From: Candidatus Aenigmatarchaeota archaeon
GTDB taxonomy: Archaea; Aenigmatarchaeota; Aenigmatarchaeia; PWEA01
DNA: 64,000 nt
Direction: 5' to 3'
NCBI GenBank assembly: GCA_046539325.1
Contig: JBKHHD010000001.1
Coordinates: forward strand, 1 to 64,000
The position numbers and the translations under genes were made by a program. This document shows, piece after piece, positions 1 through 64,000 of this stretch. The notes under the pieces are model-generated. The model saw only the letters and a list, made by a program, of their open reading frames with translations. It searched no databases and was not told the origin of the DNA. The first letter of the stretch is position 1. Each line of letters begins with the position of its first letter.

Positions 1-397
1 CCAGCTTCTCTATGTCGCCTGGTTGAAAGAGCGTCCCGTTCGTTATCATCTCCGTGTCCTGATAGACGCTCTCCTTGTTAACCTTTAGAAGAATTGAAAG
101 CGTTGTCTCTCTCCGGACCATGGGCTCACCACCACCCAAAATCCTCCACTCCTTGGCACCCCAGTCCAGACCCTTTTCGACTATCTTCATCCACTTCTCC
201 TTTGAGATTTCATCTTCCTCCAAGAAACGTCCTTCACTCCTTGCCACAGAGTTTGGACAAGCGTCACAGTTCAGATTGCAGCGGTTTGTCGGGATTATAG
301 AAAATTTGATTGGAGGTTGCTTGTTGCCCTTAGACCATTCGTTCAATCTCTTTACTTTCTCCTCGTGTGTTTTGTTTGGATACTTCAGCTCTTCCAT
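1..397 (-). CDS. Radical SAM protein, N-terminal part (runs off the window edge); paralogue of 399..1463 and 8545..9639
   Basis: Hand translation from the ATG at 397: MEELKYPNKTHEEKVKRLNEWSKGNKQPPIKFSIIPTNRCNLNCDAC...ILGGGEPM...ITNGTLF. Has the CxxxCxxC, GGEP and TNG motifs. Not in the ORF track. Confidence 0.9.
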   Translation of the reverse strand, partial: MEELKYPNKTHEEKVKRLNEWSKGNKQPPIKFSIIPTNRCNLNCDACPNSVARSEGRFLEEDEISKEKWMKIVEKGLDWGAKEWRILGGGEPMVRRETTLSILLKVNKESVYQDTEMITNGTLFQPGDIEKL

Positions 398-398
398 G

Positions 399-1463
399 TT
401 ACATATACCTCTTGGCAAGATTTTCTTCATCATCAAAGCTTCGTCTTATCTCCTCGTTTTCTTCAAGTAACGGAGCACAACATTTCGAACAAGTCTCGGG
501 TAGATTTTTGTTTGCTATCATTTCCCTTATCTCTTCGAATTTTTCCGAAAACCAGATATCTTCCAAGCTCATACCACGTACGTCCACGCCCATTTCTTCG
601 TCAAATTGGCTACATGGAGTTGCTATACCCTTTGGGTTCACGTTTATTGAGTACCAAGGCATAAAGCAAGGGACAGTTTCGTCCCTTATCATAGTGTTGG
701 TTTCATTAGACCGACTGAAGAAGTTCTCTTCCAAGACTTCCTCCGTATTTATACTAATATTGTACTCCTCAGCAAGATCCTCAGCACGCTTCAAACTTCT
801 TTCAACTTTCTGTTTATCCTCTTCTCGTAACTTTAAGTCCGAGGCCCTTTCGTTGAATTCTATCATGGGTAACAAAATGATCCTACCTATTCCATAACTA
901 TGGGCTAGCTCTACAACTTCAGAAACTTCTCCATAGTTCTCCCGGTTAAACACTGTGTTAATCTCTATCGTGGGGTAGGTAGAATTCTTTTCCTTGAATA
1001 ACTCCAAGGTATCTGTAACTCGGCTAAAACATCCCTTCTTTCCTCTTAGTTTGTTGTGAGTAGAACCTACACCGTCTATACTTATCCTGAGGAGATCCCA
1101 CTTCATGTCGACGATCCTTTGGACTGATTCTTCGTCAAGAAGGGTCCCGTTTGTAGTTACAGAGCCACTCATACCGGACTCCTTTACCCTTTTCATTATG
1201 TCAATTATACCTTCTTTCAGAAAGGGTTCACCGCCGACAATTCCAAAGACCTCTGCACCCATTTTCCCTGCCTCACCCGCGATTTCTAAGAGTTTTTCAG
1301 TTGGAAGCTCTTCTTTGTACTCCTTTGGATCCACATTTGGAAACTCGCAGAACCGACAGTTAAGGTTGCATTTCTGCGTAGGAAATATATCTACCTTTAC
1401 AGGTCTTCCTATCTTTCCTTCAGACCACCTTTGAAGTCTTGAAGTTATTGTAGATATTTTCAT
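399..1463 (-). CDS. Radical SAM protein with C-terminal SPASM/Twitch domain
   Basis: CNLNCRFC, GGEP, TNGT, ISIDG; C-terminal CFMPW...GIATPC...CSKCC. Confidence 0.92.
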   Translation of the reverse strand: MKISTITSRLQRWSEGKIGRPVKVDIFPTQKCNLNCRFCEFPNVDPKEYKEELPTEKLLEIAGEAGKMGAEVFGIVGGEPFLKEGIIDIMKRVKESGMSGSVTTNGTLLDEESVQRIVDMKWDLLRISIDGVGSTHNKLRGKKGCFSRVTDTLELFKEKNSTYPTIEINTVFNRENYGEVSEVVELAHSYGIGRIILLPMIEFNERASDLKLREEDKQKVERSLKRAEDLAEEYNISINTEEVLEENFFSRSNETNTMIRDETVPCFMPWYSINVNPKGIATPCSQFDEEMGVDVRGMSLEDIWFSEKFEEIREMIANKNLPETCSKCCAPLLEENEEIRRSFDDEENLAKRYM

Positions 1464-1688
1464 AATACAACTTCTATAAATTTGTAAATCCTTAAACTTA
1501 CTTTTGTCAGAGTTCTTAATTATGCTTTGGTTCCTTCTTTTACTCCTCTAAGCCTCCTAAAAGAAAGAGGAAGATGGTTAAATAATGAATAAATGCTTTT
1601 AAGAGCACTGCAAAGAAGTTTGGATTAAGAACACGGAAAGAAAATAATAAGAAGCTCAAGAAAATAAAACATTGAACAAAGGATTTGG

Positions 1689-2720
1689 ATGAATAAACCA
1701 CGGATCTTAATTCTTAACTCAGAGAGTAGCGTGGTCCTTAATTTCCTCCTTAAATACAGAAACCTCGATGTAGAGATTTTAACAGCATCCTGGGAGAGAT
1801 TTCCTGTTTCACTGTTTTCAAGGTTTTCGGAAGAACAATTAAGGATACCTGAAAGTGGATATCTCCCAGATTACGGGCAATCTTATCTGGTCAAAGAAAA
1901 TAAAAGGGATTTTTTCGTAAGCTACATGGAAAAGCTTACAAAGAAAGGAAATGTAGATTTAGTAATTCCTCTGACCGAATCAACTTTGGTACCCCTTTCC
2001 GGAGAGAAACGGATCTTAAAGGGTATGAACATATACCCATCGCACGATTCGATTCTTTGTTTACACGATAAGACTACTTTCGTCGAAAGGATGAAGTCCT
2101 TTAATCCTACTTCCTTTTCTGTACCCAAAGCCTTTTCTAGAGAAAATGTGGATTTTCCTTGTTTCGTGAAACCAACGAAGGGCTGCGGATCACATTTTAG
2201 CTACCGTTGTGAAAGCAATGAGGAGCTTAATTCAAAGATTAGAATTATAAATAACTACGGCAGAGAGCCGATAATCCAGGAGTTCATAGATGGAAAAAGA
2301 TTCGCTCCAAATATCCTTGTAGACAAAGACTATAACATAGTTCGAGCATTGTCTTCGACTAAGATACCACCTCGTAAAACGAGGGAAGTTTTTGAGGAAT
2401 TAGAAAGATTTTTTGAGGGGATAGGATACTACGGCTTCGCTTCGCCTCAGTTTCTGATAGATAATTCTGAATTATATATAATGGAGATAAATCCCCGTCT
2501 TTCGGCTTCACCTTATGGTCTGGGTTTTGGAGCCGGGTTTCCAAAGGCGTTTTATAGAACTATATATAACGAAGAGAATGTTGACAAAAGGTTTGTCTTT
2601 ACAAGAGGCATCCTGGGAGTCTGGGAGTCCTCACTGAGGTATTCTTTCAAAAGTGCAGATTTGCTACCTGTTGTCAAATTTTTGTTTAGTCACCTCCATG
2701 CAAAGATTCTCAAACAGTAG
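1689..2720 (+). CDS. ATP-grasp carboxylate-amine ligase-like protein
   Basis: HDK, FPCFVKPTKGCGS, IIQEFIDG and MEINPRLS ATP-grasp motifs. Confidence 0.85.
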   Translation: MNKPRILILNSESSVVLNFLLKYRNLDVEILTASWERFPVSLFSRFSEEQLRIPESGYLPDYGQSYLVKENKRDFFVSYMEKLTKKGNVDLVIPLTESTLVPLSGEKRILKGMNIYPSHDSILCLHDKTTFVERMKSFNPTSFSVPKAFSRENVDFPCFVKPTKGCGSHFSYRCESNEELNSKIRIINNYGREPIIQEFIDGKRFAPNILVDKDYNIVRALSSTKIPPRKTREVFEELERFFEGIGYYGFASPQFLIDNSELYIMEINPRLSASPYGLGFGAGFPKAFYRTIYNEENVDKRFVFTRGILGVWESSLRYSFKSADLLPVVKFLFSHLHAKILKQ

Positions 2721-2752
2721 ATTTTTATAAAAAGAAGGCAAAGGTTGAAGAT

Positions 2753-3976
2753 ATGAGAGGAAATTTTCAAAAAGAAGAAATAAGGAGCAAAAATAAACTC
2801 CATAGAAAGGTTTCGCGACTTGATAAATACTACCTCCCTAGCCCCTTTAGCTCAGAAGACTTTCGATTCTATCCAAAGGAAAGGGACTGGAAGGCAATAA
2901 GAAACCACGTTTCCTCCGTTCTTCTATACATAACAAATAACTGCAACTCATCCTGTCGAATCTGCTACCAAGAATCAAAAATAGGAGACAGAGGTGGGGA
3001 GATGGAGAAGGAAAGAATACAGAAAGTTTTGGATAGAATCGGGAAAAATAAACGCGTCACTCTGATAGGTGGCGAACCAACAGTTCGGGACGACCTCTTT
3101 GAAATAATAAGGATGGTCAAAGAGAAGGGACACGAGCCGGAGATATTTACCAACGGCCTCAAGCTATCGGACATCAAGTATGTAAAGAAGCTTAAGGAGG
3201 CGGGTATAGAGAGAGTCTACATCTCCTTGGACGGATTTGAAGAGGAAATATACGAGAAAATGAGAGGAGACGCTTCCCAACTAAAGGCAAAGCTCCTAGC
3301 ACTCCGTAACCTCGAAGCCATGGAAATGAGCACCGTGATTGCCTCGGTTATCGGCAAAGATATAAACGAAGATCAGATTGAGTCATTGATAGAGTTCGGT
3401 TTGGACTCGATAAGGGAAAGTACAGACCACATAGACGGACTGCTTTTCTACGGCCTGACAGATACGGGGAGATGTGAGCTCAGGGAGCATGAAACCTCTA
3501 CCGTGGAGCTCCTGAAGCTTCTAAAGGAGGAAACGAACGGCCAGGTGGTTCCTGAATACCTGATAGAAACGAAGAAACTTGCCCTTAATATTTCGAGACT
3601 AATGAATAAGCTCAATATGCCGCTTAACTTCGGATCCGGAGGACTTATAGGTCTTTATGAGCCCGGGAGCATCGAACCATGTTTCCCCTTGGAAAAAATC
3701 ATAGGTTTAAATGACCTCTTGGAAAGGGGTGATATTTTCAGGTTCGGCCTAGAGAGTCTGAAAACCGGAAAGATAAGAAAGATGTTAGGTAATTTCATTT
3801 CTGGCTCCAAGATAATCGATTCAATCTCCCAAGGAAACCTGTTCCTGGGTATCGGCGGCGTAAACAATCCCTCTTCCCATACCTCGAGGATGACAGGGAC
3901 TATAGGCCTCGAAGCATCCCCAAATGATAAGATAATGGTTAATACTACTAGTTTCCGGGACCTAGAATCAGCCTAG
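2753..3976 (+). CDS. Radical SAM protein resembling the COG1964/tetraether synthase (Tes, MJ0619) core
   Basis: CNSSCRIC, GGEPTVR, TNGLKLSDIKYVKKLKEAG..VYISLDG..EEIYEKMRG, INEDQI. The N-terminal and C-terminal Cys motifs of Tes are absent. Confidence 0.8.
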   Translation: MRGNFQKEEIRSKNKLHRKVSRLDKYYLPSPFSSEDFRFYPKERDWKAIRNHVSSVLLYITNNCNSSCRICYQESKIGDRGGEMEKERIQKVLDRIGKNKRVTLIGGEPTVRDDLFEIIRMVKEKGHEPEIFTNGLKLSDIKYVKKLKEAGIERVYISLDGFEEEIYEKMRGDASQLKAKLLALRNLEAMEMSTVIASVIGKDINEDQIESLIEFGLDSIRESTDHIDGLLFYGLTDTGRCELREHETSTVELLKLLKEETNGQVVPEYLIETKKLALNISRLMNKLNMPLNFGSGGLIGLYEPGSIEPCFPLEKIIGLNDLLERGDIFRFGLESLKTGKIRKMLGNFISGSKIIDSISQGNLFLGIGGVNNPSSHTSRMTGTIGLEASPNDKIMVNTTSFRDLESA

Positions 3977-3997
3977 AATCAGGGTAGTCAGGAGTAA

Positions 3998-5512
3998 TCA
4001 TAAGCAAGGCTTCAGCCTTTCTAAAATAAATTTTTTATATTCTTGTCCTTTCAGGTAAATATTTCTTGGTCTGGCGTACCTCCTCAACAGCTCTTTCTTT
4101 GCTTTGATATCAGATATTCTAGCGTATTTCTTCCAAACCTTACGGAGGAATCCTTCCTCAATTTCTGTCTTCACATTGATCTCTGAATGAAGGTATTTAT
4201 CAAACTTCTGATCCTTGATAAGTCCCTGTTTCTTCAGTTTGCTATAAAGTTCTGTCTTGGGTATCGGAACAAGAAACTGCGGACGAAAGAAATCGGGGTT
4301 TACCTTTTTTAACAGGTTTATTGTATCTTTTAAGTCTTCTTTTGTCTCGCTCGGATAACCCATTACCCAGCCTGTTGATAAATTGATCCCACGATCCTTC
4401 ACCGATCTACATTTTTCCACTACCTCTTTTTCTTGTATCTGATTAACATTCTGTGGTTTTTTCATCTCCTGTAGAATTTTCTTACTGCCGCTTTCTATTC
4501 CTGTTAAGATGGAGAAACAACCAAGGGAGCTCAATAGATCTAGTATATCCCCGTCAAGTTGGTCGACGTTGGATCTACAGGAAAACATTATCTTTGCCTC
4601 GCTTTCCCTAAGCAACTTGCAGAACCTCTTCGTCCAGTTTTTGTTGTGCAGAAAAGAGGAGCCTTGGAAGTTGAACTCGCGTGTTCCGAATTCATTGTAC
4701 ATATATTCTATCTCTTTGATGACGTTTTCAGGACTTCTTAATTTGAATGGCTTCCCCGATGAACAAAAACTGCAGTTATATTTACAACCTCTACTCTCTT
4801 TAATCCAGGTAAAAGCTATTGGAGGATGTTTATCCTTTTCAATAACTAGGTTCATGTCAGGTACTGGGAGATCATTCAAGTTTGTTATTCTATTAGAGTT
4901 TTCTGTGGTCTTAATTCTCCCTCTTTCTCTTATAGCCAGTCCACTGACATCACTTAAGCTCTCTCCGAATAATATGTTTTTTACAGTCTCTACAATCTTT
5001 TTTTCTGCATCCCCCTTTATAACGAAGTCTATATTTTCATCTTTAAGGAAAAAACTGTATACAGGAGTACTTGAGATAGATATATGAGAATCTTCCTCGG
5101 AAAAAACCCCTACCTTTGTCTCTGGATTCATTTTCTTTACTATTTCCGCCACTTTACGAGTAGCTGAAAAAGATGGAAACCCGACCGGATCTATTAACAA
5201 GACCTTTGGTTTATGCTTTTCGATGTAAAATCTTAGTTTTTGCCACTGGGAGCCTCCCGCCCCCAGGAAATCCCGTAAACGTTCCTCGAAGTTTCTGTAG
5301 TTCTCTAAACTGTCATAGAGCGTAAATTTTTTATGTCTACCACAGTACGTTGTGTTCAGGTGGCGGGCAGAAAACCCCTCTTCTTCAAGAAGAGTAACTG
5401 GAACCACATCTCTTTTTACAATAAGAGATTTAATTCCCAAATCTAAGGGGGAAGGTGCCCTAACAGTCATTGCATCAAGAGTCAACTTACCACAAATTAA
5501 TTTATGATTCAA
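3998..5512 (-). CDS. Cobalamin-binding-domain radical SAM protein
   Basis: SRGCKYNCSFC, GIESGSKKIL, GYPSETKED, LVPIPKTELY, plus an N-terminal Rossmann-like B12 domain (IDFVIKGDAE). Confidence 0.88.
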   Translation of the reverse strand: MNHKLICGKLTLDAMTVRAPSPLDLGIKSLIVKRDVVPVTLLEEEGFSARHLNTTYCGRHKKFTLYDSLENYRNFEERLRDFLGAGGSQWQKLRFYIEKHKPKVLLIDPVGFPSFSATRKVAEIVKKMNPETKVGVFSEEDSHISISSTPVYSFFLKDENIDFVIKGDAEKKIVETVKNILFGESLSDVSGLAIRERGRIKTTENSNRITNLNDLPVPDMNLVIEKDKHPPIAFTWIKESRGCKYNCSFCSSGKPFKLRSPENVIKEIEYMYNEFGTREFNFQGSSFLHNKNWTKRFCKLLRESEAKIMFSCRSNVDQLDGDILDLLSSLGCFSILTGIESGSKKILQEMKKPQNVNQIQEKEVVEKCRSVKDRGINLSTGWVMGYPSETKEDLKDTINLLKKVNPDFFRPQFLVPIPKTELYSKLKKQGLIKDQKFDKYLHSEINVKTEIEEGFLRKVWKKYARISDIKAKKELLRRYARPRNIYLKGQEYKKFILERLKPCL

Positions 5513-5625
5513 TACTTATTCTTTTAACTATAAAGGGTATAAAGTCCCAACTATTTCAAAGGACTTGAATATTAAGGTAGCTTCAGGACCAAAAAACTTT
5601 CCTAATTTTACAATAAAAATCTTGC

Positions 5626-6451
5626 CTACTTTCTTATTTCCAGCCAAGGCACATCGTTTATTTCATCCATCCTGATGTTTGGAATGTGGAAATATAATCC
5701 CCGTTCACCAAACAGGGTTCCATGATCCGAGGTTATGACTATATTTCCATCCAAATGCTTCAAGACTTTTTTGACCTCTTTCAGAACGTATTTGAGATTG
5801 TCCTCATATGCCTTCATTACCCTCTCTATCGAGATATCTCCAAATATTAATCCAGGATAATTTCTATCAAGTTCAACATCAGTCTTTCCTAAGAACGGTG
5901 AATGTGGTTGCATATAATGTATTATTATTCTTTTATCGGGGTATTGTTTCAACGTCTCAAGTGCCGCCTTAGTGACTTCTTCAGCTGAGACAGTGCCGAG
6001 ATTCTTATGCCAGCCCTTATCCCAAACTCCAATAACCTGTAAAAAGTTATTCTCTGGTTTGAAGCCGACAAATTTTTCGGAAGAAGAAAAGGGATTTCCT
6101 GAAACGTAGATAACGTCATCTAATTTCTTTCCTTTAAAATTTTCTATTAACCACTCTGGAGTTGCAGATCCTAAGCTCTTCTTCTTATGCAATTCGCCCT
6201 CTATACGGTTTATTTTCTTGAATGTATCATACCTGCAGGCATCTAAGATTATTAAATAGTCCCAATCCTCTTCCATCACCTCTATACCATCTTTTTTTCT
6301 TTACCGTGTAAATTGTCCAAAAAAACATCTCAAGAAGGTTTTGATAGATTTTATACAGGATCATCCGAAGTTTGTAATCCTCTTGTTCCAGAAGAACAGA
6401 CTCAAGTCTCTCAAGCTTACTCCTTATATAACTTTTCAGCAATTCATACAC
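5626..6451 (-). pseudogene. Alkaline phosphatase/sulfatase-superfamily protein split by a +1 frameshift in an A7 tract (6292-6298); catalytic part 5626..6279 is open
   Basis: EEDWDYLIILDACRYD, SATPEW, HYMQPHSPF, TSDHG, VPW. The frame extends upstream as KKDGIEV to a TAA at 6303-6301. The upstream ORF 6451..6227 overlaps in another frame at the A run. Confidence 0.65.
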
Positions 6452-6601
6452 CTAACAATAATTTAATATGTTATTTGAACTTAAATTCTTGTTATGCTAA
6501 CAACAAAGCCCATATCAAATAAGTCTTACGGATTTAATTACGGTTGGTGTATGTCTTCATTTCAGAATCCCTTCTTTTAAATAATCTTCATCAATACTTT
6601 T

Positions 6602-8542
6602 ATGAACACCATGAGAAATGAAGTAAAGATATTCCTCGTCCTGTTAGTAGCTTCTTCACTCTTCACGCATTGGACCAGCTGGAATGAACAGGCCAACTAC
6701 GCTATGTCTGCATCCATAACTGAACAGTCTGTCTTGCATATAGATGAGTACAATGAAACCACTGGAGATTTTATAAATCATCAAGGACACTCATATGCAC
6801 AGTTCAACCGCTGGGCGATTTCTTCAATATCCACAGGACCTTATTTCCTTTTTTCAAACCTTGGTCTTTCGAACAGCAGCATGAAGTTTCTATTGACAGT
6901 TCTCATAAGTGGTGTTTTCTTCTCTCTTTCGGCCGTGATTATTTATAATATCTCCGATAGATTTTTCAAAAGTGAGCTGAAGAAGATAGGTCTGACACTT
7001 GTCTTTGGCTTTTCAACACTTGTTTTCCAGCAGGCACGGCTATTTACTGCTCATTCTCTTGAGGTATTTTTCAGTTCCCTGATTATCTTTCTACTCTTCG
7101 ATATATTAGAAAAAGACAAGCTAGATGTAAACCATATTTTACTCCTTTCTGTCTCCTTAGCTATAGGTTTGTTCCTTACACCGTTTTTTCGCCCCCTCTT
7201 TCTTTTTATTTTACTGGCACTTCTCTACAAACGAAGATGGAAAGAAGCCTCTATTATATTCACGGTTTCCCTGTTGTTGTTCCTTCCTGCCTACCAGGGT
7301 TACTGGATGGAGATTGATGCCAAAGAATCCGAAACGACAATTTTACCGGCAGAAATTTCTTCAGAACAGGACTATCCAACGGAACTTGAATTTTTCCCGA
7401 AGGCATTCACTGGAGAAATTTATTCCCTGGGAACTCTACTACAGACAACGATATACCCGTCAAAGGGTCTATTTTTCTACTACCCAGTTTTAATCTTTTC
7501 CTTCCTTGGGTTCTATCTTTTGAAAAAACAACGGCTTTTGAGCCTTATACTTCTTCTGTTCTCAGTTTCAGTAATACTGGCAAATCTACTCATACCGATG
7601 TGGTGGCTTGGGTGGGTAAGTTTCGGTCCTGTTAGAATCTTTGCCATAATTATGCCAGCTTTGTTTGTAGGAGTAATGAAGTTCGTACAGAAATTTGGCT
7701 GGAAGATAATACTTCCTTTCATACTTTTTAGCCTCTTCAGCAACTTCTTACTTCTACAATACGGCGAAGACAGCATTGGTCAGACATTCCCCAATGAATA
7801 CTATGACAAAATGGAGAGCCTTTCCGTCCTGAGTAATCCCCTCCACAACCACTACTATCCACTGTCTAGAGTGAACGGGCCCAGAAGCGTTCTTCTTGAG
7901 AACCTTTTAATTCATGGGGACATCGACATCCAGTTGAGCCCACATTCTCAGGGAGCTGATAGTCCAGTAATGGATAGATTTGAGGTCCCCCTCTTTGCCC
8001 CGGCCTTTGGAATAGTTGTTTTAAGGCTTCCTTACCTCGCTCTCTTCTTGTTTTTCGTTTCAGTATTTTTGCTCTGGCAGAAGGAGATTCTTCATTTTTT
8101 CGGTCTCTTGGAGTTCAGGAAGCTCGTCTATCTTTTGATTTTGCTTTCTTTCTTTGTTACTTTTATCGGTATTGAAGATACAGTTTATGGTGAAGGATGG
8201 TATGCACCCGAGTGGGATGGAGATCAAAACGTTGTTGACGAAGGGCGTTGGCTAGGTCGAGAGTCTGAACTTTTTGTTATTTCCGAGGGAAGGGAGAATG
8301 AGCTTTCATTTTCAGCTGAAAGTTATGGTGGCATCAAAGATCTGGAACTGCTTGTGAACGGTCAAGAGATCGAAAGGTATTCTATCGAGGACAAGGAGAG
8401 AGTCGTCGAAGATATAAGTCTTGAACCGGGAAGAAACAAGATAACTTTCAATTCTCCAGAAGATTGCAAAATAGAGGGAAAAATGGATTATTGGGGTTAC
8501 AGGTGTCTAAGCTTCAAAATAAGTGATATTAACTTGCAGTGA
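6602..8542 (+). CDS. Polytopic membrane protein, GT-C/PMT-like glycosyltransferase candidate with C-terminal extracellular beta domain
   Basis: More than ten hydrophobic segments, N-terminal loop WNEQANY, GLFFYYP and FGPVR motifs, glycosylation gene context. Confidence 0.55.
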   Translation: MNTMRNEVKIFLVLLVASSLFTHWTSWNEQANYAMSASITEQSVLHIDEYNETTGDFINHQGHSYAQFNRWAISSISTGPYFLFSNLGLSNSSMKFLLTVLISGVFFSLSAVIIYNISDRFFKSELKKIGLTLVFGFSTLVFQQARLFTAHSLEVFFSSLIIFLLFDILEKDKLDVNHILLLSVSLAIGLFLTPFFRPLFLFILLALLYKRRWKEASIIFTVSLLLFLPAYQGYWMEIDAKESETTILPAEISSEQDYPTELEFFPKAFTGEIYSLGTLLQTTIYPSKGLFFYYPVLIFSFLGFYLLKKQRLLSLILLLFSVSVILANLLIPMWWLGWVSFGPVRIFAIIMPALFVGVMKFVQKFGWKIILPFILFSLFSNFLLLQYGEDSIGQTFPNEYYDKMESLSVLSNPLHNHYYPLSRVNGPRSVLLENLLIHGDIDIQLSPHSQGADSPVMDRFEVPLFAPAFGIVVLRLPYLALFLFFVSVFLLWQKEILHFFGLLEFRKLVYLLILLSFFVTFIGIEDTVYGEGWYAPEWDGDQNVVDEGRWLGRESELFVISEGRENELSFSAESYGGIKDLELLVNGQEIERYSIEDKERVVEDISLEPGRNKITFNSPEDCKIEGKMDYWGYRCLSFKISDINLQ

Positions 8543-8544
8543 TT

Positions 8545-9639
8545 TTATCGTAGTCTTTTACGGAGCTTCTCCCTGATTTCCTCCTGTAGAGGTACGTGCG
8601 TAGAGACACAGTTCTCGCATCCAGAAGGTAAACTCTTGTTCTTTATCAGATTCCTGAACTCCTGGAATTCTTCTCCGAGCCATATTTCTTTGAAATTATT
8701 TTCTTTGATACTTACATCAAGAAGGTTTGTAGAGCACGGGCCGACATCACCGTTGGCCTCGACCTTTGGCCAGAGCCATGGCTCGTAGCACGGAAGCTTG
8801 AGAAATTCGTTATTGACCGCATCCTCTTCGCTTGATCTTTCAAGTATTTCATCCTTAAGGTCGCCTGTTTTTTCTACCTCGCCTACATCTATAACTGTAT
8901 CTATGTTCGTAAAAATATCCATCTTTTCGGCCTTTTCCTTCAATTCGGTTGCTTTCTCTACAAACTTTCTTCTCTCTTCTTCTGTAAGCTTCAAGTCCTC
9001 AACTCTTGGATTGCTGACGAATAAAGGTTCAAAGGTTATTACTTCAATATTAAGTTCCGATGCAAGCTCTATTATTTCCTCTGTTTTGTTCCAGTTTTTC
9101 GCTGAAAGTGCCGTTCCGAACTCCAGTTTAGGCTTATCGGTTCCCTTTCCCTTTTTTACCTCATTGAACATTCTTATGTTATCCACTACTTTTTCGAAAG
9201 TTCCTTTCCTACCCCTGTGGAAGTCCTGGGTCTCTGCGTCAGGACCGTCCACGGAAAATACCATGTGATCCCACTCCATATCGACAATTCTTTCCACATC
9301 TTCTTCTTTGAACAACGTCCCGTTAGTGGTCATCCGCCCTGTAACATTATACTTTTTTATTATCTCCATCATGGGAAGCGTCTTGTTTCTTACCAACAAC
9401 GGTTCTCCACCACCCGATATCCTTATCACATCTACCCCCATGTCACATAGATTTCCCACAAGTTTCAGCCACCTTTCTTTCGAAACGACATCCGAGTAGT
9501 CATATGGGTTCAGTTGCTGGTAGCAGAAGGGGCAGCGTAGATTACAGCGGTTTGTGGGGTAGAGGTGCACCTTGTGCGGGGCTTCCTCTCCTCCTTCAGC
9601 CCACGTCTTGAGTTTCTCAATAACTTCCCTTTCGATCAT
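8545..9639 (-). CDS. Radical SAM protein with SPASM/Twitch domain
   Basis: PTNRCNLRCPFC, SGGGEP, TNGT, FSVDG; CYEPW...GDVGPC...CENC. Confidence 0.92.
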   Translation of the reverse strand: MIEREVIEKLKTWAEGGEEAPHKVHLYPTNRCNLRCPFCYQQLNPYDYSDVVSKERWLKLVGNLCDMGVDVIRISGGGEPLLVRNKTLPMMEIIKKYNVTGRMTTNGTLFKEEDVERIVDMEWDHMVFSVDGPDAETQDFHRGRKGTFEKVVDNIRMFNEVKKGKGTDKPKLEFGTALSAKNWNKTEEIIELASELNIEVITFEPLFVSNPRVEDLKLTEEERRKFVEKATELKEKAEKMDIFTNIDTVIDVGEVEKTGDLKDEILERSSEEDAVNNEFLKLPCYEPWLWPKVEANGDVGPCSTNLLDVSIKENNFKEIWLGEEFQEFRNLIKNKSLPSGCENCVSTHVPLQEEIREKLRKRLR

Positions 9640-9645
9640 CTTTCA

Positions 9646-10500
9646 TCAACAACCCTTATCCCAGATGTAAGGGTTTCGTCTAAGTAATTTATAACTTATC
9701 CAAGCGTTCGATCTTGCAGATAGCTCCAAAAGCATCGAAAGTAAAATATATGGATGAGGCCCATTTTCTTTTAGGTATTCCAAGACAGATTTCATAAGGG
9801 TTCCAGTTCTCATAGAAGACGGCGAGTAATTTGTCCTGTTTTCAAGATCTAAATGACCGATGAAGATTCTCCACCTTTGATCGAATAGTCTTGCTACATT
9901 TTCCGGGCCTCTGTTATAAATCACAGCCTTCTCTGAGTACCTTGATTCATATCCTTTGTCCAGTATCTTAGACTTTATGAACTCCTCATCTGCTGCCGTA
10001 TTTTCAGGAAGTGTCTCTATCACGTTTTCAAAGGCTATTATCTCACCGGCCTTTGGGTCTTTCTTTGAGACATAATGATGAAGATTCCAGATCAGATTGT
10101 TGAAGTAGCCTCGAAACGAGTCCGAGCTGTCCATCGAGACAGGGTGTGCCGTGATTATGCCTACTTTGTCTTCCTCAAGCCCTTTAAGAAGTTCCCTCAA
10201 GGTGTTCTCCTGTAGAAGGATATCAGCACTGGACAAAACAACTCTTTCACTTTCTACTGCTCCAAGTGCGGTATTTATCGCAGCGGCTTTCCCTTGGCGT
10301 TCTTCCTCCTCAATGATCCTTACCGGAAGTTCCGTCTCCTCTGAAAAGTCCTTCACAGGCTCCACGTTCCCACATACCACCACAAAGATTTCCTCCGGTT
10401 CGTACTCCCCAAGTTTGCTTTCCTCTACTGTCTCCAGCAGTCGAACCGGTCTTCTTTCTTCCTTGTATGCAGGTATTATCATCGAAAAGTTTTTCGCCAT
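9646..10500 (-). CDS. Family 2 glycosyltransferase
   Basis: IIPAYKEE, GKAAAIN, SAD (DxD-like), ADE and QRWRIF (QxxRW-like). Confidence 0.9.
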   Translation of the reverse strand: MAKNFSMIIPAYKEERRPVRLLETVEESKLGEYEPEEIFVVVCGNVEPVKDFSEETELPVRIIEEEERQGKAAAINTALGAVESERVVLSSADILLQENTLRELLKGLEEDKVGIITAHPVSMDSSDSFRGYFNNLIWNLHHYVSKKDPKAGEIIAFENVIETLPENTAADEEFIKSKILDKGYESRYSEKAVIYNRGPENVARLFDQRWRIFIGHLDLENRTNYSPSSMRTGTLMKSVLEYLKENGPHPYILLSMLLELSARSNAWISYKLLRRNPYIWDKGC

Positions 10501-11981
10501 TTATCTTTCACCTTTTTAAGAAGGAAGTGGACGATTTCTCTTTCTTCCTCTTCAAGTAGCTCCAGCCATACAAGAAGGTAGAGGTAGGCACCCGCATACG
10601 CAAGGCTGGAGGCTGCGAGGGTAAAAATATTCATAGTTACGAACTCTTCAAGAAGTACCAACGGCAAAGAAAGTATTATAGCAACTGAAGCCGGCTTTAG
10701 TATTTCTTTCGTGAGCGGCCAGGATATGTCCTTTTTTACTTTGTAAACAGAGAAGGACCATCCCACGAGGTAGGATACGACGAGGGCTACCGCGGCCCCG
10801 GTGAACCCATAGACGGGTATCAGGAAGATGTTGAGGGCAACATTCAAGGAGGTTATAATAGCGAAGGTCATCATGTAGATCTTCGTCTCACCTATGGATA
10901 TGAGCATCTGCCCACTTGGATTTCCCAGGGAAGTTACGAAGTAAGCAATAACAAGTGCAAAAAGTGCAGCTCCACCACTTGCGAACTCCTGACCAAAGAG
11001 GAGTGTTATGATAGATCCAGAAAAAAGCAACATAAATACAAGTATAGGTAGGTTCAAGAGTGTGGTCCATCTTACTACGGTCTTGTAAAGGTTTTTGAGT
11101 TTGTCTTTTCTTCCGTTAGAATAGAGTTCGGACGCCTTCGGCATGAGTAGATATGCGAAGGACGAATAGACGAAGATTAGGACTGAAGCAGTAGGATACG
11201 CTGCGTTGTAGATACCGATCTCCTTTGACGTTTGGAAGTAGCTTATCATAAATGTATCTATCCATCCCAGGATAAGAAGGAGGATAGAGCTTATCATCAA
11301 CGGCCAGGAGAAGGCCACTAACTTTTTCGAGCTGAATTCCCCAGCTTTTATCTTGAACCAAGGAAGAATCTTTCTGAGGAAGTAGAAGGAGGAAGCAGCC
11401 GCGAAAGCCATCGTTAGTACGTGAAACCCTGCAACGAACTCTATCGAGAGGCCGAGAACTACAGCCGTTGTCACAAGAGCTACCTTGATCAGTGGCCATA
11501 TTACATCATAGGAGTATACCTTGTACTTGCTGTTCTGCATGCCCCTTATTGCAGCAACGAAAATATCCAATATTATCATCAGTGGAACTCCGATAGCAAA
11601 TATTCTGACTATCGAGGGAAGTTGGGGTTCATTTAATAGAAGGGAAAGTTCTTCAGGGAATATAAGAAGTAAGAAGGTAGCTGCGATGCTTAAGGGGAGG
11701 GAGATTTTGAACGCGGATATAGTTATTCCCTTTATCTTGTTTTTGTCATCTATGAATCTTGATGTCCACCTGGATGTCCCTTGCCTCAAACCTAGATGAG
11801 AAACTGCTGTCGCGAATCCCAATACAGCCAGACCAAGTGATATAAGACCGTAGTCCTCTGGGCCGTAAAACCTTCCTATAAGAACACGGGATATGTAGTT
11901 GAACACCGAGCCAAAGACTATACCGGAAAATATTATTAGAGCACTGCGGCTCATCTCTTGGAATACATCTTTGTCAGTCAT
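10479..11981 (-). CDS. Wzx/MOP-family oligosaccharide flippase
   Basis: About 14 TM segments; GPEDYG, IDTFMIS...IGIYNAA, LNIFLIPVYGFTGAA. Confidence 0.92.
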   Translation of the reverse strand: MTDKDVFQEMSRSALIIFSGIVFGSVFNYISRVLIGRFYGPEDYGLISLGLAVLGFATAVSHLGLRQGTSRWTSRFIDDKNKIKGITISAFKISLPLSIAATFLLLIFPEELSLLLNEPQLPSIVRIFAIGVPLMIILDIFVAAIRGMQNSKYKVYSYDVIWPLIKVALVTTAVVLGLSIEFVAGFHVLTMAFAAASSFYFLRKILPWFKIKAGEFSSKKLVAFSWPLMISSILLLILGWIDTFMISYFQTSKEIGIYNAAYPTASVLIFVYSSFAYLLMPKASELYSNGRKDKLKNLYKTVVRWTTLLNLPILVFMLLFSGSIITLLFGQEFASGGAALFALVIAYFVTSLGNPSGQMLISIGETKIYMMTFAIITSLNVALNIFLIPVYGFTGAAVALVVSYLVGWSFSVYKVKKDISWPLTKEILKPASVAIILSLPLVLLEEFVTMNIFTLAASSLAYAGAYLYLLVWLELLEEEEREIVHFLLKKVKDKWRKTFR

Positions 11982-12088
11982 TCAAGACTCCACATAAAGC
12001 ATTATTTCTTTTTCGTTTTAAAGTTGCTGAGTTGGTAATCCTTCTTTAATTGAATATTAGAGATAGGTTGAGAAGAAAACACAAGAAA

Positions 12089-12826
12089 CTATAAGAATTG
12101 GATGAGGTAAATTAGACCACACGCGATACCGAATGTTTTGAACCTCTTTCTGTAGACTTCGTCTATTTCTGTAAACGAAGCATAAAGGAAATAAGCAGAA
12201 TATAAGGATGTTGATAAAAATACAAGGAACTGATTGTGTATAAATAAAATAGATGTTAAAATAACTAGAACAAGAACGGCTCTTAGAAACCAGACTGAAT
12301 AACTTCCTAAACGAACAGCAGTTGTTAGTTTGCTGTTTTTCTTATCACTTGCTCTGTGAGCTATTTCGTGTATTAGCTGTGCTGCAGTGTTTAGAAGAAA
12401 TATTAAAAGTAGGAAATAACGAAAGTTGTAAATCTGCACTACAGATGTGAATGGTAAAAGAAGAATAAGAAGGAATGCAAGGGAATTGGAGAGAGTAGAC
12501 AATCCAGGCTTTCCCTCTAAGTATGTTCTTGGCCAACTGTACAATGTAAATATCAGGATGAAAGCAAGGGATACTGTGACCTGTAACGGTTCCAAAAAAG
12601 GCAAAAGAAGTAGGCTACAGATAAGCGGCAATAGAAACCACTTCCTTGCAAATTCTCCTTCATAGTAGTCGTTTAGAGAGTAAGCATAGGACAGCAAGAA
12701 CGAAGCCTGCAGAAATAATAACAAAGAAAGGTTCCCTGTAAAAACCGAACCCAGCACTACAAATCCGAGATAGTGTATCCAATCTTTCATTCTATATACT
12801 CTAAGAAATCTTTCTAAAAAGCCCAT
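12089..12826 (-). CDS. UbiA-family prenyltransferase
   Basis: Polytopic; R..DW, YSLNDYYE first Asp motif, and HEIAHRASDKKNSKLTTAVRLG as a variant second motif. Confidence 0.8.
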   Translation of the reverse strand: MGFLERFLRVYRMKDWIHYLGFVVLGSVFTGNLSLLLFLQASFLLSYAYSLNDYYEGEFARKWFLLPLICSLLLLPFLEPLQVTVSLAFILIFTLYSWPRTYLEGKPGLSTLSNSLAFLLILLLPFTSVVQIYNFRYFLLLIFLLNTAAQLIHEIAHRASDKKNSKLTTAVRLGSYSVWFLRAVLVLVILTSILFIHNQFLVFLSTSLYSAYFLYASFTEIDEVYRKRFKTFGIACGLIYLIQFL

Positions 12827-13005
12827 ATCTTTGTTCTATTGTCTCAATAATTATAATTGTCCATTAGAATCATGTTGAAATAATATTAATAAATACCGGT
12901 ATTACTATCGTTATGGTGCCCTTCTTTGGTAATCTTTAAAGCCTGAAGAGGAAGGGGCTTAATTCAGCTATGTTTAACCTTACTATATGCTTAAGAAAAT
13001 CAGAT

Positions 13006-13230
13006 TTATCCATACTCACTGAATACAAGTGCTATAAGAGAGAGATATAAAATTCCTGATCCAATAATAACCATCCTACTTCCCACATAAGAGTGAATCC
13101 CGGCTCCCATAAAAAAAATTCCAAATGAGATTAAAGTGACTCCAAAAACAATCAAGGCTGTTAAGACGGACTCTCTGTCAGAAAGTAATTCAAAAAAATG
13201 CTCTGAATTCATATATACTTCTACCTTCAA
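13006..13230 (-). CDS. Small two-TM membrane protein
   Basis: Two hydrophobic helices. Confidence 0.55.
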   Translation of the reverse strand: MKVEVYMNSEHFFELLSDRESVLTALIVFGVTLISFGIFFMGAGIHSYVGSRMVIIGSGILYLSLIALVFSEYG

Positions 13231-13372
13231 CTATTGGTCCAATATATTTAAGAATTGTATATACCATGCCAATAGTAAAAGTAAAAGCTGCATTAACGGC
13301 CTGAAGAAAGACATATTAACTCAAGATTTTTGAAATTATTATAAACTTAAAAATTCAGGAAACTTCAAATCC

Positions 13373-14005
13373 TCAAAGCTCACATGTGTAAATTTCCGAT
13401 ATAGTCCAGCTGCAGTCCCAGTCCAATAGCTCGCAGTAGTCGTCTCCAACACCAATCTCTTCAAGAACTGTGTTCTCCTGTGGCTCTATAAAGACCTCAC
13501 CTTCCGTGGTCTCGGCTTTCAGAAGCATATGTCCCACTTTCCTCTCTTCGAAGTACAGAAGGACAGGACAGGAAAATATCCCTTCGTCGCGAAACTCTTC
13601 AAAAAGATCGAAGCTGAACTGTATGCAGTCGTAGGCGTCAGTCCATTCGTTCTCATGTATACCTGTTGCATCGGCAGTGGAAACAAGTTCCTCGGGTGTA
13701 GGCTTATAGAGTCTCGTGGAGTTATCGAACTTTTGTTTCAGTTCTTGATTCTCTTTCTGCAAATCCTTGTTTTCTCGAAGAGCCTCTTCGTAACTGTCTT
13801 CCAGCTCACTGTATTCTGTCTCCATCTGTCCAAGGTCAGTTCTATAATCCTCCGCTGCCTGGTTTGTCCGTTCTAGATCCCTTCCAAGCCTTCTGTTGTT
13901 GAACAGTAGAAATGCCGCAGACACGAGAAGAACAACAATTATCGCAAGATATAGCTTATTTTCTACTCCCTGATTATTACCTTCATGGTAACCGTACTTT
14001 CCCAT
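13373..14005 (-). CDS. Membrane-anchored coiled-coil protein with a C-terminal transglutaminase/papain-like cysteine peptidase domain
   Basis: N-terminal TM, heptad stalk, then YDCIQFS...GHMLL...FIEPQ (Cys-His-acid arrangement). Confidence 0.65.
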   Translation of the reverse strand: MGKYGYHEGNNQGVENKLYLAIIVVLLVSAAFLLFNNRRLGRDLERTNQAAEDYRTDLGQMETEYSELEDSYEEALRENKDLQKENQELKQKFDNSTRLYKPTPEELVSTADATGIHENEWTDAYDCIQFSFDLFEEFRDEGIFSCPVLLYFEERKVGHMLLKAETTEGEVFIEPQENTVLEEIGVGDDYCELLDWDCSWTISEIYTCEL

Positions 14006-14146
14006 CTCTATCCTGTATTCTAAATCTTGAGGAAGGCTTATTAATCTTATCTTTCCGAGTTCCTAAATAACTTTTAAGTCTTCGAAATGAGTAAATAATA
14101 TAAGCCTACTTACTAAAGATAAAAGACTCAATGGAGGTGGGAAAAT

Positions 14147-14413
14147 ATGCCAGAATCTGGAGCTCCATACAAGCGTGGATACACACAGACCAAATCAAAG
14201 GGTTCAAGACAGAATGTCCGCTGCAGTTTCTGCGGCAGGAGAGTCCCGCGTTTTAAAGCGTTTAAGACCAAGTCGGGTATGACGATAACCGATCCCGAGG
14301 TCAGAGAACAGGTCGACGACAAGGACATGCATTTACCTGAAAAAACGCAATGGGCCTGTCCTAAGTGTGCGCGCTTCCGTGGTATAGTGGAGCCTAGGAA
14401 AGGTCAGGGGTGA
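14147..14413 (+). CDS. rps26e: 30S ribosomal protein eS26
   Basis: VRCSFCGRRVPRFKA...WACPKCARFRGIVEPR zinc-binding pattern; GGAGGTG SD upstream. Confidence 0.88.
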   Translation: MPESGAPYKRGYTQTKSKGSRQNVRCSFCGRRVPRFKAFKTKSGMTITDPEVREQVDDKDMHLPEKTQWACPKCARFRGIVEPRKGQG

Positions 14414-16197
14414 TTTCTATAGGTCTAAGGGAGAAGTTATCAACAATCAGGAGGAAATTGAAACCACATAGGGGAATGCTCCGTGAAAAACTCAAGGCAC
14501 GGGGCTCAGAACCTCTTGAAGAAAAGATTGGCAGTTTCACTGTAAGGGAACCTAAACATCTCCTTGTCATTCCTGAGTTCGATGATATAGAGGAGGTGGA
14601 CATCCAATATCCTCTGCTCCAGTCCTTCGCATATGCAAACATTCGTTGGAGCGATCTTCAGAACGAACTTATATACAGAGTTGTAGAGCCTGAGTTGACA
14701 GAGAGGGAGGAAGAGATTTACGAGGAACTCACGGAATCCCTCGTCGAACTCGTAGACGTCAAGCTCTCCACAGTAAAAACAGATAGCCAGGCAACGGATT
14801 ACCTCGAAAAGAAGATAAAACAGATAGTCAAAGAGCTTGATATAGAACTGTCAAAATCCCAGTTCTCTAAAATAATGTACTACATCTACAGAAACTTTGT
14901 AGGTCTTAATAAAATAGAGCCACTTATGCACGATCCCTATATAGAAGATATAGGATGTGACGGTATAGGCACGCCCTTGTATATGATACACAAAAAGTTC
15001 GGGTCAATGCAGACAAACATCGTGTACGAGGAAGAGGATGAACTCAAGGAGTTCATAGTTAAACTGGCCGAGAGGTGTGGAAGATATGTCTCGTACGCCG
15101 AACCTTTGCTGGACGGAAGCCTTCCGGATGGCTCCAGAGTACAGGCGACATATTCTGAGGACGTTTCCACGAAAGGACCCAACTTCTCTATAAGGAAGTT
15201 CACCGAGGAACCGTTTTCACCGACGGAATTAATAGATCTGGGGACTGCAAATGCCGAGCTCCTCGCGTACCTTTGGCTCTGTATAGAGAACGGTGTATCA
15301 CTTCTCATATGTGGAGGTGTTGCATCGGGTAAAACATCCTTCCTTAACGCTATATCGCTCTTCATACCGGAGCAGGACAAAATTGTGTCCATCGAGGACA
15401 CTAGAGAACTAAATTTACCACACGAAAACTGGATACCTTCACAGATACGTTCGGGGTTCGGGATGTCTTCCGAGGATGAAGAGAACTACGGCGAGGTGGA
15501 CATGTACGATCTCCTCAGGGCATCATTCAGACAAAACCCCGACTATGTCATAGTCGGTGAAGTTAGGGGTGATGAGGCATATGTAATGTTCCAGGGAATG
15601 AGTTCAGGGCATCCAGCAATTTCAACAATGCACGCCGGAGGAGTGGACACTGTTATAAAAAGGCTTCAGTCTCCTCCTATAGAACTCCCACCAACCCTCG
15701 TAGAAACACTTGACCTCGTTGTTAATATGATACACGCGAAGGGCGTAAGTGAATCTGCTAGAAGGGCAAAGAGCCTTGTGGAGATAACCAGCGTGGACAA
15801 AGACACAGGAGAGCCCAATGAGAACGAAGTGTTTTCATGGGCACCCAGTGAAGATAGGTTTGACTTCAGAGATCAAGCAGACTACGTTCTTACGAAGATA
15901 GCCAGAGAGAAAGGACTTGAGATAGATGATATAAGAAAAGAGATAAAGACCAGAGAGGCTCTCCTGAAATGGATGTACGAGAACGGTGTCATGGACTGGA
16001 AGGATGTTGCCAGGACTATATCGGAATATTTGAGAAGCCCTGAAGAAACCCTTGATGAGCGGGGCATAGATAGGGATGTTTATGTGAGCCCACCCTCATC
16101 ACTTAAATCCGAGACGGTTGTCACAAGAGAACCAGGTGGACTTGACGAGGAGAATAAATCCAGTGGAAAGGAAGACGGAGAAAGTTCAAGTGAATAA
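14410..16197 (+). CDS. Type IV pilus/type II secretion assembly ATPase (FlaI/TadA/VirB11 family)
   Basis: Walker A GGVASGKTS, SIEDTREL, RQNPDYVIVGEVRG, GH...STMHA. Confidence 0.96.
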   Translation: MISIGLREKLSTIRRKLKPHRGMLREKLKARGSEPLEEKIGSFTVREPKHLLVIPEFDDIEEVDIQYPLLQSFAYANIRWSDLQNELIYRVVEPELTEREEEIYEELTESLVELVDVKLSTVKTDSQATDYLEKKIKQIVKELDIELSKSQFSKIMYYIYRNFVGLNKIEPLMHDPYIEDIGCDGIGTPLYMIHKKFGSMQTNIVYEEEDELKEFIVKLAERCGRYVSYAEPLLDGSLPDGSRVQATYSEDVSTKGPNFSIRKFTEEPFSPTELIDLGTANAELLAYLWLCIENGVSLLICGGVASGKTSFLNAISLFIPEQDKIVSIEDTRELNLPHENWIPSQIRSGFGMSSEDEENYGEVDMYDLLRASFRQNPDYVIVGEVRGDEAYVMFQGMSSGHPAISTMHAGGVDTVIKRLQSPPIELPPTLVETLDLVVNMIHAKGVSESARRAKSLVEITSVDKDTGEPNENEVFSWAPSEDRFDFRDQADYVLTKIAREKGLEIDDIRKEIKTREALLKWMYENGVMDWKDVARTISEYLRSPEETLDERGIDRDVYVSPPSSLKSETVVTREPGGLDEENKSSGKEDGESSSE

Positions 16198-16237
16198 GTT
16201 CGTAAGGTTTCGTACGAACTCGCATTATATTTATAAA
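16197..16237 (+). promoter_or_regulatory. 8-bp inverted repeat followed by a TATA box upstream of the first pilin
   Basis: AGTTCGTA(16197-16204)-N8-TACGAACT(16213-16220), then TTTATAAA(16230-16237), 30 nt before ATG 16268. Confidence 0.5.
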
Positions 16238-16267
16238 GTGCAAACGTAAAACTTCTTACTGATAGTC

Positions 16268-16792
16268 ATGAAGAAAGGTATTTCACCGCTTATCGCTGCT
16301 GTGATTCTAATAGCTTTCGTTGTCGCAGTTGCCAGTATTGTAGCTACTTTCTTTACAGATGTAGCAGGTGAATGGGGCGAAGACATAGAAGGAGCTGCCC
16401 CTGTTGAGTGTGCAATGATGACCACGGAGATAACTGATTTCAGTGCCGAGCACAACGGAACGGACGGCAACAACAACGCATCCCTCTCCTTCAGAAGCAT
16501 GGGTTCAGCCATGAACGGAGTGGTTATCAATATCTACAGCGACGAGGTCTACGCCAACTCTACGGAGTGGGACGAAGAGGAAGAAGAAGGCGACGGACCA
16601 TTCAGCGATGGGCCGATTGAAGAGGGCAGAACTGTCACGGTCGATCTCGTAGAACAAGGAATACTAAGTTCCGAAGAAGTTACAACTCTATCACAGGATG
16701 AAGAAGTTGAAATTGTTTCCCTCGACTGCACAGGAGTTTCAACCAGATATACGATCGATGAAGATGACATAACCAACATCACTCAGTCTTAG
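16268..16792 (+). CDS. Archaeal type IV pilin (major-type)
   Basis: Class III signal peptide KKG/ISPLIAAVILIAFVVAVA. Confidence 0.92.
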   Translation: MKKGISPLIAAVILIAFVVAVASIVATFFTDVAGEWGEDIEGAAPVECAMMTTEITDFSAEHNGTDGNNNASLSFRSMGSAMNGVVINIYSDEVYANSTEWDEEEEEGDGPFSDGPIEEGRTVTVDLVEQGILSSEEVTTLSQDEEVEIVSLDCTGVSTRYTIDEDDITNITQS

Positions 16793-16822
16793 GCAGTGAA
16801 GCCTTGATAGGTAGGATGAAAG

Positions 16823-17293
16823 ATGGAAGACAAAGGTGTATCTCCACTAATAGCTGCAGTTATACTAGTAGCTATAGTTATGACTGTAGCCGTTCTCGTA
16901 AGCGGATTTCTGAACGACTTTGTCGGTGAAAGGGAGCGTGGGGCTAGAGAAGATGCCCAGAAAACTCTGGACTGCACAGCTATATACCTAGAAATAAACA
17001 CTGACTCTATATCCGAAAACGAAGACGGCGATCTGACTTTCTTCCTGAGCAACAGAAACGAGTTCCCTATCTACGGTATAAGGGTAGTTACCTACACAGA
17101 ACAAGAGGTCGAGACGGACACCTCACCCGAACCCGAAAACCTGGATTCCTTAGTCACTAAGGAAATACTAGTCAACGAAACCGTAGACAGTCTCCAAAAC
17201 ATCGAAAGAATAGACGTACGTAACAGCCACTGTCCAAATTTCGAAGCGACGGTTGCTAGAGACTGGCAGGGCGAATGGATCGAGGAGTATTAA
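16823..17293 (+). CDS. Archaeal type IV pilin
   Basis: DKG/VSPLIAAVILVAIVM. Confidence 0.92.
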   Translation: MEDKGVSPLIAAVILVAIVMTVAVLVSGFLNDFVGERERGAREDAQKTLDCTAIYLEINTDSISENEDGDLTFFLSNRNEFPIYGIRVVTYTEQEVETDTSPEPENLDSLVTKEILVNETVDSLQNIERIDVRNSHCPNFEATVARDWQGEWIEEY

Positions 17294-17300
17294 GCTTCAT

Positions 17301-18458
17301 TTAAAGTAACCTTGTCTCTATATTAACTTTTCCATCCTGACCGCGATTCTTCACGAGTAAGTTGTGTCTGCCCTTGTTTAGCTCAGTTGAGTTGGTAAGA
17401 TCTACCTCTTTAAAGGGTAGTTTGATGTCCAGCCTTTCCTGACTGCCCAATGAACCACCCCTGTATATTACCTCTACTTTTTCTTCGGGTAAGGATCTTT
17501 CGTAAAGTCTTACATCATCTATATACCCTTCCCAGGGACCGTAGCTGTCCTTTATACTGTCTGGAACATAACCGATGGACTTATTCTTATCGTCTGTCTT
17601 TGGTGGAGTGTCGTGAGAAATGTTACCAGAAAGCTCACCGTCGATATATATCCTTGCTTCTTCGGATTCGACATCATAGACAAAGGCGGTATGATACCAC
17701 GTGTGGTTGTCTAACGTTTCATTACTTTTGATAGCAACATCGTTACTTTCCTCATCGTAGAAACCTCCCTTTATGTAGATTTCACCACCATCCTCCACGG
17801 CTGCAAGACCGTAGTTTTCCAGCGCACCAAATATAAAACTCCCTTCGTTCTCCAAGCTGCTGTAGATATCTTCGGGCCCAGCCCTCCAGTTTACCCATGC
17901 AGTAACTGTAAAGTCCTTCTTATCCAGAGAAGCATCATCAGGGACAACTACTTCATCATCCACGCCATCGAACTGTAAGACTTTCCCACGGCTTGTTTCT
18001 GTCCAGTTCGCTCCCTTTATTTTTCCATCGTTTTCATGGCGGCTGCAGTCCATAGTTTCATTTCCCTCGCCCTCCTTGAAGCGAGTATCAAGAACTCTTC
18101 CGCTTCCAAAGGTCCTGGTTAAAACGTTTCCATCCCAGTGGCATAGTTCCGGCGACAGGATACTGGTTTCTAATTGATGTGAAAAACTTATACTGTTTTC
18201 AGAGCCGTTGATACTATAGGCACCGTCTGTCACGTCCAGAGCTACGGTTCTCGAGGTCCCGTTAGCTCCGAACTCAATCTCTTCTAGCGTTTCCCGAAGG
18301 AGATTTATATTCCTCCTAGCTTCATCAAAGAGAGCGTTTTCCCTGCTCCTTTCAACTGCAGGCATGCCTACATCAAGCACGAGGCTTATTCCGGTCACGG
18401 ATATTATCAGTACAAGGACTGCCGATATTATAGGATTTATTCCTTTTTGTCCAAACAT
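17301..18458 (-). CDS. Pilin-like protein with an inserted LamG/concanavalin A-like domain (putative adhesin)
   Basis: QKG/INPIISAVLVL; LamG motifs LQFDGVDD, FTVTAWV, WYHTAFVYD, YIDG, GYIDDVRLYERSL. Confidence 0.88.
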   Translation of the reverse strand: MFGQKGINPIISAVLVLIISVTGISLVLDVGMPAVERSRENALFDEARRNINLLRETLEEIEFGANGTSRTVALDVTDGAYSINGSENSISFSHQLETSILSPELCHWDGNVLTRTFGSGRVLDTRFKEGEGNETMDCSRHENDGKIKGANWTETSRGKVLQFDGVDDEVVVPDDASLDKKDFTVTAWVNWRAGPEDIYSSLENEGSFIFGALENYGLAAVEDGGEIYIKGGFYDEESNDVAIKSNETLDNHTWYHTAFVYDVESEEARIYIDGELSGNISHDTPPKTDDKNKSIGYVPDSIKDSYGPWEGYIDDVRLYERSLPEEKVEVIYRGGSLGSQERLDIKLPFKEVDLTNSTELNKGRHNLLVKNRGQDGKVNIETRLL

Positions 18459-18468
18459 TATACCACCT

Positions 18469-18927
18469 TCAGATGCAGGACAGCTCCTCCTTGGTTATTT
18501 CCCGAGAGGCTGTAGTTGGACACGTCCCTGAGATAAATCTCCCTCCTTCGGCTTCAGGATGCTGGAAGGATGAGTTTACGAAAGTTCTGATATCATCGGC
18601 GCGAAGAATTTCATCGCTTCCGGAAAGATTATATTTGTAGTACTGCCCGCCTTCTACAACTTCTAGCCTGAAGTCGGTAAGGTCCTGGTAACCTGTGTTT
18701 CTGACCTCTATTCCGATTTCATACGTACCTCCGTTTTCCGAACACGAAACGTTTCTTAGATGTATCCCTGCTCTTGTACAGTCGATCTTTTCTATGCTTT
18801 CTTCGGTGCTCTTATCGGTCTGTTCCTCCACGAAGTCAAGTATATCCGGGGCAACCATTGCAGTCACGGCTACCACTATCGCAACAAGAACCAGCGCTCC
18901 TACAAGTGGTGAGAGGCCTTTTCTCAT
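18469..18927 (-). CDS. Archaeal type IV pilin
   Basis: Start moved to ATG 18927: MRKG/LSPLVGALVLVAIVVAV. Confidence 0.88.
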   Translation of the reverse strand: MRKGLSPLVGALVLVAIVVAVTAMVAPDILDFVEEQTDKSTEESIEKIDCTRAGIHLRNVSCSENGGTYEIGIEVRNTGYQDLTDFRLEVVEGGQYYKYNLSGSDEILRADDIRTFVNSSFQHPEAEGGRFISGTCPTTASREITKEELSCI

Positions 18928-18971
18928 ACTATTCCTTTGTTGTTTTATACTTAAAACAAGCCGAAATGGTT

Positions 18972-19598
18972 TCAGCTTATCTGTCTTGACCACGATCTTT
19001 CCTCGGTCATCATTTTCCCGAGGTCGTCCTTTAATTCAATCCTGTAGAAGACAGAGCTATGGTTTCCATTACCATGGGTTATACCACGGTAGGTTTTTGT
19101 GCGTCCTGAACCATCCAAGCTATCATTGTAGTAGAACTCCGTGACGTACTCCCCGCTTTCGTCAACCAGTTCCACGGAACAGTTTTCACCGTCCTCCAGA
19201 AGGTCGCTGCAGAGCGTCTCGTTGACGTATACGTTCCTGATGCTTCTACCAAGGAAGTTGTGTACGCCGACCTTCACCTCGGAACTGTTGTGGTGAAGGG
19301 AAGTTGAAAAAAGATACTGTACCTTCGAAGGTCTGGATTTCAAACTTGAGAAATTCGTAAATTCGCTGAGCTCTTTGTTGATGTTCCTGTAGCTGGTACC
19401 GTTACTCGCAGCTTCCCTGTAACTCTCCTCGAAGGACCTTCGTAGGTCCTCAAGTTTCCTGTTCTGAAGACCTCGTGAACTTTCGGCCTCTTCGACCAGA
19501 AAGCTGTAGCTCCCTGCAGTACTTATCAGGTAGAGTATCAGGACCATAGCTACTCCAATTATCGTAATTACCTGCCCCTTTCCATCAATAGACTTCAT
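18972..19598 (-). CDS. Minor pilin-like protein
   Basis: GKG/QVITIIGVAMVLIL class III-like signal. Confidence 0.75.
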   Translation of the reverse strand: MKSIDGKGQVITIIGVAMVLILYLISTAGSYSFLVEEAESSRGLQNRKLEDLRRSFEESYREAASNGTSYRNINKELSEFTNFSSLKSRPSKVQYLFSTSLHHNSSEVKVGVHNFLGRSIRNVYVNETLCSDLLEDGENCSVELVDESGEYVTEFYYNDSLDGSGRTKTYRGITHGNGNHSSVFYRIELKDDLGKMMTEERSWSRQIS

Positions 19599-19966
19599 TC
19601 ATACCACCCATATACCGTTATCTGAGCCGGTTCTCTGCTCCCAATAATAAAGCGGCTCGAACTTATCACATCCTTGTCCTTTCCTTCGAAAGCTTCACAA
19701 CCATTGTCGCAGACAACCGTCTCGTGTTCTATGTATTGAGGCAGACAGTTCTCAAGGCTTGTTTGAAATGTAGTGATGTTATCCTCCATCTTACTAGTGT
19801 AACGATAAAGACTGGCGTTTTCGAAACAACCGTCTATCTCCCTTCCCACTGCTTCTTTCCTGAGGTCAGGAAGTTCGACTGGGTCTGAAAAGAGCAGAAA
19901 TACAGTCATAAATACTAGGGAGGATGCAATGAAGGCCTCCATAGTAAAAAGAGTGCCTTTTTTCAT
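19595..19966 (-). CDS. Minor pilin-like protein
   Basis: KKG/TLFTMEAFIASSLV. Confidence 0.78.
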   Translation of the reverse strand: MKKGTLFTMEAFIASSLVFMTVFLLFSDPVELPDLRKEAVGREIDGCFENASLYRYTSKMEDNITTFQTSLENCLPQYIEHETVVCDNGCEAFEGKDKDVISSSRFIIGSREPAQITVYGWYE

Positions 19967-19970
19967 TGTT

Positions 19971-20792
19971 TCACCAGACTGCTACCTCCGGATTTATTAT
20001 CTCTATATAACCGTTTTTGTTCTGATAAAGGAGAGCTTGTGAATACTTTTCCACGTCCGTATCTTCAGGAATGGACTCGCCGATCACGTAGGATTCATTT
20101 GATGTCGAAAACTGCATCCTGAAGCCGTGTTTTATCCCGTAAGATTCACGAATATTCTCCAGCTGCATTCTCTCCATGAGTTCTGCTTTGTGCCTGGAAA
20201 GGGATCTTCTGTTTTCCTCGGAGAATACGGTTGTGTTTACCGTTGCGTTCGTTGATTCCACAAGGTCTGTATGGTTGACGGAAGTTGTGTTGTCCTGGGA
20301 GTAATATACGTCGACTGTAGTTTCTTCGTCGTCTTCTATATCGACCTCAAACAGAACGCTAAACTCGTCCAAAAAACCTTCGTCGCCGTTCTTTTCTATA
20401 TCGGTTGGCAAGGCTTCTCCATCCTGATATGCTATTATCGAGCCTTCCCAGGCGTTGTTTCTGCCATACCTCTCACCGGTTCTTACGGGTACTTTTAATA
20501 TGTAAACACCTCCACTGCTGTTGTATTCATTTATGTATACCGGAACCTTCCATATCCTGCTTCCCATGCCAGCTCTTTCCGTAGTTTCTCTGTAGTTCCA
20601 GTCCCCTGGAACTCCTTCCTGGTTGAAGGCTGTGTCCCATAATCTCCTTGCCTTGTAGCTTAGCTCCGCAGATTCCGATGCTTGCATCGGTGCCGAGTAG
20701 TAACTGGATACGTGCCATACAACGAATGCGAAAACTGTCAGTAGAATGGCCGCTGCAACAGCGAAGTCTATCTGGTTGATACCCTTGCGCAT
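19971..20792 (-). CDS. Minor pilin-like protein
   Basis: RKG/INQIDFAVAAAILL; G.P.DW motif. Confidence 0.78.
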   Translation of the reverse strand: MRKGINQIDFAVAAAILLTVFAFVVWHVSSYYSAPMQASESAELSYKARRLWDTAFNQEGVPGDWNYRETTERAGMGSRIWKVPVYINEYNSSGGVYILKVPVRTGERYGRNNAWEGSIIAYQDGEALPTDIEKNGDEGFLDEFSVLFEVDIEDDEETTVDVYYSQDNTTSVNHTDLVESTNATVNTTVFSEENRRSLSRHKAELMERMQLENIRESYGIKHGFRMQFSTSNESYVIGESIPEDTDVEKYSQALLYQNKNGYIEIINPEVAVW

Positions 20793-20825
20793 AAATATAA
20801 ACAGTTCAGGAGGAATAAATAACTT

Positions 20826-21296
20826 TTAAGGTTCTGGGGTCCTGAGCTTCACCAGGTCTTCGGTACCACCGGAAACGTACTCTACAGTTGAAGTGCCCGG
20901 TTCCTCCAGTTTTCCTTCAAGCCTGATGTCTATCCCGTAAAGAGAGCGAATGTACGTTCTTTTTGGGAACCCTGTCGTTTCAACAACAATTTGTCCAGTG
21001 GAGTTAAGCCGAACATTGTAACCTTGGCCTGCTATTTTCCTGGGAAGGTCCACTGTTTTCTCACCAAGGGTTTCGTTTTCTTCTGAATCGAAATCCCTGT
21101 ACCGATAGGTGGAGTAAAGATTGAGAATCGCATCTCCAACTTCCCTGTTAACAGCCATAGCCTCCGACTGCTGTGACCTCTCTGCTACGTCCACGTAGTA
21201 ATCATGAAAGGTGGACATAACGAGGGATAGTATTACTATTGTTATGGCTAATGCAAGTATATGTGAAAAGTAGTCAGAGACGCCCTTCTTGCTCAT
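20826..21296 (-). CDS. Minor pilin-like protein
   Basis: Start moved to ATG 21296: MSKKG/VSDYFSHILALAITIV; LP..IAG..Y motif. Confidence 0.78.
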   Translation of the reverse strand: MSKKGVSDYFSHILALAITIVILSLVMSTFHDYYVDVAERSQQSEAMAVNREVGDAILNLYSTYRYRDFDSEENETLGEKTVDLPRKIAGQGYNVRLNSTGQIVVETTGFPKRTYIRSLYGIDIRLEGKLEEPGTSTVEYVSGGTEDLVKLRTPEP

Positions 21297-21457
21297 ATTA
21301 CCATCAAAACTCAGAGCTTTCCACATCCTCACAGACCCTTGAAAGGTACCCGTGGTAAAGGACTGTCATCGACAATGCAAACGACAGGGGGTGAGGAGCA
21401 TTTTTATTGATGATTTCCACCAAGGATAAATGGTCTAGTATTCTATAAAAGCTTCGT

Positions 21458-21949
21458 CTAGCATATGAAGTTTGGTGCGTCGTATTCCTCGCACGTATCA
21501 ATTGGCTGTACATCGGGGCACTGGCCAGGATTGACCTGTAGATCCAGTCTATCAGGAGTTCCAACGTCCGAATCATCCTCGCTGGTAACCTCTTCAAAGC
21601 CTCCTGACTCGATTTCTATATCTTCCGTCAGATCCAACTGCGTGGGACTATCATCCTCGTAGACAACAAACCTTATATTACTTGCATTCTCCGTCATACT
21701 GTTGTAAACTGTAGCCTCTATGTGGTCATTAGTCCAAGAAGCAGACTGTATATCCATACTCAACCTTGGACATTCGACCGCCTCTTCGCCTCTCTCGGTA
21801 GCCTCTCCAAGCCTTTCCTCGCCGAAGCTCTGTGCCCAGGTAGCGAGAATAGCGGCTATGGTCATCGTAAATGCTATGAGCAGAACGGCTGCTATAAGAG
21901 GAGATATACCCTTTGAATCACCCGAGAACGGTGCTAGCATGTCCATCAC
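21458..21949 (-). CDS. Archaeal type IV pilin (major-type)
   Basis: SKG/ISPLIAAVLLIAFTMTIAA; own TATA-like element just upstream. Confidence 0.92.
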   Translation of the reverse strand: MMDMLAPFSGDSKGISPLIAAVLLIAFTMTIAAILATWAQSFGEERLGEATERGEEAVECPRLSMDIQSASWTNDHIEATVYNSMTENASNIRFVVYEDDSPTQLDLTEDIEIESGGFEEVTSEDDSDVGTPDRLDLQVNPGQCPDVQPIDTCEEYDAPNFIC

Positions 21950-21986
21950 TTCAATCTTTCACGGCTCTTTTTATATATTTTTCCCA

Positions 21987-22871
21987 TTAAATGAAGACGA
22001 AGAAAGCGCTGTATCCTATAACTATCAGTACAAGTACGTGCTGTAAACCCGCCATTATAGAACCAGAGGACATCTTTCCTATAGCCAGTCCTGAAAAGAA
22101 GCCCTGTATTATCACAAGATTTTGAAACATATCCTCGTATATTACGGCCAGTTCATCCATTTCAAGGCCAGCTCCGCCTACTGCCATCTCTGCCCCACCT
22201 TCAATAGCGAGGCTAGGTATGAGGAATCGTTGGAGACCCACCATGACACCTAGAAATATGAAATAAATAGTGTAGCCAGTTATCATCTGTGAGTAAACGT
22301 GGCTTTTCCTCTCCTTCTTTATCCTCTCCATGTCAGTAACCGACTCTGCCACTACCTCAAGTACATCGGATACGTTCCCCCCTGATCGATGGGTCTCTAT
22401 TATCGTAGTGATCGACCTCCTTATCGCAGGGCTCCCAACACTGTCAGCGAACTTCTTCAAGACTTCATCGAAGGGTACACCCCAGTCCATCTGTGATGCC
22501 ATCTTCCTCACATGGGGATTGAGAACTCCGTAATCACCTTCAGCAGCCTCCTCTATAGCACTAGGAAGGGTCATACCGGCCCTGGTTCCCTGGGTAACAT
22601 CCCTCAGAAAGTCAGGAAATCTTCTCTCAATCTCCTTCTTCCTCCGGTAGTCTCTGTACTTTATGAGCATCGAAGGGCCTATGGCCAGAAGTACTCCAAC
22701 GATATTTATAAGAGGAAAGAATGTCTCGAGACCTGGGATATCTCTAAGGAAGATGAAATTGAGAGCTATAAGAACTGTTCCTACAACGAAAGACATCAAT
22801 ATTGTTACTTCTCTTTTCTCCGTCTTCGTCAACCATTCTATCACATCATCTATTCCAGTATCCATATCCAT
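21987..22871 (-). CDS. Type IV pilus platform protein (TadC/GspF family)
   Basis: FPDFLRD...GMTL..AI...YG.L, ET.RSGG, QGFFSGLAIGKM. Confidence 0.92.
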   Translation of the reverse strand: MDMDTGIDDVIEWLTKTEKREVTILMSFVVGTVLIALNFIFLRDIPGLETFFPLINIVGVLLAIGPSMLIKYRDYRRKKEIERRFPDFLRDVTQGTRAGMTLPSAIEEAAEGDYGVLNPHVRKMASQMDWGVPFDEVLKKFADSVGSPAIRRSITTIIETHRSGGNVSDVLEVVAESVTDMERIKKERKSHVYSQMITGYTIYFIFLGVMVGLQRFLIPSLAIEGGAEMAVGGAGLEMDELAVIYEDMFQNLVIIQGFFSGLAIGKMSSGSIMAGLQHVLVLIVIGYSAFFVFI

Positions 22872-23756
22872 CTATACCACCTCTGGCTGAGTGAAATGTA
22901 TGAACGCTATGAAGGCGGTGTTCATGAGAGGTATTGCACCATATATTCCCAGAGTCATCGCGTCCTCTATATTCATTCCAAGGACCTCTCCGCCTACCAT
23001 GCTCATTATCGTCAGAACAGCGACCAGAAAGAGAGGCGCCGCGATCAGCACTGCCGTGTAAAAGTCCGCGTACGTGGAGAGGCTGTCGAGGTAACGCTTT
23101 CTCTTCTGTTTGTAGTCAAACATAGCCTCGTCCGCCTGAACCTCAAGGAACTCTACGAGGTTTCCACCTGTCTCCTCCACAGAAATAAGACCGCTCAAGA
23201 ATTCCTGGAACTCCTTCGAAGGCGTTCTGCCGGCTGCCTGCTTCAGGGCAGTCGTTATATCGTGCCCGAAAACGTCCACGTCTCTCACTATCTTCTGCGC
23301 CTCTCTGGATACCTGCCCGTACTCCTCAAACTCGGCAAGCAGCTTGAATATTACGTAAGGAGGTACCTTTGAGCTTGCAATGGCTGCCATGTGGTTTATA
23401 GCAAATGGGAGGTTGTTCTTTATACTCTTCGCCCTTGACTTTGATTTTTGAATCGGATAGTAGTATACAAATATAAATGCAAGAGATGCCGAAAGCGTTG
23501 AAGCGCCGAAGCCCATGACAAGAGAGTAAGCTGGGGTTTTACCGAGAAGGAAAAGGGACACAGGTACAGAAACACAAAAGAGCGCTAGGAATACAAGGAG
23601 CGAGGTCATGAGCATCATGCTTGCGTAGGTTCTGTAAAGTATTCCCAGGTCGCTCTTCTGTAACCCCTGTTTCAGACTTTCGGCGTCTTCCTCTAAATTT
23701 TCAGCTAAACTCCCAAAGAACCTTGTGGAAAGCCTCTTGTACTTATCCATCTGCAC
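22872..23756 (-). CDS. Type IV pilus platform protein (TadB/TadC/GspF family)
   Basis: LPFAINHMAAIASS, YGQVSRE, RTPS..FQEFL, TGGNL. Confidence 0.92.
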   Translation of the reverse strand: MQMDKYKRLSTRFFGSLAENLEEDAESLKQGLQKSDLGILYRTYASMMLMTSLLVFLALFCVSVPVSLFLLGKTPAYSLVMGFGASTLSASLAFIFVYYYPIQKSKSRAKSIKNNLPFAINHMAAIASSKVPPYVIFKLLAEFEEYGQVSREAQKIVRDVDVFGHDITTALKQAAGRTPSKEFQEFLSGLISVEETGGNLVEFLEVQADEAMFDYKQKRKRYLDSLSTYADFYTAVLIAAPLFLVAVLTIMSMVGGEVLGMNIEDAMTLGIYGAIPLMNTAFIAFIHFTQPEVV

Positions 23757-23838
23757 CTTTGAAAATTTGGGGTTGCAGCTTAAAATTGTTTGTGCCGTGA
23801 AATCAAGATATTTTAAATCACCGTGACAATGTATACGT

Positions 23839-25170
23839 ATGTCCTACAAAGGTCCCCTGAAAGAGAAGCTTAAGGAGGCCGGCGCAGAGGTCGGCGACGT
23901 AGTAAGGATAACCAAAAACAATAAAGAAAAGGAGGGAGTTTTGCTTCCGAACACAGGTTCTCAAAATACCTTCGTCCTGAAGCTAGGAAGCGGTTACAAC
24001 ACTGGAATAAAGGACGGTGAAAAGGTAAAGGTAGAAAAGGTTGAAAAGAAGGATAAGAATAAAAGTTCTGATGTTTCCTCCATGGAGCCCAAGCCGAAGA
24101 AAAAGGATATAGAAGTCTCGGTTCTTATAGCAGGTGGAACTATAGCTTCGCGCGTAGACTACAGGACAGGAGCTGTAAAGCCTTCTGCAAGCGAGGAGGA
24201 ACTGCTTTCGTTCAACCCCGAGCTTGCCGAAGTTGCGGACATAGAAGCAAGGGAAGTCATGCAGACACTTTCCGAGAACATAAAACCGAAGGACTGGAAG
24301 AAGATAGCCAAGGAAGTGAAGGAGGAGATAGACAAGGCGAAGGACGGTGTCGTGGTTGCGCACGGTACTGACACAATGGGCTACACAGCTGCCGCATTAA
24401 GCTTTATGTTGAAGGATTTATCCGTACCCGTCGTTCTCGTCGGTTCTCAGAGAAGCAGTGATAGAGGAAGCAGCGACGCTTATCAAAACCTAGCATGTGC
24501 TGTAAAGGCCGCTACTACGGACATGGCTGAAGTCATGGTCTGCATGCATGGCGAGAGTTCCGACAGCTTCTGTTACCTACACCCCGGAACCAAGGTCAGG
24601 AAGATGCATACCTCCAGAAGGGACGCGTTCCGTACCGTAAACTCAAAGCCTTACGGAAAAGTGGACTGGGAAACACTGGAGGTGGAAAAAATAAGAGACG
24701 ACTGCAAGAGAAAGGATAAAGGTAGGAAGACGGAGTTAAAAGACAACTTTGAGGAAGACGTTTCACTGGTAAAGATATGCCCTGGAATGGACGCAGAGTC
24801 TTTCAAGGCGCAGCTTCAAGGAACTGAGGGCGTGGTTGTTGAAGGGACAGGCTTGGGGCACCTTCCACTTGAGGACAAAGACATAAAGGAAGTACTTGAA
24901 AACTATCTTGAAGACGGAAACGTGGTATTTATGTCCTCGCAGTGCCTGTACGGAAGGGTAAATATGAACGTTTACGAGACAGGGGTCGATTTACAGGATA
25001 TGGGAGTCATCGGAGACTTCAATGATATATTGCCCGAGACAGCATACGTAAAGCTCGGATGGTTGCTGGGTAACTACGATAAAAACAAAGTCAAGAACCT
25101 TATGCTCCAGGACCTGAGAGGAGAACTGTCCGAAAGAACGGAACATGACGAGTTTGAAGAAGAGGTATAA
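23839..25170 (+). CDS. gatD: Glu-tRNA(Gln) amidotransferase subunit D
   Basis: KL.SGYN.G, GGTIASRVDYRTGAV, HGTDTM, SQRSSDR.SSD, RKMHTSRRDAF. Confidence 0.97.
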   Translation: MSYKGPLKEKLKEAGAEVGDVVRITKNNKEKEGVLLPNTGSQNTFVLKLGSGYNTGIKDGEKVKVEKVEKKDKNKSSDVSSMEPKPKKKDIEVSVLIAGGTIASRVDYRTGAVKPSASEEELLSFNPELAEVADIEAREVMQTLSENIKPKDWKKIAKEVKEEIDKAKDGVVVAHGTDTMGYTAAALSFMLKDLSVPVVLVGSQRSSDRGSSDAYQNLACAVKAATTDMAEVMVCMHGESSDSFCYLHPGTKVRKMHTSRRDAFRTVNSKPYGKVDWETLEVEKIRDDCKRKDKGRKTELKDNFEEDVSLVKICPGMDAESFKAQLQGTEGVVVEGTGLGHLPLEDKDIKEVLENYLEDGNVVFMSSQCLYGRVNMNVYETGVDLQDMGVIGDFNDILPETAYVKLGWLLGNYDKNKVKNLMLQDLRGELSERTEHDEFEEEV

Positions 25171-25172
25171 AT

Positions 25173-25613
25173 ATGGAATCAGAGAAGATAGGGGTCGGCG
25201 TTGGAGTTTTCCTTGAGAAAGACGGGAAAGTCCTTCTGGGCAGGAGGCACAAAGATCCTGAGAAAGCAGACAGCGAGCTTTCTGGTGAAGGTACGTGGAC
25301 GCTTCCAGGAGGAGGTATGAAGTACAAGGAAAGGCCGGAGGAAACGGCACGTCGGGAGGTAAAGGAGGAGACCAGTATAGAGGTGAAGGAAAAGGATCTG
25401 AAAAAGGTAAGCGTGACCGACGACAGGAATGGAGACGTCCATTTCATAACGATAGGTTTCTACTGCGATGAGTTTGAAGGCGAGGCGAAGGTCATGGAAC
25501 CTGAGGAGATCGTCGAATGGAACTGGTTTGAACTGAACGATTTACCTAAACCTGTTTTCCGGCCGAGCGAAAAGCTGATAGAGAAGGTGAAGAAAGGAGA
25601 AAGGATACTTTGA
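25173..25613 (+). CDS. Nudix hydrolase
   Basis: Nudix box PGGGMKYKERPEETARREVKEETS. Confidence 0.92.
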   Translation: MESEKIGVGVGVFLEKDGKVLLGRRHKDPEKADSELSGEGTWTLPGGGMKYKERPEETARREVKEETSIEVKEKDLKKVSVTDDRNGDVHFITIGFYCDEFEGEAKVMEPEEIVEWNWFELNDLPKPVFRPSEKLIEKVKKGERIL

Positions 25614-27460
25614 ACTACAAGGAACTTGGCTTTAAGTGTGGTATAGAAATACACCAACGCCTGGATACAAACAAGCTCTTCTGCAACTGCAGTTCAACGA
25701 TGCAGGAGGAACCTGCTGGCGAGGTCAGAAGGAAGCTCAGGGTTGTTCCTGGTGAAATGGGTGAGGTGGATCCTGCAGCCTTGTACGAGTTCTTGCGCGA
25801 TCGCAAGTTTATCTATAAGACCTACCACACGGAGTCCTGCGAAGTGGAGCTGGACGAGGAGCCTCCGCACGACGTTAGGAAGGAAGCCTTGGATATAAGC
25901 CTGCAGGTAGCGAAGATGTTGAATTGTGGGATTCCGGGAGAAATACATCCCATGAGAAAAACTGTTATAGACGGCTCGAACCCTTCTGGCTTTCAGAGGA
26001 CGATGCTCGTCGGCCTGGACGGGGAGGTTGAGACGAGCGAAGGGTCTGTAGGAGTTGAAAACGTCTGTCTGGAGGAGGAGAGCGCCCAGATACTAAACAG
26101 GGAAGAAAACACCGTGACCTATGGACTGAACAGGCTCGGCATTCCACTGGTCGAGATCGGAACAGCTCCTGATATAAAGAACCCGAAGCATGCGAAGGAA
26201 GTCGCTGAGAAGTTAGGGAATATGCTCAGGGCTACAGGAAGAGTCCAGAGAGGTATAGGAAGTATAAGGCAGGATGTAAACGTTTCCATAGAGGAAGGTT
26301 CAAGGATAGAGGTCAAGGGGCTGCAGGAGCTTGATATTTTAGAGAAGACGGTAAAATTGGAGGTCGAGAGGCAGGTAGAACTGTTGGGAATAAAGAAGGA
26401 GTTGAACAAAAGAAAGGCTTCCGTTGACGATCAAGTAGTTTCTGCTTCCGAAGTTTTCGAGGAAAGCGAGTCGGATTTTGCGGAACGTGTTCTAAAGAAG
26501 AAGGATACAAAGGCGTTTAAGCTCGAAGGATTCGATGGCCTTCTCGCGAGGCAAATCTCAGGAGATAAGACCTTCGGAAAGGAGCTCTCCGAGTACGCGG
26601 AGGCGCAGGGACTGGGAGGTATAATACATACGGACGAAGATCTAGATACCTATGGACTTGTGGAAGAGTTTGAGAAGCTGGAAGAAATAGTTGAAGCAGG
26701 GGAAGAAGACGTTGTAGTCGTTATAGCAGGCGAACAAGGTCTTGGCGAAGCTATAGAAGCTGTGAAGGACAGAGCAAGAAAAGCACTGGAAGAGATACCC
26801 GAGGAGACAAGGGACTCGAACGAAGACGGAACCACAAGCTACTCGCGGCCTCTGCCCGGTGAGGCAAGGATGTATCCAGAGACGGACGTTCCACCGATAT
26901 GTGTTACCGAGGAAAAATTAGATAGCATCGAAGTTCCCGAGAGCCTTGAGGAAAAGAAAAGAAGGCTTGTCAAGGAGGACGGCCTTTCAGAACATTTAGC
27001 GGAAGAAGTTCTGGATAGTAGGTTTTACCATCTCTTTGAAGAGCTCAAGGAGGAAGTAAGCATGGAGAAAACAACCCTTGCGAACCTAATGACGGTAAAG
27101 CTGAAGGATCTGAAGAAAAGAGAGGATCTGCCCGTTGAAGAGATAAGACCCGAGGACTTGGAGAAGTTAATAAGAAGTATAGGCGAAGGTGGGATTCCAA
27201 AGGATTCCTACAACGAGGTACTGAAAGAAGTTTTAATCAAAGGTGAAAAGCTAGAAAAAGCAATTGAAGAAACTGAATTGATTGGTGAAGAAGGTCTTGA
27301 AGAAGTAATTGAAGGAGTTCTCGATGAAAAGGAGGGGCTTCTCGAAGACGAAAGAGCTTTCAAGAAGCTCATGGGTCCTGTTATGCAGGAAGTTGGTGGG
27401 AAGGCAGATGGTGAAAAGGTATCAAAGGTTCTCAAAGAGAAGATAGATGAGAGGAAATGA
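25610..27460 (+). CDS. gatE: Glu-tRNA(Gln) amidotransferase subunit E
   Basis: GIEIHQRL..KLFC, MRKTVIDGSNPSGFQRT, RLGIPLVEI, IRQDVNVSI, RMYPETDVP. Confidence 0.97.
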   Translation: MNYKELGFKCGIEIHQRLDTNKLFCNCSSTMQEEPAGEVRRKLRVVPGEMGEVDPAALYEFLRDRKFIYKTYHTESCEVELDEEPPHDVRKEALDISLQVAKMLNCGIPGEIHPMRKTVIDGSNPSGFQRTMLVGLDGEVETSEGSVGVENVCLEEESAQILNREENTVTYGLNRLGIPLVEIGTAPDIKNPKHAKEVAEKLGNMLRATGRVQRGIGSIRQDVNVSIEEGSRIEVKGLQELDILEKTVKLEVERQVELLGIKKELNKRKASVDDQVVSASEVFEESESDFAERVLKKKDTKAFKLEGFDGLLARQISGDKTFGKELSEYAEAQGLGGIIHTDEDLDTYGLVEEFEKLEEIVEAGEEDVVVVIAGEQGLGEAIEAVKDRARKALEEIPEETRDSNEDGTTSYSRPLPGEARMYPETDVPPICVTEEKLDSIEVPESLEEKKRRLVKEDGLSEHLAEEVLDSRFYHLFEELKEEVSMEKTTLANLMTVKLKDLKKREDLPVEEIRPEDLEKLIRSIGEGGIPKDSYNEVLKEVLIKGEKLEKAIEETELIGEEGLEEVIEGVLDEKEGLLEDERAFKKLMGPVMQEVGGKADGEKVSKVLKEKIDERK

Positions 27461-27795
27461 TCGATTTCGCTCCGCTCTTGATTAACGTAGCAATAAGTTT
27501 TGTCGCGCTTTATATCGGAAATAGATTGATCTCAGGTAGAATATCCTATATCAAGCTTCTCGGGATAGCTGCCTCTGGACAGCTCTTCATAATTTACGCT
27601 CTTCCATATGCTCTAACGGTTACCAGCATGATTCCAATCGCACGACTTGATCTGATATTCGAGGCTATAGTCTGGGTAGGTCTGGTGAACTTTGTAGTGC
27701 CTAAAACCACACCAAAGGAGTATTTTATTTTAGGTATATTGGCATTTGGTGTAAATTATCTTATCGGATATTTCGAGTTATTGTCCCTTATCTAG
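27457..27795 (+). CDS. Small membrane protein (about 4 TM)
   Basis: Hydrophobic ORF with an ATGA overlap to gatE. Confidence 0.7.
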   Translation: MIDFAPLLINVAISFVALYIGNRLISGRISYIKLLGIAASGQLFIIYALPYALTVTSMIPIARLDLIFEAIVWVGLVNFVVPKTTPKEYFILGILAFGVNYLIGYFELLSLI

Positions 27796-28657
27796 TCCCT
27801 GATTTCATATGTTCTTTTAACCCAAACTTTAACCTTCCCTTATCCGTATCCAAGATACAGTTCGCCCCTATTGGGAAGGTTAGGTTTGGTTCCTTATGCC
27901 CAAAATCCATACGGTAAAGAACAGGTATATCGAAATCTTTGAAAAAATCCTTTAGATATTGTTTATTTTCATCAAAATTGAAATTGCCCAGAATAACTCC
28001 CTTCGCTTTCTCGAACTTACCCGCCAGTCTTAACTGTTCAAGTAGATCGTAGATCCTCTGGCCCTTTGGATTGTTTTGCTCTAGAAATATAATTTTCCCA
28101 TCAGTGTCGTATTCATAAGCCGTTCCTAGGGATTCATTGAACAAGTTCAGATTCCCCGCTATGACCCTGCCGCTCGTTTTTCCAGAAACGAAAACGTTTT
28201 TATCGTCAAATTTCCAAGAATAATCTTCCGCCTTAAGGGCTTGCTTAACTGATTCTATAGTCATTTTATCGTATTCTTTCATCTCTTTATAGGGCATAGG
28301 TCCATGGAACGTGATTATTCCCGTCCGAGAACTTATTGCATTGAGGAGAAGTGTAGGATTACTGTAACCTATAATCTTCTTTCCTTGTTTTATTTTATCG
28401 TATTCTATTTCCTCGAGGATTTGAATTGACCCATACCCACCCCTTATGCACCACAGTATTTCACTGTTGTCCTGGAGAGCAGAGTTAATATCCTCAATTC
28501 TTGTCTCCGGGCGCCCAGCAAAGTCCAAATAATCCTCTTTTACTGCTTCAGAAAATGTGACTTCGTAACCTAATTTCTTTACAAACCGCCGTGCATTTCG
28601 CAACTTTTTATCGGTTATCTTCGAAGAAGGTGTTATTAATCTTACTTTCTCCTCCAT
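27788..28657 (-). CDS. S66-family peptidase (LD-carboxypeptidase/MccF-like)
   Basis: ITPSS, IRGGYGS, GYSNPT (Ser nucleophile), TFHGP, GNL, FLE (Glu), FGH (His), PIG. Confidence 0.92.
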   Translation of the reverse strand: MEEKVRLITPSSKITDKKLRNARRFVKKLGYEVTFSEAVKEDYLDFAGRPETRIEDINSALQDNSEILWCIRGGYGSIQILEEIEYDKIKQGKKIIGYSNPTLLLNAISSRTGIITFHGPMPYKEMKEYDKMTIESVKQALKAEDYSWKFDDKNVFVSGKTSGRVIAGNLNLFNESLGTAYEYDTDGKIIFLEQNNPKGQRIYDLLEQLRLAGKFEKAKGVILGNFNFDENKQYLKDFFKDFDIPVLYRMDFGHKEPNLTFPIGANCILDTDKGRLKFGLKEHMKSGTR

Positions 28658-28660
28658 TTT

Positions 28661-29725
28661 CTAATCCTCCAGAAGCTCATCAACGTACTCATTCACAGGC
28701 ATAGCCAACTGGTATATGAACTCCCTTTCACCCCTTTCTCCTGATACCTTTCGTCGGGTTTTGAGGCCTGTACAAGCTCCGTTTATCTCCATTATTTTTG
28801 ATTCCATTGTCTCCTGTTTCCTTAGCTCTTGAGGAAGAACTACAAAATCTGCACAACCATAGGTCATACCGGTTTGTTCTGCTATAGATCTAGTTATTTC
28901 CTCCTCTCTCTTACTTGGTTTATATCTTAGCCTTTCCTTTTCAACTACTTCATTTTCGGGGCCCCATGGTGTGTCCCTATTCCTTATTTCTCTTGAGCCA
29001 ATTATCTCAAAGCCTTTTCCAAGATAGTTGTCGTTAATGAATACTATTCTCCTGTCCCTTCGTCCTGGGATAAATTCTTGGAAAAGATATTCATCTATGT
29101 TTTCGTCCCCAAACATCTCTTCTATATCATCCATACCCATATCGTTCTCAAGGAGTTGGACATCAAGACCCTGGCCTCCTATTATTGGTTTTTTTATAAT
29201 CTTACCTTTCTCCTCAAGTAGATCTTCAAATTCTCCTGGACCAGATACGTCGTAGTTTTTGAGTGTTGGCACATCGTCCAGTTCTTCATATTTGTCCTTT
29301 CTTTCAGCTAACCACTCAGCAGAGAGATCATTTATAACGTATTCAAAATTCTCACTATACTCGTCCAAATGATCTATAATTTTATCAAATTCCTCTCTCG
29401 TACTGAAAGATTTATGTTCTGTTCCCCTTATGAAGAGGAGGTCTCCGGTGACCTTTGACTTTCTTTCATCCTTTTCGACTAGGTATGAATCTCTGCCCTT
29501 ATTGACGAGTTCGTATATTTTACCCACATTTTCACCTTCAAGATAGTCTTCTGACTTGATTACACTCACGTCATACTTTGAATCAAGAGAAGATAATAGA
29601 AGCCTTGTTGAGGGATATATACTTCTTCCTTCTATTTCTTCATTTCTCATTGTGGAGACGTCGTTGTTTACTGCAACATATACCTCTTTATCTGATTCTT
29701 CAAACATCCTATCTAAACCATCCAT
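28661..29725 (-). CDS. ATP-grasp ligase (RimK/glutathione synthetase-like, divergent)
   Basis: IKKPIIGGQGLDV, FQEFIPGRRDRRI, GCADFV, MEING. Confidence 0.85.
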   Translation of the reverse strand: MDGLDRMFEESDKEVYVAVNNDVSTMRNEEIEGRSIYPSTRLLLSSLDSKYDVSVIKSEDYLEGENVGKIYELVNKGRDSYLVEKDERKSKVTGDLLFIRGTEHKSFSTREEFDKIIDHLDEYSENFEYVINDLSAEWLAERKDKYEELDDVPTLKNYDVSGPGEFEDLLEEKGKIIKKPIIGGQGLDVQLLENDMGMDDIEEMFGDENIDEYLFQEFIPGRRDRRIVFINDNYLGKGFEIIGSREIRNRDTPWGPENEVVEKERLRYKPSKREEEITRSIAEQTGMTYGCADFVVLPQELRKQETMESKIMEINGACTGLKTRRKVSGERGEREFIYQLAMPVNEYVDELLED

Positions 29726-29752
29726 TTGAAATAAAGATTAAATATCTTGAAA

Positions 29753-30646
29753 TTATTTTACCGTTTCCTTAACTAAGAGGGGATCAAGAATACCATCGAC
29801 GATTCTTCCAACTGGATCGAAGCCCAGTTCCTCTTTGTATCTTGGGCGGAAGTTAGGAGTAAGGTTGTTCTCTATTATCGCCAACCCATTTTCAGTTGAG
29901 ATAACATCCATTACATTTAGATCAGCATCTATTGATTCCGTGGTTTTGATGCATAGGTCAACTATATCCTTGTTTTCTTCTCGATTGAACCTTCTCAGCT
30001 CTGAGCCACTTGAAACACTTCCCATCCACTTTATATCTGAGTTTTTCTCAATAAGTGTCCTTGAATTTCCAAAGAGAAACTGATCACGGAATATACAGAC
30101 CCTATGATCAAGACCTTCTTTTGATCTCAGGAACTCTTGGAGTATTATTTTACCTTTGTAGTTCTCATCTTCGGAGATTACACTGTACGCCTTTCTCAGT
30201 TCTTCTCTATTTCTTACAAGCTTTACATCCTTTCCTCTTCCACCACGAGCTCTCTTTATTACTGCAGGAAAATCTATGTCTGGGGCAGGTAAACTGGAAT
30301 CTATTACTTTTGTTTTTGGAGTGTAAATACCAGAGGAGCGCATTTTGTCATATGCATAGTGTTTATCATAATCTGATTTACTAGCTTCAAAGCTATTAAT
30401 TACCTCTACTCCTTCGTCTTCCAACCTCTTCAACATCTTTAATGTTCTAGGTATTGCTTCGTAATTTCTGTTAGCAACACTTGCGTAAACTCTATTCATC
30501 GCGATTTCTGGATTGTAATCTAATATTTCGCTAGTGTCTGTATCTCTCACATCGAAGAGCTTGACTTCTGAACCCTTTTCTTCAAACTTTCTCTTGAACT
30601 CCTTCTCGCTCCATTCAAGTTCCTCATGCAGAATAGCTACTCTCAT
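29753..30646 (-). CDS. ATP-grasp ligase (RimK/LysX family)
   Basis: VINS...DK...GIYTPKT, FPAVIK...GGRGKDV, LQEFL, DHRV, IENNLTPNF; GAGGTGA SD inside the racemase 3' end. Confidence 0.9.
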   Translation of the reverse strand: MRVAILHEELEWSEKEFKRKFEEKGSEVKLFDVRDTDTSEILDYNPEIAMNRVYASVANRNYEAIPRTLKMLKRLEDEGVEVINSFEASKSDYDKHYAYDKMRSSGIYTPKTKVIDSSLPAPDIDFPAVIKRARGGRGKDVKLVRNREELRKAYSVISEDENYKGKIILQEFLRSKEGLDHRVCIFRDQFLFGNSRTLIEKNSDIKWMGSVSSGSELRRFNREENKDIVDLCIKTTESIDADLNVMDVISTENGLAIIENNLTPNFRPRYKEELGFDPVGRIVDGILDPLLVKETVK

Positions 30647-31535
30647 TTTTACTCACCTCAACTACTTTTTCAGCTAGAATTTCGACTGGGTCAATAAGGG
30701 GAACAGGAAAATCATTGTTGGAAAGGACAAGTGGAATTTCCGTGCAGCCCATGATCACTGCATCAGATCCCTTTCTTATGAGATTCTCCGTCGCCTTTTC
30801 CAGCTTCTTTTTTGACTCTGTTTTTTCGCCTTTCTTAATTTCGTAAATCGAATCCATGACATTATCTTGGAAGTTATCATCAGGTACCATTGGCTCCCTG
30901 CCACTTTCCTCTATGAAGCTTGAATAGACCTCAGTTTCCATGGAACCTGTTGTGATTAGGAGTCCGATATTCTCCGCTTCTGGATACTCACTCACCACGA
31001 AATCTGTAGCCTCTTCGATCAAGTTTATGGTTTCTATCCCAACAGAACTGTCTATATCGTCAAAGAAGTGATGGGCAGTATTACAGGGAATCACAATGAA
31101 GTCAGCGCCAGCTCTCTCCAAGGATCTGGCTGTTTCGACCATCTCATCCAAAGGACATTCGCCATCGTTAAGAATATGGTCAGAACGATCAGGAATCTGT
31201 GGGTTGTTAAATATCATAACAGGTATATTTTCCTGGTCCTTTTCAGCATCTGATTTAGATAATATCTTTCGATGAAGGTCCAAAGTTGCTTCCGGGCCCA
31301 TTCCACCAAGGACACCAGCAGTCTTGAACTCGTTGCTTGAAGTCTTCTTATTCTCTTCAGAAGAAATTGCAGACTCTATGCCACTCATCACACCACTTAT
31401 AAGCCTAGAAACCAACTCATGGCCCTCCAAAGATCTTTTAAATCTTTTTTGAACCTGAAAATTATCTATAAAGTGGTTAAAATCATCTCCTTCTTTACAT
31501 TCTTCTTCAATACACTCTTCTTTGATTAAAGACAT
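30624..31535 (-). CDS. PLP-independent aspartate/glutamate racemase with a ~68-aa N-terminal extension
   Basis: GVLGGMGPEAT, IPDRS, IPCNTAH and MGCTEIP; both catalytic Cys are present. Confidence 0.93.
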   Translation of the reverse strand: MSLIKEECIEEECKEGDDFNHFIDNFQVQKRFKRSLEGHELVSRLISGVMSGIESAISSEENKKTSSNEFKTAGVLGGMGPEATLDLHRKILSKSDAEKDQENIPVMIFNNPQIPDRSDHILNDGECPLDEMVETARSLERAGADFIVIPCNTAHHFFDDIDSSVGIETINLIEEATDFVVSEYPEAENIGLLITTGSMETEVYSSFIEESGREPMVPDDNFQDNVMDSIYEIKKGEKTESKKKLEKATENLIRKGSDAVIMGCTEIPLVLSNNDFPVPLIDPVEILAEKVVEVSKNESSYSA

Positions 31536-31947
31536 CTTATAGACCTCATTTAGTATTCTATGACATCAAAATACCTCTATGGTGAACGGGAATAGAATTA
31601 ATACCTCCGATTATAATTCGGGGCCAATAAAAGGCCAACAATCCAATATTAAGAACCCTATAAACCAATTTAAACCTATTACCTATTCCCTGCAATTACT
31701 ATACACAATAAATTATTTAAACATTTTGGTTAGTTAATCAGGGAACCTAATAAAGCTAAAATCAGATTATTTGTCCAAGGAAGGCTTATTAATCGATTAA
31801 AATTAAATTAAATTACTTTATAGCTAAATTAAGCATTTATAATCGCTTTAAAACCAATGTAAATAACTTAAAATTTCTAATTCACAACAAAGACTTATTT
31901 AATCACTGAAAACATTTCAAAAAAATCCTTTGTATCTCCTAACAAAT

Positions 31948-32208
31948 TCAAAGCTTCTCCTTAAGTCTTCCTGATGTAATGTTCTTAACAGCCAAAGTCT
32001 TCTTCCTTGACTTTCTTCCTGACTTAAGTAAGACTTTCTTTCCAAGTAAATCACTCATATTTTCAGTAAGCTCTTTGTTTGCTTTTCCATTCTTGGCAGG
32101 CTGAGAAAGCTTAACTTCTAATCTTTCTGTCCACTTGTTGAAGCCCTCGACAGAAAACTCATCTGAGTCTGGTTTCACCTTTACCTCAAGCAAGGTTTCC
32201 TTTGACAT
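31948..32208 (-). CDS. DUF167/UPF0235 (YggU-like) protein
   Basis: VKVKP.S, P..GKANKEL, SGRKSRKK. Confidence 0.85.
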   Translation of the reverse strand: MSKETLLEVKVKPDSDEFSVEGFNKWTERLEVKLSQPAKNGKANKELTENMSDLLGKKVLLKSGRKSRKKTLAVKNITSGRLKEKL

Positions 32209-32271
32209 ATCTTATAATCTATGAAACCAAGATTAAAAGAATGGTCTGTAGCTTAGTTGTTCTCTTACTTC

Positions 32272-34269
32272 CTATGAAACAACGTTATTACTGAAGACGC
32301 CGCATTTCATCTCGTTCTCTACTTCACCGAGATGTTGCCTGAAGCGACCGAAGTTTCCGTTTTCAAGGGCATCGTTTGCCTTCTCAAGGTTGCAGACCAC
32401 GTTGTGCGGATTAGTTATCTCGTCTCTCTTTAGTGCTTCCTTCACCCTTCTTGTAGTTTCAAAGAACTCCTTGTCAAGCTCCTTCTTCCTTGAAACCTTA
32501 CGTTCGTTCTTCTCTTCCTCTACTAAAAAGGTCTGTTCAAACTTTTTGAAAACAACAGAAGCCTTCTCTCTACCTCTATCGCTTGCTAGAAGAAGTACGA
32601 TGAAGATTGCAACTATTATTATTACTATGAAGCCCCATACTCTTCTGACACCTCTTATAAGGAGGCCTGTAACAGTCCTCCTTTCCATTTCATCCTCTCC
32701 GTATGCCTGGATCATCTTCATCTCATCGAACCTTCCAGCTTCGATGTGGCCGTCAAAAGACATCTCTACTCTTCCTATCTGTCCTTCGTCCATCTCAAAT
32801 ACCCAGGAAAACTTGGGGTTCTCTTCAATAACTTCCGTCGGCCCTGGGAAGGTCATAACTTCGTCCATGCTTTGAGCAACATCCTCCGGAATATCCATAG
32901 TTAGGTTTACTTTTCTCTTCTCATCTGCGGAGTTCTTTACATTTACAGCTATCCTCGTCTCGTCTTCGTCCTCGTCGTAAAGGTACTCGGTACTGAAGTA
33001 TACGTCTCTGCTTACACCGTCAGCTGTTTCCTCTATTTTGTAAAGGGGCTCAGTCCTTTCCTTTACAGTCACTTCGACTTCCTGTGAATCTACTTTGCCT
33101 CTGTCGTCCTCGATCTCAAACAGTGCTGTGTAAACTCCAGGTTCCTCGTATACGTGTAGCGTTCTTCCAGTCTCCTCATCAACGTAGTCCCACTCACCAT
33201 CACCGTCGAAGTCCCACCTGTATTCAGTTATATCTCCTCCAAGGCTCACTCCTTCACCCCAAAAGAAGACGCCTATATCGTTCACGCCTCTGAGCTTTTC
33301 ATCGGTTACTGCGTTCGGCCTTACCTCTATATCCTTTGTTTCCTTGAACTGGGCTTCGCCGACCTTGTAGCGGTCGTCCCATTCAACAACAGCCCTGAAC
33401 CTGTACTCTGTATCTATACCCAGATCTCTCACTTCTTGCGAAAACTCTCCTTCGGAGGTCATCTCCTGTCTATCGGTCTCAACCCATTCGCCGTCACCGT
33501 TTCTGTATCTAAAGTAAACATCGACACTGTCCTCAAGTCCTATGTTTGTTAGCTCCGCAACCAGAACAGCTGAGTTATCTGTAACACTTTCAGCATACTT
33601 CGCTTCTACGGAAGGAAGGTCGTGGGCTTCAAATGACGTGGTAGCATTTCCTGCTTCGACGTGGTACTTTCCACTTTCCTTTGGAACGTATGAAGCACTG
33701 ACAGTTTTCGTCTCACCGGCCTCTACCTCAACTGTCTCAGAAATAACTGTTTTGTCGCTGACCTCGAAATCAACGGTTGTTTCACCGGTCTGTCCTCCAA
33801 CGTTTTCTACGTCCAGTTTAAGGTTGGTTTGGTCGTCCACGTAGACCTTTTCAGGATCCACTCTAAGGTTACTGAACTTGAATTCAGCGGGATTCTTTTC
33901 AGTTTCAAAGATAAGATCTTCCTCACCGATCCACTCCACCACTACCTGGAATTCGTAATTTTCATCAGAATCTATATCCGTAATAATCTTGGAGTAAGTG
34001 CCTTCAGAACTCATGGTTCTTTCGTCAGTTTTGGTCCATCCCTTGCGTCCTTCCTCTCGATAACGGAAGTAGACATCAATCTCTTCAAGCTCCGCAAGAT
34101 CCACAACATCTGCGTGCACAGTTACAGGATCATATGTAAGGCTCCCTTCGATTACGGGTTTTTGCCTTTCCTCGGCTGAAACATAAGAACTTATGGCAAT
34201 AGCAAAGGCTCCAATCAAAACAAGCGCCATCAAAGCTCCAGCTATCTTGTATTTCATATATACCCCCAT
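32272..34269 (-). CDS. Secreted, C-terminally membrane-anchored multidomain surface protein (two FN3-like repeats, CARDB-like, PKD)
   Basis: Signal peptide; duplicated DVYFRYR..W..TD...M.SEG...Y.F..VVEW; VENVGG (CARDB); YRWDFDGDG...HVYEEPGVY (PKD); C-terminal TM and cytoplasmic tail. Confidence 0.8.
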   Translation of the reverse strand: MGVYMKYKIAGALMALVLIGAFAIAISSYVSAEERQKPVIEGSLTYDPVTVHADVVDLAELEEIDVYFRYREEGRKGWTKTDERTMSSEGTYSKIITDIDSDENYEFQVVVEWIGEEDLIFETEKNPAEFKFSNLRVDPEKVYVDDQTNLKLDVENVGGQTGETTVDFEVSDKTVISETVEVEAGETKTVSASYVPKESGKYHVEAGNATTSFEAHDLPSVEAKYAESVTDNSAVLVAELTNIGLEDSVDVYFRYRNGDGEWVETDRQEMTSEGEFSQEVRDLGIDTEYRFRAVVEWDDRYKVGEAQFKETKDIEVRPNAVTDEKLRGVNDIGVFFWGEGVSLGGDITEYRWDFDGDGEWDYVDEETGRTLHVYEEPGVYTALFEIEDDRGKVDSQEVEVTVKERTEPLYKIEETADGVSRDVYFSTEYLYDEDEDETRIAVNVKNSADEKRKVNLTMDIPEDVAQSMDEVMTFPGPTEVIEENPKFSWVFEMDEGQIGRVEMSFDGHIEAGRFDEMKMIQAYGEDEMERRTVTGLLIRGVRRVWGFIVIIIVAIFIVLLLASDRGREKASVVFKKFEQTFLVEEEKNERKVSRKKELDKEFFETTRRVKEALKRDEITNPHNVVCNLEKANDALENGNFGRFRQHLGEVENEMKCGVFSNNVVS

Positions 34270-34618
34270 TGAGTTTCTACTGAACTGTTACAACTAATCG
34301 ATAGAAAAATTTAAATATCTTGAGTAAGTTCGCCAAGGAAAATATCACACTAAAAACTAGTTCGGTAAAAAGTTGGGTTTCTTTATCCTTTTAACACATT
34401 CATTCTGGAATTTTTTCGTCCATGTACTCCATCAAGAGATGGTCGTGATCTCCCTTGAGATCTTTGCGGGAAGTCAAGGAGTATTCTTCGTCATTTAACC
34501 CGATATTATCACCTACCCAAAGGTTGTTAGAAAAAGCTTAAATAGTTTGAGACGCTTTATCCGGTCGAAGTTTCAGCAACAAGGTATAAATGCCTTGAAA
34601 CCCAATAATTACGGTGCT

Positions 34619-36094
34619 ATGAAACAAATAAAACTGCTTTTAGGAATAGTACTGGCCTTTAGCGTTCTGGTAGTACCTGTTGCAGCACAGGAGGAGGATG
34701 TTGACAGGGTTCTGCTAGCAAGCGAGGCGAACTATCCCGACGCTGTAGTCGGAAGTTCCGTCTCGGAGAAGCTTTCAGTACCCGTAGTTTTAACGGATGT
34801 TGATCAGATTCCCGAAGAAGCCGAAGGTGCTATCGAAGAGTACGCTCCGGAAGAAGTCGTAGTCATCGGAGGACCATCCGTTGTTTCCGACGAGATTGTT
34901 GATCAGTTGGAAGAGGACTACAATGTGAGCAGGCTCTGGGGAGTTACAAGGTATAGGACCGCCCAGGAGGTAATGGAGAGGTTCTGGCCTGAGGGAACGG
35001 ATGAGGCGGTTCTAGTTGAAGATAACATCGAAGACAAAGGGGGTGAAGTCCTCGCCAAGGCGAGAGATCTCGCAGGCGAAAGACCTGTTATCCCGATTCC
35101 TGAGGGTAAGATTCCTGCAGGAGTTTTGAACCAGCTTGAAGAAATGGATACAAATGAAGTAGATGTGGTCGCAACAGAGATCAGCGAAGAGATGAGACAG
35201 GATCTTGAGGAAGTTGACGTAGGTTTAGGCGAAGAGGTGACTGCCCAGAATAGGGAGCAGCTCAAAGAAGAAGTCCAGGACAGAACAAGAGAAGACCTAG
35301 AAGGAGAGGACAGCCTCCTTGCTGTGGCTTCTCAAGGACACAGAGATGTGATCTCCGGTTTGAACTCGCCTGGAAGACCTCGCTACATGATTAGCAGCGA
35401 AGAGGAAATTCAGGGGCTTGTAGACCTGGTAGGCGAGGAAGACATACAGGAGGTCAAAATCGTAGGAGATCCCGACCTTACAGGGGAGATCGCAGATGCT
35501 CTCGAGGAAACGGATGCGAACGTTGATCTAGTTGTAGAAAGAGCCTCAACGGCCGTTGCACAGGCTTCCGAGCTCGCGAGGGAAAACAGACCGGACTTCG
35601 CGGAGAAGTTCGCACAGAAGAACGAACAGTGGGAACAGAGGGTCCAGGAAAGAGAAGTCGAAATCGAAGAAAGAGTCCGTAAGGAACTCAACAGAACCAA
35701 AGGAGCCACGGAGGACTGGGACGGAACCGAGCTCGAAGGCAAAGTCGAGGAAGCCGAGGAAGCGATGGAGCAAGGCGATTACCAGGAAGCAATGGAGATA
35801 GCCCAGGAAGCCAGGTCTGAAGCCAGAAAGATGAGATACGAGGAGTTCAAAGACTACCCCGAAGATGTGAACAGAGAGGTCAGAAAGGAGATGATGAACA
35901 TCCGCGAGAGGACCCAGGAGCTCAGAGAGATAAATCAGGAGTTCGGAGATAGAATGCAGAACAACATGACCATGGAGGGAAGACTGGAGACGATAGAGAA
36001 CGTACGTGAAAGGCGCCATGAAAAGGTCGGCGAGCTCCTTGAGGACGCTATGCGCAGAGGACGCGAAAAGGCCAAACCCTCTTTTATTTTATAA
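34619..36094 (+). CDS. Secreted protein with cell-wall-binding repeat 2 (CW_binding_2) domains and a long C-terminal helical/coiled-coil region
   Basis: Start moved to ATG 34619; signal peptide; NYPDA..., PVVLT, VVVIGGPSVVS, RLWG.TRY.TA. Confidence 0.82.
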   Translation: MKQIKLLLGIVLAFSVLVVPVAAQEEDVDRVLLASEANYPDAVVGSSVSEKLSVPVVLTDVDQIPEEAEGAIEEYAPEEVVVIGGPSVVSDEIVDQLEEDYNVSRLWGVTRYRTAQEVMERFWPEGTDEAVLVEDNIEDKGGEVLAKARDLAGERPVIPIPEGKIPAGVLNQLEEMDTNEVDVVATEISEEMRQDLEEVDVGLGEEVTAQNREQLKEEVQDRTREDLEGEDSLLAVASQGHRDVISGLNSPGRPRYMISSEEEIQGLVDLVGEEDIQEVKIVGDPDLTGEIADALEETDANVDLVVERASTAVAQASELARENRPDFAEKFAQKNEQWEQRVQEREVEIEERVRKELNRTKGATEDWDGTELEGKVEEAEEAMEQGDYQEAMEIAQEARSEARKMRYEEFKDYPEDVNREVRKEMMNIRERTQELREINQEFGDRMQNNMTMEGRLETIENVRERRHEKVGELLEDAMRRGREKAKPSFIL

Positions 36095-36124
36095 TTTTTA
36101 AATTCTCCAGACTAAATAGTTCTT

Positions 36125-37384
36125 ATGCTGATAAAGGACGCGCGCTTCGTACTTACACCAGACGGGGTCCTTGAGAACGAAAACGTCTTGATCGAAGGAA
36201 ACCGAATAGCTTCTATCGGTGACACAGATAAGAGTGGAGAGGTGATAGACGCCTCCGGTTGTGCAGTTCTCCCGGGCATGATTAACATGCACACCCATGC
36301 CTCCATGAACCTGTTACGTGGTGTTGCAGACGACATGGAGTTCTGGGATGCGTGGCCCGAGATCGTCTGGCCGCTGGAGGAGAAGCTGGACGGTGAGAAG
36401 TGTTACTGGGGCGCCATGAAGGCGTTCGTTGAAATGTTAAAGACCGGTACGACATGTTTCAACGATATGTACTTCTTCATGGACAGAGTCGCTGAAGCAG
36501 CCGAAGAAATCGGTCTTCGTGGATACCTCGGACATGGAATGCTGGACAACGGCGACGAGGAGAAGCGTGAAGAGGATATAGAGGAGATGGAAAGAGTCAT
36601 AGAAGTTCTAAACGAGGACTTCTCGAACAGAATAAAACCTGTCGTTACTCCCCATTCGCCCGGAACCTGCTCCGAGGAGCTGCTTCTGGAATCAAAGGAT
36701 ATATCCCAAAGAGAGGATCTGCCCTTACATATGCATGTAGCCGAGACCGAAAAGGAAGTAAAGGACGTCAAAAACGAGGTAGGGAAACATCCAATCGAGT
36801 ATTTGGACGAACTAGGACTTCTGAACAAGAGGTTTATAGGCGCCCACGCCGTTCATCTGGAAAGGAAACATATGAAGTTGCTGGCACAAAGTGGCGCGTC
36901 GGTGGTTCATAATCCTTGCTCCAATATGAAGCTCGCCTCGGGAATATCCCCGGTTGCTGATATGATCAAAGAGGGAGTCAACGTGACCTTAGGAACGGAC
37001 GGCGTTGTCTCAAACAACAACCTGGACATGTTTGAGGAAATGAAGATCGCAAGCCTGTTGCAAAAGGCCGACCGTTCTGATCCAACTGTGATGGCTGCTG
37101 AGGGGAGTTTAAAGCTTCCCTGGAGCAACGCAGGGAAGGCGGTTGGGGAAGAAATTGGCGAGATAAAGGAGGGTTACCTCGCGGATCTGATTCTCATAGA
37201 CCTGGACGACGTTAAGATGAAACCGATGCATAGTTTGACCTCGAACCTTGTATACTCCGGCGCGAAGGTCAATACTTCTATAGTAGATGGTGAGGTGGTG
37301 ATGGAGGATGGGAAGCTGAAGAAGGTCGATGAAGAGAAAATCAAAGCGAAGGCGAAGAAGGTTGCGAATGAGTTGGTTTCCTGA
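36125..37384 (+). CDS. mtaD: Amidohydrolase, MTA/SAH (5'-deoxyadenosine) deaminase family
   Basis: PGMINMHTH, GTTCFNDMYF, HMHVAET, AHAV, HNPCSNMKLASG, LGTDG..SNNNLDMFEEMK. Confidence 0.85.
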   Translation: MLIKDARFVLTPDGVLENENVLIEGNRIASIGDTDKSGEVIDASGCAVLPGMINMHTHASMNLLRGVADDMEFWDAWPEIVWPLEEKLDGEKCYWGAMKAFVEMLKTGTTCFNDMYFFMDRVAEAAEEIGLRGYLGHGMLDNGDEEKREEDIEEMERVIEVLNEDFSNRIKPVVTPHSPGTCSEELLLESKDISQREDLPLHMHVAETEKEVKDVKNEVGKHPIEYLDELGLLNKRFIGAHAVHLERKHMKLLAQSGASVVHNPCSNMKLASGISPVADMIKEGVNVTLGTDGVVSNNNLDMFEEMKIASLLQKADRSDPTVMAAEGSLKLPWSNAGKAVGEEIGEIKEGYLADLILIDLDDVKMKPMHSLTSNLVYSGAKVNTSIVDGEVVMEDGKLKKVDEEKIKAKAKKVANELVS

Positions 37385-37428
37385 ATTCTTTATAATAGTT
37401 TTAAACTCCAGGATAAAATAAGAGGCAT

Positions 37429-37833
37429 ATGTGGGAAGAAGGAATACTGTTCTTCATAGGATGTCAGTTGATTCCGACGCCACCTTCGCCTTGCGCAGAC
37501 TTCGGTGGGCAGTTTCTCCTATCTCTTCTGATAGGCCTCATGGCACCCAAATGGCTCATCAGACCTGTCTACCAGACTTTCAGCACTTTAGGAAGACTTA
37601 TCAAGTTCCTCTTTGGCTGGATTCCACTTCTTGGAAAAGTAGTTTACGGTGTCGAAAACCTTCTGAATAGATTCTTTGAGTTCGCTTCAAAGGAAAGGGA
37701 GTCTGATAACTTTATTTTGGATAAACTGTACAGGATGTTACTCAGGGAGGACATCATACAAAGGATCGTCTTCGGATACTTCGTAACCATAACAACAGGC
37801 TCGATTTTCCTTCTTCTTGCAGTCGTAATATGA
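37429..37833 (+). CDS. Hypothetical membrane protein
   Basis: Hydrophobic segments; TATA-like element upstream. Confidence 0.6.
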   Translation: MWEEGILFFIGCQLIPTPPSPCADFGGQFLLSLLIGLMAPKWLIRPVYQTFSTLGRLIKFLFGWIPLLGKVVYGVENLLNRFFEFASKERESDNFILDKLYRMLLREDIIQRIVFGYFVTITTGSIFLLLAVVI

Positions 37834-37900
37834 CTTATCGTCAGGCATTCGTATCGAACCGTTAAATTTATAAGTCTTATACTTACACGTTGTTAACCCT

Positions 37901-38362
37901 ATGAAAAAAGATAATAAAAAGATATTACTTGAACTCCTCCAAGACGGAAGGAAGAATATCTCGGATATAGCAGAGGAGTTGGACATATCGAGACAGACTG
38001 TGAGTAAGAAGATAAAGGAGATGGAGGAGGAAGGTATAATAAAATCCTTCACACCCAACCTGAACGAGAACTTACTGGACCTTAGAACAAAAGCGTACAT
38101 TATACTTGAGATCGCGCCTTGTTCTGAGCTGAGACATGAGTTTGTCCAGGAAGCAAAGGATATGGAAAATATAAGCCAAATCCATCATACTTTCGGTAGA
38201 TTTGATATGGTTCTCGAAGTTCTTGTAGAGGGTGATAAGGAACTGGACGAAATACTTGACAAGGTAAGGGACTTTGAAGCCGTAGAGGAAACGGAGACAC
38301 TTATCTGTAAGTATACGGAAAAGAACAAGCCAGAAGATCCCTTTAGGACAGTGCTAGAATAA
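37901..38362 (+). CDS. Lrp/AsnC transcriptional regulator
   Basis: ILLELLQDGR...IAEELDISRQTV...MEEEGII HTH; GRFD RAM domain. Confidence 0.92.
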   Translation: MKKDNKKILLELLQDGRKNISDIAEELDISRQTVSKKIKEMEEEGIIKSFTPNLNENLLDLRTKAYIILEIAPCSELRHEFVQEAKDMENISQIHHTFGRFDMVLEVLVEGDKELDEILDKVRDFEAVEETETLICKYTEKNKPEDPFRTVLE

Positions 38363-38382
38363 AGGATCTTAGGTAAATAAGA

Positions 38383-39300
38383 TCAGATCTCTTCTCTGAA
38401 CTGACAGGCCTTACAGACGTCACCACTGGTTATTTCTCCACACTCCTCGCAACTTCTAACCGAAGGTTCGTCCTCTGAAAACTTATCCTTTAGAAGAGGA
38501 AGTAGTTTGTCGAAGGCACGAAGAGCTGTAAACTTTGTCGAAGGTCTCTTCCTCTCCATTTCATTGAGAAAGTCTCTGACATCAAAGCGCAGACTGTCCT
38601 CAACGTAAGGACATTCCGTCTGGTGTAGCTCCAAGTTTCTTAGCCTGCCGTAAAGGGCTATTTCCTTCTCGGGAGTTTCACGAAACGGCTTTACCCTCGG
38701 CACAAACTTCTCGTCATCGATTACAGCAGGCTTGGCACCAAGCCTTACCATCCTTTTCATATTACCCTTGAGGTAGTTCATGAAGACGCTTTGGAGCTCA
38801 TCGTCCATGTTGTGAGCTGTAGCTAGCTTATCTGCTCCGATCTCTCTGCTCTTCTTATTCAGGAGCCAGCGCCTCAGTACGCCGCAGTAAGTACATCCAT
38901 GGTTTTTGTCCTTCATGACATCATCCAAGGTCTTTCCAAACTCCTCCCTGAAGGAAGCTATATGGAGCTCCACGTCCAGTTCATTGCAAAGCTCCTCCGC
39001 TATCTCTATACTTTCGTCCCTGTAGTTATCTATGCCTTCGTCTATCGTAAGAGCTGTAAGCTCCGCATTCCTCCAGTCCTCGAAAAGTTCTGTGAGGAAA
39101 AGTAACAGTGCGGAGGAGTCCATGCCACCGGAGAGAGCAACGCACACCTTGTCATCGTTCTCAAAGAGCTCGTTCTCCCTTATTGTGTCTTTGACCAGCG
39201 ACTCAAACTGTTCCTTAAAATGTTCGGAGCACCAGGACTTCCCTTCGTACTTTCTGTGAATAACTGCTGTGTCTCCGCATTTCCAACATTCAGAGCTCAA
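38383..39300 (-). CDS. ttuA: tRNA 2-thiolation protein (TtuA/Ncs6 family)
   Basis: CxxC...CxxH, SGGMDS PP-loop, CTYCGVLRR, TAHNMDD, CPY, C-terminal CxxC..CxxC; probable TTG start at 39300. Confidence 0.92.
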   Translation of the reverse strand: MSSECWKCGDTAVIHRKYEGKSWCSEHFKEQFESLVKDTIRENELFENDDKVCVALSGGMDSSALLLFLTELFEDWRNAELTALTIDEGIDNYRDESIEIAEELCNELDVELHIASFREEFGKTLDDVMKDKNHGCTYCGVLRRWLLNKKSREIGADKLATAHNMDDELQSVFMNYLKGNMKRMVRLGAKPAVIDDEKFVPRVKPFRETPEKEIALYGRLRNLELHQTECPYVEDSLRFDVRDFLNEMERKRPSTKFTALRAFDKLLPLLKDKFSEDEPSVRSCEECGEITSGDVCKACQFREEI

Positions 39301-39304
39301 GCTT

Positions 39305-39511
39305 TCAGCCCCCCGAAACCACATTTATCAGACGTATTTTATCGTCACCTTCCAGCTTCTCTTCTAATGAAACCACTTCCTCGTCCTTCTCGACTATAAC
39401 TGTTTCAGGATTTACATCTATTTTATCAAATATATCCCGGACTCTGTCGTCTTCTCTTAGCTTCAGTTCTTCTTCATTATCTTCCCAGGAAACCTTCACA
39501 GACATACCCAA
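39305..39511 (-). CDS. Ubiquitin-like sulfur carrier (SAMP2/TtuB/ThiS-MoaD family)
   Basis: 68 aa ending VSGG, directly upstream of ttuA. Confidence 0.92.
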   Translation of the reverse strand: MGMSVKVSWEDNEEELKLREDDRVRDIFDKIDVNPETVIVEKDEEVVSLEEKLEGDDKIRLINVVSGG

Positions 39512-39547
39512 AAACTGTTCCGTTCAGACTTAAATAGGTTGAGATGT

Positions 39548-40219
39548 TCAGAAACGAACTGTCCAGTATATGGTAGAAGCGAAAGGAGAAAGAAAATCTA
39601 CAGTTTTCTTGTCGGCCTGGTTAAGTCTCTTCGCAAAGCCGTGTGGCATCACCTGATATATACCATAGGGCACAAGGAAATGTGAGTCGTATTCAACGTT
39701 CTTGACGAAGTTCAGGTCCTCTATGATCTTTTTCAGGTAAGAGGTTCTGAAAAGGTAGCTCCTCTGCGGCAGATACCACTGATACGTTGCTCTTAGACTC
39801 ATAGGATTTAAGCTCTCAAAGACAAACTTCCCGCTGGTAACTCTCTCGACTTCTTTGAGGAATTTCGGAACTTGCTTAGGACGTAGCAAATGCAAGAAGC
39901 GCATGCTTGTAGATATGTCGAATGATTTGTCCTTGAAGGGTAAGTTTAACGCGTCGCCTACAAGGTAGTCGGCCCTTCCAGGCTTCAGCATCTCCATGCT
40001 GGCATCAAGGCCTGTTACCTCTCCACCGGTAGCTTCCATCGCCTCTGCAAACCTTCCGGTTCCTGTAGCTATATCCAGAACTTTCTTGTCTTCGGGATCA
40101 ACTAACTCGAGGAGCTTCTCTATTTCCTCTCTGTTGAGTACCTTTCCGCCATGTGTAAACCTTTTATCATACCTGGATGCGACCTCCTCCCTGCGATACC
40201 ACTCCTGTCCAAGCTTCAT
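39548..40219 (-). CDS. Class I SAM-dependent methyltransferase
   Basis: VLDIATGTGR, GLDAS..ML, GDALNLPF...FD. Confidence 0.9.
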   Translation of the reverse strand: MKLGQEWYRREEVASRYDKRFTHGGKVLNREEIEKLLELVDPEDKKVLDIATGTGRFAEAMEATGGEVTGLDASMEMLKPGRADYLVGDALNLPFKDKSFDISTSMRFLHLLRPKQVPKFLKEVERVTSGKFVFESLNPMSLRATYQWYLPQRSYLFRTSYLKKIIEDLNFVKNVEYDSHFLVPYGIYQVMPHGFAKRLNQADKKTVDFLSPFASTIYWTVRF

Positions 40220-40253
40220 AAGGTATTTATATTGCTATGGCTAACTTAAAAAT

Positions 40254-41150
40254 ATGGGTAAGATGAAGGGTTCAGATAAAGCCAAGAATCCCAAGATCCC
40301 TGAGTCGGAGGTAAAGAGGGCTGTGGAGGAAAGCTACCTTAGCAACACAATTTCACAGAACTCCGACTGCGAAAACGCTCACTTCAGCAGTGTAATAAAA
40401 GAGATAGATGGAGAAGATGAAGAAACTTACCTCGTAAAGATAAGGCCGCCCCTTTTCTCTATATACGGACTTCTCAGTAACCTTTCAAGGGCATTTTCCG
40501 GTATAAATAACACAAAAATAATGGACAATGAGAAGTGGGTAAGAAGAGAGGTCGAACATTTTAAGGAACTCTACCCTGAGATGGTCGCCGATGATGTAGA
40601 TCTTGAAAACGCCTTCCTCATGGAGAAGATAGACGGAGAAGTAGCGAGCAGGGTTCTCTCCTCAGTCCACGTCGATCCGGAGGAAAAGGTAGAAGTAATA
40701 CGTGAGATGACAAAGGCTTTGAAGCTCCTGCATGAGAAAGATAGATTTCACGGTGAGCCCAACACGGAAAACTGCATAATAGGCGACGACGGTGACGTTT
40801 ACTGGATAGATTTTGAGACAGAGTACGATGAAAGCCTTAAAGAAGAAGAAAAGAGGGCGAAGGACCTGGAGCAGCTTATGCTTTCCGTCCTTGGAGCCTT
40901 TAACGAAGAGGGCGAAGTAGGCATGGATGATAAAGAAATAATTGAGAAAATTCTTGAGGTCTACGATGACGAAGAAATAATTTCTGTTGTAGAGAACGAC
41001 CCAAGTCTACCTCTCATAGGACCACACAGAGTCTATCAGTTTTCCTGTAACTCAGTAATGAGGTTTTACAGAGCGCAAAAGAACATTATGGACTACTTCG
41101 ATGATACTGAGAAACTGGATCTGGAAGACATATTCAGCTTTTCCTCCTGA
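40254..41150 (+). CDS. Protein-kinase-like fold protein (Bud32/Kdo-kinase-like)
   Basis: LVK, MEKIDG, LH...HGEPNTEN, WIDFE, KDL. Confidence 0.7.
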   Translation: MGKMKGSDKAKNPKIPESEVKRAVEESYLSNTISQNSDCENAHFSSVIKEIDGEDEETYLVKIRPPLFSIYGLLSNLSRAFSGINNTKIMDNEKWVRREVEHFKELYPEMVADDVDLENAFLMEKIDGEVASRVLSSVHVDPEEKVEVIREMTKALKLLHEKDRFHGEPNTENCIIGDDGDVYWIDFETEYDESLKEEEKRAKDLEQLMLSVLGAFNEEGEVGMDDKEIIEKILEVYDDEEIISVVENDPSLPLIGPHRVYQFSCNSVMRFYRAQKNIMDYFDDTEKLDLEDIFSFSS

Positions 41151-41199
41151 CATTTTCCTTCAAAAGTTATTTATACCAAGCCTGACTTTAATTTAAGCT

Positions 41200-41754
41200 A
41201 TGTTGGACGAAAAGCGAGCTTATGAAAAGGTAAAGGAAAACGTCGACACGGAAAACCTTAGGAAGCATATGTATGCTGTTTCTGCAATAATGGAAAGACT
41301 CGCTGAGGAGTTCGGTGAGGATGAGGAAAAGTGGAAACTCGTAGGTCTTCTCCATGACGTTGACTACGAAGAAACAAAGGACAATCCCGAAGAGCACGCT
41401 CTGAAGTCGGCTGAGATGCTTGAGGAAGATCTACCCGAGGACTGCCTCCGTGCGATAAAGGCTCATAACTCTATGCACACGGAAGTAGAACCTGAAAGCA
41501 AGATGTCGAACTCTCTTATAGCTGCCGATGCAATCTCAGGTCTGATTGTGGCTACAGCACTCGTCATGCCTAACTCGACGCTGGAGGAGGTCCGTGTCGA
41601 ATCGGTTATGAAGAAGATGGATGACAGCTCCTTCGCGAAGAACATAGACAGGGACAGAATACGTTACTGCGAAAAAATAGGCCTGGAGTTGGAGGAGTTC
41701 GTAGAACTTTCACTGGAAGCGATGGAAGATATTCACGGTAAGCTAGGGTTATAA
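41200..41754 (+). CDS. HD-domain (HDIG) phosphohydrolase
   Basis: [14 protein letters not shown]...[12 protein letters not shown]. Confidence 0.9.
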
Positions 41755-41758
41755 GGCC

Positions 41759-41893
41759 TCAACCTTGGACCTTACCTCTACAGAGCTTGCAGCCTTCTTC
41801 AAGGACGCAGTCCGAACAAACCAAGGCGCCACAAAAAGAACAGTTACGGAGCGCTTCGCTTTTCTTACCACACGACTGGCAGATTCCGGTCAT
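41759..41893 (-). CDS. 44-aa Cys-rich zinc-finger microprotein (four CxxC)
   Basis: Hand translation MTGICQSCGKKSEALRNCSFCGALVCSDCVLEEGCKLCRGKVQG; ATG lies 1 nt after the stop of 41895..42383 and the ORF fills the gap. Confidence 0.82.
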   Translation of the reverse strand: MTGICQSCGKKSEALRNCSFCGALVCSDCVLEEGCKLCRGKVQG

Positions 41894-41894
41894 A

Positions 41895-42383
41895 TTAATC
41901 CTTTGGTATCTCAACCTCAGAGAGCTTATCCACGTAGCTTTCCAGCCTCCTCATCTGTCTGTTCAGAGTAGTTAGACCTTCTAGAATGCCTTCCGACTCC
42001 TCGGAGCCGATCTCTTCTAGCTTTCCTTCGTATTCCCCAAGACTTTCTATGGTTCCTGCTATGGTCTTCTGGAGCTGTATAACTATAGCCTGCTTAAGCC
42101 CTTCTAGTATATCGCCTTCCATCTTAACGTAGAGCTTTCTGTCTCCTTTCTTCTTAACCTTCTCAATTATACCAAGTACTTCAAGGAGATCAAGAGAAAG
42201 AGAAATGGAAGAAGAGCTGTATCCTGTTTCTTCGGAAAGCTCCTGAAGTGACATTTCGTCTCCATCCATTATGAGTGCAGCTATTATCCTCCCATGGATC
42301 TCGTCGTAGCCTATTGAAGAGGCTGTATTAGAGAAGGAGGAATAGATCTCATCCTTTATTTCCTCGATATCCTTTTCTCCCAT
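41895..42383 (-). CDS. GbsR/MarR-like winged-helix regulator
   Basis: GRIIAAL...MSLQELSEETGYSSSSIS..L..L...G..EKVKKKGDRKLY. Confidence 0.85.
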   Translation of the reverse strand: MGEKDIEEIKDEIYSSFSNTASSIGYDEIHGRIIAALIMDGDEMSLQELSEETGYSSSSISLSLDLLEVLGIIEKVKKKGDRKLYVKMEGDILEGLKQAIVIQLQKTIAGTIESLGEYEGKLEEIGSEESEGILEGLTTLNRQMRRLESYVDKLSEVEIPKD

Positions 42384-42476
42384 CCTACCGTTCTAAAATT
42401 CTCGGTCATCATTTTTAAGCTTTCGAAACTAAGAAAAGTTAAAAGAGCACGTGAACAATAAACAAAAGGTGTAAAG

Positions 42477-42623
42477 ATGACAGGAGAAGAATTTATTAAT
42501 ATGGAGTTTTTCGCACTACTGTTTCAGGGAATAGTTGCTTTCCTTGTGATACTCTTCCTTATAGTGCTGACCTACGTCATCTACAGACATTTCAGGAAGA
42601 AAGGAGAGAAGGAACAGAAGTAG
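42477..42623 (+). CDS. 48-aa single-TM microprotein
   Basis: Hand translation MTGEEFINMEFFALLFQGIVAFLVILFLIVLTYVIYRHFRKKGEKEQK; AGGTG SD. Confidence 0.7.
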   Translation: MTGEEFINMEFFALLFQGIVAFLVILFLIVLTYVIYRHFRKKGEKEQK

Positions 42624-42691
42624 ATTTAAACAGGTCTTAAACAGCCGCCCACGCAGATTTTATAAACCTCTGAGACTTATTCTTACTGAGC

Positions 42692-44611
42692 ATGACCAAT
42701 AAAAACAAGTTTTACATTACGACTGCAATCGATTACATAAACGGTCCACCACACATAGGCCATGCTTTTGAAAAGATAATCGCAGACGCTATTGCCAGAT
42801 ATCATAGGCTTAAGGGTGACGATACATTTTATCTGACAGGAACGGACGAGCACGGAAAGAAGAACTACGAAACGGCAAAGGAAAAGGACCTGGAACCCAG
42901 GGAGTTCGTCGACAAGATGGCACCAAAGTTCAAGGAGCTGGAAGACATTCTAAACCTTTCCCTCGACAACTTCATAAGGACTTCTGACAAAGAGGTTCAT
43001 TACCCCACTGTCAAAGATATCTGGAAGAGGTTGGAAGAGAACGGAGATATCTACAAGAAGGAATACGAGGGTCTGTACTGCTCGGGCTGTGAGAGCTTCG
43101 TCAAGGAAAGAGATCTGGTGGATGGGAAATGTCCTGACCACGACAAAGAGCCGGAACTGGTCAGCGAGGAAAACTATTTTTTCAGGTTGTCTAAATATTC
43201 CGAAAGGGTCAAGGAGCTTATAGAAAGCGGAGAAATGGAGGTTTACCCAGAGACGAGAAGAAATGAAGTTTTGGAGATGATAAACGACGGACCCGACGAC
43301 GTAAGCTTCTCGAGGGAGAAGGAGAGCCTTCCCTGGGGTATAAATGTTCCAGGTGATGAATCACAGGTTATGTATGTTTGGTGTGATGCGCTCACGAACT
43401 ACCTTTCCGGCATCGGGTACAGCACCGATAGAGAAAGGTTTGAAAGGTACTGGCCAGCAGATATCCACCTCATAGGCAAGGACATCCACAAGTTCCATGC
43501 GCTTATATGGCCTGCCATACTTCTCTCGGCTGGCATAGAACCTCCTGAGATGATACTGATACACGGATTCTTTACAGTCGGAGGCAGGAAGATGTCCAAG
43601 AGCCTTGGAAACGTGATCCGCCCCGACGAAGAAGTGAAGAAGTTCGGTGTGGATCCAACGAGATACTCCTTACTTACTGCAATACCTACCCTTGAAGATG
43701 GTGATTTTTCCGAGAAAATACTTGTAGAAAAACTAAATTCTGAACTGGCAGACAATTTAGGAAACTTCGTCAACAGATCCCTTAAGTTCACAAGAGACAA
43801 TTTTGATGGGATACCTAATATAGATGGACTGAAAGGAAATGACAAGGAGCTTTTTGATGAGGTAGTCTCAAAGATAGATGAAATTGAAGCGGAGATGGAA
43901 GAGACCTTTAATCTTCACAGGGCTTTGAAAAAAGTGATGGAAATTTCATCTCTTGCGAATGGATATTTCCAGGAAAAGAAACCCTGGGAATCCATAAAGG
44001 ACGATGAACAAGACTGTAAAAGAACAGTTTATCTCTGTGCCAACATCGTCAAGTCTCTGGCAATAGTATCGGAGCCTTTTATGCCGGATACGGCAGAGAA
44101 GATATGGGATTATCTAAATCAGGACACGGATATACATCAAGAGGACTGGGACAAGGCCAAGGAACTGGGTCTCGGTGGACAGGATATAAAAGACCCAGAA
44201 CCGCTTTTTGAAAAGATAGATAAAGATGAAATAACAGATTTTGATGAAGAAAAAGCTAAAAACAAAAAACCAGGAGGTGAACAAAATATGATTAGCTTCG
44301 ATGAGTTTAAGGAACTTGACATTAGGATTGGTGAGATAAAAACCGTAGAGGAGATCGAAGGCTCGGACAACCTACTGAAGTTTGAGATAGACGTGGGTGA
44401 CGAAACAAAGCAGTCGGTAGGCGGTCTTAAGGGACATTACACAGCAGAGGATCTTGTAGGGAGAAAGGTACCTGTACTTGTCAACCTCGAGCCCTCGGAA
44501 CTTATGGGCGTCAAGAGCGAGTGTATGATTCTCGCTGCTGTAGTTGGTAACAAGGAGCCTGTGCTTCTTGAGCCAGAAAGAGATCTAGAAGCTGGAACAG
44601 GAGTCGCATAG
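42692..44611 (+). CDS. metG: Methionyl-tRNA synthetase with C-terminal tRNA-binding OB domain
   Basis: ITTAIDY.NGPPHIGH, GTDEHG, zinc knuckle, YVWCDAL, KMSKS, C-terminal Trbp111-like domain. Confidence 0.97.
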   Translation: MTNKNKFYITTAIDYINGPPHIGHAFEKIIADAIARYHRLKGDDTFYLTGTDEHGKKNYETAKEKDLEPREFVDKMAPKFKELEDILNLSLDNFIRTSDKEVHYPTVKDIWKRLEENGDIYKKEYEGLYCSGCESFVKERDLVDGKCPDHDKEPELVSEENYFFRLSKYSERVKELIESGEMEVYPETRRNEVLEMINDGPDDVSFSREKESLPWGINVPGDESQVMYVWCDALTNYLSGIGYSTDRERFERYWPADIHLIGKDIHKFHALIWPAILLSAGIEPPEMILIHGFFTVGGRKMSKSLGNVIRPDEEVKKFGVDPTRYSLLTAIPTLEDGDFSEKILVEKLNSELADNLGNFVNRSLKFTRDNFDGIPNIDGLKGNDKELFDEVVSKIDEIEAEMEETFNLHRALKKVMEISSLANGYFQEKKPWESIKDDEQDCKRTVYLCANIVKSLAIVSEPFMPDTAEKIWDYLNQDTDIHQEDWDKAKELGLGGQDIKDPEPLFEKIDKDEITDFDEEKAKNKKPGGEQNMISFDEFKELDIRIGEIKTVEEIEGSDNLLKFEIDVGDETKQSVGGLKGHYTAEDLVGRKVPVLVNLEPSELMGVKSECMILAAVVGNKEPVLLEPERDLEAGTGVA

Positions 44612-44634
44612 AAGCAAACAAACCAGCCTAATTT

Positions 44635-45693
44635 CTATTTATTCAGAAGCTTCTTCAGTTCGTATTCTCTTTCACCCAGTCCTATCTTTTCAGCATGTTT
44701 TACCTGCAGATCCGGACTTACCATCATCTCTTTAAGCATGAGTTTGGATTTGCCAACAAGGTCAAGGCTGGCCTGATCTATAGCCACCGGATCTTCTGAG
44801 ACGAGAACTCCTATATCCTCGGTCATCGAATTCTGTTTCTCGTTTACGCAATCACATTTCTTGGTTATGTTAAGAAGGAAGTTAACGAAGACTGAGTTTT
44901 TGTCCTTAAGAACGCCTAAGGCGTACTCTGCTATCCTTTTCTGAAGCTCTTTCCTGGAGGCAGAGGACCATGGTATCTTTACAGCTCCCTCAGGGCATAC
45001 TGCTATACATCCACCGCAGCCTATGCATTTTTCATGGTCTATGGAAGCGCTCTTCGAAGTTCGAGGAAGCTTGCTGGACTTTATACTGATTGCGCCCTCA
45101 GGGCAGTTTTCCACACATTTACCGCACGCTACACATTTCCTTCCATTGACCTTGAGCTCGAAGGTCTGGTGCATCTCCATCTTTCCGGCTTTACTTCCCA
45201 GGCCCATTCCAACGTTTTTCAGAGCGCCACCGAAGCCCGCGGCCAGGTGGCCCGTAAGATGCGAAACTACTAGCAGAGATCCGTAGTCCTCAAGAGCCTT
45301 TCCTATCTTGACGCTATCAAATATCTCTCCATCTATCTTCGCTTCCGTCTCCTCTCTCCCCTTCTCTCCATCAGCTATTACCATCGGAGCGAAGTCGAAG
45401 CCGTTGTCGCGAGCCACTTCCCTGTGGCTGGAGGCAAGGGCGCGGGGACTGTTGTAAAGAACCGTGCAGTCCATAAGGGCGCAGTCTTTGTTTCTTTCGT
45501 CCACGAAGCTGTATATAGGTTCTATCCAGTCGGGCTTCAGGTGTGTGTCGCTATTCCTCTCGCCGACGTGCAGCTTCAGAGCGACCCTTTCCTCTTCTGG
45601 CAGCTTATCCAGAAACGGCTTCAGTTTCTCCACGAGTTCTTCAGGATCTATAGAGTCAGCATCAGTCTCCCATAGATAGACTTCAGACATCAC
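44635..45693 (-). CDS. DUF362 family Fe-S protein with a 2[4Fe-4S] ferredoxin insert
   Basis: KLHVGE, SHLTGH..AGFGGALKNVGMG, two CxxCxxCxxxCP, CDC, DPVAIDQAS. Confidence 0.9.
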   Translation of the reverse strand: MMSEVYLWETDADSIDPEELVEKLKPFLDKLPEEERVALKLHVGERNSDTHLKPDWIEPIYSFVDERNKDCALMDCTVLYNSPRALASSHREVARDNGFDFAPMVIADGEKGREETEAKIDGEIFDSVKIGKALEDYGSLLVVSHLTGHLAAGFGGALKNVGMGLGSKAGKMEMHQTFELKVNGRKCVACGKCVENCPEGAISIKSSKLPRTSKSASIDHEKCIGCGGCIAVCPEGAVKIPWSSASRKELQKRIAEYALGVLKDKNSVFVNFLLNITKKCDCVNEKQNSMTEDIGVLVSEDPVAIDQASLDLVGKSKLMLKEMMVSPDLQVKHAEKIGLGEREYELKKLLNK

Positions 45694-45747
45694 GACACCT
45701 CATGTCAACCCTTTTTCGCGAACGTTTTTACGGTAGTAAAAAGGTTC

Positions 45748-45870
45748 TGGTGGGCCGGCCGTGATTTGAACACGGGTCTGAGCGCCCCGAACGCTCGATG
45801 CTAGTCCATTGTAGCGACGAAAGTCCTACAAATCGAAAGTGGAACTTTCGTGTGGCTACACCACCGGCCC
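45748..45870 (-). tRNA. tRNA-Pro(CGG) with encoded CCA and a 45-nt intron in the D-loop (45809-45853)
   Basis: Acceptor GGGCCGG/CCGGCCC-A-CCA; anticodon arm GAGCG-TTCGGGG-CGCTC; T arm CCGTG-TTCAAAT-CACGG. Removing the intron restores the D arm GTGT-AGCCTGGACTA-GCAT. Confidence 0.93.
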
Positions 45871-45963
45871 TCGGATTAAAACAGTTAAATGTATATTTAT
45901 TATGTTTGGTTTCAATTAGTTCTCCGAATCCATTTAAATTTCAAGCCACAAGACTCTTTTGAT

Positions 45964-47274
45964 ATGACAAAGATAGCCGTAATCTCAGACCTTCATCTTG
46001 GATTCAAGAAAGGGACGCAGAGAGAGGAAGACGTTTTCATCGCTGCGGAGAGAGCGTTGAAAAAGGCAGAGAGACTTGGCGCGGATGTTATAGTTCTTCC
46101 GGGAGATATATTCGATTCAAGGCTTCCAAGACCCGAGCACTGGTCCCGTTTCATGGAGATGCTCTCATCTCTGGAAGGAGAGAAAAACGTGGATGTTACA
46201 AGGCTTGAGGGAAAGGAGGAGGTTCCGGAAAGAGCCTTAGAAGGAATACCTATAATAGCTATACACGGAACGCACGAGAGAAGGGGGAAGGGCATGAAAA
46301 ATACTATAAAGGCATTGGAAGACTCAAAGTTCCTTGTACATCTCCACTGCAGCTCCATCGAACTAAAGGTAAACGGCGAGAAGATCGGGGTACATGGCAT
46401 GAGCGGAGTCCCGGAAAAATACTCCAAAGACGTTCTGAAGAAGTGGAATCCTGAACCCTTTGAAGACGCCTACAATATATTTATGCTCCATCAGGATCTG
46501 GAGCAGTACATATACAACCCTGTAAATCCTCCTTCCCTCGGCCTTGAAGACCTTCCGGAAGGTTTCGACCTTTACGTCTCAGGGCATATACACTGGAAGG
46601 AAGAAACGGAACTCAAAGGAAAGCCTTTTATAATTCCAGGAAGCCTCGTACCCACACAGCTTAAGAAGAAGGAAGCCGAAAGGTCAAAGGGTTTCTATCT
46701 TGTGGATACTGAGAAGAGAGAAGTTGACTTCGTTGAGATCGATCCACCCAGGGAGTTCATATACAAGGAGCTGGAGTTTGAAGGGAAAGGAACAAAGGAA
46801 ATAGAGGAAGATGTTCTTTCTGCTTTAGAGAAAACAGAGATAGAGAACTATGAAACAAATCCGCTCGTTCGGGTAAAGATAAAAGGAAAGTTACCGAAGG
46901 GCGTCAGCTCAAGCGACCTCGATCTTTCAAGCATAAAGGAAAAATACGACGACAAAACCATAATAAGCTTTTCAGAAGATCTACAGGAAAAGGGCATAGA
47001 AGAGAAGGTACAGACGCTTCAGGACCTCAGGGAGGAGAAGCTTTCTGTGGACGAAATGGGCATGAAGATTCTCAGGGAGAAAGTAAAGGAAGTAGAAGCA
47101 GGTATAGAACCGGATGTTGTCTTTGAAAATCTTGTAGAAGGCGATCTTGATGACGCTCTGGAAAAGATCAAGGATATGGACGTTGAACATGGAGAAGAGG
47201 GGGCGAAAAAAGAGGGAGACAAAAAAGAAGAGGGCAGCGAGGATACAGGCAAAGGAAACTGGTGGGAGAAATAG
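45964..47274 (+). CDS. mre11: Mre11 nuclease
   Basis: Start moved to ATG 45964; SDLHLG, GDIFD, HGTHE, LHQ, GHIH, PGSL; upstream of rad50. Confidence 0.92.
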   Translation: MTKIAVISDLHLGFKKGTQREEDVFIAAERALKKAERLGADVIVLPGDIFDSRLPRPEHWSRFMEMLSSLEGEKNVDVTRLEGKEEVPERALEGIPIIAIHGTHERRGKGMKNTIKALEDSKFLVHLHCSSIELKVNGEKIGVHGMSGVPEKYSKDVLKKWNPEPFEDAYNIFMLHQDLEQYIYNPVNPPSLGLEDLPEGFDLYVSGHIHWKEETELKGKPFIIPGSLVPTQLKKKEAERSKGFYLVDTEKREVDFVEIDPPREFIYKELEFEGKGTKEIEEDVLSALEKTEIENYETNPLVRVKIKGKLPKGVSSSDLDLSSIKEKYDDKTIISFSEDLQEKGIEEKVQTLQDLREEKLSVDEMGMKILREKVKEVEAGIEPDVVFENLVEGDLDDALEKIKDMDVEHGEEGAKKEGDKKEEGSEDTGKGNWWEK

Positions 47275-47353
47275 TATAAAGTTTTAAATTCTTCCGGGAA
47301 GAGTTGTATGTGAAAAGTTGGTGTAAATATAAAATAAGTTAAGAGGTGAGAAT

Positions 47354-47857
47354 ATTAGAAAGACTTCTTTTGAAAATCAGAGGGTAGGCATATTTGTCGA
47401 TATTCAAAACATGTACTACTCTGCTAAGAACCTTTACGACAGCAAGGTGGACTACTCGTCCCTTATAGAAGTAGCGACCGACGACAGGGAGCTTATAAGA
47501 GCTCTAGCTTACGTTATCAAGGCAGAGACTCCTGACGAGGAAAACTTCTTTGAGGCTTTAGGCGAGATAGGATTCCAGGTGAAGAGGAAAGACCTCAAGG
47601 AGTTCCGCGGTGGAAACAAGAAGGGGGACTGGGACATGGGCATAGCAATCGACGCTATAAAGATGACAGATAGGATAGATGTGGCTGTGCTCGTTACAGG
47701 CGATGGAGACTTCCGTTCCCTGGTAGAACACCTGAAGTCGGAAGGTGTACAGGTCGAGGTAATGTCCTTTGGAAAGTCGACAGCCGGTGAACTTGTTGAG
47801 TCGGCAGACGTATTCCTTAATATGGACAAGAAAAAGGACCTGTATCTCATGGACTGA
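47354..47857 (+). CDS. NYN/LabA-DUF88 PIN-like nuclease; probable ATT start
   Basis: RVGIFVDIQN lies in frame upstream of the first ATG (47411); KGDWDMGIAID, TGDGDF, ADVF; GAGGTGA SD at 47343-47349. Confidence 0.85.
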   Translation: MRKTSFENQRVGIFVDIQNMYYSAKNLYDSKVDYSSLIEVATDDRELIRALAYVIKAETPDEENFFEALGEIGFQVKRKDLKEFRGGNKKGDWDMGIAIDAIKMTDRIDVAVLVTGDGDFRSLVEHLKSEGVQVEVMSFGKSTAGELVESADVFLNMDKKKDLYLMD

Positions 47858-47871
47858 AATTCTGAGCAAAG

Positions 47872-49884
47872 ATGATAACGGGACTGAAGCTTGAGAACTG
47901 GAAGAGTCACTTAGATTCAGAACTCGAATTCGGGAAAGGTACGAACGTTCTTGTAGGTGTAATGGGTTCAGGAAAGAGCTCGATCCTCTCTGCAATTTCT
48001 TTTGCGCTGTTCGGAACCTTCCCTTCACACCGTTCAAGAGAAGTTACCTTGGACGATATAATAATGAACAGACCTCAAAAGAAGGAGGAAGCGAAGGTAG
48101 AGCTTGAATTCGAGATAAAAGGCCAGGAGTTTGAGGTAAAAAGGGTAATAGGTAGAGGAAAGGGTACGAAGGAGGCAAGTATAAGGAAGGACGGTGAGTT
48201 GCTTGATACAGGTCCTTCAAGGGTCACGGAACTGGTTGAAAACTACCTCAAGGTAGACTACAATCTGTTCTCCAGGGCTGTGTACGCGGAGCAAGACGGA
48301 CTGGACAACTTCTTGGAGATAAGGAAAGGCGAGCGTATGAAGAAGATCGACGACCTGTTACAGATAGACAGGTTCGAGGAGTGCAGGAGCAATGTGACCA
48401 CGATCATCAACAGACTGGAAGAAAGGATAGACTCTAAGAGGAAGACTGTAGAAGAGCTGGAGGAACAGGAGGACTTCGGAAAGATAGAAGAGCTGGAGGA
48501 AGAAATAGAGGATATTAAAAAGGAGGTGGAGGAGCTTAGCGAAAAACTGGAAGAACTGGGTGAGAACTATGAAGAAAGAAAAGAAGAGATTAAAGAGCTC
48601 AAAGAGGGTCTTGATGAGATAAAAAAGCTTGAAAACAAAAAAAGCAACATAAAAGGCTCTATTTCAAGCTTAAAGGCGGATATAGAATCTCTAAAGGATG
48701 AATTGGAGCTTTCAGAGGACGAAGTTGAAGAAATGTTAGAAGATAAGAAAAAAGATCTAAAAGAGCTTGAAAAGCGAAAAGAAGAGATTAAAGAAAATTT
48801 AGATGATCTCAAGGATAAGCAAAAGGACAGGAAGATCAAGATAAGAGACCTGCAAAAGAAAATACAGAAAATAAAAGGTGTTGAAGGCGAATGCCCTGTC
48901 TGTGGCAAAGAGCTGGAAGAAGGCCATAAAGAGGATCTCATCGAACAGCGGAGAGAAAAGGTTTCAAAATTAGGCGAAGAGAAAGAAGATTTCGAGAATA
49001 AAATCAATGAAAGGGAAGAAAAACTGGATAAAATCAAGAAGGAAGAGAAGGAGTTAAAGGAGGGAAGAAGGGAGCTCAAAAGGAAGAAGGAGTCTCTCTC
49101 GAAGCTAGAAAATAAGAAAAAGTCTCTGAAGAAGAAGGGCAGGGAGCTTGAAGAAATATCAGAAGAGCTGGAAGAGAAGCAGGAAAAGTTCGACCGAGAA
49201 AAAATAGAAGAGGAGCAGGAAAGGGTAAATGAAATTTCTGGTGAGAGAGAAAGGATAAAGGAGAGGATTGAGAATAAGAAAGACGTTCTTGAGGAAAGAA
49301 AAGAGGAAAGGAAGGAGTTAGAGAAAAGAAAGGAGAGGTTTGAGAAATACAAGGAAGAAATAAAGAGTTCTGAAGACTTGATCGAAGATTTGAAGAAGTT
49401 CAAGAGCGCTTTAAGCTCTACACAGGAGCAGTTGAGAACTAAGTTCATAGAAGCCGTTAACAGTACCCTGACGAAAGTATGGGGCAGCTTATACCCATAC
49501 GATGATTTTTCAGATCTTAGGTTTACTATAAAGGAAGGTGATTACGAGCTCCAGTTCAAGAACAAAGGAAGCTGGCAGTCTGTCGAAGGAATAGCTTCAG
49601 GCGGTGAAAGAACATCTGCCTGTCTTGCTCTTAGAATCGCCTTTGCTCTTGTCCTTGCACCCAATCTAAGGTGGCTTGTCCTGGACGAACCAACCCACAA
49701 CCTAGACAGGCAAGCTGTAAAAGACCTTTCTGAGCTACTGAGGACAAATGTCTCGGAGTTCGTGGACCAGGTATTTTTGATAACACACAATGAAACTATG
49801 GAAAACGCCGCAAGCTCGCACCTCTACAAGCTTAACAGGGATAAGCATAGGGATGAGCCGACAGAAATAAAAGAGATAACTTAG
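47872..49884 (+). CDS. rad50: Rad50 SMC-like ATPase (short coiled coil)
   Basis: GVMGSGKSS, CPVCG zinc hook, ASGGE signature, LDEPTHNLD, ITH. Confidence 0.95.
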   Translation: MITGLKLENWKSHLDSELEFGKGTNVLVGVMGSGKSSILSAISFALFGTFPSHRSREVTLDDIIMNRPQKKEEAKVELEFEIKGQEFEVKRVIGRGKGTKEASIRKDGELLDTGPSRVTELVENYLKVDYNLFSRAVYAEQDGLDNFLEIRKGERMKKIDDLLQIDRFEECRSNVTTIINRLEERIDSKRKTVEELEEQEDFGKIEELEEEIEDIKKEVEELSEKLEELGENYEERKEEIKELKEGLDEIKKLENKKSNIKGSISSLKADIESLKDELELSEDEVEEMLEDKKKDLKELEKRKEEIKENLDDLKDKQKDRKIKIRDLQKKIQKIKGVEGECPVCGKELEEGHKEDLIEQRREKVSKLGEEKEDFENKINEREEKLDKIKKEEKELKEGRRELKRKKESLSKLENKKKSLKKKGRELEEISEELEEKQEKFDREKIEEEQERVNEISGERERIKERIENKKDVLEERKEERKELEKRKERFEKYKEEIKSSEDLIEDLKKFKSALSSTQEQLRTKFIEAVNSTLTKVWGSLYPYDDFSDLRFTIKEGDYELQFKNKGSWQSVEGIASGGERTSACLALRIAFALVLAPNLRWLVLDEPTHNLDRQAVKDLSELLRTNVSEFVDQVFLITHNETMENAASSHLYKLNRDKHRDEPTEIKEIT

Positions 49885-51408
49885 CTACATAAAGGATTCA
49901 GCGTCTTCTTCTCTCTGTTCGCTCTCCTTCATATACTTCTTAGCTGCTTCTTCAAGAGGCATTCCTCTCTCGTTTTCCTTGCTTTTCCTCTCCCTTATCT
50001 GAGCAAACAGTGGATAGTTCACGGCTTCACCTACCACAAAGGCCTCACCTACACGCAAGGAGGAAATTGTTTCAAGTACATCGCCTGTAAGGCCCTCGCT
50101 ACTCTTACCTATATGGTCCTGATCGTAGGGGTTTGTAATTCTCATTATTATTTTAGTGTTGCACTGTGAGAGAGCTGTTGTATCGAGCTTTATGGGTCTC
50201 TGTGAAATAAGGCATAAAGAAGAGTGGAACTTTCTCCCTTCACGTGCTATTCTCTGGATAACAGGCCTCGAAAGAGCGTTTCTTCTCTTCTTTCCTTCAG
50301 GAACAAAGTTATGCGCCTCCTCAAGAACAAAGAGGAACGGTGGTATCTGACTGTTCTGTCTTTTAAAGAAAAGCTTTCTTGCAAGGTAGGTCACCAGCAT
50401 CTGTCTTTCTTCTAAGGAAGTGAGGTCCGAAATATCTATTATAGCTGCTTCACCTGGATTTACGAGATCATCTACAGGTGGGTTGTCCGCAACGCCGAAC
50501 AGTCCAGTCCTCTCTAACTGTGATATTTCAGAGATAAGCACCTCCTTCGTAGACGATTTTATTGATTCGTCTTTGGCTACCGCGTCGGCTATATTCGAAA
50601 GGCCGTATGCCTCGCCCGATTTATCCTTCTTTATCTCCCTCAAAACTCTCCCTATCTCCCTTCTCTGGGCTCCGGAAAGGTTTGGCTTGAGGTTGAAGAA
50701 CAGAGACGGGGTTAGGTTCGAAGCTCCGATCCTGAAGTCCTTCCCTCTTACAACTCTCGTCCTGTCCCTGTAATTTTCGTCGTCGCCGAACCCTATGTAC
50801 TCGCCATGTGTATCTATTACCACGGTGCCAACCTGGCCCGCTTCCTCCTCCCTGTCCAGAAGCTCTTCAATCATGACGGAAGTCAGATAAGACTTTCCTG
50901 CACCAGAAAGAGCAAGTATAGACATGTGTTTCTGCAGAAGCCTTGTTATAGAAAGCTTAACCGGGAGCTCGTGGTGACCAACAGTTCCTATGTGCAGTCC
51001 GTTCTCGTTGTCAAGTCCAAGAAAATCAGAAAGTATATCCTGTTCTATCATCTTTACTTCCGTCCCAGGAGAAGGCGGAAAGGTAGCCCGCTTTATCTGA
51101 CCGTCGTTGTACACGCCCAGAGGTCTCGCCTCGCCTACAAGATACTCCCATCTCTCCGCAGGAAATATCTCCGTTAGTTTCTTTCCTTTCCTCTCATACT
51201 CTCGGACTGATTCCGCTCTATCAAAGTAGCGGTTCGTCTTATATATATCAGAAACACGAGCTATAAGCTTACCTTCCTCGGAACCGAGCATAATAAACTG
51301 ATTCTGTCTTACTGGAATCTCGCCGGAATCTTCATCTATAACGAAGCTGAACTGCGACGCAGAAGGTCCGTCCGGTGTGGATATAACCGTTCCTATCTGA
51401 TCTGTCAT
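49885..51408 (-). CDS. herA: HerA helicase/translocase
   Basis: HAS barrel, HMSILALSGAGKS, DTHGEY, LEEAHNF, IAREGRKF, SQRP. Confidence 0.93.
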   Translation of the reverse strand: MTDQIGTVISTPDGPSASQFSFVIDEDSGEIPVRQNQFIMLGSEEGKLIARVSDIYKTNRYFDRAESVREYERKGKKLTEIFPAERWEYLVGEARPLGVYNDGQIKRATFPPSPGTEVKMIEQDILSDFLGLDNENGLHIGTVGHHELPVKLSITRLLQKHMSILALSGAGKSYLTSVMIEELLDREEEAGQVGTVVIDTHGEYIGFGDDENYRDRTRVVRGKDFRIGASNLTPSLFFNLKPNLSGAQRREIGRVLREIKKDKSGEAYGLSNIADAVAKDESIKSSTKEVLISEISQLERTGLFGVADNPPVDDLVNPGEAAIIDISDLTSLEERQMLVTYLARKLFFKRQNSQIPPFLFVLEEAHNFVPEGKKRRNALSRPVIQRIAREGRKFHSSLCLISQRPIKLDTTALSQCNTKIIMRITNPYDQDHIGKSSEGLTGDVLETISSLRVGEAFVVGEAVNYPLFAQIRERKSKENERGMPLEEAAKKYMKESEQREEDAESFM

Positions 51409-51490
51409 ATTTATCGTACAAGATACTACTGAGTTTGAAGGTTTAGAAAAGTTACGGTGAGATGTAGTGCCTAAAATAAAAAGAAAGGGT

Positions 51491-51661
51491 TTACTGGAGT
51501 TCGTCCAGTCTTTCGTTAACTGCTTCCAGTTCCTTGTTGAGTTCTTTCCTGTATTCCTTCAATCTGCTTCTTTTCTCTTCAGAAGTTCTGAACCTTCTCC
51601 AATCGTTACATCCACAGCTGCAGTCACAAGAGCAGCCACAGTTGCAGTTTGTTCCGCACAC
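51491..51661 (-). CDS. 56-aa metallothionein-like microprotein with a C-terminal coiled coil (DUF5320-like)
   Basis: Hand translation from GTG: MCGTNCNCGCSCDCSCGCNDWRRFRTSEEKRSRLKEYRKELNKELEAVNERLDELQ. Confidence 0.82.
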   Translation of the reverse strand: MCGTNCNCGCSCDCSCGCNDWRRFRTSEEKRSRLKEYRKELNKELEAVNERLDELQ

Positions 51662-51756
51662 GGTATCACATCGTAACCTACTATAAAAAATAAAGTATTT
51701 AAAGTATGGAGTTAAAAGTCGTAAAGGTACTGGGAAAAAATAAAGCGGGTGAAAGT

Positions 51757-52098
51757 ATGGATAGGAAAGATAAATGTTGCTGCGAGGATAACGTCTGTCT
51801 CTGCTCCACGGAAGGAGTTCTGGATCTAATATCCAAGAAGTGGACTTTATGTATAATCAACCACCTCGGAGATAAAGAGGAAGGATATAGGTTTAACGAG
51901 CTGGAGCGGTCAATGGACGGCATCAGCCCGAAATCACTTTCCAATAGGCTCAAGGAGCTGGAAGAACATGGCCTGGTGGAACGAGAGGTTAAGGATACAA
52001 AGCCACCGGAAGTTAGATACATACTCACCCAACAGGGAGTGGAATTAAACGAAAGGCTTGAACCACTTCTTCACTGGATAAACGAAAGAAATGGTTGA
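51757..52098 (+). CDS. HxlR-family regulator with Cys-rich N-terminus
   Basis: GGGTGA SD then MDRKDKCCCEDNVCLC; ISKKWT, RFNEL, ISPKSLS.RLKELE..GLV.R, PPEVRY.LT. Confidence 0.92.
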   Translation: MDRKDKCCCEDNVCLCSTEGVLDLISKKWTLCIINHLGDKEEGYRFNELERSMDGISPKSLSNRLKELEEHGLVEREVKDTKPPEVRYILTQQGVELNERLEPLLHWINERNG

Positions 52099-52152
52099 AA
52101 GCTATCATTTAAAATATAGTGTCTAAAAATAAACTTTAAAGGAGAAGGAATA

Positions 52153-52677
52153 ATGACCGATGTCATGATGGAGCTTGAGAGGACTTTTCTGGCAAAGTAC
52201 CTTCCTGACTTGGAGGGATGTGAAAAGGTCGAGATCAAGGACATCTACGTTCCTGCGGAAATGAGACATCCTGTAATACGTATCCGTAAGAAAGGGCGTA
52301 ACTATATGATGACAAAGAAGGAACCAGAAGATGATGATGCTTCAGCACAGAACGAGTACACGATACCACTGACGGAAAGAGAATTCGGTGCTTTTGAAGA
52401 GGTGGATGGAAAGGTGCTTGTCAAGGTTAGGTATTACAAAAACTGGAACGGGAAAACAGCAGAGATAGATGTCTTCAAAGGAAAGCTGGCGGGACTTGTC
52501 CTTGTTGACTTCGAGTTTGAGAGCGAGGAACAAAAAAAGAACTTTGAACCGCCAGAGTTCTGCCTTGCGGACGTAACACAGGAAGAGTTCATAGCCGGGG
52601 GCATGCTCTGCGGGAAAAGCTACGAAGACATAAGCAATAAATTAGAAAAATGGAACTATGAGCCTATAAAGCAATAA
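52153..52677 (+). CDS. CYTH-like triphosphate tunnel metalloenzyme
   Basis: ELERTFL (ExExK-like), RIRK, KVRY, EIDVF...L.LVDFEF. Confidence 0.82.
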   Translation: MTDVMMELERTFLAKYLPDLEGCEKVEIKDIYVPAEMRHPVIRIRKKGRNYMMTKKEPEDDDASAQNEYTIPLTEREFGAFEEVDGKVLVKVRYYKNWNGKTAEIDVFKGKLAGLVLVDFEFESEEQKKNFEPPEFCLADVTQEEFIAGGMLCGKSYEDISNKLEKWNYEPIKQ

Positions 52678-52683
52678 AAAGAT

Positions 52684-53010
52684 TCAGCAATGTGTCTCAT
52701 TCATCTCTTCCCAGTTCCAATCTCTGTCCTTGTTGTGCTCGATTTTTTCAATAATCTTCTCTCCTATATCAATATCAAAGATACCACAGAGGTGAATTAT
52801 TCTCTGGAGTGCGTCGCCCAGCTCCTCTTCAAACCCGTCTTTGCCTTCGATGTTCTGATGACGATATGCCTCAAAGGCCTCTGTAATCTCTGAATGTATC
52901 AAAGCAATTTTTTCAGCAACATTTACCTCATCGACTTCCGTTCCAAATCCCTTTTCCTCAGCCTGTTGCATAATCATTTCCCTGAGTTCCTCAACTGTAA
53001 TATCGTCCAT
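52684..53010 (-). CDS. MazG-like NTP pyrophosphohydrolase
   Basis: LIHSEITEAFEA...EEELGD...K...N..R. Confidence 0.85.
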   Translation of the reverse strand: MDDITVEELREMIMQQAEEKGFGTEVDEVNVAEKIALIHSEITEAFEAYRHQNIEGKDGFEEELGDALQRIIHLCGIFDIDIGEKIIEKIEHNKDRDWNWEEMNETHC

Positions 53011-53142
53011 ACTGCCTTTAAGTTGTCGATTAATTCTTATAAAATCTGCCTTTCCGAGGACAAAACTAGAAAATCCATAAAAACTGCTGTGAAGCTAAAC
53101 AAACTATTTTAGGTTCATAGAGAAGAGAAATAATAGAAAAGG

Positions 53143-53436
53143 TTAGTTATCTTCGCCATGATATTCCTTAAACTTCTTCCTAATAGTACGTCTCATTCCT
53201 CCCTCTAACTTCTCATCAATAAACTCTGATATATCCTTCGCATTCTTTGCCGGTTTTGAAAGGATAGGAAGGGAGAATGGTACATTTTCGTTTTCGTACC
53301 GCCTCAGAGCACTAATAATAAGGTCGTCTTCATATGAAGAAAGTCCGTCTGAACCTTCCTCATCTCTGCGCTTTTTTTCAGACCCTTCAGCCAGGCTCTG
53401 ATATTTTTTCTCGTCTTCGACCACATCCTCGGCCAT
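53143..53436 (-). CDS. Hypothetical protein
   Basis: Open frame with host-like composition from ATG 53436. Confidence 0.5.
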   Translation of the reverse strand: MAEDVVEDEKKYQSLAEGSEKKRRDEEGSDGLSSYEDDLIISALRRYENENVPFSLPILSKPAKNAKDISEFIDEKLEGGMRRTIRKKFKEYHGEDN

Positions 53437-53538
53437 AGATATCGTGCGTAAAATTAATATAAACAAATAAAAGTGTTTGGGGTACAACCGCAATATATAA
53501 AACCTTATGGTAAAAAGTTAGTGAAAGTTGGTGTTAAA

Positions 53539-54135
53539 ATGAGGATATTCGCACTTGCGGACCCGCATGGAAATATGAGGCTCTTGAGGGAGGTACTGGA
53601 TGAAGTTAACGGTAACAACTACGATGTATTTCTGGGTCTCGGGGACTTCATGTCCAAGAAGTTCTTCTCAGAACTTGTAACAAACCTGGAGGTCGAGAAA
53701 AAATCATTTATTCCAGGAAACAGAGACTACGGCATGAAAAAGCTTCCCTATCTGAAAAACATAGACAGCTTTGATTTCAAAGAAACAAGGTTCGTAATGG
53801 TAGGGTCACATCACTTCCCAAACCTGAAGCAAAAGGTTCTTGATAGATTTGAGGACGTGGACCCAAGAAAGGTCATAGTAGGATCACACGAACCACCAGA
53901 GAGAGCAAGGGACGAAGTACATGGTGGAGCGAGGATAGGCGTTCCTGAGTTCAGAGAAATAATAGACGAAAAAAAGCCTCTTGCGTGGTTGTGCGGCCAC
54001 GTACACGAGGCAGAAGGCGTTTCAACAGTAGGTGAGACAAAGGTAGTCAACGCAGCGGCTTCACAGGAAGTACTTGGCTACAGACTTACTGTAGAAGACA
54101 ACAAGCTCAAGGAAGTAAAAAGGCTGGAAAGATGA
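53539..54135 (+). CDS. Calcineurin-like metallophosphoesterase (Icc-like)
   Basis: ADPHG, GDF, PGNRD, SHEPP, CGHVHE. Confidence 0.9.
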   Translation: MRIFALADPHGNMRLLREVLDEVNGNNYDVFLGLGDFMSKKFFSELVTNLEVEKKSFIPGNRDYGMKKLPYLKNIDSFDFKETRFVMVGSHHFPNLKQKVLDRFEDVDPRKVIVGSHEPPERARDEVHGGARIGVPEFREIIDEKKPLAWLCGHVHEAEGVSTVGETKVVNAAASQEVLGYRLTVEDNKLKEVKRLER

Positions 54136-54884
54136 AATTTCTCAAGGAAAGACCTGCTCTGCTTCTCGAGGAGCTCGACAAAAGAACTCTTGTGATAGCA
54201 GATCTGCACCTCGGTTTGGAGTATGAAATCTACAAGAAAGGAATCTCTATCCCACCAAGGGTCGACAAGCAGAAGGAAAGGATAAATGATCTTGTCGAAG
54301 AAACAAAAGCGGAGGGGATTATTCTACTGGGTGACGTAAAGCATAACGTCCCCCGGACTTCTATATCCGAAAAGGAAAGGCTGCCTGAATTCTTCAAGGA
54401 GCTTTCCGAAAAGGTGGATGTAACGATAGTTAAAGGGAACCACGATGGAAATATAGAGAAGCTTGTCGAAGAAACGGAAGTGGAGGTAACAACTACAAAG
54501 GGCTTCAAAGAGGACAGGTTTTATTTCAACCACGGACAGTCCTGGCCCGGTGAAGAAATAAAGAAATCAAAAATACTTCTGAGGGGCCACTCACACCCAG
54601 CAGTAGAGTTTGAAGACAGCCTCGGCTTTTCTTCTACTGTACCTTGCTGGATAAGAGGTCCTGTAAGAAGCGGGGTTCTCGAAGAAAAATACGTTGACAC
54701 AGTAAAGCTAGAGGAGATAATAATACTTCCTGCCTTCAATCAACTGATAACAGGGATGCCTATGAATAAAGAGAAGGAAAAGAAGCTTCTTGGGCCTATC
54801 CTTGAAAACGGAGCCATGGACATAGATGAGTCAAAGGTTCATCTTCTCGATAGCACTTACATAGGAAAGCTCGAGGATCTCTAG
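54132..54884 (+). CDS. Metallophosphoesterase, SbcD/Mre11-related archaeal family
   Basis: ADLHLG.E, LGDVKH, GNHDG, HG, GHSHP, LPAFN. Confidence 0.9.
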   Translation: MKFLKERPALLLEELDKRTLVIADLHLGLEYEIYKKGISIPPRVDKQKERINDLVEETKAEGIILLGDVKHNVPRTSISEKERLPEFFKELSEKVDVTIVKGNHDGNIEKLVEETEVEVTTTKGFKEDRFYFNHGQSWPGEEIKKSKILLRGHSHPAVEFEDSLGFSSTVPCWIRGPVRSGVLEEKYVDTVKLEEIIILPAFNQLITGMPMNKEKEKKLLGPILENGAMDIDESKVHLLDSTYIGKLEDL

Positions 54885-55963
54885 AATGGCCTCTCGTCTC
54901 TTCTTAGTTTGTATAGGGAAGGTACGTCACCTACCTTGTCCTGTAGTGAAGAATATATGAACTGAAGCTCTTCCTCCTTGAGACTAGCTCTCTTATCAGC
55001 TTCTATAAGAACAGTAGGTATAGCATACTCCTCGTTGTCTGCTGAAAGAGAAAGAAGTTTTGAAGCTATCATGTCAGCTGTCTCCGTGGGATCTCCAGAA
55101 GCATAGAAATCAACTCTCAGTGGTCTGTCGTATTCCGTTGCCTTCAGGTAAAAGGAATAGATGTTTTCAAGAATATTTTTTGGGAGGTAGGACTTCTCGA
55201 AGTCGTCACAGTATCTGAAATATGAGGTCCTTTCGCCCTGTTTCAACACATAAAACAACAGGTTTGTGTCTCTGGTACCTTTCAAAATATCTTTAAGGTT
55301 TTTCTTCTTTTCGCTTTTGACCTTCTCAAGTATATCATCTGAAACTATCTTAGAAAACTTTCTTGATCTGGAATCTTCAGAAACGCCTGCAAGAAGACAG
55401 GGTGGGCTATTTAAGATCTCACCGTAGGTTTCAAGGACATCTTCAAACTTTTCCTTTACATCAGAGTCCTCGCTTGGATTTGTGGAAGGGTGTGGTACTA
55501 TAGAGCCATCCATTAGAAGGAGACTTAGATCCTTCCTATTCATAGTCTTAAGTGCTATATCTGCCTCTATCTCCATTCTCTCGAGGTTTGCAGCAAGTGA
55601 GAAGTCCTCTCTGGAAAGAGGTTCTGTGAAGACAGAAAGCTTAGGGGTAGGCAGGGAACTGGGATAATAACTTACGTTTTCCAAGCCGTCATTGAAATCA
55701 AATACGACCGCAACGGCCTTAGTAAGGACCAGGTCAACTGCATGGTAGGACTTTTTTAGAAGCCCGCCGTCTATACCACATATACTTCCTCCGCTCAAAT
55801 CACCTTCTTCCACCTCTATAGATATCTTCTTCTCAGGAATCTTTTCTCCTTCTATCTCTTCATCCTTTACCTCCTGAAGAAAGTTACCAAGCCTCTTCCT
55901 CTTGCTTTCCAGCCTTTCGACCTTCCCTGCTATATCATCAAGCTCCGAAAGAATCTCCTGCAT
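54881..55963 (-). CDS. nurA: NurA nuclease
   Basis: GIDGG, ERMEIE, MDGSI, SEDS.S, YAIP.VL.EAD..A. Confidence 0.9.
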   Translation of the reverse strand: MQEILSELDDIAGKVERLESKRKRLGNFLQEVKDEEIEGEKIPEKKISIEVEEGDLSGGSICGIDGGLLKKSYHAVDLVLTKAVAVVFDFNDGLENVSYYPSSLPTPKLSVFTEPLSREDFSLAANLERMEIEADIALKTMNRKDLSLLLMDGSIVPHPSTNPSEDSDVKEKFEDVLETYGEILNSPPCLLAGVSEDSRSRKFSKIVSDDILEKVKSEKKKNLKDILKGTRDTNLLFYVLKQGERTSYFRYCDDFEKSYLPKNILENIYSFYLKATEYDRPLRVDFYASGDPTETADMIASKLLSLSADNEEYAIPTVLIEADKRASLKEEELQFIYSSLQDKVGDVPSLYKLRRDERPF

Positions 55964-56014
55964 AACTTAAATAAATCCCGCCAAATTAATAAAACTAGCC
56001 AGTATTTATGAGCA

Positions 56015-56311
56015 GTGAGATCAGGTAAAATGGACCATGAAATAATAAAAGAAGCTATAGAGAGGATACGCGGACTCCCGACCTTTTCAAGGATACGAGA
56101 TGAACTTAGGGAGAAGTTTGCTCTGAAGATCGACGAAAAGGAGCTGAAAGAGGACCTAGAAGAGATGATGAGACAGGAAAAAATAAAGGAAAAGGAAACA
56201 ACAATAAAAGGAACAAGATTTAAAGGGTATACCGTTGTAAGAGAAGAAAAACAAGAGGAAGAAGAGGAAAAGTCAAAGGAAGAGGAGGTAATAGATGAGG
56301 TATTTGGTTAA
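56015..56311 (+). CDS. Hypothetical small protein (possible winged helix)
   Basis: Open frame with helical pattern and acidic tail. Confidence 0.55.
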   Translation: MRSGKMDHEIIKEAIERIRGLPTFSRIRDELREKFALKIDEKELKEDLEEMMRQEKIKEKETTIKGTRFKGYTVVREEKQEEEEEKSKEEEVIDEVFG

Positions 56312-56501
56312 AAATGTTTTTTCGGTAGTAAGATTTCTCAAAAATAATAAATCAAAGGGTGGAATAATAGGAAAGCTTGTTAAGCTGTTTCTCGTAGGCC
56401 TTGTGTTTACCTTTTTAACATGGCTACTGTTCGGTGAAGCACTCCACCCAAAACAGATACTCCTACTACCAATCTATGCGCTGTTGAAGGCAGGTGGGTA
56501 G
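56295..56501 (+). CDS. Small membrane protein
   Basis: GGAGGT SD, overlaps the previous gene, hydrophobic segment following KSKG. Confidence 0.55.
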   Translation: MRYLVKNVFSVVRFLKNNKSKGGIIGKLVKLFLVGLVFTFLTWLLFGEALHPKQILLLPIYALLKAGG

Positions 56502-56654
56502 TTATAAAAGTGTGTAGCTACTTTCCTTTTCAGGTCTATTTACCTCATGGCAGTCCTTGCACTTTGTTACCTTTTCAGAATCCCGAGGATTTTTAACAAA
56601 ACCAAGGTTCGAGCCATCAAGTTCACATCCACATACATCACACTTCAAAGACAT
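56502..56654 (-). CDS. 50-aa zinc-ribbon microprotein
   Basis: GGAGGTGA SD; hand translation MSLKCDVCGCELDGSNLGFVKNPRDSEKVTKCKDCHEVNRPEKESSYTLL. Confidence 0.8.
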   Translation of the reverse strand: MSLKCDVCGCELDGSNLGFVKNPRDSEKVTKCKDCHEVNRPEKESSYTLL

Positions 56655-56802
56655 GCCTTTCACCTCCCAAAAACGTCTTAAAGAAAATCCTTTTCAAGAT
56701 ATTCCATATTAGCACTGTAACTATATAAAATCTTTGTTGTTACCTAAGGGAAATTAATACTTCCAATAAAGCTTTTTAACTTTTGGCGAGTAATTCATCT
56801 GT

Positions 56803-57129
56803 ATGCCGGAGTGTAACACGTGTGGAAAAATTTTTGATTCAGAAAGAGGGCTTCACATACACCAATCCCGAGTCCACGCAAGTAAATCCGAAGGAACAGA
56901 TCAAACCAAATCAACCAAGTTCCTCGAGGTAAAATCAATAAGACCCTGGATAGTTGCTGCAGTAATAATAATTCTAGGCTTAGGCCTGATAATCGCCACA
57001 GATGAGGTTGAAACTGAACGAAAAGAGGACGGTTTGGAGGAAAGCTTCAGCAGGGATTTGAAGCTTGTGGTGGAGGAAAATGAAACAGAAGACAAAGCAA
57101 AGGAAGTTGATGACTATGCCGAGGGATGA
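56803..57129 (+). CDS. C2H2 zinc-finger protein with a TM helix
   Basis: CNTCGKIFDSERGLHIHQSRVH followed by a hydrophobic helix. Confidence 0.8.
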   Translation: MPECNTCGKIFDSERGLHIHQSRVHASKSEGTDQTKSTKFLEVKSIRPWIVAAVIIILGLGLIIATDEVETERKEDGLEESFSRDLKLVVEENETEDKAKEVDDYAEG

Positions 57130-57442
57130 AGAAAGAAGAAGGGCACCTGCGATACATAAGAAAATTGACAGCATAGAGGAAGAAGATATAAGGGTGGCTA
57201 TAATAGGGACCCTAGTTGATCGAGGAGAAACGAAAGTAGTAGTGGACGACGGAACAGGAAGTATGGACGTGAGCTTTGACCTATCGAAGGATTTGGGAAG
57301 GTTTGAGGAAGGTAATCTTGTAAGAGTTGTCGGAAAACCTTCCAATGGATCCCTGGACGGAGAAGCGATACAGGACTTTGAGGACTTCGACGTAGAGCTT
57401 TACAGGGGAGCAAAACAGAAGTTGGAAGAGCTCAGAGAATAA
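57116..57442 (+). CDS. Small OB-fold RPA subunit-like protein
   Basis: RRAPA..KKI, RVAIIGT, VVDDGTG, VRVVG, IQD...FDVELY. Confidence 0.8.
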   Translation: MPRDEERRRAPAIHKKIDSIEEEDIRVAIIGTLVDRGETKVVVDDGTGSMDVSFDLSKDLGRFEEGNLVRVVGKPSNGSLDGEAIQDFEDFDVELYRGAKQKLEELRE

Positions 57443-57483
57443 GTTTTCTAAAGATAAAAGCTTCAACTACCATAGTTATATCC

Positions 57484-58806
57484 ATGCCAGGTAAGACTCC
57501 TATAAAGAAGGTAAGCACCAAGAAGGAAGTAAAGACCTTTTCCGAAGAGGTAGCACCCAAACTTGATCCAAAGGCAAGGAACATGTGCCTCAAGTGCCGG
57601 GGAGCAAAGAAGCTCTGCGGTAAGGAAAAATGCCCAGTTCTACAGAAATACTACTCACAGGTCGGTGATGAGAGGAAAAACAGGTTCGACACGAAGGAGA
57701 TAGAAGGGAACTCGCCGCCTTCTGTTTTTGTTGGAAGATACAACTACCCAAATGTCAACGTTGGTCCTCTTGTCCCTCCTGAGAAAGGCGACACGTCCAT
57801 ATACTCAAGACCTGAGAAATGGTTCGGCAGTGCAGGAATAAACGATATTATAGAGATGAGAGGGAGTCTTGCAAGAGGCAAAAAAAAGCTTTCCGGGGAC
57901 GCAAAAGTAAAGAATATAGGAAGGGATGAGCAGGAGGTTAGATACCTTGCGCTCTCAAAGAACCCAGCCGAGACCGAGGTCAAGTTCAAGAAGAATCTCA
58001 ACAATTCGATGAAGCTGGATGGAAGGTCACAGCCACATGGTCCTTCTGGTCCCATGGAGTCGTTCAGAAGAGGGACCATGAGCTCCGATCAGCGTCTGGA
58101 AAAAATATTCTACGACAAAGACCTTAAGGCAAACAAAGCCGTCAAAAAGCTGTACAGTAAAGGCGTTCCTGTCTCCAGAATACAGGACATATTTGCCGTT
58201 GGTGGTACCGGCATCAAGGACAACAGAAAGTTCGTGCCAACCAGGTGGAGTATAACAGCTGTAGATGACATTTTAGGAAAAGACCTGAGGAGAAGCGTTA
58301 AAGGCTATCAAAAAATAAACGAGTGGCGTGTATATGAAACCAACTACCTAGACAACCAATGGGTAATTATATTCACACCGGAAACCTGGCGCTACGAGCT
58401 TATAGAAGCCTTCTACCCTGAAACGACATGGAACCCTTCGAAGGACTCGATAACTATCTTCGGCGATCACGAGGAGTTCGACGGCAGAGACGAATACGCT
58501 TCTATTGGAGGCTGTTACTACTCGGCAAGGCTTGCTGTGCTGGAGAAGCTGGAGGAGGAAAGGAGACAGGCAGGAGCCATAGTTTTAAGGGAAGCAAAAC
58601 CTGGATATATACTTCCAGTGGGCGTATGGAACGTGAGGGAATCAGTGAGGAGCGCTCTCAAAGAAAGTCCTGTGAAGTTTGAAGATCGAAAGAAGACCTT
58701 TGAACATCTTAAACAGACACTGGACCTGGAATTCGGACAGTGGTTATCGGTCTCGAGGCTTCTCACAAGCAGGGAAAAACAAGAAAATCTCAAATCATTT
58801 ATTTGA
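57484..58806 (+). CDS. nreA: Nre-family DNA repair protein with C-terminal PIP box
   Basis: CLKCRG.K.LCG...CP, SPPSVFVGR..YP, VPTRWSITAVDD, GGCYY..RL, PVGVW.VRE; ends QENLKSFI. Confidence 0.92.
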   Translation: MPGKTPIKKVSTKKEVKTFSEEVAPKLDPKARNMCLKCRGAKKLCGKEKCPVLQKYYSQVGDERKNRFDTKEIEGNSPPSVFVGRYNYPNVNVGPLVPPEKGDTSIYSRPEKWFGSAGINDIIEMRGSLARGKKKLSGDAKVKNIGRDEQEVRYLALSKNPAETEVKFKKNLNNSMKLDGRSQPHGPSGPMESFRRGTMSSDQRLEKIFYDKDLKANKAVKKLYSKGVPVSRIQDIFAVGGTGIKDNRKFVPTRWSITAVDDILGKDLRRSVKGYQKINEWRVYETNYLDNQWVIIFTPETWRYELIEAFYPETTWNPSKDSITIFGDHEEFDGRDEYASIGGCYYSARLAVLEKLEEERRQAGAIVLREAKPGYILPVGVWNVRESVRSALKESPVKFEDRKKTFEHLKQTLDLEFGQWLSVSRLLTSREKQENLKSFI

Positions 58807-59293
58807 TATAGTAGCCTACACTATCTTCCTCGACCTTGAGGCTTTCATCGACCTTCTCTTTCATAGTACTGAGCAACTTGAGAACTCTTCCTTTGTCAAG
58901 TATATCGTTTTCGAAAATCGAGAGGGCAAGGTAGTCTTCACCCTTCCTTATAACGCCAGATGCTTTAGGATTCTCAGAGATATCTTCAACTGCTTCTCTG
59001 GATATCTCATCTATAGACCTGTAAAACTCCCTTTCCTTTACGGCAGGATACGGATCTCTTTTCATTGCATTCTCCCTAAGCCTCTCACCAACCTTTAATA
59101 CAAAGGCTGTATCAAAATTAGCGCCTGAAGCCCTCTCTAGCCAGTCCTTGTGTTCCTGAGGTATAGGATAGGAAAAGTAATCTTCGGTCACTAATCCAAG
59201 GGGAGGAATGTCTTCAGGAAAGTTTCCAATATCGTACTCAGAAAGAACCTCCCTGTATCTCTCACAATAACTATCCACTAAAGACTTCGACAT
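58799..59293 (-). CDS. Hypothetical protein
   Basis: 164-aa open frame with host-like composition. Confidence 0.6.
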   Translation of the reverse strand: MSKSLVDSYCERYREVLSEYDIGNFPEDIPPLGLVTEDYFSYPIPQEHKDWLERASGANFDTAFVLKVGERLRENAMKRDPYPAVKEREFYRSIDEISREAVEDISENPKASGVIRKGEDYLALSIFENDILDKGRVLKLLSTMKEKVDESLKVEEDSVGYYIK

Positions 59294-59332
59294 ATTTAGT
59301 TTACAAGTAGAAAAATATTTATTTTTTACTGT

Positions 59333-60421
59333 TCAGAATCTTAGCTCTACAACGTCCTCGTCCCTAAGTCTATGGTCCTCGCCCACCTTTTGGCCAGGGA
59401 ACTTCGCGCTGCCGCCCCAGATCTTAGCATACTTCAAATCCTTGGAAAACTTCTTGTCTAAGGATTCCATAATATCTTCCACTGTCGATTTCCTTTTAAC
59501 GATCAAAGGCTCCTCCCTGTCCGGTTCTTTTCCTCTTTTCTTCATATAAATTCTCATCATACCAAGTCCTTCCCACAGCCTTTTCTTGAACTCACCAAGA
59601 TTCTCGCTCTCTTCTGCCGAGACAAACACCCAGTCCTGCCTTTCCTCCTTCATTTTCGCCAGCCTTTCATCATCTATCTCATCCGTCTTGTTAAGGCAGA
59701 CTATACCGGGCATATAAACCCTGTTGTTCATTAGCCCGTCTATAAATTCGTCCAGACTTAAGTCCTCTCTAACTACAACCTTACAGTTTACGAAACCGTG
59801 GTCTTTAAGCACCTCCTTCATTGTTTCCTCTTCCAGATCAACGTCCTCGGTTGTTGAAATTTCTATTCCACCTTCTCCTCTTTCGAAAACGTCCATGTTA
59901 GGAGGCTTTTCGTTGAGCCTTATTCCAGAGCCGTAAAGCTCCTCCCTCATATCCTTGATCCTGTTAATGTTCTCGCTGTCGGCGACCAGAACGACCATAT
60001 CCGAGCTTCTCACCACGGACAGTACCTGCTTTCCACCACCCTTGTCCTCGGCAGCGCCGCTTATGAGTCCTGGTACGTCCAGTATCTGAATATTAGCTCC
60101 TTTGTATTCCATCATCCCAGGTATTACTTCGAGGGTTGTGAACTCGTAGCCCGCTACCTCAGAATCCGCGTTTGTAAGTTTGTTCAGAAGCGTGGACTTG
60201 CCCACGGAAGGTGGACCGACCAACGACACGGTTGCATCGCCTCTCTGTTTCACCGCGTATCCCTGGCCTGAGGCCTGACTCTCCTTCTGCTTCTGCTCCT
60301 TCTCCTCCTTCAATCGCGCTATCTTCGCCTTCAGGCGGCCGCGCTCAGTCTCCGTAGACTTGTTGACAGGCGTGTCCCTCAGCTTCTCCTTCGTCTTCTC
60401 TATATCATCCTCAAGAGCCAT
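59333..60421 (-). CDS. DRG/Rbg-family OBG-class GTPase with TGS domain
   Basis: GPPSVGKST, YEFTTL, DVPGLI, NKTD, WGGSAKFPGQKVG. Confidence 0.95.
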   Translation of the reverse strand: MALEDDIEKTKEKLRDTPVNKSTETERGRLKAKIARLKEEKEQKQKESQASGQGYAVKQRGDATVSLVGPPSVGKSTLLNKLTNADSEVAGYEFTTLEVIPGMMEYKGANIQILDVPGLISGAAEDKGGGKQVLSVVRSSDMVVLVADSENINRIKDMREELYGSGIRLNEKPPNMDVFERGEGGIEISTTEDVDLEEETMKEVLKDHGFVNCKVVVREDLSLDEFIDGLMNNRVYMPGIVCLNKTDEIDDERLAKMKEERQDWVFVSAEESENLGEFKKRLWEGLGMMRIYMKKRGKEPDREEPLIVKRKSTVEDIMESLDKKFSKDLKYAKIWGGSAKFPGQKVGEDHRLRDEDVVELRF

Positions 60422-60482
60422 GGTTTAAACTGGCAGGCAAAATGTATAAAAATTTTACCATAGAAACAGTACAGGTGAAAAA

Positions 60483-60842
60483 ATGTATGACGAAGAAAAT
60501 ATGCTACCGGTACAGAGAGAAATCTACGAAATAAGCAGCGAGGAAATAAGAGACTGGATCAAAAACAACGAAGGCTATGGAGAGACGAACGCGACAACAG
60601 TATCATCCATCGAGGAAAGCAAGAACGGGGAAGAATCCTGCATACACAAAATAATAGATCTGCGCCCGGAGGAAAACGAAGCAATAGAAGTGATAGGGAA
60701 AGAAAACGAGGGATTGAAAAACTACGTGGAAGTAAGAAAACATTCGGAAGACGGCATGGTGAATAATTACGAGGGTTGGATAAAATACACCGGACAGAGA
60801 GTTGAAGAGGTAGTCAGCTTCTTCGAGGAAAAACTTACTTAA
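60483..60842 (+). CDS. Hypothetical acidic protein
   Basis: AGGTGA SD and open frame. Confidence 0.6.
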   Translation: MYDEENMLPVQREIYEISSEEIRDWIKNNEGYGETNATTVSSIEESKNGEESCIHKIIDLRPEENEAIEVIGKENEGLKNYVEVRKHSEDGMVNNYEGWIKYTGQRVEEVVSFFEEKLT

Positions 60843-60864
60843 GATTTGCCTCAAAACCTGTTCT

Positions 60865-61665
60865 ATGAAGATCGAGGAAGTACAGTGCAAATCCACTCTA
60901 TCGAACACGAAGCTCTACGGTTTGGACTATTCTGTGAACCCCTACACAGGCTGCGGACATTCATGCGCCTACTGCTACGCCGTTTACATGAAAAAGTTCA
61001 CCGATCACGAGGAGGACTGGGGAAGCTTTGTGGACGTGAAGGTGAACGCGCCTGAGGTCCTGAGGAAAGAAGTGAAGAAAAAGGACAGTGGTTCCGTGCT
61101 CCTTTCCTCGGTGACGGACGCCTATCAACCATTAGAGGAAAGGTACGGAATTACAAGAGAGCTGTTGGAGATACTTCAGGAGAACGGCTTTTCCGTTTCT
61201 ATACTTACGAAGAGCGACCTGGTGCTACGTGACCTCGATGTCCTGAAGAAGTTCGACCACGGACGTCTGTCGGTTGGTTTCACCGTAAACTTCACAGAAG
61301 AAGAGGATAGAAAAATATGGGAGCCAGAAGCTTCGAGCATCGAGGAAAGGATAGAAGGTTTAAAGAAACTTCACGAGGAAGGAATACCGACCTACGTCCA
61401 CGTAGGTCCGTGGCTGGAGGGTATAACGGATCTGGAAAAAATACTGGAGAAAGTTGAAGACTACATATACGAGTTCCAGGTAGAGAACTTAAATAAGAAG
61501 AGGGGAGAGATTGTAATGAAGGTAATAAGAGAAAACTATCCAGGACTAGCTGAAAAGTATGAGCATATAATGGAAGATCTATCAGGCCACAACAAGAGGC
61601 TGAAAGAGGAAGCTAAAACACTGAGAAGGAAAAGTTCAGTTCCTGTGAAGGTATATGTCGATTAG
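60865..61665 (+). CDS. SplB-like (spore photoproduct lyase family) radical SAM protein
   Basis: NPYTGCGHSCAYCYA, SSVTDAYQPLE, LTKS.LVLRD, EP.ASS...R. Confidence 0.9.
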   Translation: MKIEEVQCKSTLSNTKLYGLDYSVNPYTGCGHSCAYCYAVYMKKFTDHEEDWGSFVDVKVNAPEVLRKEVKKKDSGSVLLSSVTDAYQPLEERYGITRELLEILQENGFSVSILTKSDLVLRDLDVLKKFDHGRLSVGFTVNFTEEEDRKIWEPEASSIEERIEGLKKLHEEGIPTYVHVGPWLEGITDLEKILEKVEDYIYEFQVENLNKKRGEIVMKVIRENYPGLAEKYEHIMEDLSGHNKRLKEEAKTLRRKSSVPVKVYVD

Positions 61666-61750
61666 GAATTAACCAAGAAAAATTCAAAGATTGTTCATGG
61701 ACAAAAGACTTATATAAATACCTGAATGATTAATTACGGAAGGTGTTAAG

Positions 61751-62503
61751 ATGTTTAAAGCAAAGCTATCGGATCCTTCACTGTTGAAGAACTCCGTAGA
61801 CACGATATCAGAGCTAATCCATGAAGGACTGTTCAAGATAGACTCAGAATCACTTTACATGAGAGCCGCAGACAGAGCAACAGTAGCTGTAGTTGACTTT
61901 GAACTGGGGAAGGAAGCTTTCGAGGAGTTTGAATGTGATGAAGAAACGCAGATAGGAGTAAACCTTGAAGGTCTTCTTGGCATTCTGAAGAGAGCAAAGA
62001 AGGACGACAGTCTTGCACTTGAGCTTTCAGAGGACGAATCCCGGCTAAAGATATCAATAGGCGACGGGACAAAAAGAGACTTTGAGATGCCCCTTCTTTC
62101 GATATCAGAAGGAGAAGTACCAGAAACAAAGCAGCTTGATTTTACAGCGGAGATGGAGCTGAAGAGCTCGGTTCTAAGCAAGGGAATAGCCGACGCAGAA
62201 ATTGTCGCGGACTCCGTTCTCTTCAGAACAGAGGAAGGAAGCCTCACACTTGTAGCTGACAGCGACTCAGGGAGCGTGGAAGCAAAGACAGAAAAAGGTT
62301 CTGAAGATCTGATGGAGATAAAGGTAGATAAGGAAACGGAAAGCAGGTATCCTCTGGAATACCTGAAGAAGATGCTGAAGGCCTCGAAGATATCTGACGT
62401 AGCTTCTCTGAAGTTTGGAGACGACTACCCAATGGAACTGAAGTTTGAGGAGCCAGGTCAGATAAAGATATCGTTTGTTCTTGCTCCCCGTGTCGAGGAC
62501 TAG
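61751..62503 (+). CDS. pcn: PCNA sliding clamp
   Basis: MFKAKL, AADRATVAVV, YPLEYL, DYPM, LAPRVE. Confidence 0.97.
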   Translation: MFKAKLSDPSLLKNSVDTISELIHEGLFKIDSESLYMRAADRATVAVVDFELGKEAFEEFECDEETQIGVNLEGLLGILKRAKKDDSLALELSEDESRLKISIGDGTKRDFEMPLLSISEGEVPETKQLDFTAEMELKSSVLSKGIADAEIVADSVLFRTEEGSLTLVADSDSGSVEAKTEKGSEDLMEIKVDKETESRYPLEYLKKMLKASKISDVASLKFGDDYPMELKFEEPGQIKISFVLAPRVED

Positions 62504-62527
62504 AGTGTGGGATCTGATTCGGGGTAG

Positions 62528-63796
62528 TTGAAAATGCATAGAAAGGAAATTATAGACTACTACAGTAAGGAAGAGGTAGTTAATTCTATTCTCAATGCCT
62601 CGAAGAACAGAGAAATAAGCGGAACACTGTCCAGTGGAGGCTATACCTCGAGGCCCAACGTTCTCCAGTATACAAGTGACCTTGAGGAAATGGTTAAAAA
62701 GGGCTGTGTCGCTTTCCACGGCTCCGTGGAAAGATGGAAAAACGCAATGAAGCTTGACACGAAAATGAGGAAGGAGGATATGGATCGGCTCAGAAAGGGC
62801 TGGGATCTTATTCTTGACATAGATTCCGATATAGGACTTGAAGGCGCAAAGGTTGCACTGAAAAGGATTGTAGACCTTCTAAAGGACTATGGAATAGAGA
62901 ACTATGGAATGAAGTTCTCAGGTAGAAGAGGATTCCATATAGTTGTACCGTGGAAGGCGTTTCCAAAAAAGGTCGACTTTGAAAGGACTGAAAAGCAGTT
63001 CCCGGAAATACCTCGGGCAATAGCAACATTTATCAGACAACAAATAAAGTCAGATCTTCTCCAGGATCTTATAGATCTCAAGGGCTCATTCCACAAGCTC
63101 TCAGAAGAACTGGAAGGCCACGCAGACAGAATGACCCCCTTTGCCTTCGTGGACGTAGAAAAGGACTGGGGAAAGAGGCATCTTTTCAGACTTCCCTACT
63201 CGTTGCACGACAGCACCTGGTTGGTTTCCTATCCGCTGAAGGAAAGGGAGGTGGAAGAGTTTGAGATGGAAGACGCTGATCCTGAAAACGTGGAGCTTGG
63301 AAGAAAGTTCATAAAGAATGTGGACAAAGGATGTGCCAAAGACCTGGTAGTTGACGCGATAAACTGGATGAGCAAGAGGAAGGAAAGGAAAGAAGACAAA
63401 GAGGAAGAAGTGGATGAAATAAAGCCCGAGGATCCTGTGCCAGAGGAAAGATTCCCACCTTGTATAAAGCATATACTAAAGGGCCTTTCAGACGGAAGGA
63501 AAAGGAGTGTATTCATCCTCATAACCTTCCTGAGGAGGATGAGCTGGGACTGGGAGAAGGTTGAAGAGAAGATTGATGAATGGAACGAAAAGAACGATCC
63601 ACCGCTGCGGGAGAACTACATAAACACGCAGCTCAAGTGGTTCAAGAGACAGGACCGCGAGATTGTAGCGCCGTCATGCGACAACGACCTCTACTACAAG
63701 TCCTTTGGTGTCTGCGACCCTGATGAAAAATGCAAACAGGGAACTGAAGAGATACAGATAAAGAATCCTATGGTTTACCCCTTCAAAAAGAAGTAA
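62528..63796 (+). CDS. priS: Single-chain DNA primase (PriS catalytic domain fused to the PriL C-terminal Fe-S domain)
   Basis: WDLILDID, FSGRRGFH, RLPYSLH; then FPPCI...GRKR...PSC...VC...KC...NP. Confidence 0.92.
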   Translation: MKMHRKEIIDYYSKEEVVNSILNASKNREISGTLSSGGYTSRPNVLQYTSDLEEMVKKGCVAFHGSVERWKNAMKLDTKMRKEDMDRLRKGWDLILDIDSDIGLEGAKVALKRIVDLLKDYGIENYGMKFSGRRGFHIVVPWKAFPKKVDFERTEKQFPEIPRAIATFIRQQIKSDLLQDLIDLKGSFHKLSEELEGHADRMTPFAFVDVEKDWGKRHLFRLPYSLHDSTWLVSYPLKEREVEEFEMEDADPENVELGRKFIKNVDKGCAKDLVVDAINWMSKRKERKEDKEEEVDEIKPEDPVPEERFPPCIKHILKGLSDGRKRSVFILITFLRRMSWDWEKVEEKIDEWNEKNDPPLRENYINTQLKWFKRQDREIVAPSCDNDLYYKSFGVCDPDEKCKQGTEEIQIKNPMVYPFKKK

Positions 63797-63828
63797 GTTA
63801 TTTAACTTTTGCCAGGAAATGGTAAAAT

Positions 63829-64000
63829 ATGGCAGATGAAGAGGACAGCGCTATAACATTTGAGACCTTCAGAAAGTTTCAGAGAAAGGAGAAGAAGAAC
63901 GAGAAGCTGCAGGAGCTGCCGGATGACTTCTTCAGAACCTGCGTACAGTGGATAAACAGAAAGGAGGAGAAGTTCGAGGAGAGCAGAGATTCGGCCCTGA
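63829..64000 (+). CDS. GINS subunit, N-terminal part (runs off the window edge)
   Basis: Hand translation MADEEDSAITFETFRKFQRKEKKNEKLQELPDDFF...; position after pcn and primase. Confidence 0.78.
   Translation, partial: MADEEDSAITFETFRKFQRKEKKNEKLQELPDDFFRTCVQWINRKEEKFEESRDSAL

Follow-up and report, generated by a model that had tools for sequence, protein, structure and literature searches.

A recurrent operon of a racemase, two ATP-grasp ligases and an S66 peptidase in DPANN archaea and Patescibacteria: a candidate D-aspartate ligation system

Four co-oriented genes from a tiny symbiotic archaeon (Candidatus Aenigmatarchaeota; genome of 715 kb) were found to encode an aspartate-type racemase, two ATP-grasp ligases (lig1 and lig2) and an S66 peptidase, and the operon is carried by both DPANN archaea and Patescibacteria. 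We lean slightly towards the view that the enzymes of this single cytoplasmic operon use D-aspartate, or an acid much like it, to build a short amide-linked product in which the S66 enzyme cleaves an L-D bond. The observed basis of this view is the identity of the genes, their intact catalytic residues, their conserved order and coupling, and their co-inheritance. Literature searches gave no published description of this gene set, in agreement with the initial annotation, which knew of no described archaeal pathway with these four genes.

Organization of the operon and properties of its products

The ORF listing placed the operon on the minus strand at 27788-31535 of the window, that is, the whole analysed stretch of 64,000 nucleotides. 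Its features are as follows:

Racemase, 31535..30624, minus strand: 303 aa; PLP-independent aspartate-type racemase (Asp_Glu_race).
lig1, 30646..29753, minus strand: 297 aa; RimK-type ATP-grasp amide ligase.
lig2, 29725..28661, minus strand: 354 aa; very divergent RimK/GshB-type ATP-grasp ligase.
S66 peptidase, 28657..27788, minus strand: 289 aa; short-form S66 serine peptidase of the LD-carboxypeptidase/MccF family.
AT-rich intergenic region, 31536..31947: 412 nt upstream of the racemase gene; candidate operon promoter region.

The genes are tightly packed; the first 23 nt of lig1 lie within the end of the racemase gene, a gap of 27 nt separates lig1 from lig2, and the S66 gene starts 3 nt past lig2. 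These spacings match the initial annotation exactly, and the four identities that it had named were borne out, with all of the expected catalytic residues found. The GC content of the four genes was 0.386-0.407, compared with 0.475-0.476 for gatD and gatE and 0.435 for the whole window. The greater AT-richness of the operon relative to gatE is therefore real but modest, and the flanking genes for a 112-aa membrane protein (0.398) and a DUF167 protein (0.387) share the low GC content common to these neighbours. The upstream intergenic region showed a GC content of 0.272, and none of its ORFs was conserved when ORFs were compared across the other loci; it is likely the operon promoter region.

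The racemase has an extension of ~70 aa at its N-terminus, ahead of a catalytic core that comprises residues ~71-295. The protein matched Pfam Asp_Glu_race (146.9 bits, 9.2e-43) and exceeded the cut-off of the aspartate racemase subfamily (NCBIfam asp_race, TIGR00035; 207.8 bits, cut-off 93.1). Glutamate racemase MurI (glut_race, TIGR00067) was considered as well and rejected, as the protein scored 30.1 bits against a cut-off of 146.65. The earlier description of an Asp/Glu racemase with both catalytic cysteines thus holds for the cysteine pair and the aspartate type, but not for the glutamate type. The cysteines lie in the motifs PCNTAH, beginning at residue 150 (Cys151), and GCTE, beginning at residue 263 (Cys264), and both motifs aligned with those of the best solved relative, the aspartate racemase of Pyrococcus horikoshii (1jfl; 9.3e-56). 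In this alignment the DR and K positions were conserved, presumably corresponding to Arg48 and Lys164 of the P. horikoshii enzyme, which bind the side-chain carboxylate. The operon racemase is encoded by the single Asp_Glu_race gene of its genome, in which no alanine racemase was found.

The protein also passed the equivalog cut-off of CuyB (NF052483; 240.7 bits, cut-off 190), a cysteate racemase assigned to the aspartate racemase family in a published account (PMC11193023). The operon racemase is located among ligases and not among genes of sulfonate breakdown. The PALP family (PF00291), to which the D-cysteate sulfo-lyase CuyA belongs, was not found in this genome (91% complete), while the control matched 14 of 14 genomes.

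Both ligases belong to the ATP-grasp superfamily with a RimK/GshB-type fold, as revealed by Pfam scores above the cut-offs and by retained key residues; alignments to solved RimK structures revealed the ATP-binding Lys and the Mg-binding D/E/N in each. lig1 matched the Pfam RimK ATP-grasp domain (41.8 bits, cut-off 21; 1.2e-10) and lig2 matched GSH-S_ATP (24.2 bits, cut-off 23). lig1 remained below every NCBIfam cut-off: rimK_fam TIGR00768 (91.8/143.4 bits), MptN (79.6/350), LysX (68.5/275.6), CofF (51.5/300) and RimK (22.3/331). lig2 was likewise below those of TIGR00768 (21.9/143.4) and MptN (24.7/350). As the initial annotation required, the ligases are therefore not CofF, MptN or LysX orthologues. 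The lig1 family, as recovered by a homologue search, comprises 77 proteins, in which K131, D247, E259, N261 and a motif of its own, NRVYASVANR, are invariant; its profile best matched the solved RimK structure 7qys (2.8e-19), followed by ArgX and LysX.

The lig2 protein is highly divergent. A word-index search of 5.8 billion proteins returned lig2 itself as the sole match, and when 1.84 billion representatives were searched with a profile, 82 matches reached E<=1e-3, of which 30 reached E<=1e-10. K143, K179, D293 and N315 are invariant in the lig2 family, whose E313 and R226 are also close to invariant. The ESM Atlas model (pTM 0.76) overlaid RimK-family clusters with TM scores of 0.65-0.72 over residues ~10-354. 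Against solved structures, the lig2 profile gave nearly equal scores for 7drm (6.7e-12), which we take to be the graspetide cyclase PsnB, for RimK 7qyr (2.2e-11) and for GshB 1gsa (1e-10); CdnC, AMdnB, an MvdD-like protein and 5ig9 were also matched after 7drm.

The top match raises the question of a graspetide-type RiPP, in which lig2 would act as the macrocyclase that closes ester or amide rings between side chains of a ribosomally made precursor peptide. A C39-like peptidase in one related locus (L010) and radical SAM/SPASM genes in another (L032) would fit such a pathway. However, RimK and GshB scored almost as well as 7drm, and the resemblance of lig2 to GshB and the cyclases (7drm, 7mgv, 7m4s and 5ig9), although comparable in profile score and accompanied by the GSH-S_ATP match, lies at the level of a shared fold only. 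The operon contains neither GshA nor a precursor peptide, and when ATG-started ORFs of 30-95 aa were compared in 21 loci and the window, none on the sense strand proved to be conserved. A racemase and an LD-carboxypeptidase would also be out of place, and we know of no graspetide pathway that has a role for either. We consider this explanation hardly credible.

The fourth protein contains both S66 domains (Peptidase_S66, 99.9 bits; Peptidase_S66C, 101.5 bits), and its triad of Ser99 (GYSN), Glu193 (FLEQ) and His254 (FGHK) was invariant in 14 of 14 aligned sequences, in agreement with the Ser-Glu-His triad noted previously. It did not reach the LdcA equivalog cut-off (PRK11253, muramoyltetrapeptide carboxypeptidase; 134.4 bits, cut-off 378). 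Instead, it belongs to a separate short subfamily of six full-length clusters (281-293 aa; 43-56% identity; further full-length matches <=37%), whose nearest outgroup is formed by bacterial LdcA-type enzymes and whose length fits the LdcA type. Its best solved matches include MccF and the MccF-like protein BA_5613 (6.1e-26). In MccF, an extra loop between the two domains holds the nucleotide. The subfamily profile aligned almost without gaps to LdcA 6uuk (278 positions over 286 residues), whereas 272 positions spanned 307 residues of MccF 3gjz, which has ~35 residues extra; the MccF loop is thus absent from the subfamily, as judged from aligned spans rather than from a structure.

Recurrence, synteny and inheritance

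To sample synteny, we compared 28 lig1-anchored loci, with one genome per species. The racemase gene was located directly upstream of lig1 in 21 of these loci, and a lig2-family gene was located downstream in 12, as classified with a profile built from database matches that possibly include some of the proteins so classified. The S66 gene was present in 8 of the 28, every time immediately after lig2, and all four genes occur together in 8 loci. The congener G007 carries the four genes in the same order and at the same site, and seven four-gene loci lie outside the genus; the arrangement is not due to chance, and the genes are syntenic elsewhere, as the initial annotation had envisaged. The spacing is conserved as well, with -23 to +6 nt between the racemase stop and the lig1 start in 18 of the 20 loci measured and -38 to +1 nt between the lig2 end and the S66 start in all eight.

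The composition of the module is less constant. The ligases following lig1 vary in number and type, from none to three. A lig2-family gene is missing from 9 of the 21 racemase-lig1 loci and S66 from 13, and only 8 of the 12 lig2 loci continue with S66, so the four-gene form is one variant and not the rule. The proposed self-contained module accordingly recurs, but its composition is not fixed. Some loci add GSP_synth-like, YheCD-like or RimK-like ATP-grasp ligases, and two add an alanine racemase gene, which fits the stepwise assembly of a peptide with D-residues. The module is rare, being found in 4 of 301 and 9 of 401 sampled genomes of two DPANN phyla, and it is not specifically archaeal, since Patescibacteria carry it as well as DPANN archaea. 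By taxon name, the carriers are mostly Woesearchaeota, Pacearchaeota, unclassified archaea and Patescibacteria and not named halophiles, and the suggested osmolyte role is unlikely as a general function.

Of 301 genomes of the phylum, 62 encode racemases of the same family and 30 encode S66 peptidases, nearly always with no lig1 or lig2 in the vicinity, which indicates that both enzymes can as a rule do without the ligases. These distributions could reflect salvage of D-amino-acid peptides from other cells, in which S66 would cut L-D bonds of scavenged murein-type peptides, the racemase would convert the freed D-acid into an L-amino acid usable in translation, and the remaining peptide would be rebuilt or re-routed by the ligases. 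Racemases are reversible, and the operon enzyme could serve in the D-to-L direction; in 7 of 15 racemase loci sampled, one of the next two genes downstream encodes an aminoacyl-tRNA synthetase, suggesting a supply to translation, and an organism with such a small genome probably obtains amino acids from others. The LdcA-type outgroup of the S66 subfamily is also consistent with salvage. Simple catabolism, however, leaves two ATP-consuming ligases with no role, the tightest coupling is between the racemase and lig1 rather than between the racemase and the often missing S66, and the loci share no conserved peptide transporter. On balance, salvage appears quite unlikely.

Comparison with G007 revealed identities of 72, 46, 36 and 53% for the operon products in operon order, and 72% for gatE. 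The deep split of the racemase tree matched that of lig2, with five of five lig2 clade-1 loci in racemase clade 1, and the racemase and S66 proteins of the window were each sister to their G007 counterparts (SH-aLRT 99 and 96). The two lig1 proteins were not sisters, and the AU test rejected that clade (p = 8e-5), which had been chosen after the tree had been inspected; the operon was thus not inherited strictly as one block. Overall, the trees of the operon genes mostly agree. Given the synteny, the mostly agreeing trees and the non-orthologous ligases, neither of the two outcomes that the initial annotation had named as speaking against it was found, as far as sequence comparisons address them.

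The fast-evolving ligases, the rare and patchy distribution and the variable site, at which congeners carry other cassettes, are features expected if the ligases made a toxic aspartyl compound, such as an antagonistic peptide or aminoacyl-nucleotide mimic, and an MccF-like S66 enzyme detoxified it. The MccF-type structural matches point the same way. This explanation is nevertheless very unlikely in our judgement, because the window has no gene for an MccB-type adenylating enzyme, an exporter or a precursor, none of these is conserved across the loci, the nucleotide-holding MccF insertion is lacking by aligned span, and PADLOC gave no matches.

One such replacement cassette, in congener G004, contains a GCS2-type ligase, a YheCD ATP-grasp protein and an AstE/AspA-family deacylase, and by sequence assignment it again pairs two predicted amide ligases with a putative hydrolase of N-acyl acidic amino acids. 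RimK modifies the C-terminus of ribosomal protein S6, tubulin-tyrosine ligases likewise modify tubulin, and the AstE/AspA family is related to carboxypeptidases that detag tubulin. The operon might therefore tag protein C-termini reversibly, with the ligases adding D-Asp and another residue and the S66 carboxypeptidase removing them; a ligase with a carboxypeptidase follows the logic of such a cycle. The nearest relatives of the two ligases are RimK, LysX and ArgX, all acting on protein C-termini, some proteins at the lig2 position weakly match the TTL family (L008, 1.7e-4; L012, 3.9e-6), and the C39-like peptidase of L010 is of a kind found with RimK. On the other hand, archaea lack the bacterial S6 to our knowledge, and the RimK relatives MptN, CofF and the NAAG synthetases act on small molecules. 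No acceptor, transporter or carrier gene was conserved beside the operon in the neighbourhoods compared, and the small ORFs common to several loci were only shadow ORFs antisense to the racemase and lig1 genes. We regard protein tagging as doubtful.

Comparison with known systems and proposed pathway

In Enterococcus faecium and Lactococcus, an aspartate racemase gene adjoins the gene for an ATP-grasp D-aspartate ligase of the Aslfm type, the acceptor of which is a UDP-MurNAc-peptide. Compared by description, the two systems share an aspartate-type racemase beside an ATP-grasp ligase, in which D-Asp would be made and then ligated with ATP. They differ in that the present operon contains two RimK/GshB-type ligases and an S66 peptidase and is hosted by DPANN archaea and Patescibacteria. 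The operon is independent of murein and pseudomurein ligases; Mur_ligase_M gave no matches in the 91% complete genome of the window and none in four of five other carrier genomes, matching in one. Murein-recycling and microcin genes were not present.

The RimK-family alpha-L-glutamate or aminoadipate ligases RimK, LysX, ArgX, MptN and CofF are, among solved proteins, the best relatives of the two ligase families and resemble lig1 and lig2 in fold, catalytic residues and overall length. Unlike the operon ligases, they are not known to be paired with a racemase, their cut-offs are missed widely, and no LysW-like carrier was found near the operon loci.

In the D-aspartate ligation pathway that we favor, the racemase would first turn L-Asp into D-Asp. 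lig1, translationally coupled to the racemase, would then activate a carboxylate as an acyl-phosphate at the expense of ATP and link it with an amine, D-Asp being one of the two reactants. lig2, which has the same fold, would add the next residue or make the acceptor that lig1 extends, and the S66 peptidase, coupled to lig2, would hydrolyse an L-D peptide bond at the C-terminal end of the product, which could serve to trim, turn over or proofread it. The cassette at the equivalent site in G004, again two amide ligases with a hydrolase by sequence assignment, is in keeping with this pathway. We infer the direction of racemization, all substrates, the product, the acceptor, the order of ligation and the bond cut by S66 from the gene set. 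As the racemase-lig1 pair is constant while the downstream ligases vary by lineage, the products probably differ among the organisms that carry it.

Organization and recurrence of the four-gene operon

The operon lies on the minus strand in the order racemase, lig1 (a RimK-type ATP-grasp ligase), lig2 (a divergent second ligase of the RimK/GshB type) and S66 (a short peptidase of the LD-carboxypeptidase/MccF family).

Genes of the operon, with assignments from Pfam and NCBIfam
31535..30624, minus strand, racemase: Asp/Glu-family racemase
30646..29753, minus strand, lig1: RimK-domain ATP-grasp protein
29725..28661, minus strand, lig2: protein with a weak GSH-S_ATP ATP-grasp match
28657..27788, minus strand, S66 peptidase: protein with two S66 domains

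These ORF coordinates reproduced the spacing described in the initial annotation, namely a 23-nt overlap followed by gaps of 27 and 3 nt. The catalytic residues named there were also present: Cys151 (in PCNTAH) and Cys264 (in GCTE) in the racemase, and a Ser-Glu-His triad in S66 (Ser99, Glu193 and His254) that was invariant in 14 of 14 relatives. The genes had further been described as more AT-rich than gatE; their GC content was indeed lower (0.386-0.407, compared with 0.475 for gatD/gatE and 0.435 for the window), but the deficit was modest. A horizontal origin argued from GC alone was not convincing, since this modest deficit is common to neighbouring small genes; the two that flank the operon were as AT-rich as the operon genes, so that composition alone says little about origin. 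No obvious signal or membrane segment was found on reading the starts of the four protein sequences, and the proteins were therefore taken as cytoplasmic. They are acidic and possibly adapted to salt.

The host of the operon is a DPANN archaeon, whose assembly comprises 715 kb in 10 contigs and is 91% complete. The window stretch was contained in four DNA sequencing runs, all from one study, and there was no RNA run among the runs listed. Two large, very acidic, probable surface proteins are encoded beside the operon: one (32272-34269, minus strand) has PKD and CARDB domains as well as a membrane segment at the C-terminus, and the other (34547-36094, plus strand) has a CWB2 cell-wall-binding domain, an unusual feature for an archaeon.

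A scan for the lig1 family in one genome per species yielded 28 loci, the neighbours of which were counted by tblastn and profile searches. The four genes had initially been viewed as one module, and they did co-occur at these loci: the racemase was directly upstream of lig1 in 21 of the 28, a lig2-family gene (at least 170 bits) was downstream in 12, and S66 was found in eight, invariably right after lig2. The exact order racemase-lig1-lig2-S66 was observed in five loci (L008, L010, L011, L014 and L029), and an extra ligase was present between lig1 and lig2 in three more (L009, L026 and L030, the last a Patescibacteria record). The distance from the racemase stop to the lig1 start was -23 to +6 nt in 18 of the 20 loci for which it was measured (+34 and +352 nt in the other two), and that from the lig2 end to the S66 start was -38 to +1 nt in all eight, although these coupling overlaps are possibly overstated because ORF starts were those of the longest ORF. 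The seven loci without a racemase comprised one archaeal locus, which had a YheCD-type ligase and an alanine racemase instead, one from Thermoplasmatales and five from Pseudomonadota; the neighbour genes of the lig1-like loci in the latter two groups gave no useful context.

The surrounding gene content was variable. A GSP_synth-like ligase was substituted or added in L006 and L009, a YheCD-like ligase and an alanine racemase were present in L007 and L012, and other additions included a C39-like peptidase (L010), nitroreductases (L009 and L027) and radical SAM/SPASM genes (L032). Directly after S66 in L008 (9722-11806), a 694-aa fusion of glutamine amidotransferase, asparagine synthase and diphthamide-synthase-like domains is encoded. 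No small ORF was conserved on the sense strand at the compared loci, and the small ORFs common to loci were shadows on the antisense strand of the racemase and lig1 genes; a graspetide system was considered extremely improbable.

Predicted activities of the four proteins

The racemase had been annotated as Asp/Glu type. Its family was upheld (146.9 bits against the Pfam family), as was the aspartate type (asp_race, 207.8 bits against a cut-off of 93.1), but the glutamate type was not (30.1 against 146.65 bits). The closest solved structure was the aspartate racemase of P. horikoshii (1jfl, 9.3e-56), and the alignment with it keeps both cysteine motifs together with the DR and K positions, which we take to be the binders of the side-chain carboxylate. 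The protein also scored above the NCBIfam cut-off for the cysteate racemase CuyB (240.7 against 190 bits). According to one report (PMC11193023), CuyB itself belongs to this racemase family. No PALP-family enzyme that might be CuyA, the D-cysteate sulfo-lyase, was found in the host genome. Based on the family scores, the 1jfl match, the CuyB relation and this negative result, the predicted substrate is aspartate or a small acidic amino acid resembling it, and not glutamate. The host genome carries no second racemase of the Asp/Glu family, and no alanine racemase was found in it. The protein also begins with an extension of about 70 aa (residues 1-70, 31326-31535), which is missing in the solved aspartate racemase and in most homologues (232-286 aa); residues 32-70 were conserved in the congener.

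The lig1 family comprised 77 proteins with approximately 31-46% identity, which were labelled, where the source was named, as "archaeon", Woesearchaeota or Patescibacteria. Across the family, the Lys of the ATP-grasp fold and the D/E/N residues that bind Mg were kept, and the motif NRVYASVANR, located in the N-terminal, substrate-side domain, was invariant. RimK, ArgX and LysX were the solved proteins best matched by the lig1 profile. In contrast, lig2 was nearly an orphan: a word-index search recovered only lig2 itself, and in an exhaustive search of 1.84 billion representatives its profile matched 82 proteins at E<=1e-3, of which 30 reached E<=1e-10. Its catalytic residues were retained, its profile scored similarly against 7drm, RimK and GshB, and its ESM Atlas model (pTM 0.76) superposed on RimK-family clusters over almost the full length. 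Because of these catalytic residues, profile matches and the model superposition, lig1 and lig2 are assigned to the same fold class and appear to be catalytically competent. The possibility that the ligases are orthologues of CofF, MptN or LysX was dismissed, as was RimK, because the curated family scores missed the cut-offs, those of lig1 being far under every one. A cyanophycin-type polymerase was also rejected, since there is no fused Mur-ligase-like domain and each ligase is a single ATP-grasp protein of approximately 300-350 aa.

A second amide-ligase cluster was present in the host genome (L034, contig 2, approximately 62.7-66.2 kb). It holds a 317-aa ATP-grasp protein with ATPgrasp_ST, GSH-S and RimK matches and a 294-aa RimK-domain protein (114 bits) adjoined by a 279-aa protein without a Pfam match. 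Counting lig1 and lig2, the genome thus encodes no fewer than four ATP-grasp ligases, and a fifth if the 279-aa protein belongs to this class.

The short S66 subfamily consisted of six full-length clusters (281-293 aa, 43-56% identity), beyond which the full-length matches were bacterial and of the type of LdcA, the murein LD-carboxypeptidase, with at most 37% identity. Among solved structures, LdcA and proteins like MccF, the microcin C immunity peptidase, scored about equally; judged by aligned span, S66 has the length of LdcA and lacks the approximately 35 extra residues of MccF. An antagonist for which S66 would provide immunity was regarded as very unlikely, and the PADLOC defence models gave no match. 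Mur-type ligases were not found in the host genome or in four of the five other carrier genomes, including the Patescibacteria one, which indicates that the module is independent of murein or pseudomurein synthesis. That bacterial genome (G308, source of L030; completeness not given) had no Mur_ligase_M match. The osmolyte role suggested initially is unlikely to be general, as most carriers, judged by record title, are not named halophiles.

Inheritance, distribution and a variable chromosomal site

In the congener G007, the four genes were found between the same neighbours as in the window, with identities of 72% (racemase), 46% (lig1), 36% (lig2) and 53% (S66), compared with 72% for gatE. 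The racemases of the two genomes were sisters (SH-aLRT 99), as were the S66 proteins (96), and both lig2 proteins lay within one group, though with weak support (82). Wherever a locus has both genes, the deep split seen for the racemase also appears in the lig2 tree, so that the origins are broadly concordant. The window lig1 (29753-30646) paired with a Pacearchaeota locus (99) and not with the G007 lig1 (L011 7001-7933), and an AU test, post hoc and with long branches, rejected their grouping together (p = 8e-5). This discordance could reflect exchange of a single gene within the operon in one lineage, or a long-branch artefact.

The module is a rare accessory. Full-length, high-scoring lig1 was present in four of the 301 genomes sampled from the window's phylum (the host G000, G007, G104 and G202), and the other 25 matches (E<=1e-20) were partial and reached at most 106 bits, like the host's own RimK paralogue. 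G104 carried a lig1-lig2 pair with neither racemase nor S66 nearby. Within the phylum to which a Pacearchaeota carrier belongs, lig1 of this full-length, high-scoring kind was found in 9 of 401 genomes, and lig2 was found in two of eight genomes of the host's genus. The module is common to DPANN archaea and Patescibacteria, unrelated groups of ultra-small episymbionts, and may therefore represent either a shared adaptation or exchanged genes.

Asp_Glu_race and Peptidase_S66 matches occurred in 62 and 30, respectively, of the 301 genomes of Aenigmatarchaeota, a phylum without murein. G000 and G007 were the only genomes in which the two were clustered; elsewhere, where they shared a contig, they were tens of kb apart, and the other S66 genes of the phylum were longer (open frames mostly 305-358 aa).

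At the site equivalent to 27.8-31.9 kb of the window, between the 112-aa membrane gene on the gatE side and the DUF167/surface-protein genes, the congener G004 carried a different cassette.

Genes of the G004 cassette (all within L044 5686-10525)
Gene 1: MiaB-like radical SAM enzyme
Gene 2: GCS2-type carboxylate-amine ligase
Gene 3: YheCD-type ATP-grasp protein
Gene 4: AstE/AspA-family deacylase

The site in the congener G001 (L045 2347-5260) contained a PHP-like protein, an unknown protein and a MiaB-like enzyme. Since two different cassettes occupy one site, we argue that the operon and the G004 cassette are interchangeable functional units.

A possible D-aspartate-consuming pathway

We moderately favour a cytoplasmic four-step assembly line, in which the racemase would supply D-Asp, lig1 would couple it via acyl-phosphate chemistry, lig2 would make the adjacent bond, and S66 would trim or turn over the product by cutting the L-D bond thus formed at its C-terminus. 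The gene identities, intact active sites, conserved coupling and co-inheritance are the only established parts; the substrates, ligation order and direction of racemisation are inferred. That the ligases tag protein C-termini is rather unlikely. Salvage of D-peptides was judged less probable still. In seven of 15 sampled racemase loci in other Aenigmatarchaeota genomes (L047, L049, L050, L053, L054, L055 and L056; 22 neighbouring proteins scanned), an aminoacyl-tRNA synthetase followed within two co-oriented genes downstream (three HisRS-like, one of class II D/K/N type and three of class I W/Y type). This arrangement fits amino-acid salvage and thus counts against a dedicated biosynthetic role, as does the frequency of racemases and S66 proteins in the phylum without these ligases.

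The view that no pathway with this gene set has been described was sustained within the full texts searched, which yielded none. The 2009 amidoligase survey of Iyer and colleagues, outside that scope, may cover related gene neighbourhoods and is the survey likeliest to have predicted this one. The parts and their chemistry are of known kinds, and the combination, hosts and modular variation appear to be undescribed. Archaea have long been known to possess aspartate racemases and free D-aspartate, for which, to our knowledge, no use has been assigned; a racemase translationally coupled to an ATP-dependent ligase offers a concrete, testable consumer of D-Asp, and the enzymes could serve as useful D-amino-acid ligases.

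More tentatively, and with considerable doubt, the module may represent a mobile, DPANN/Patescibacteria-specific, non-ribosomal pathway that consumes D-aspartate to give a lineage-tailored D-peptide or tag for life with a host, with the variable site as its swap point. If so, a constant racemase-lig1 core would be combined with interchangeable downstream ligases to yield a short D-peptide product or tag, D-Asp would have its first known dedicated use in an archaeon, and the site beside surface-protein genes would swap alternative cassettes of amide ligases and hydrolases. The host genome, of only approximately 715 kb, devotes the four genes of this operon and at least two, perhaps three, further ATP-grasp genes elsewhere to amide-bond chemistry, which suggests that the product is important for host-dependent life.
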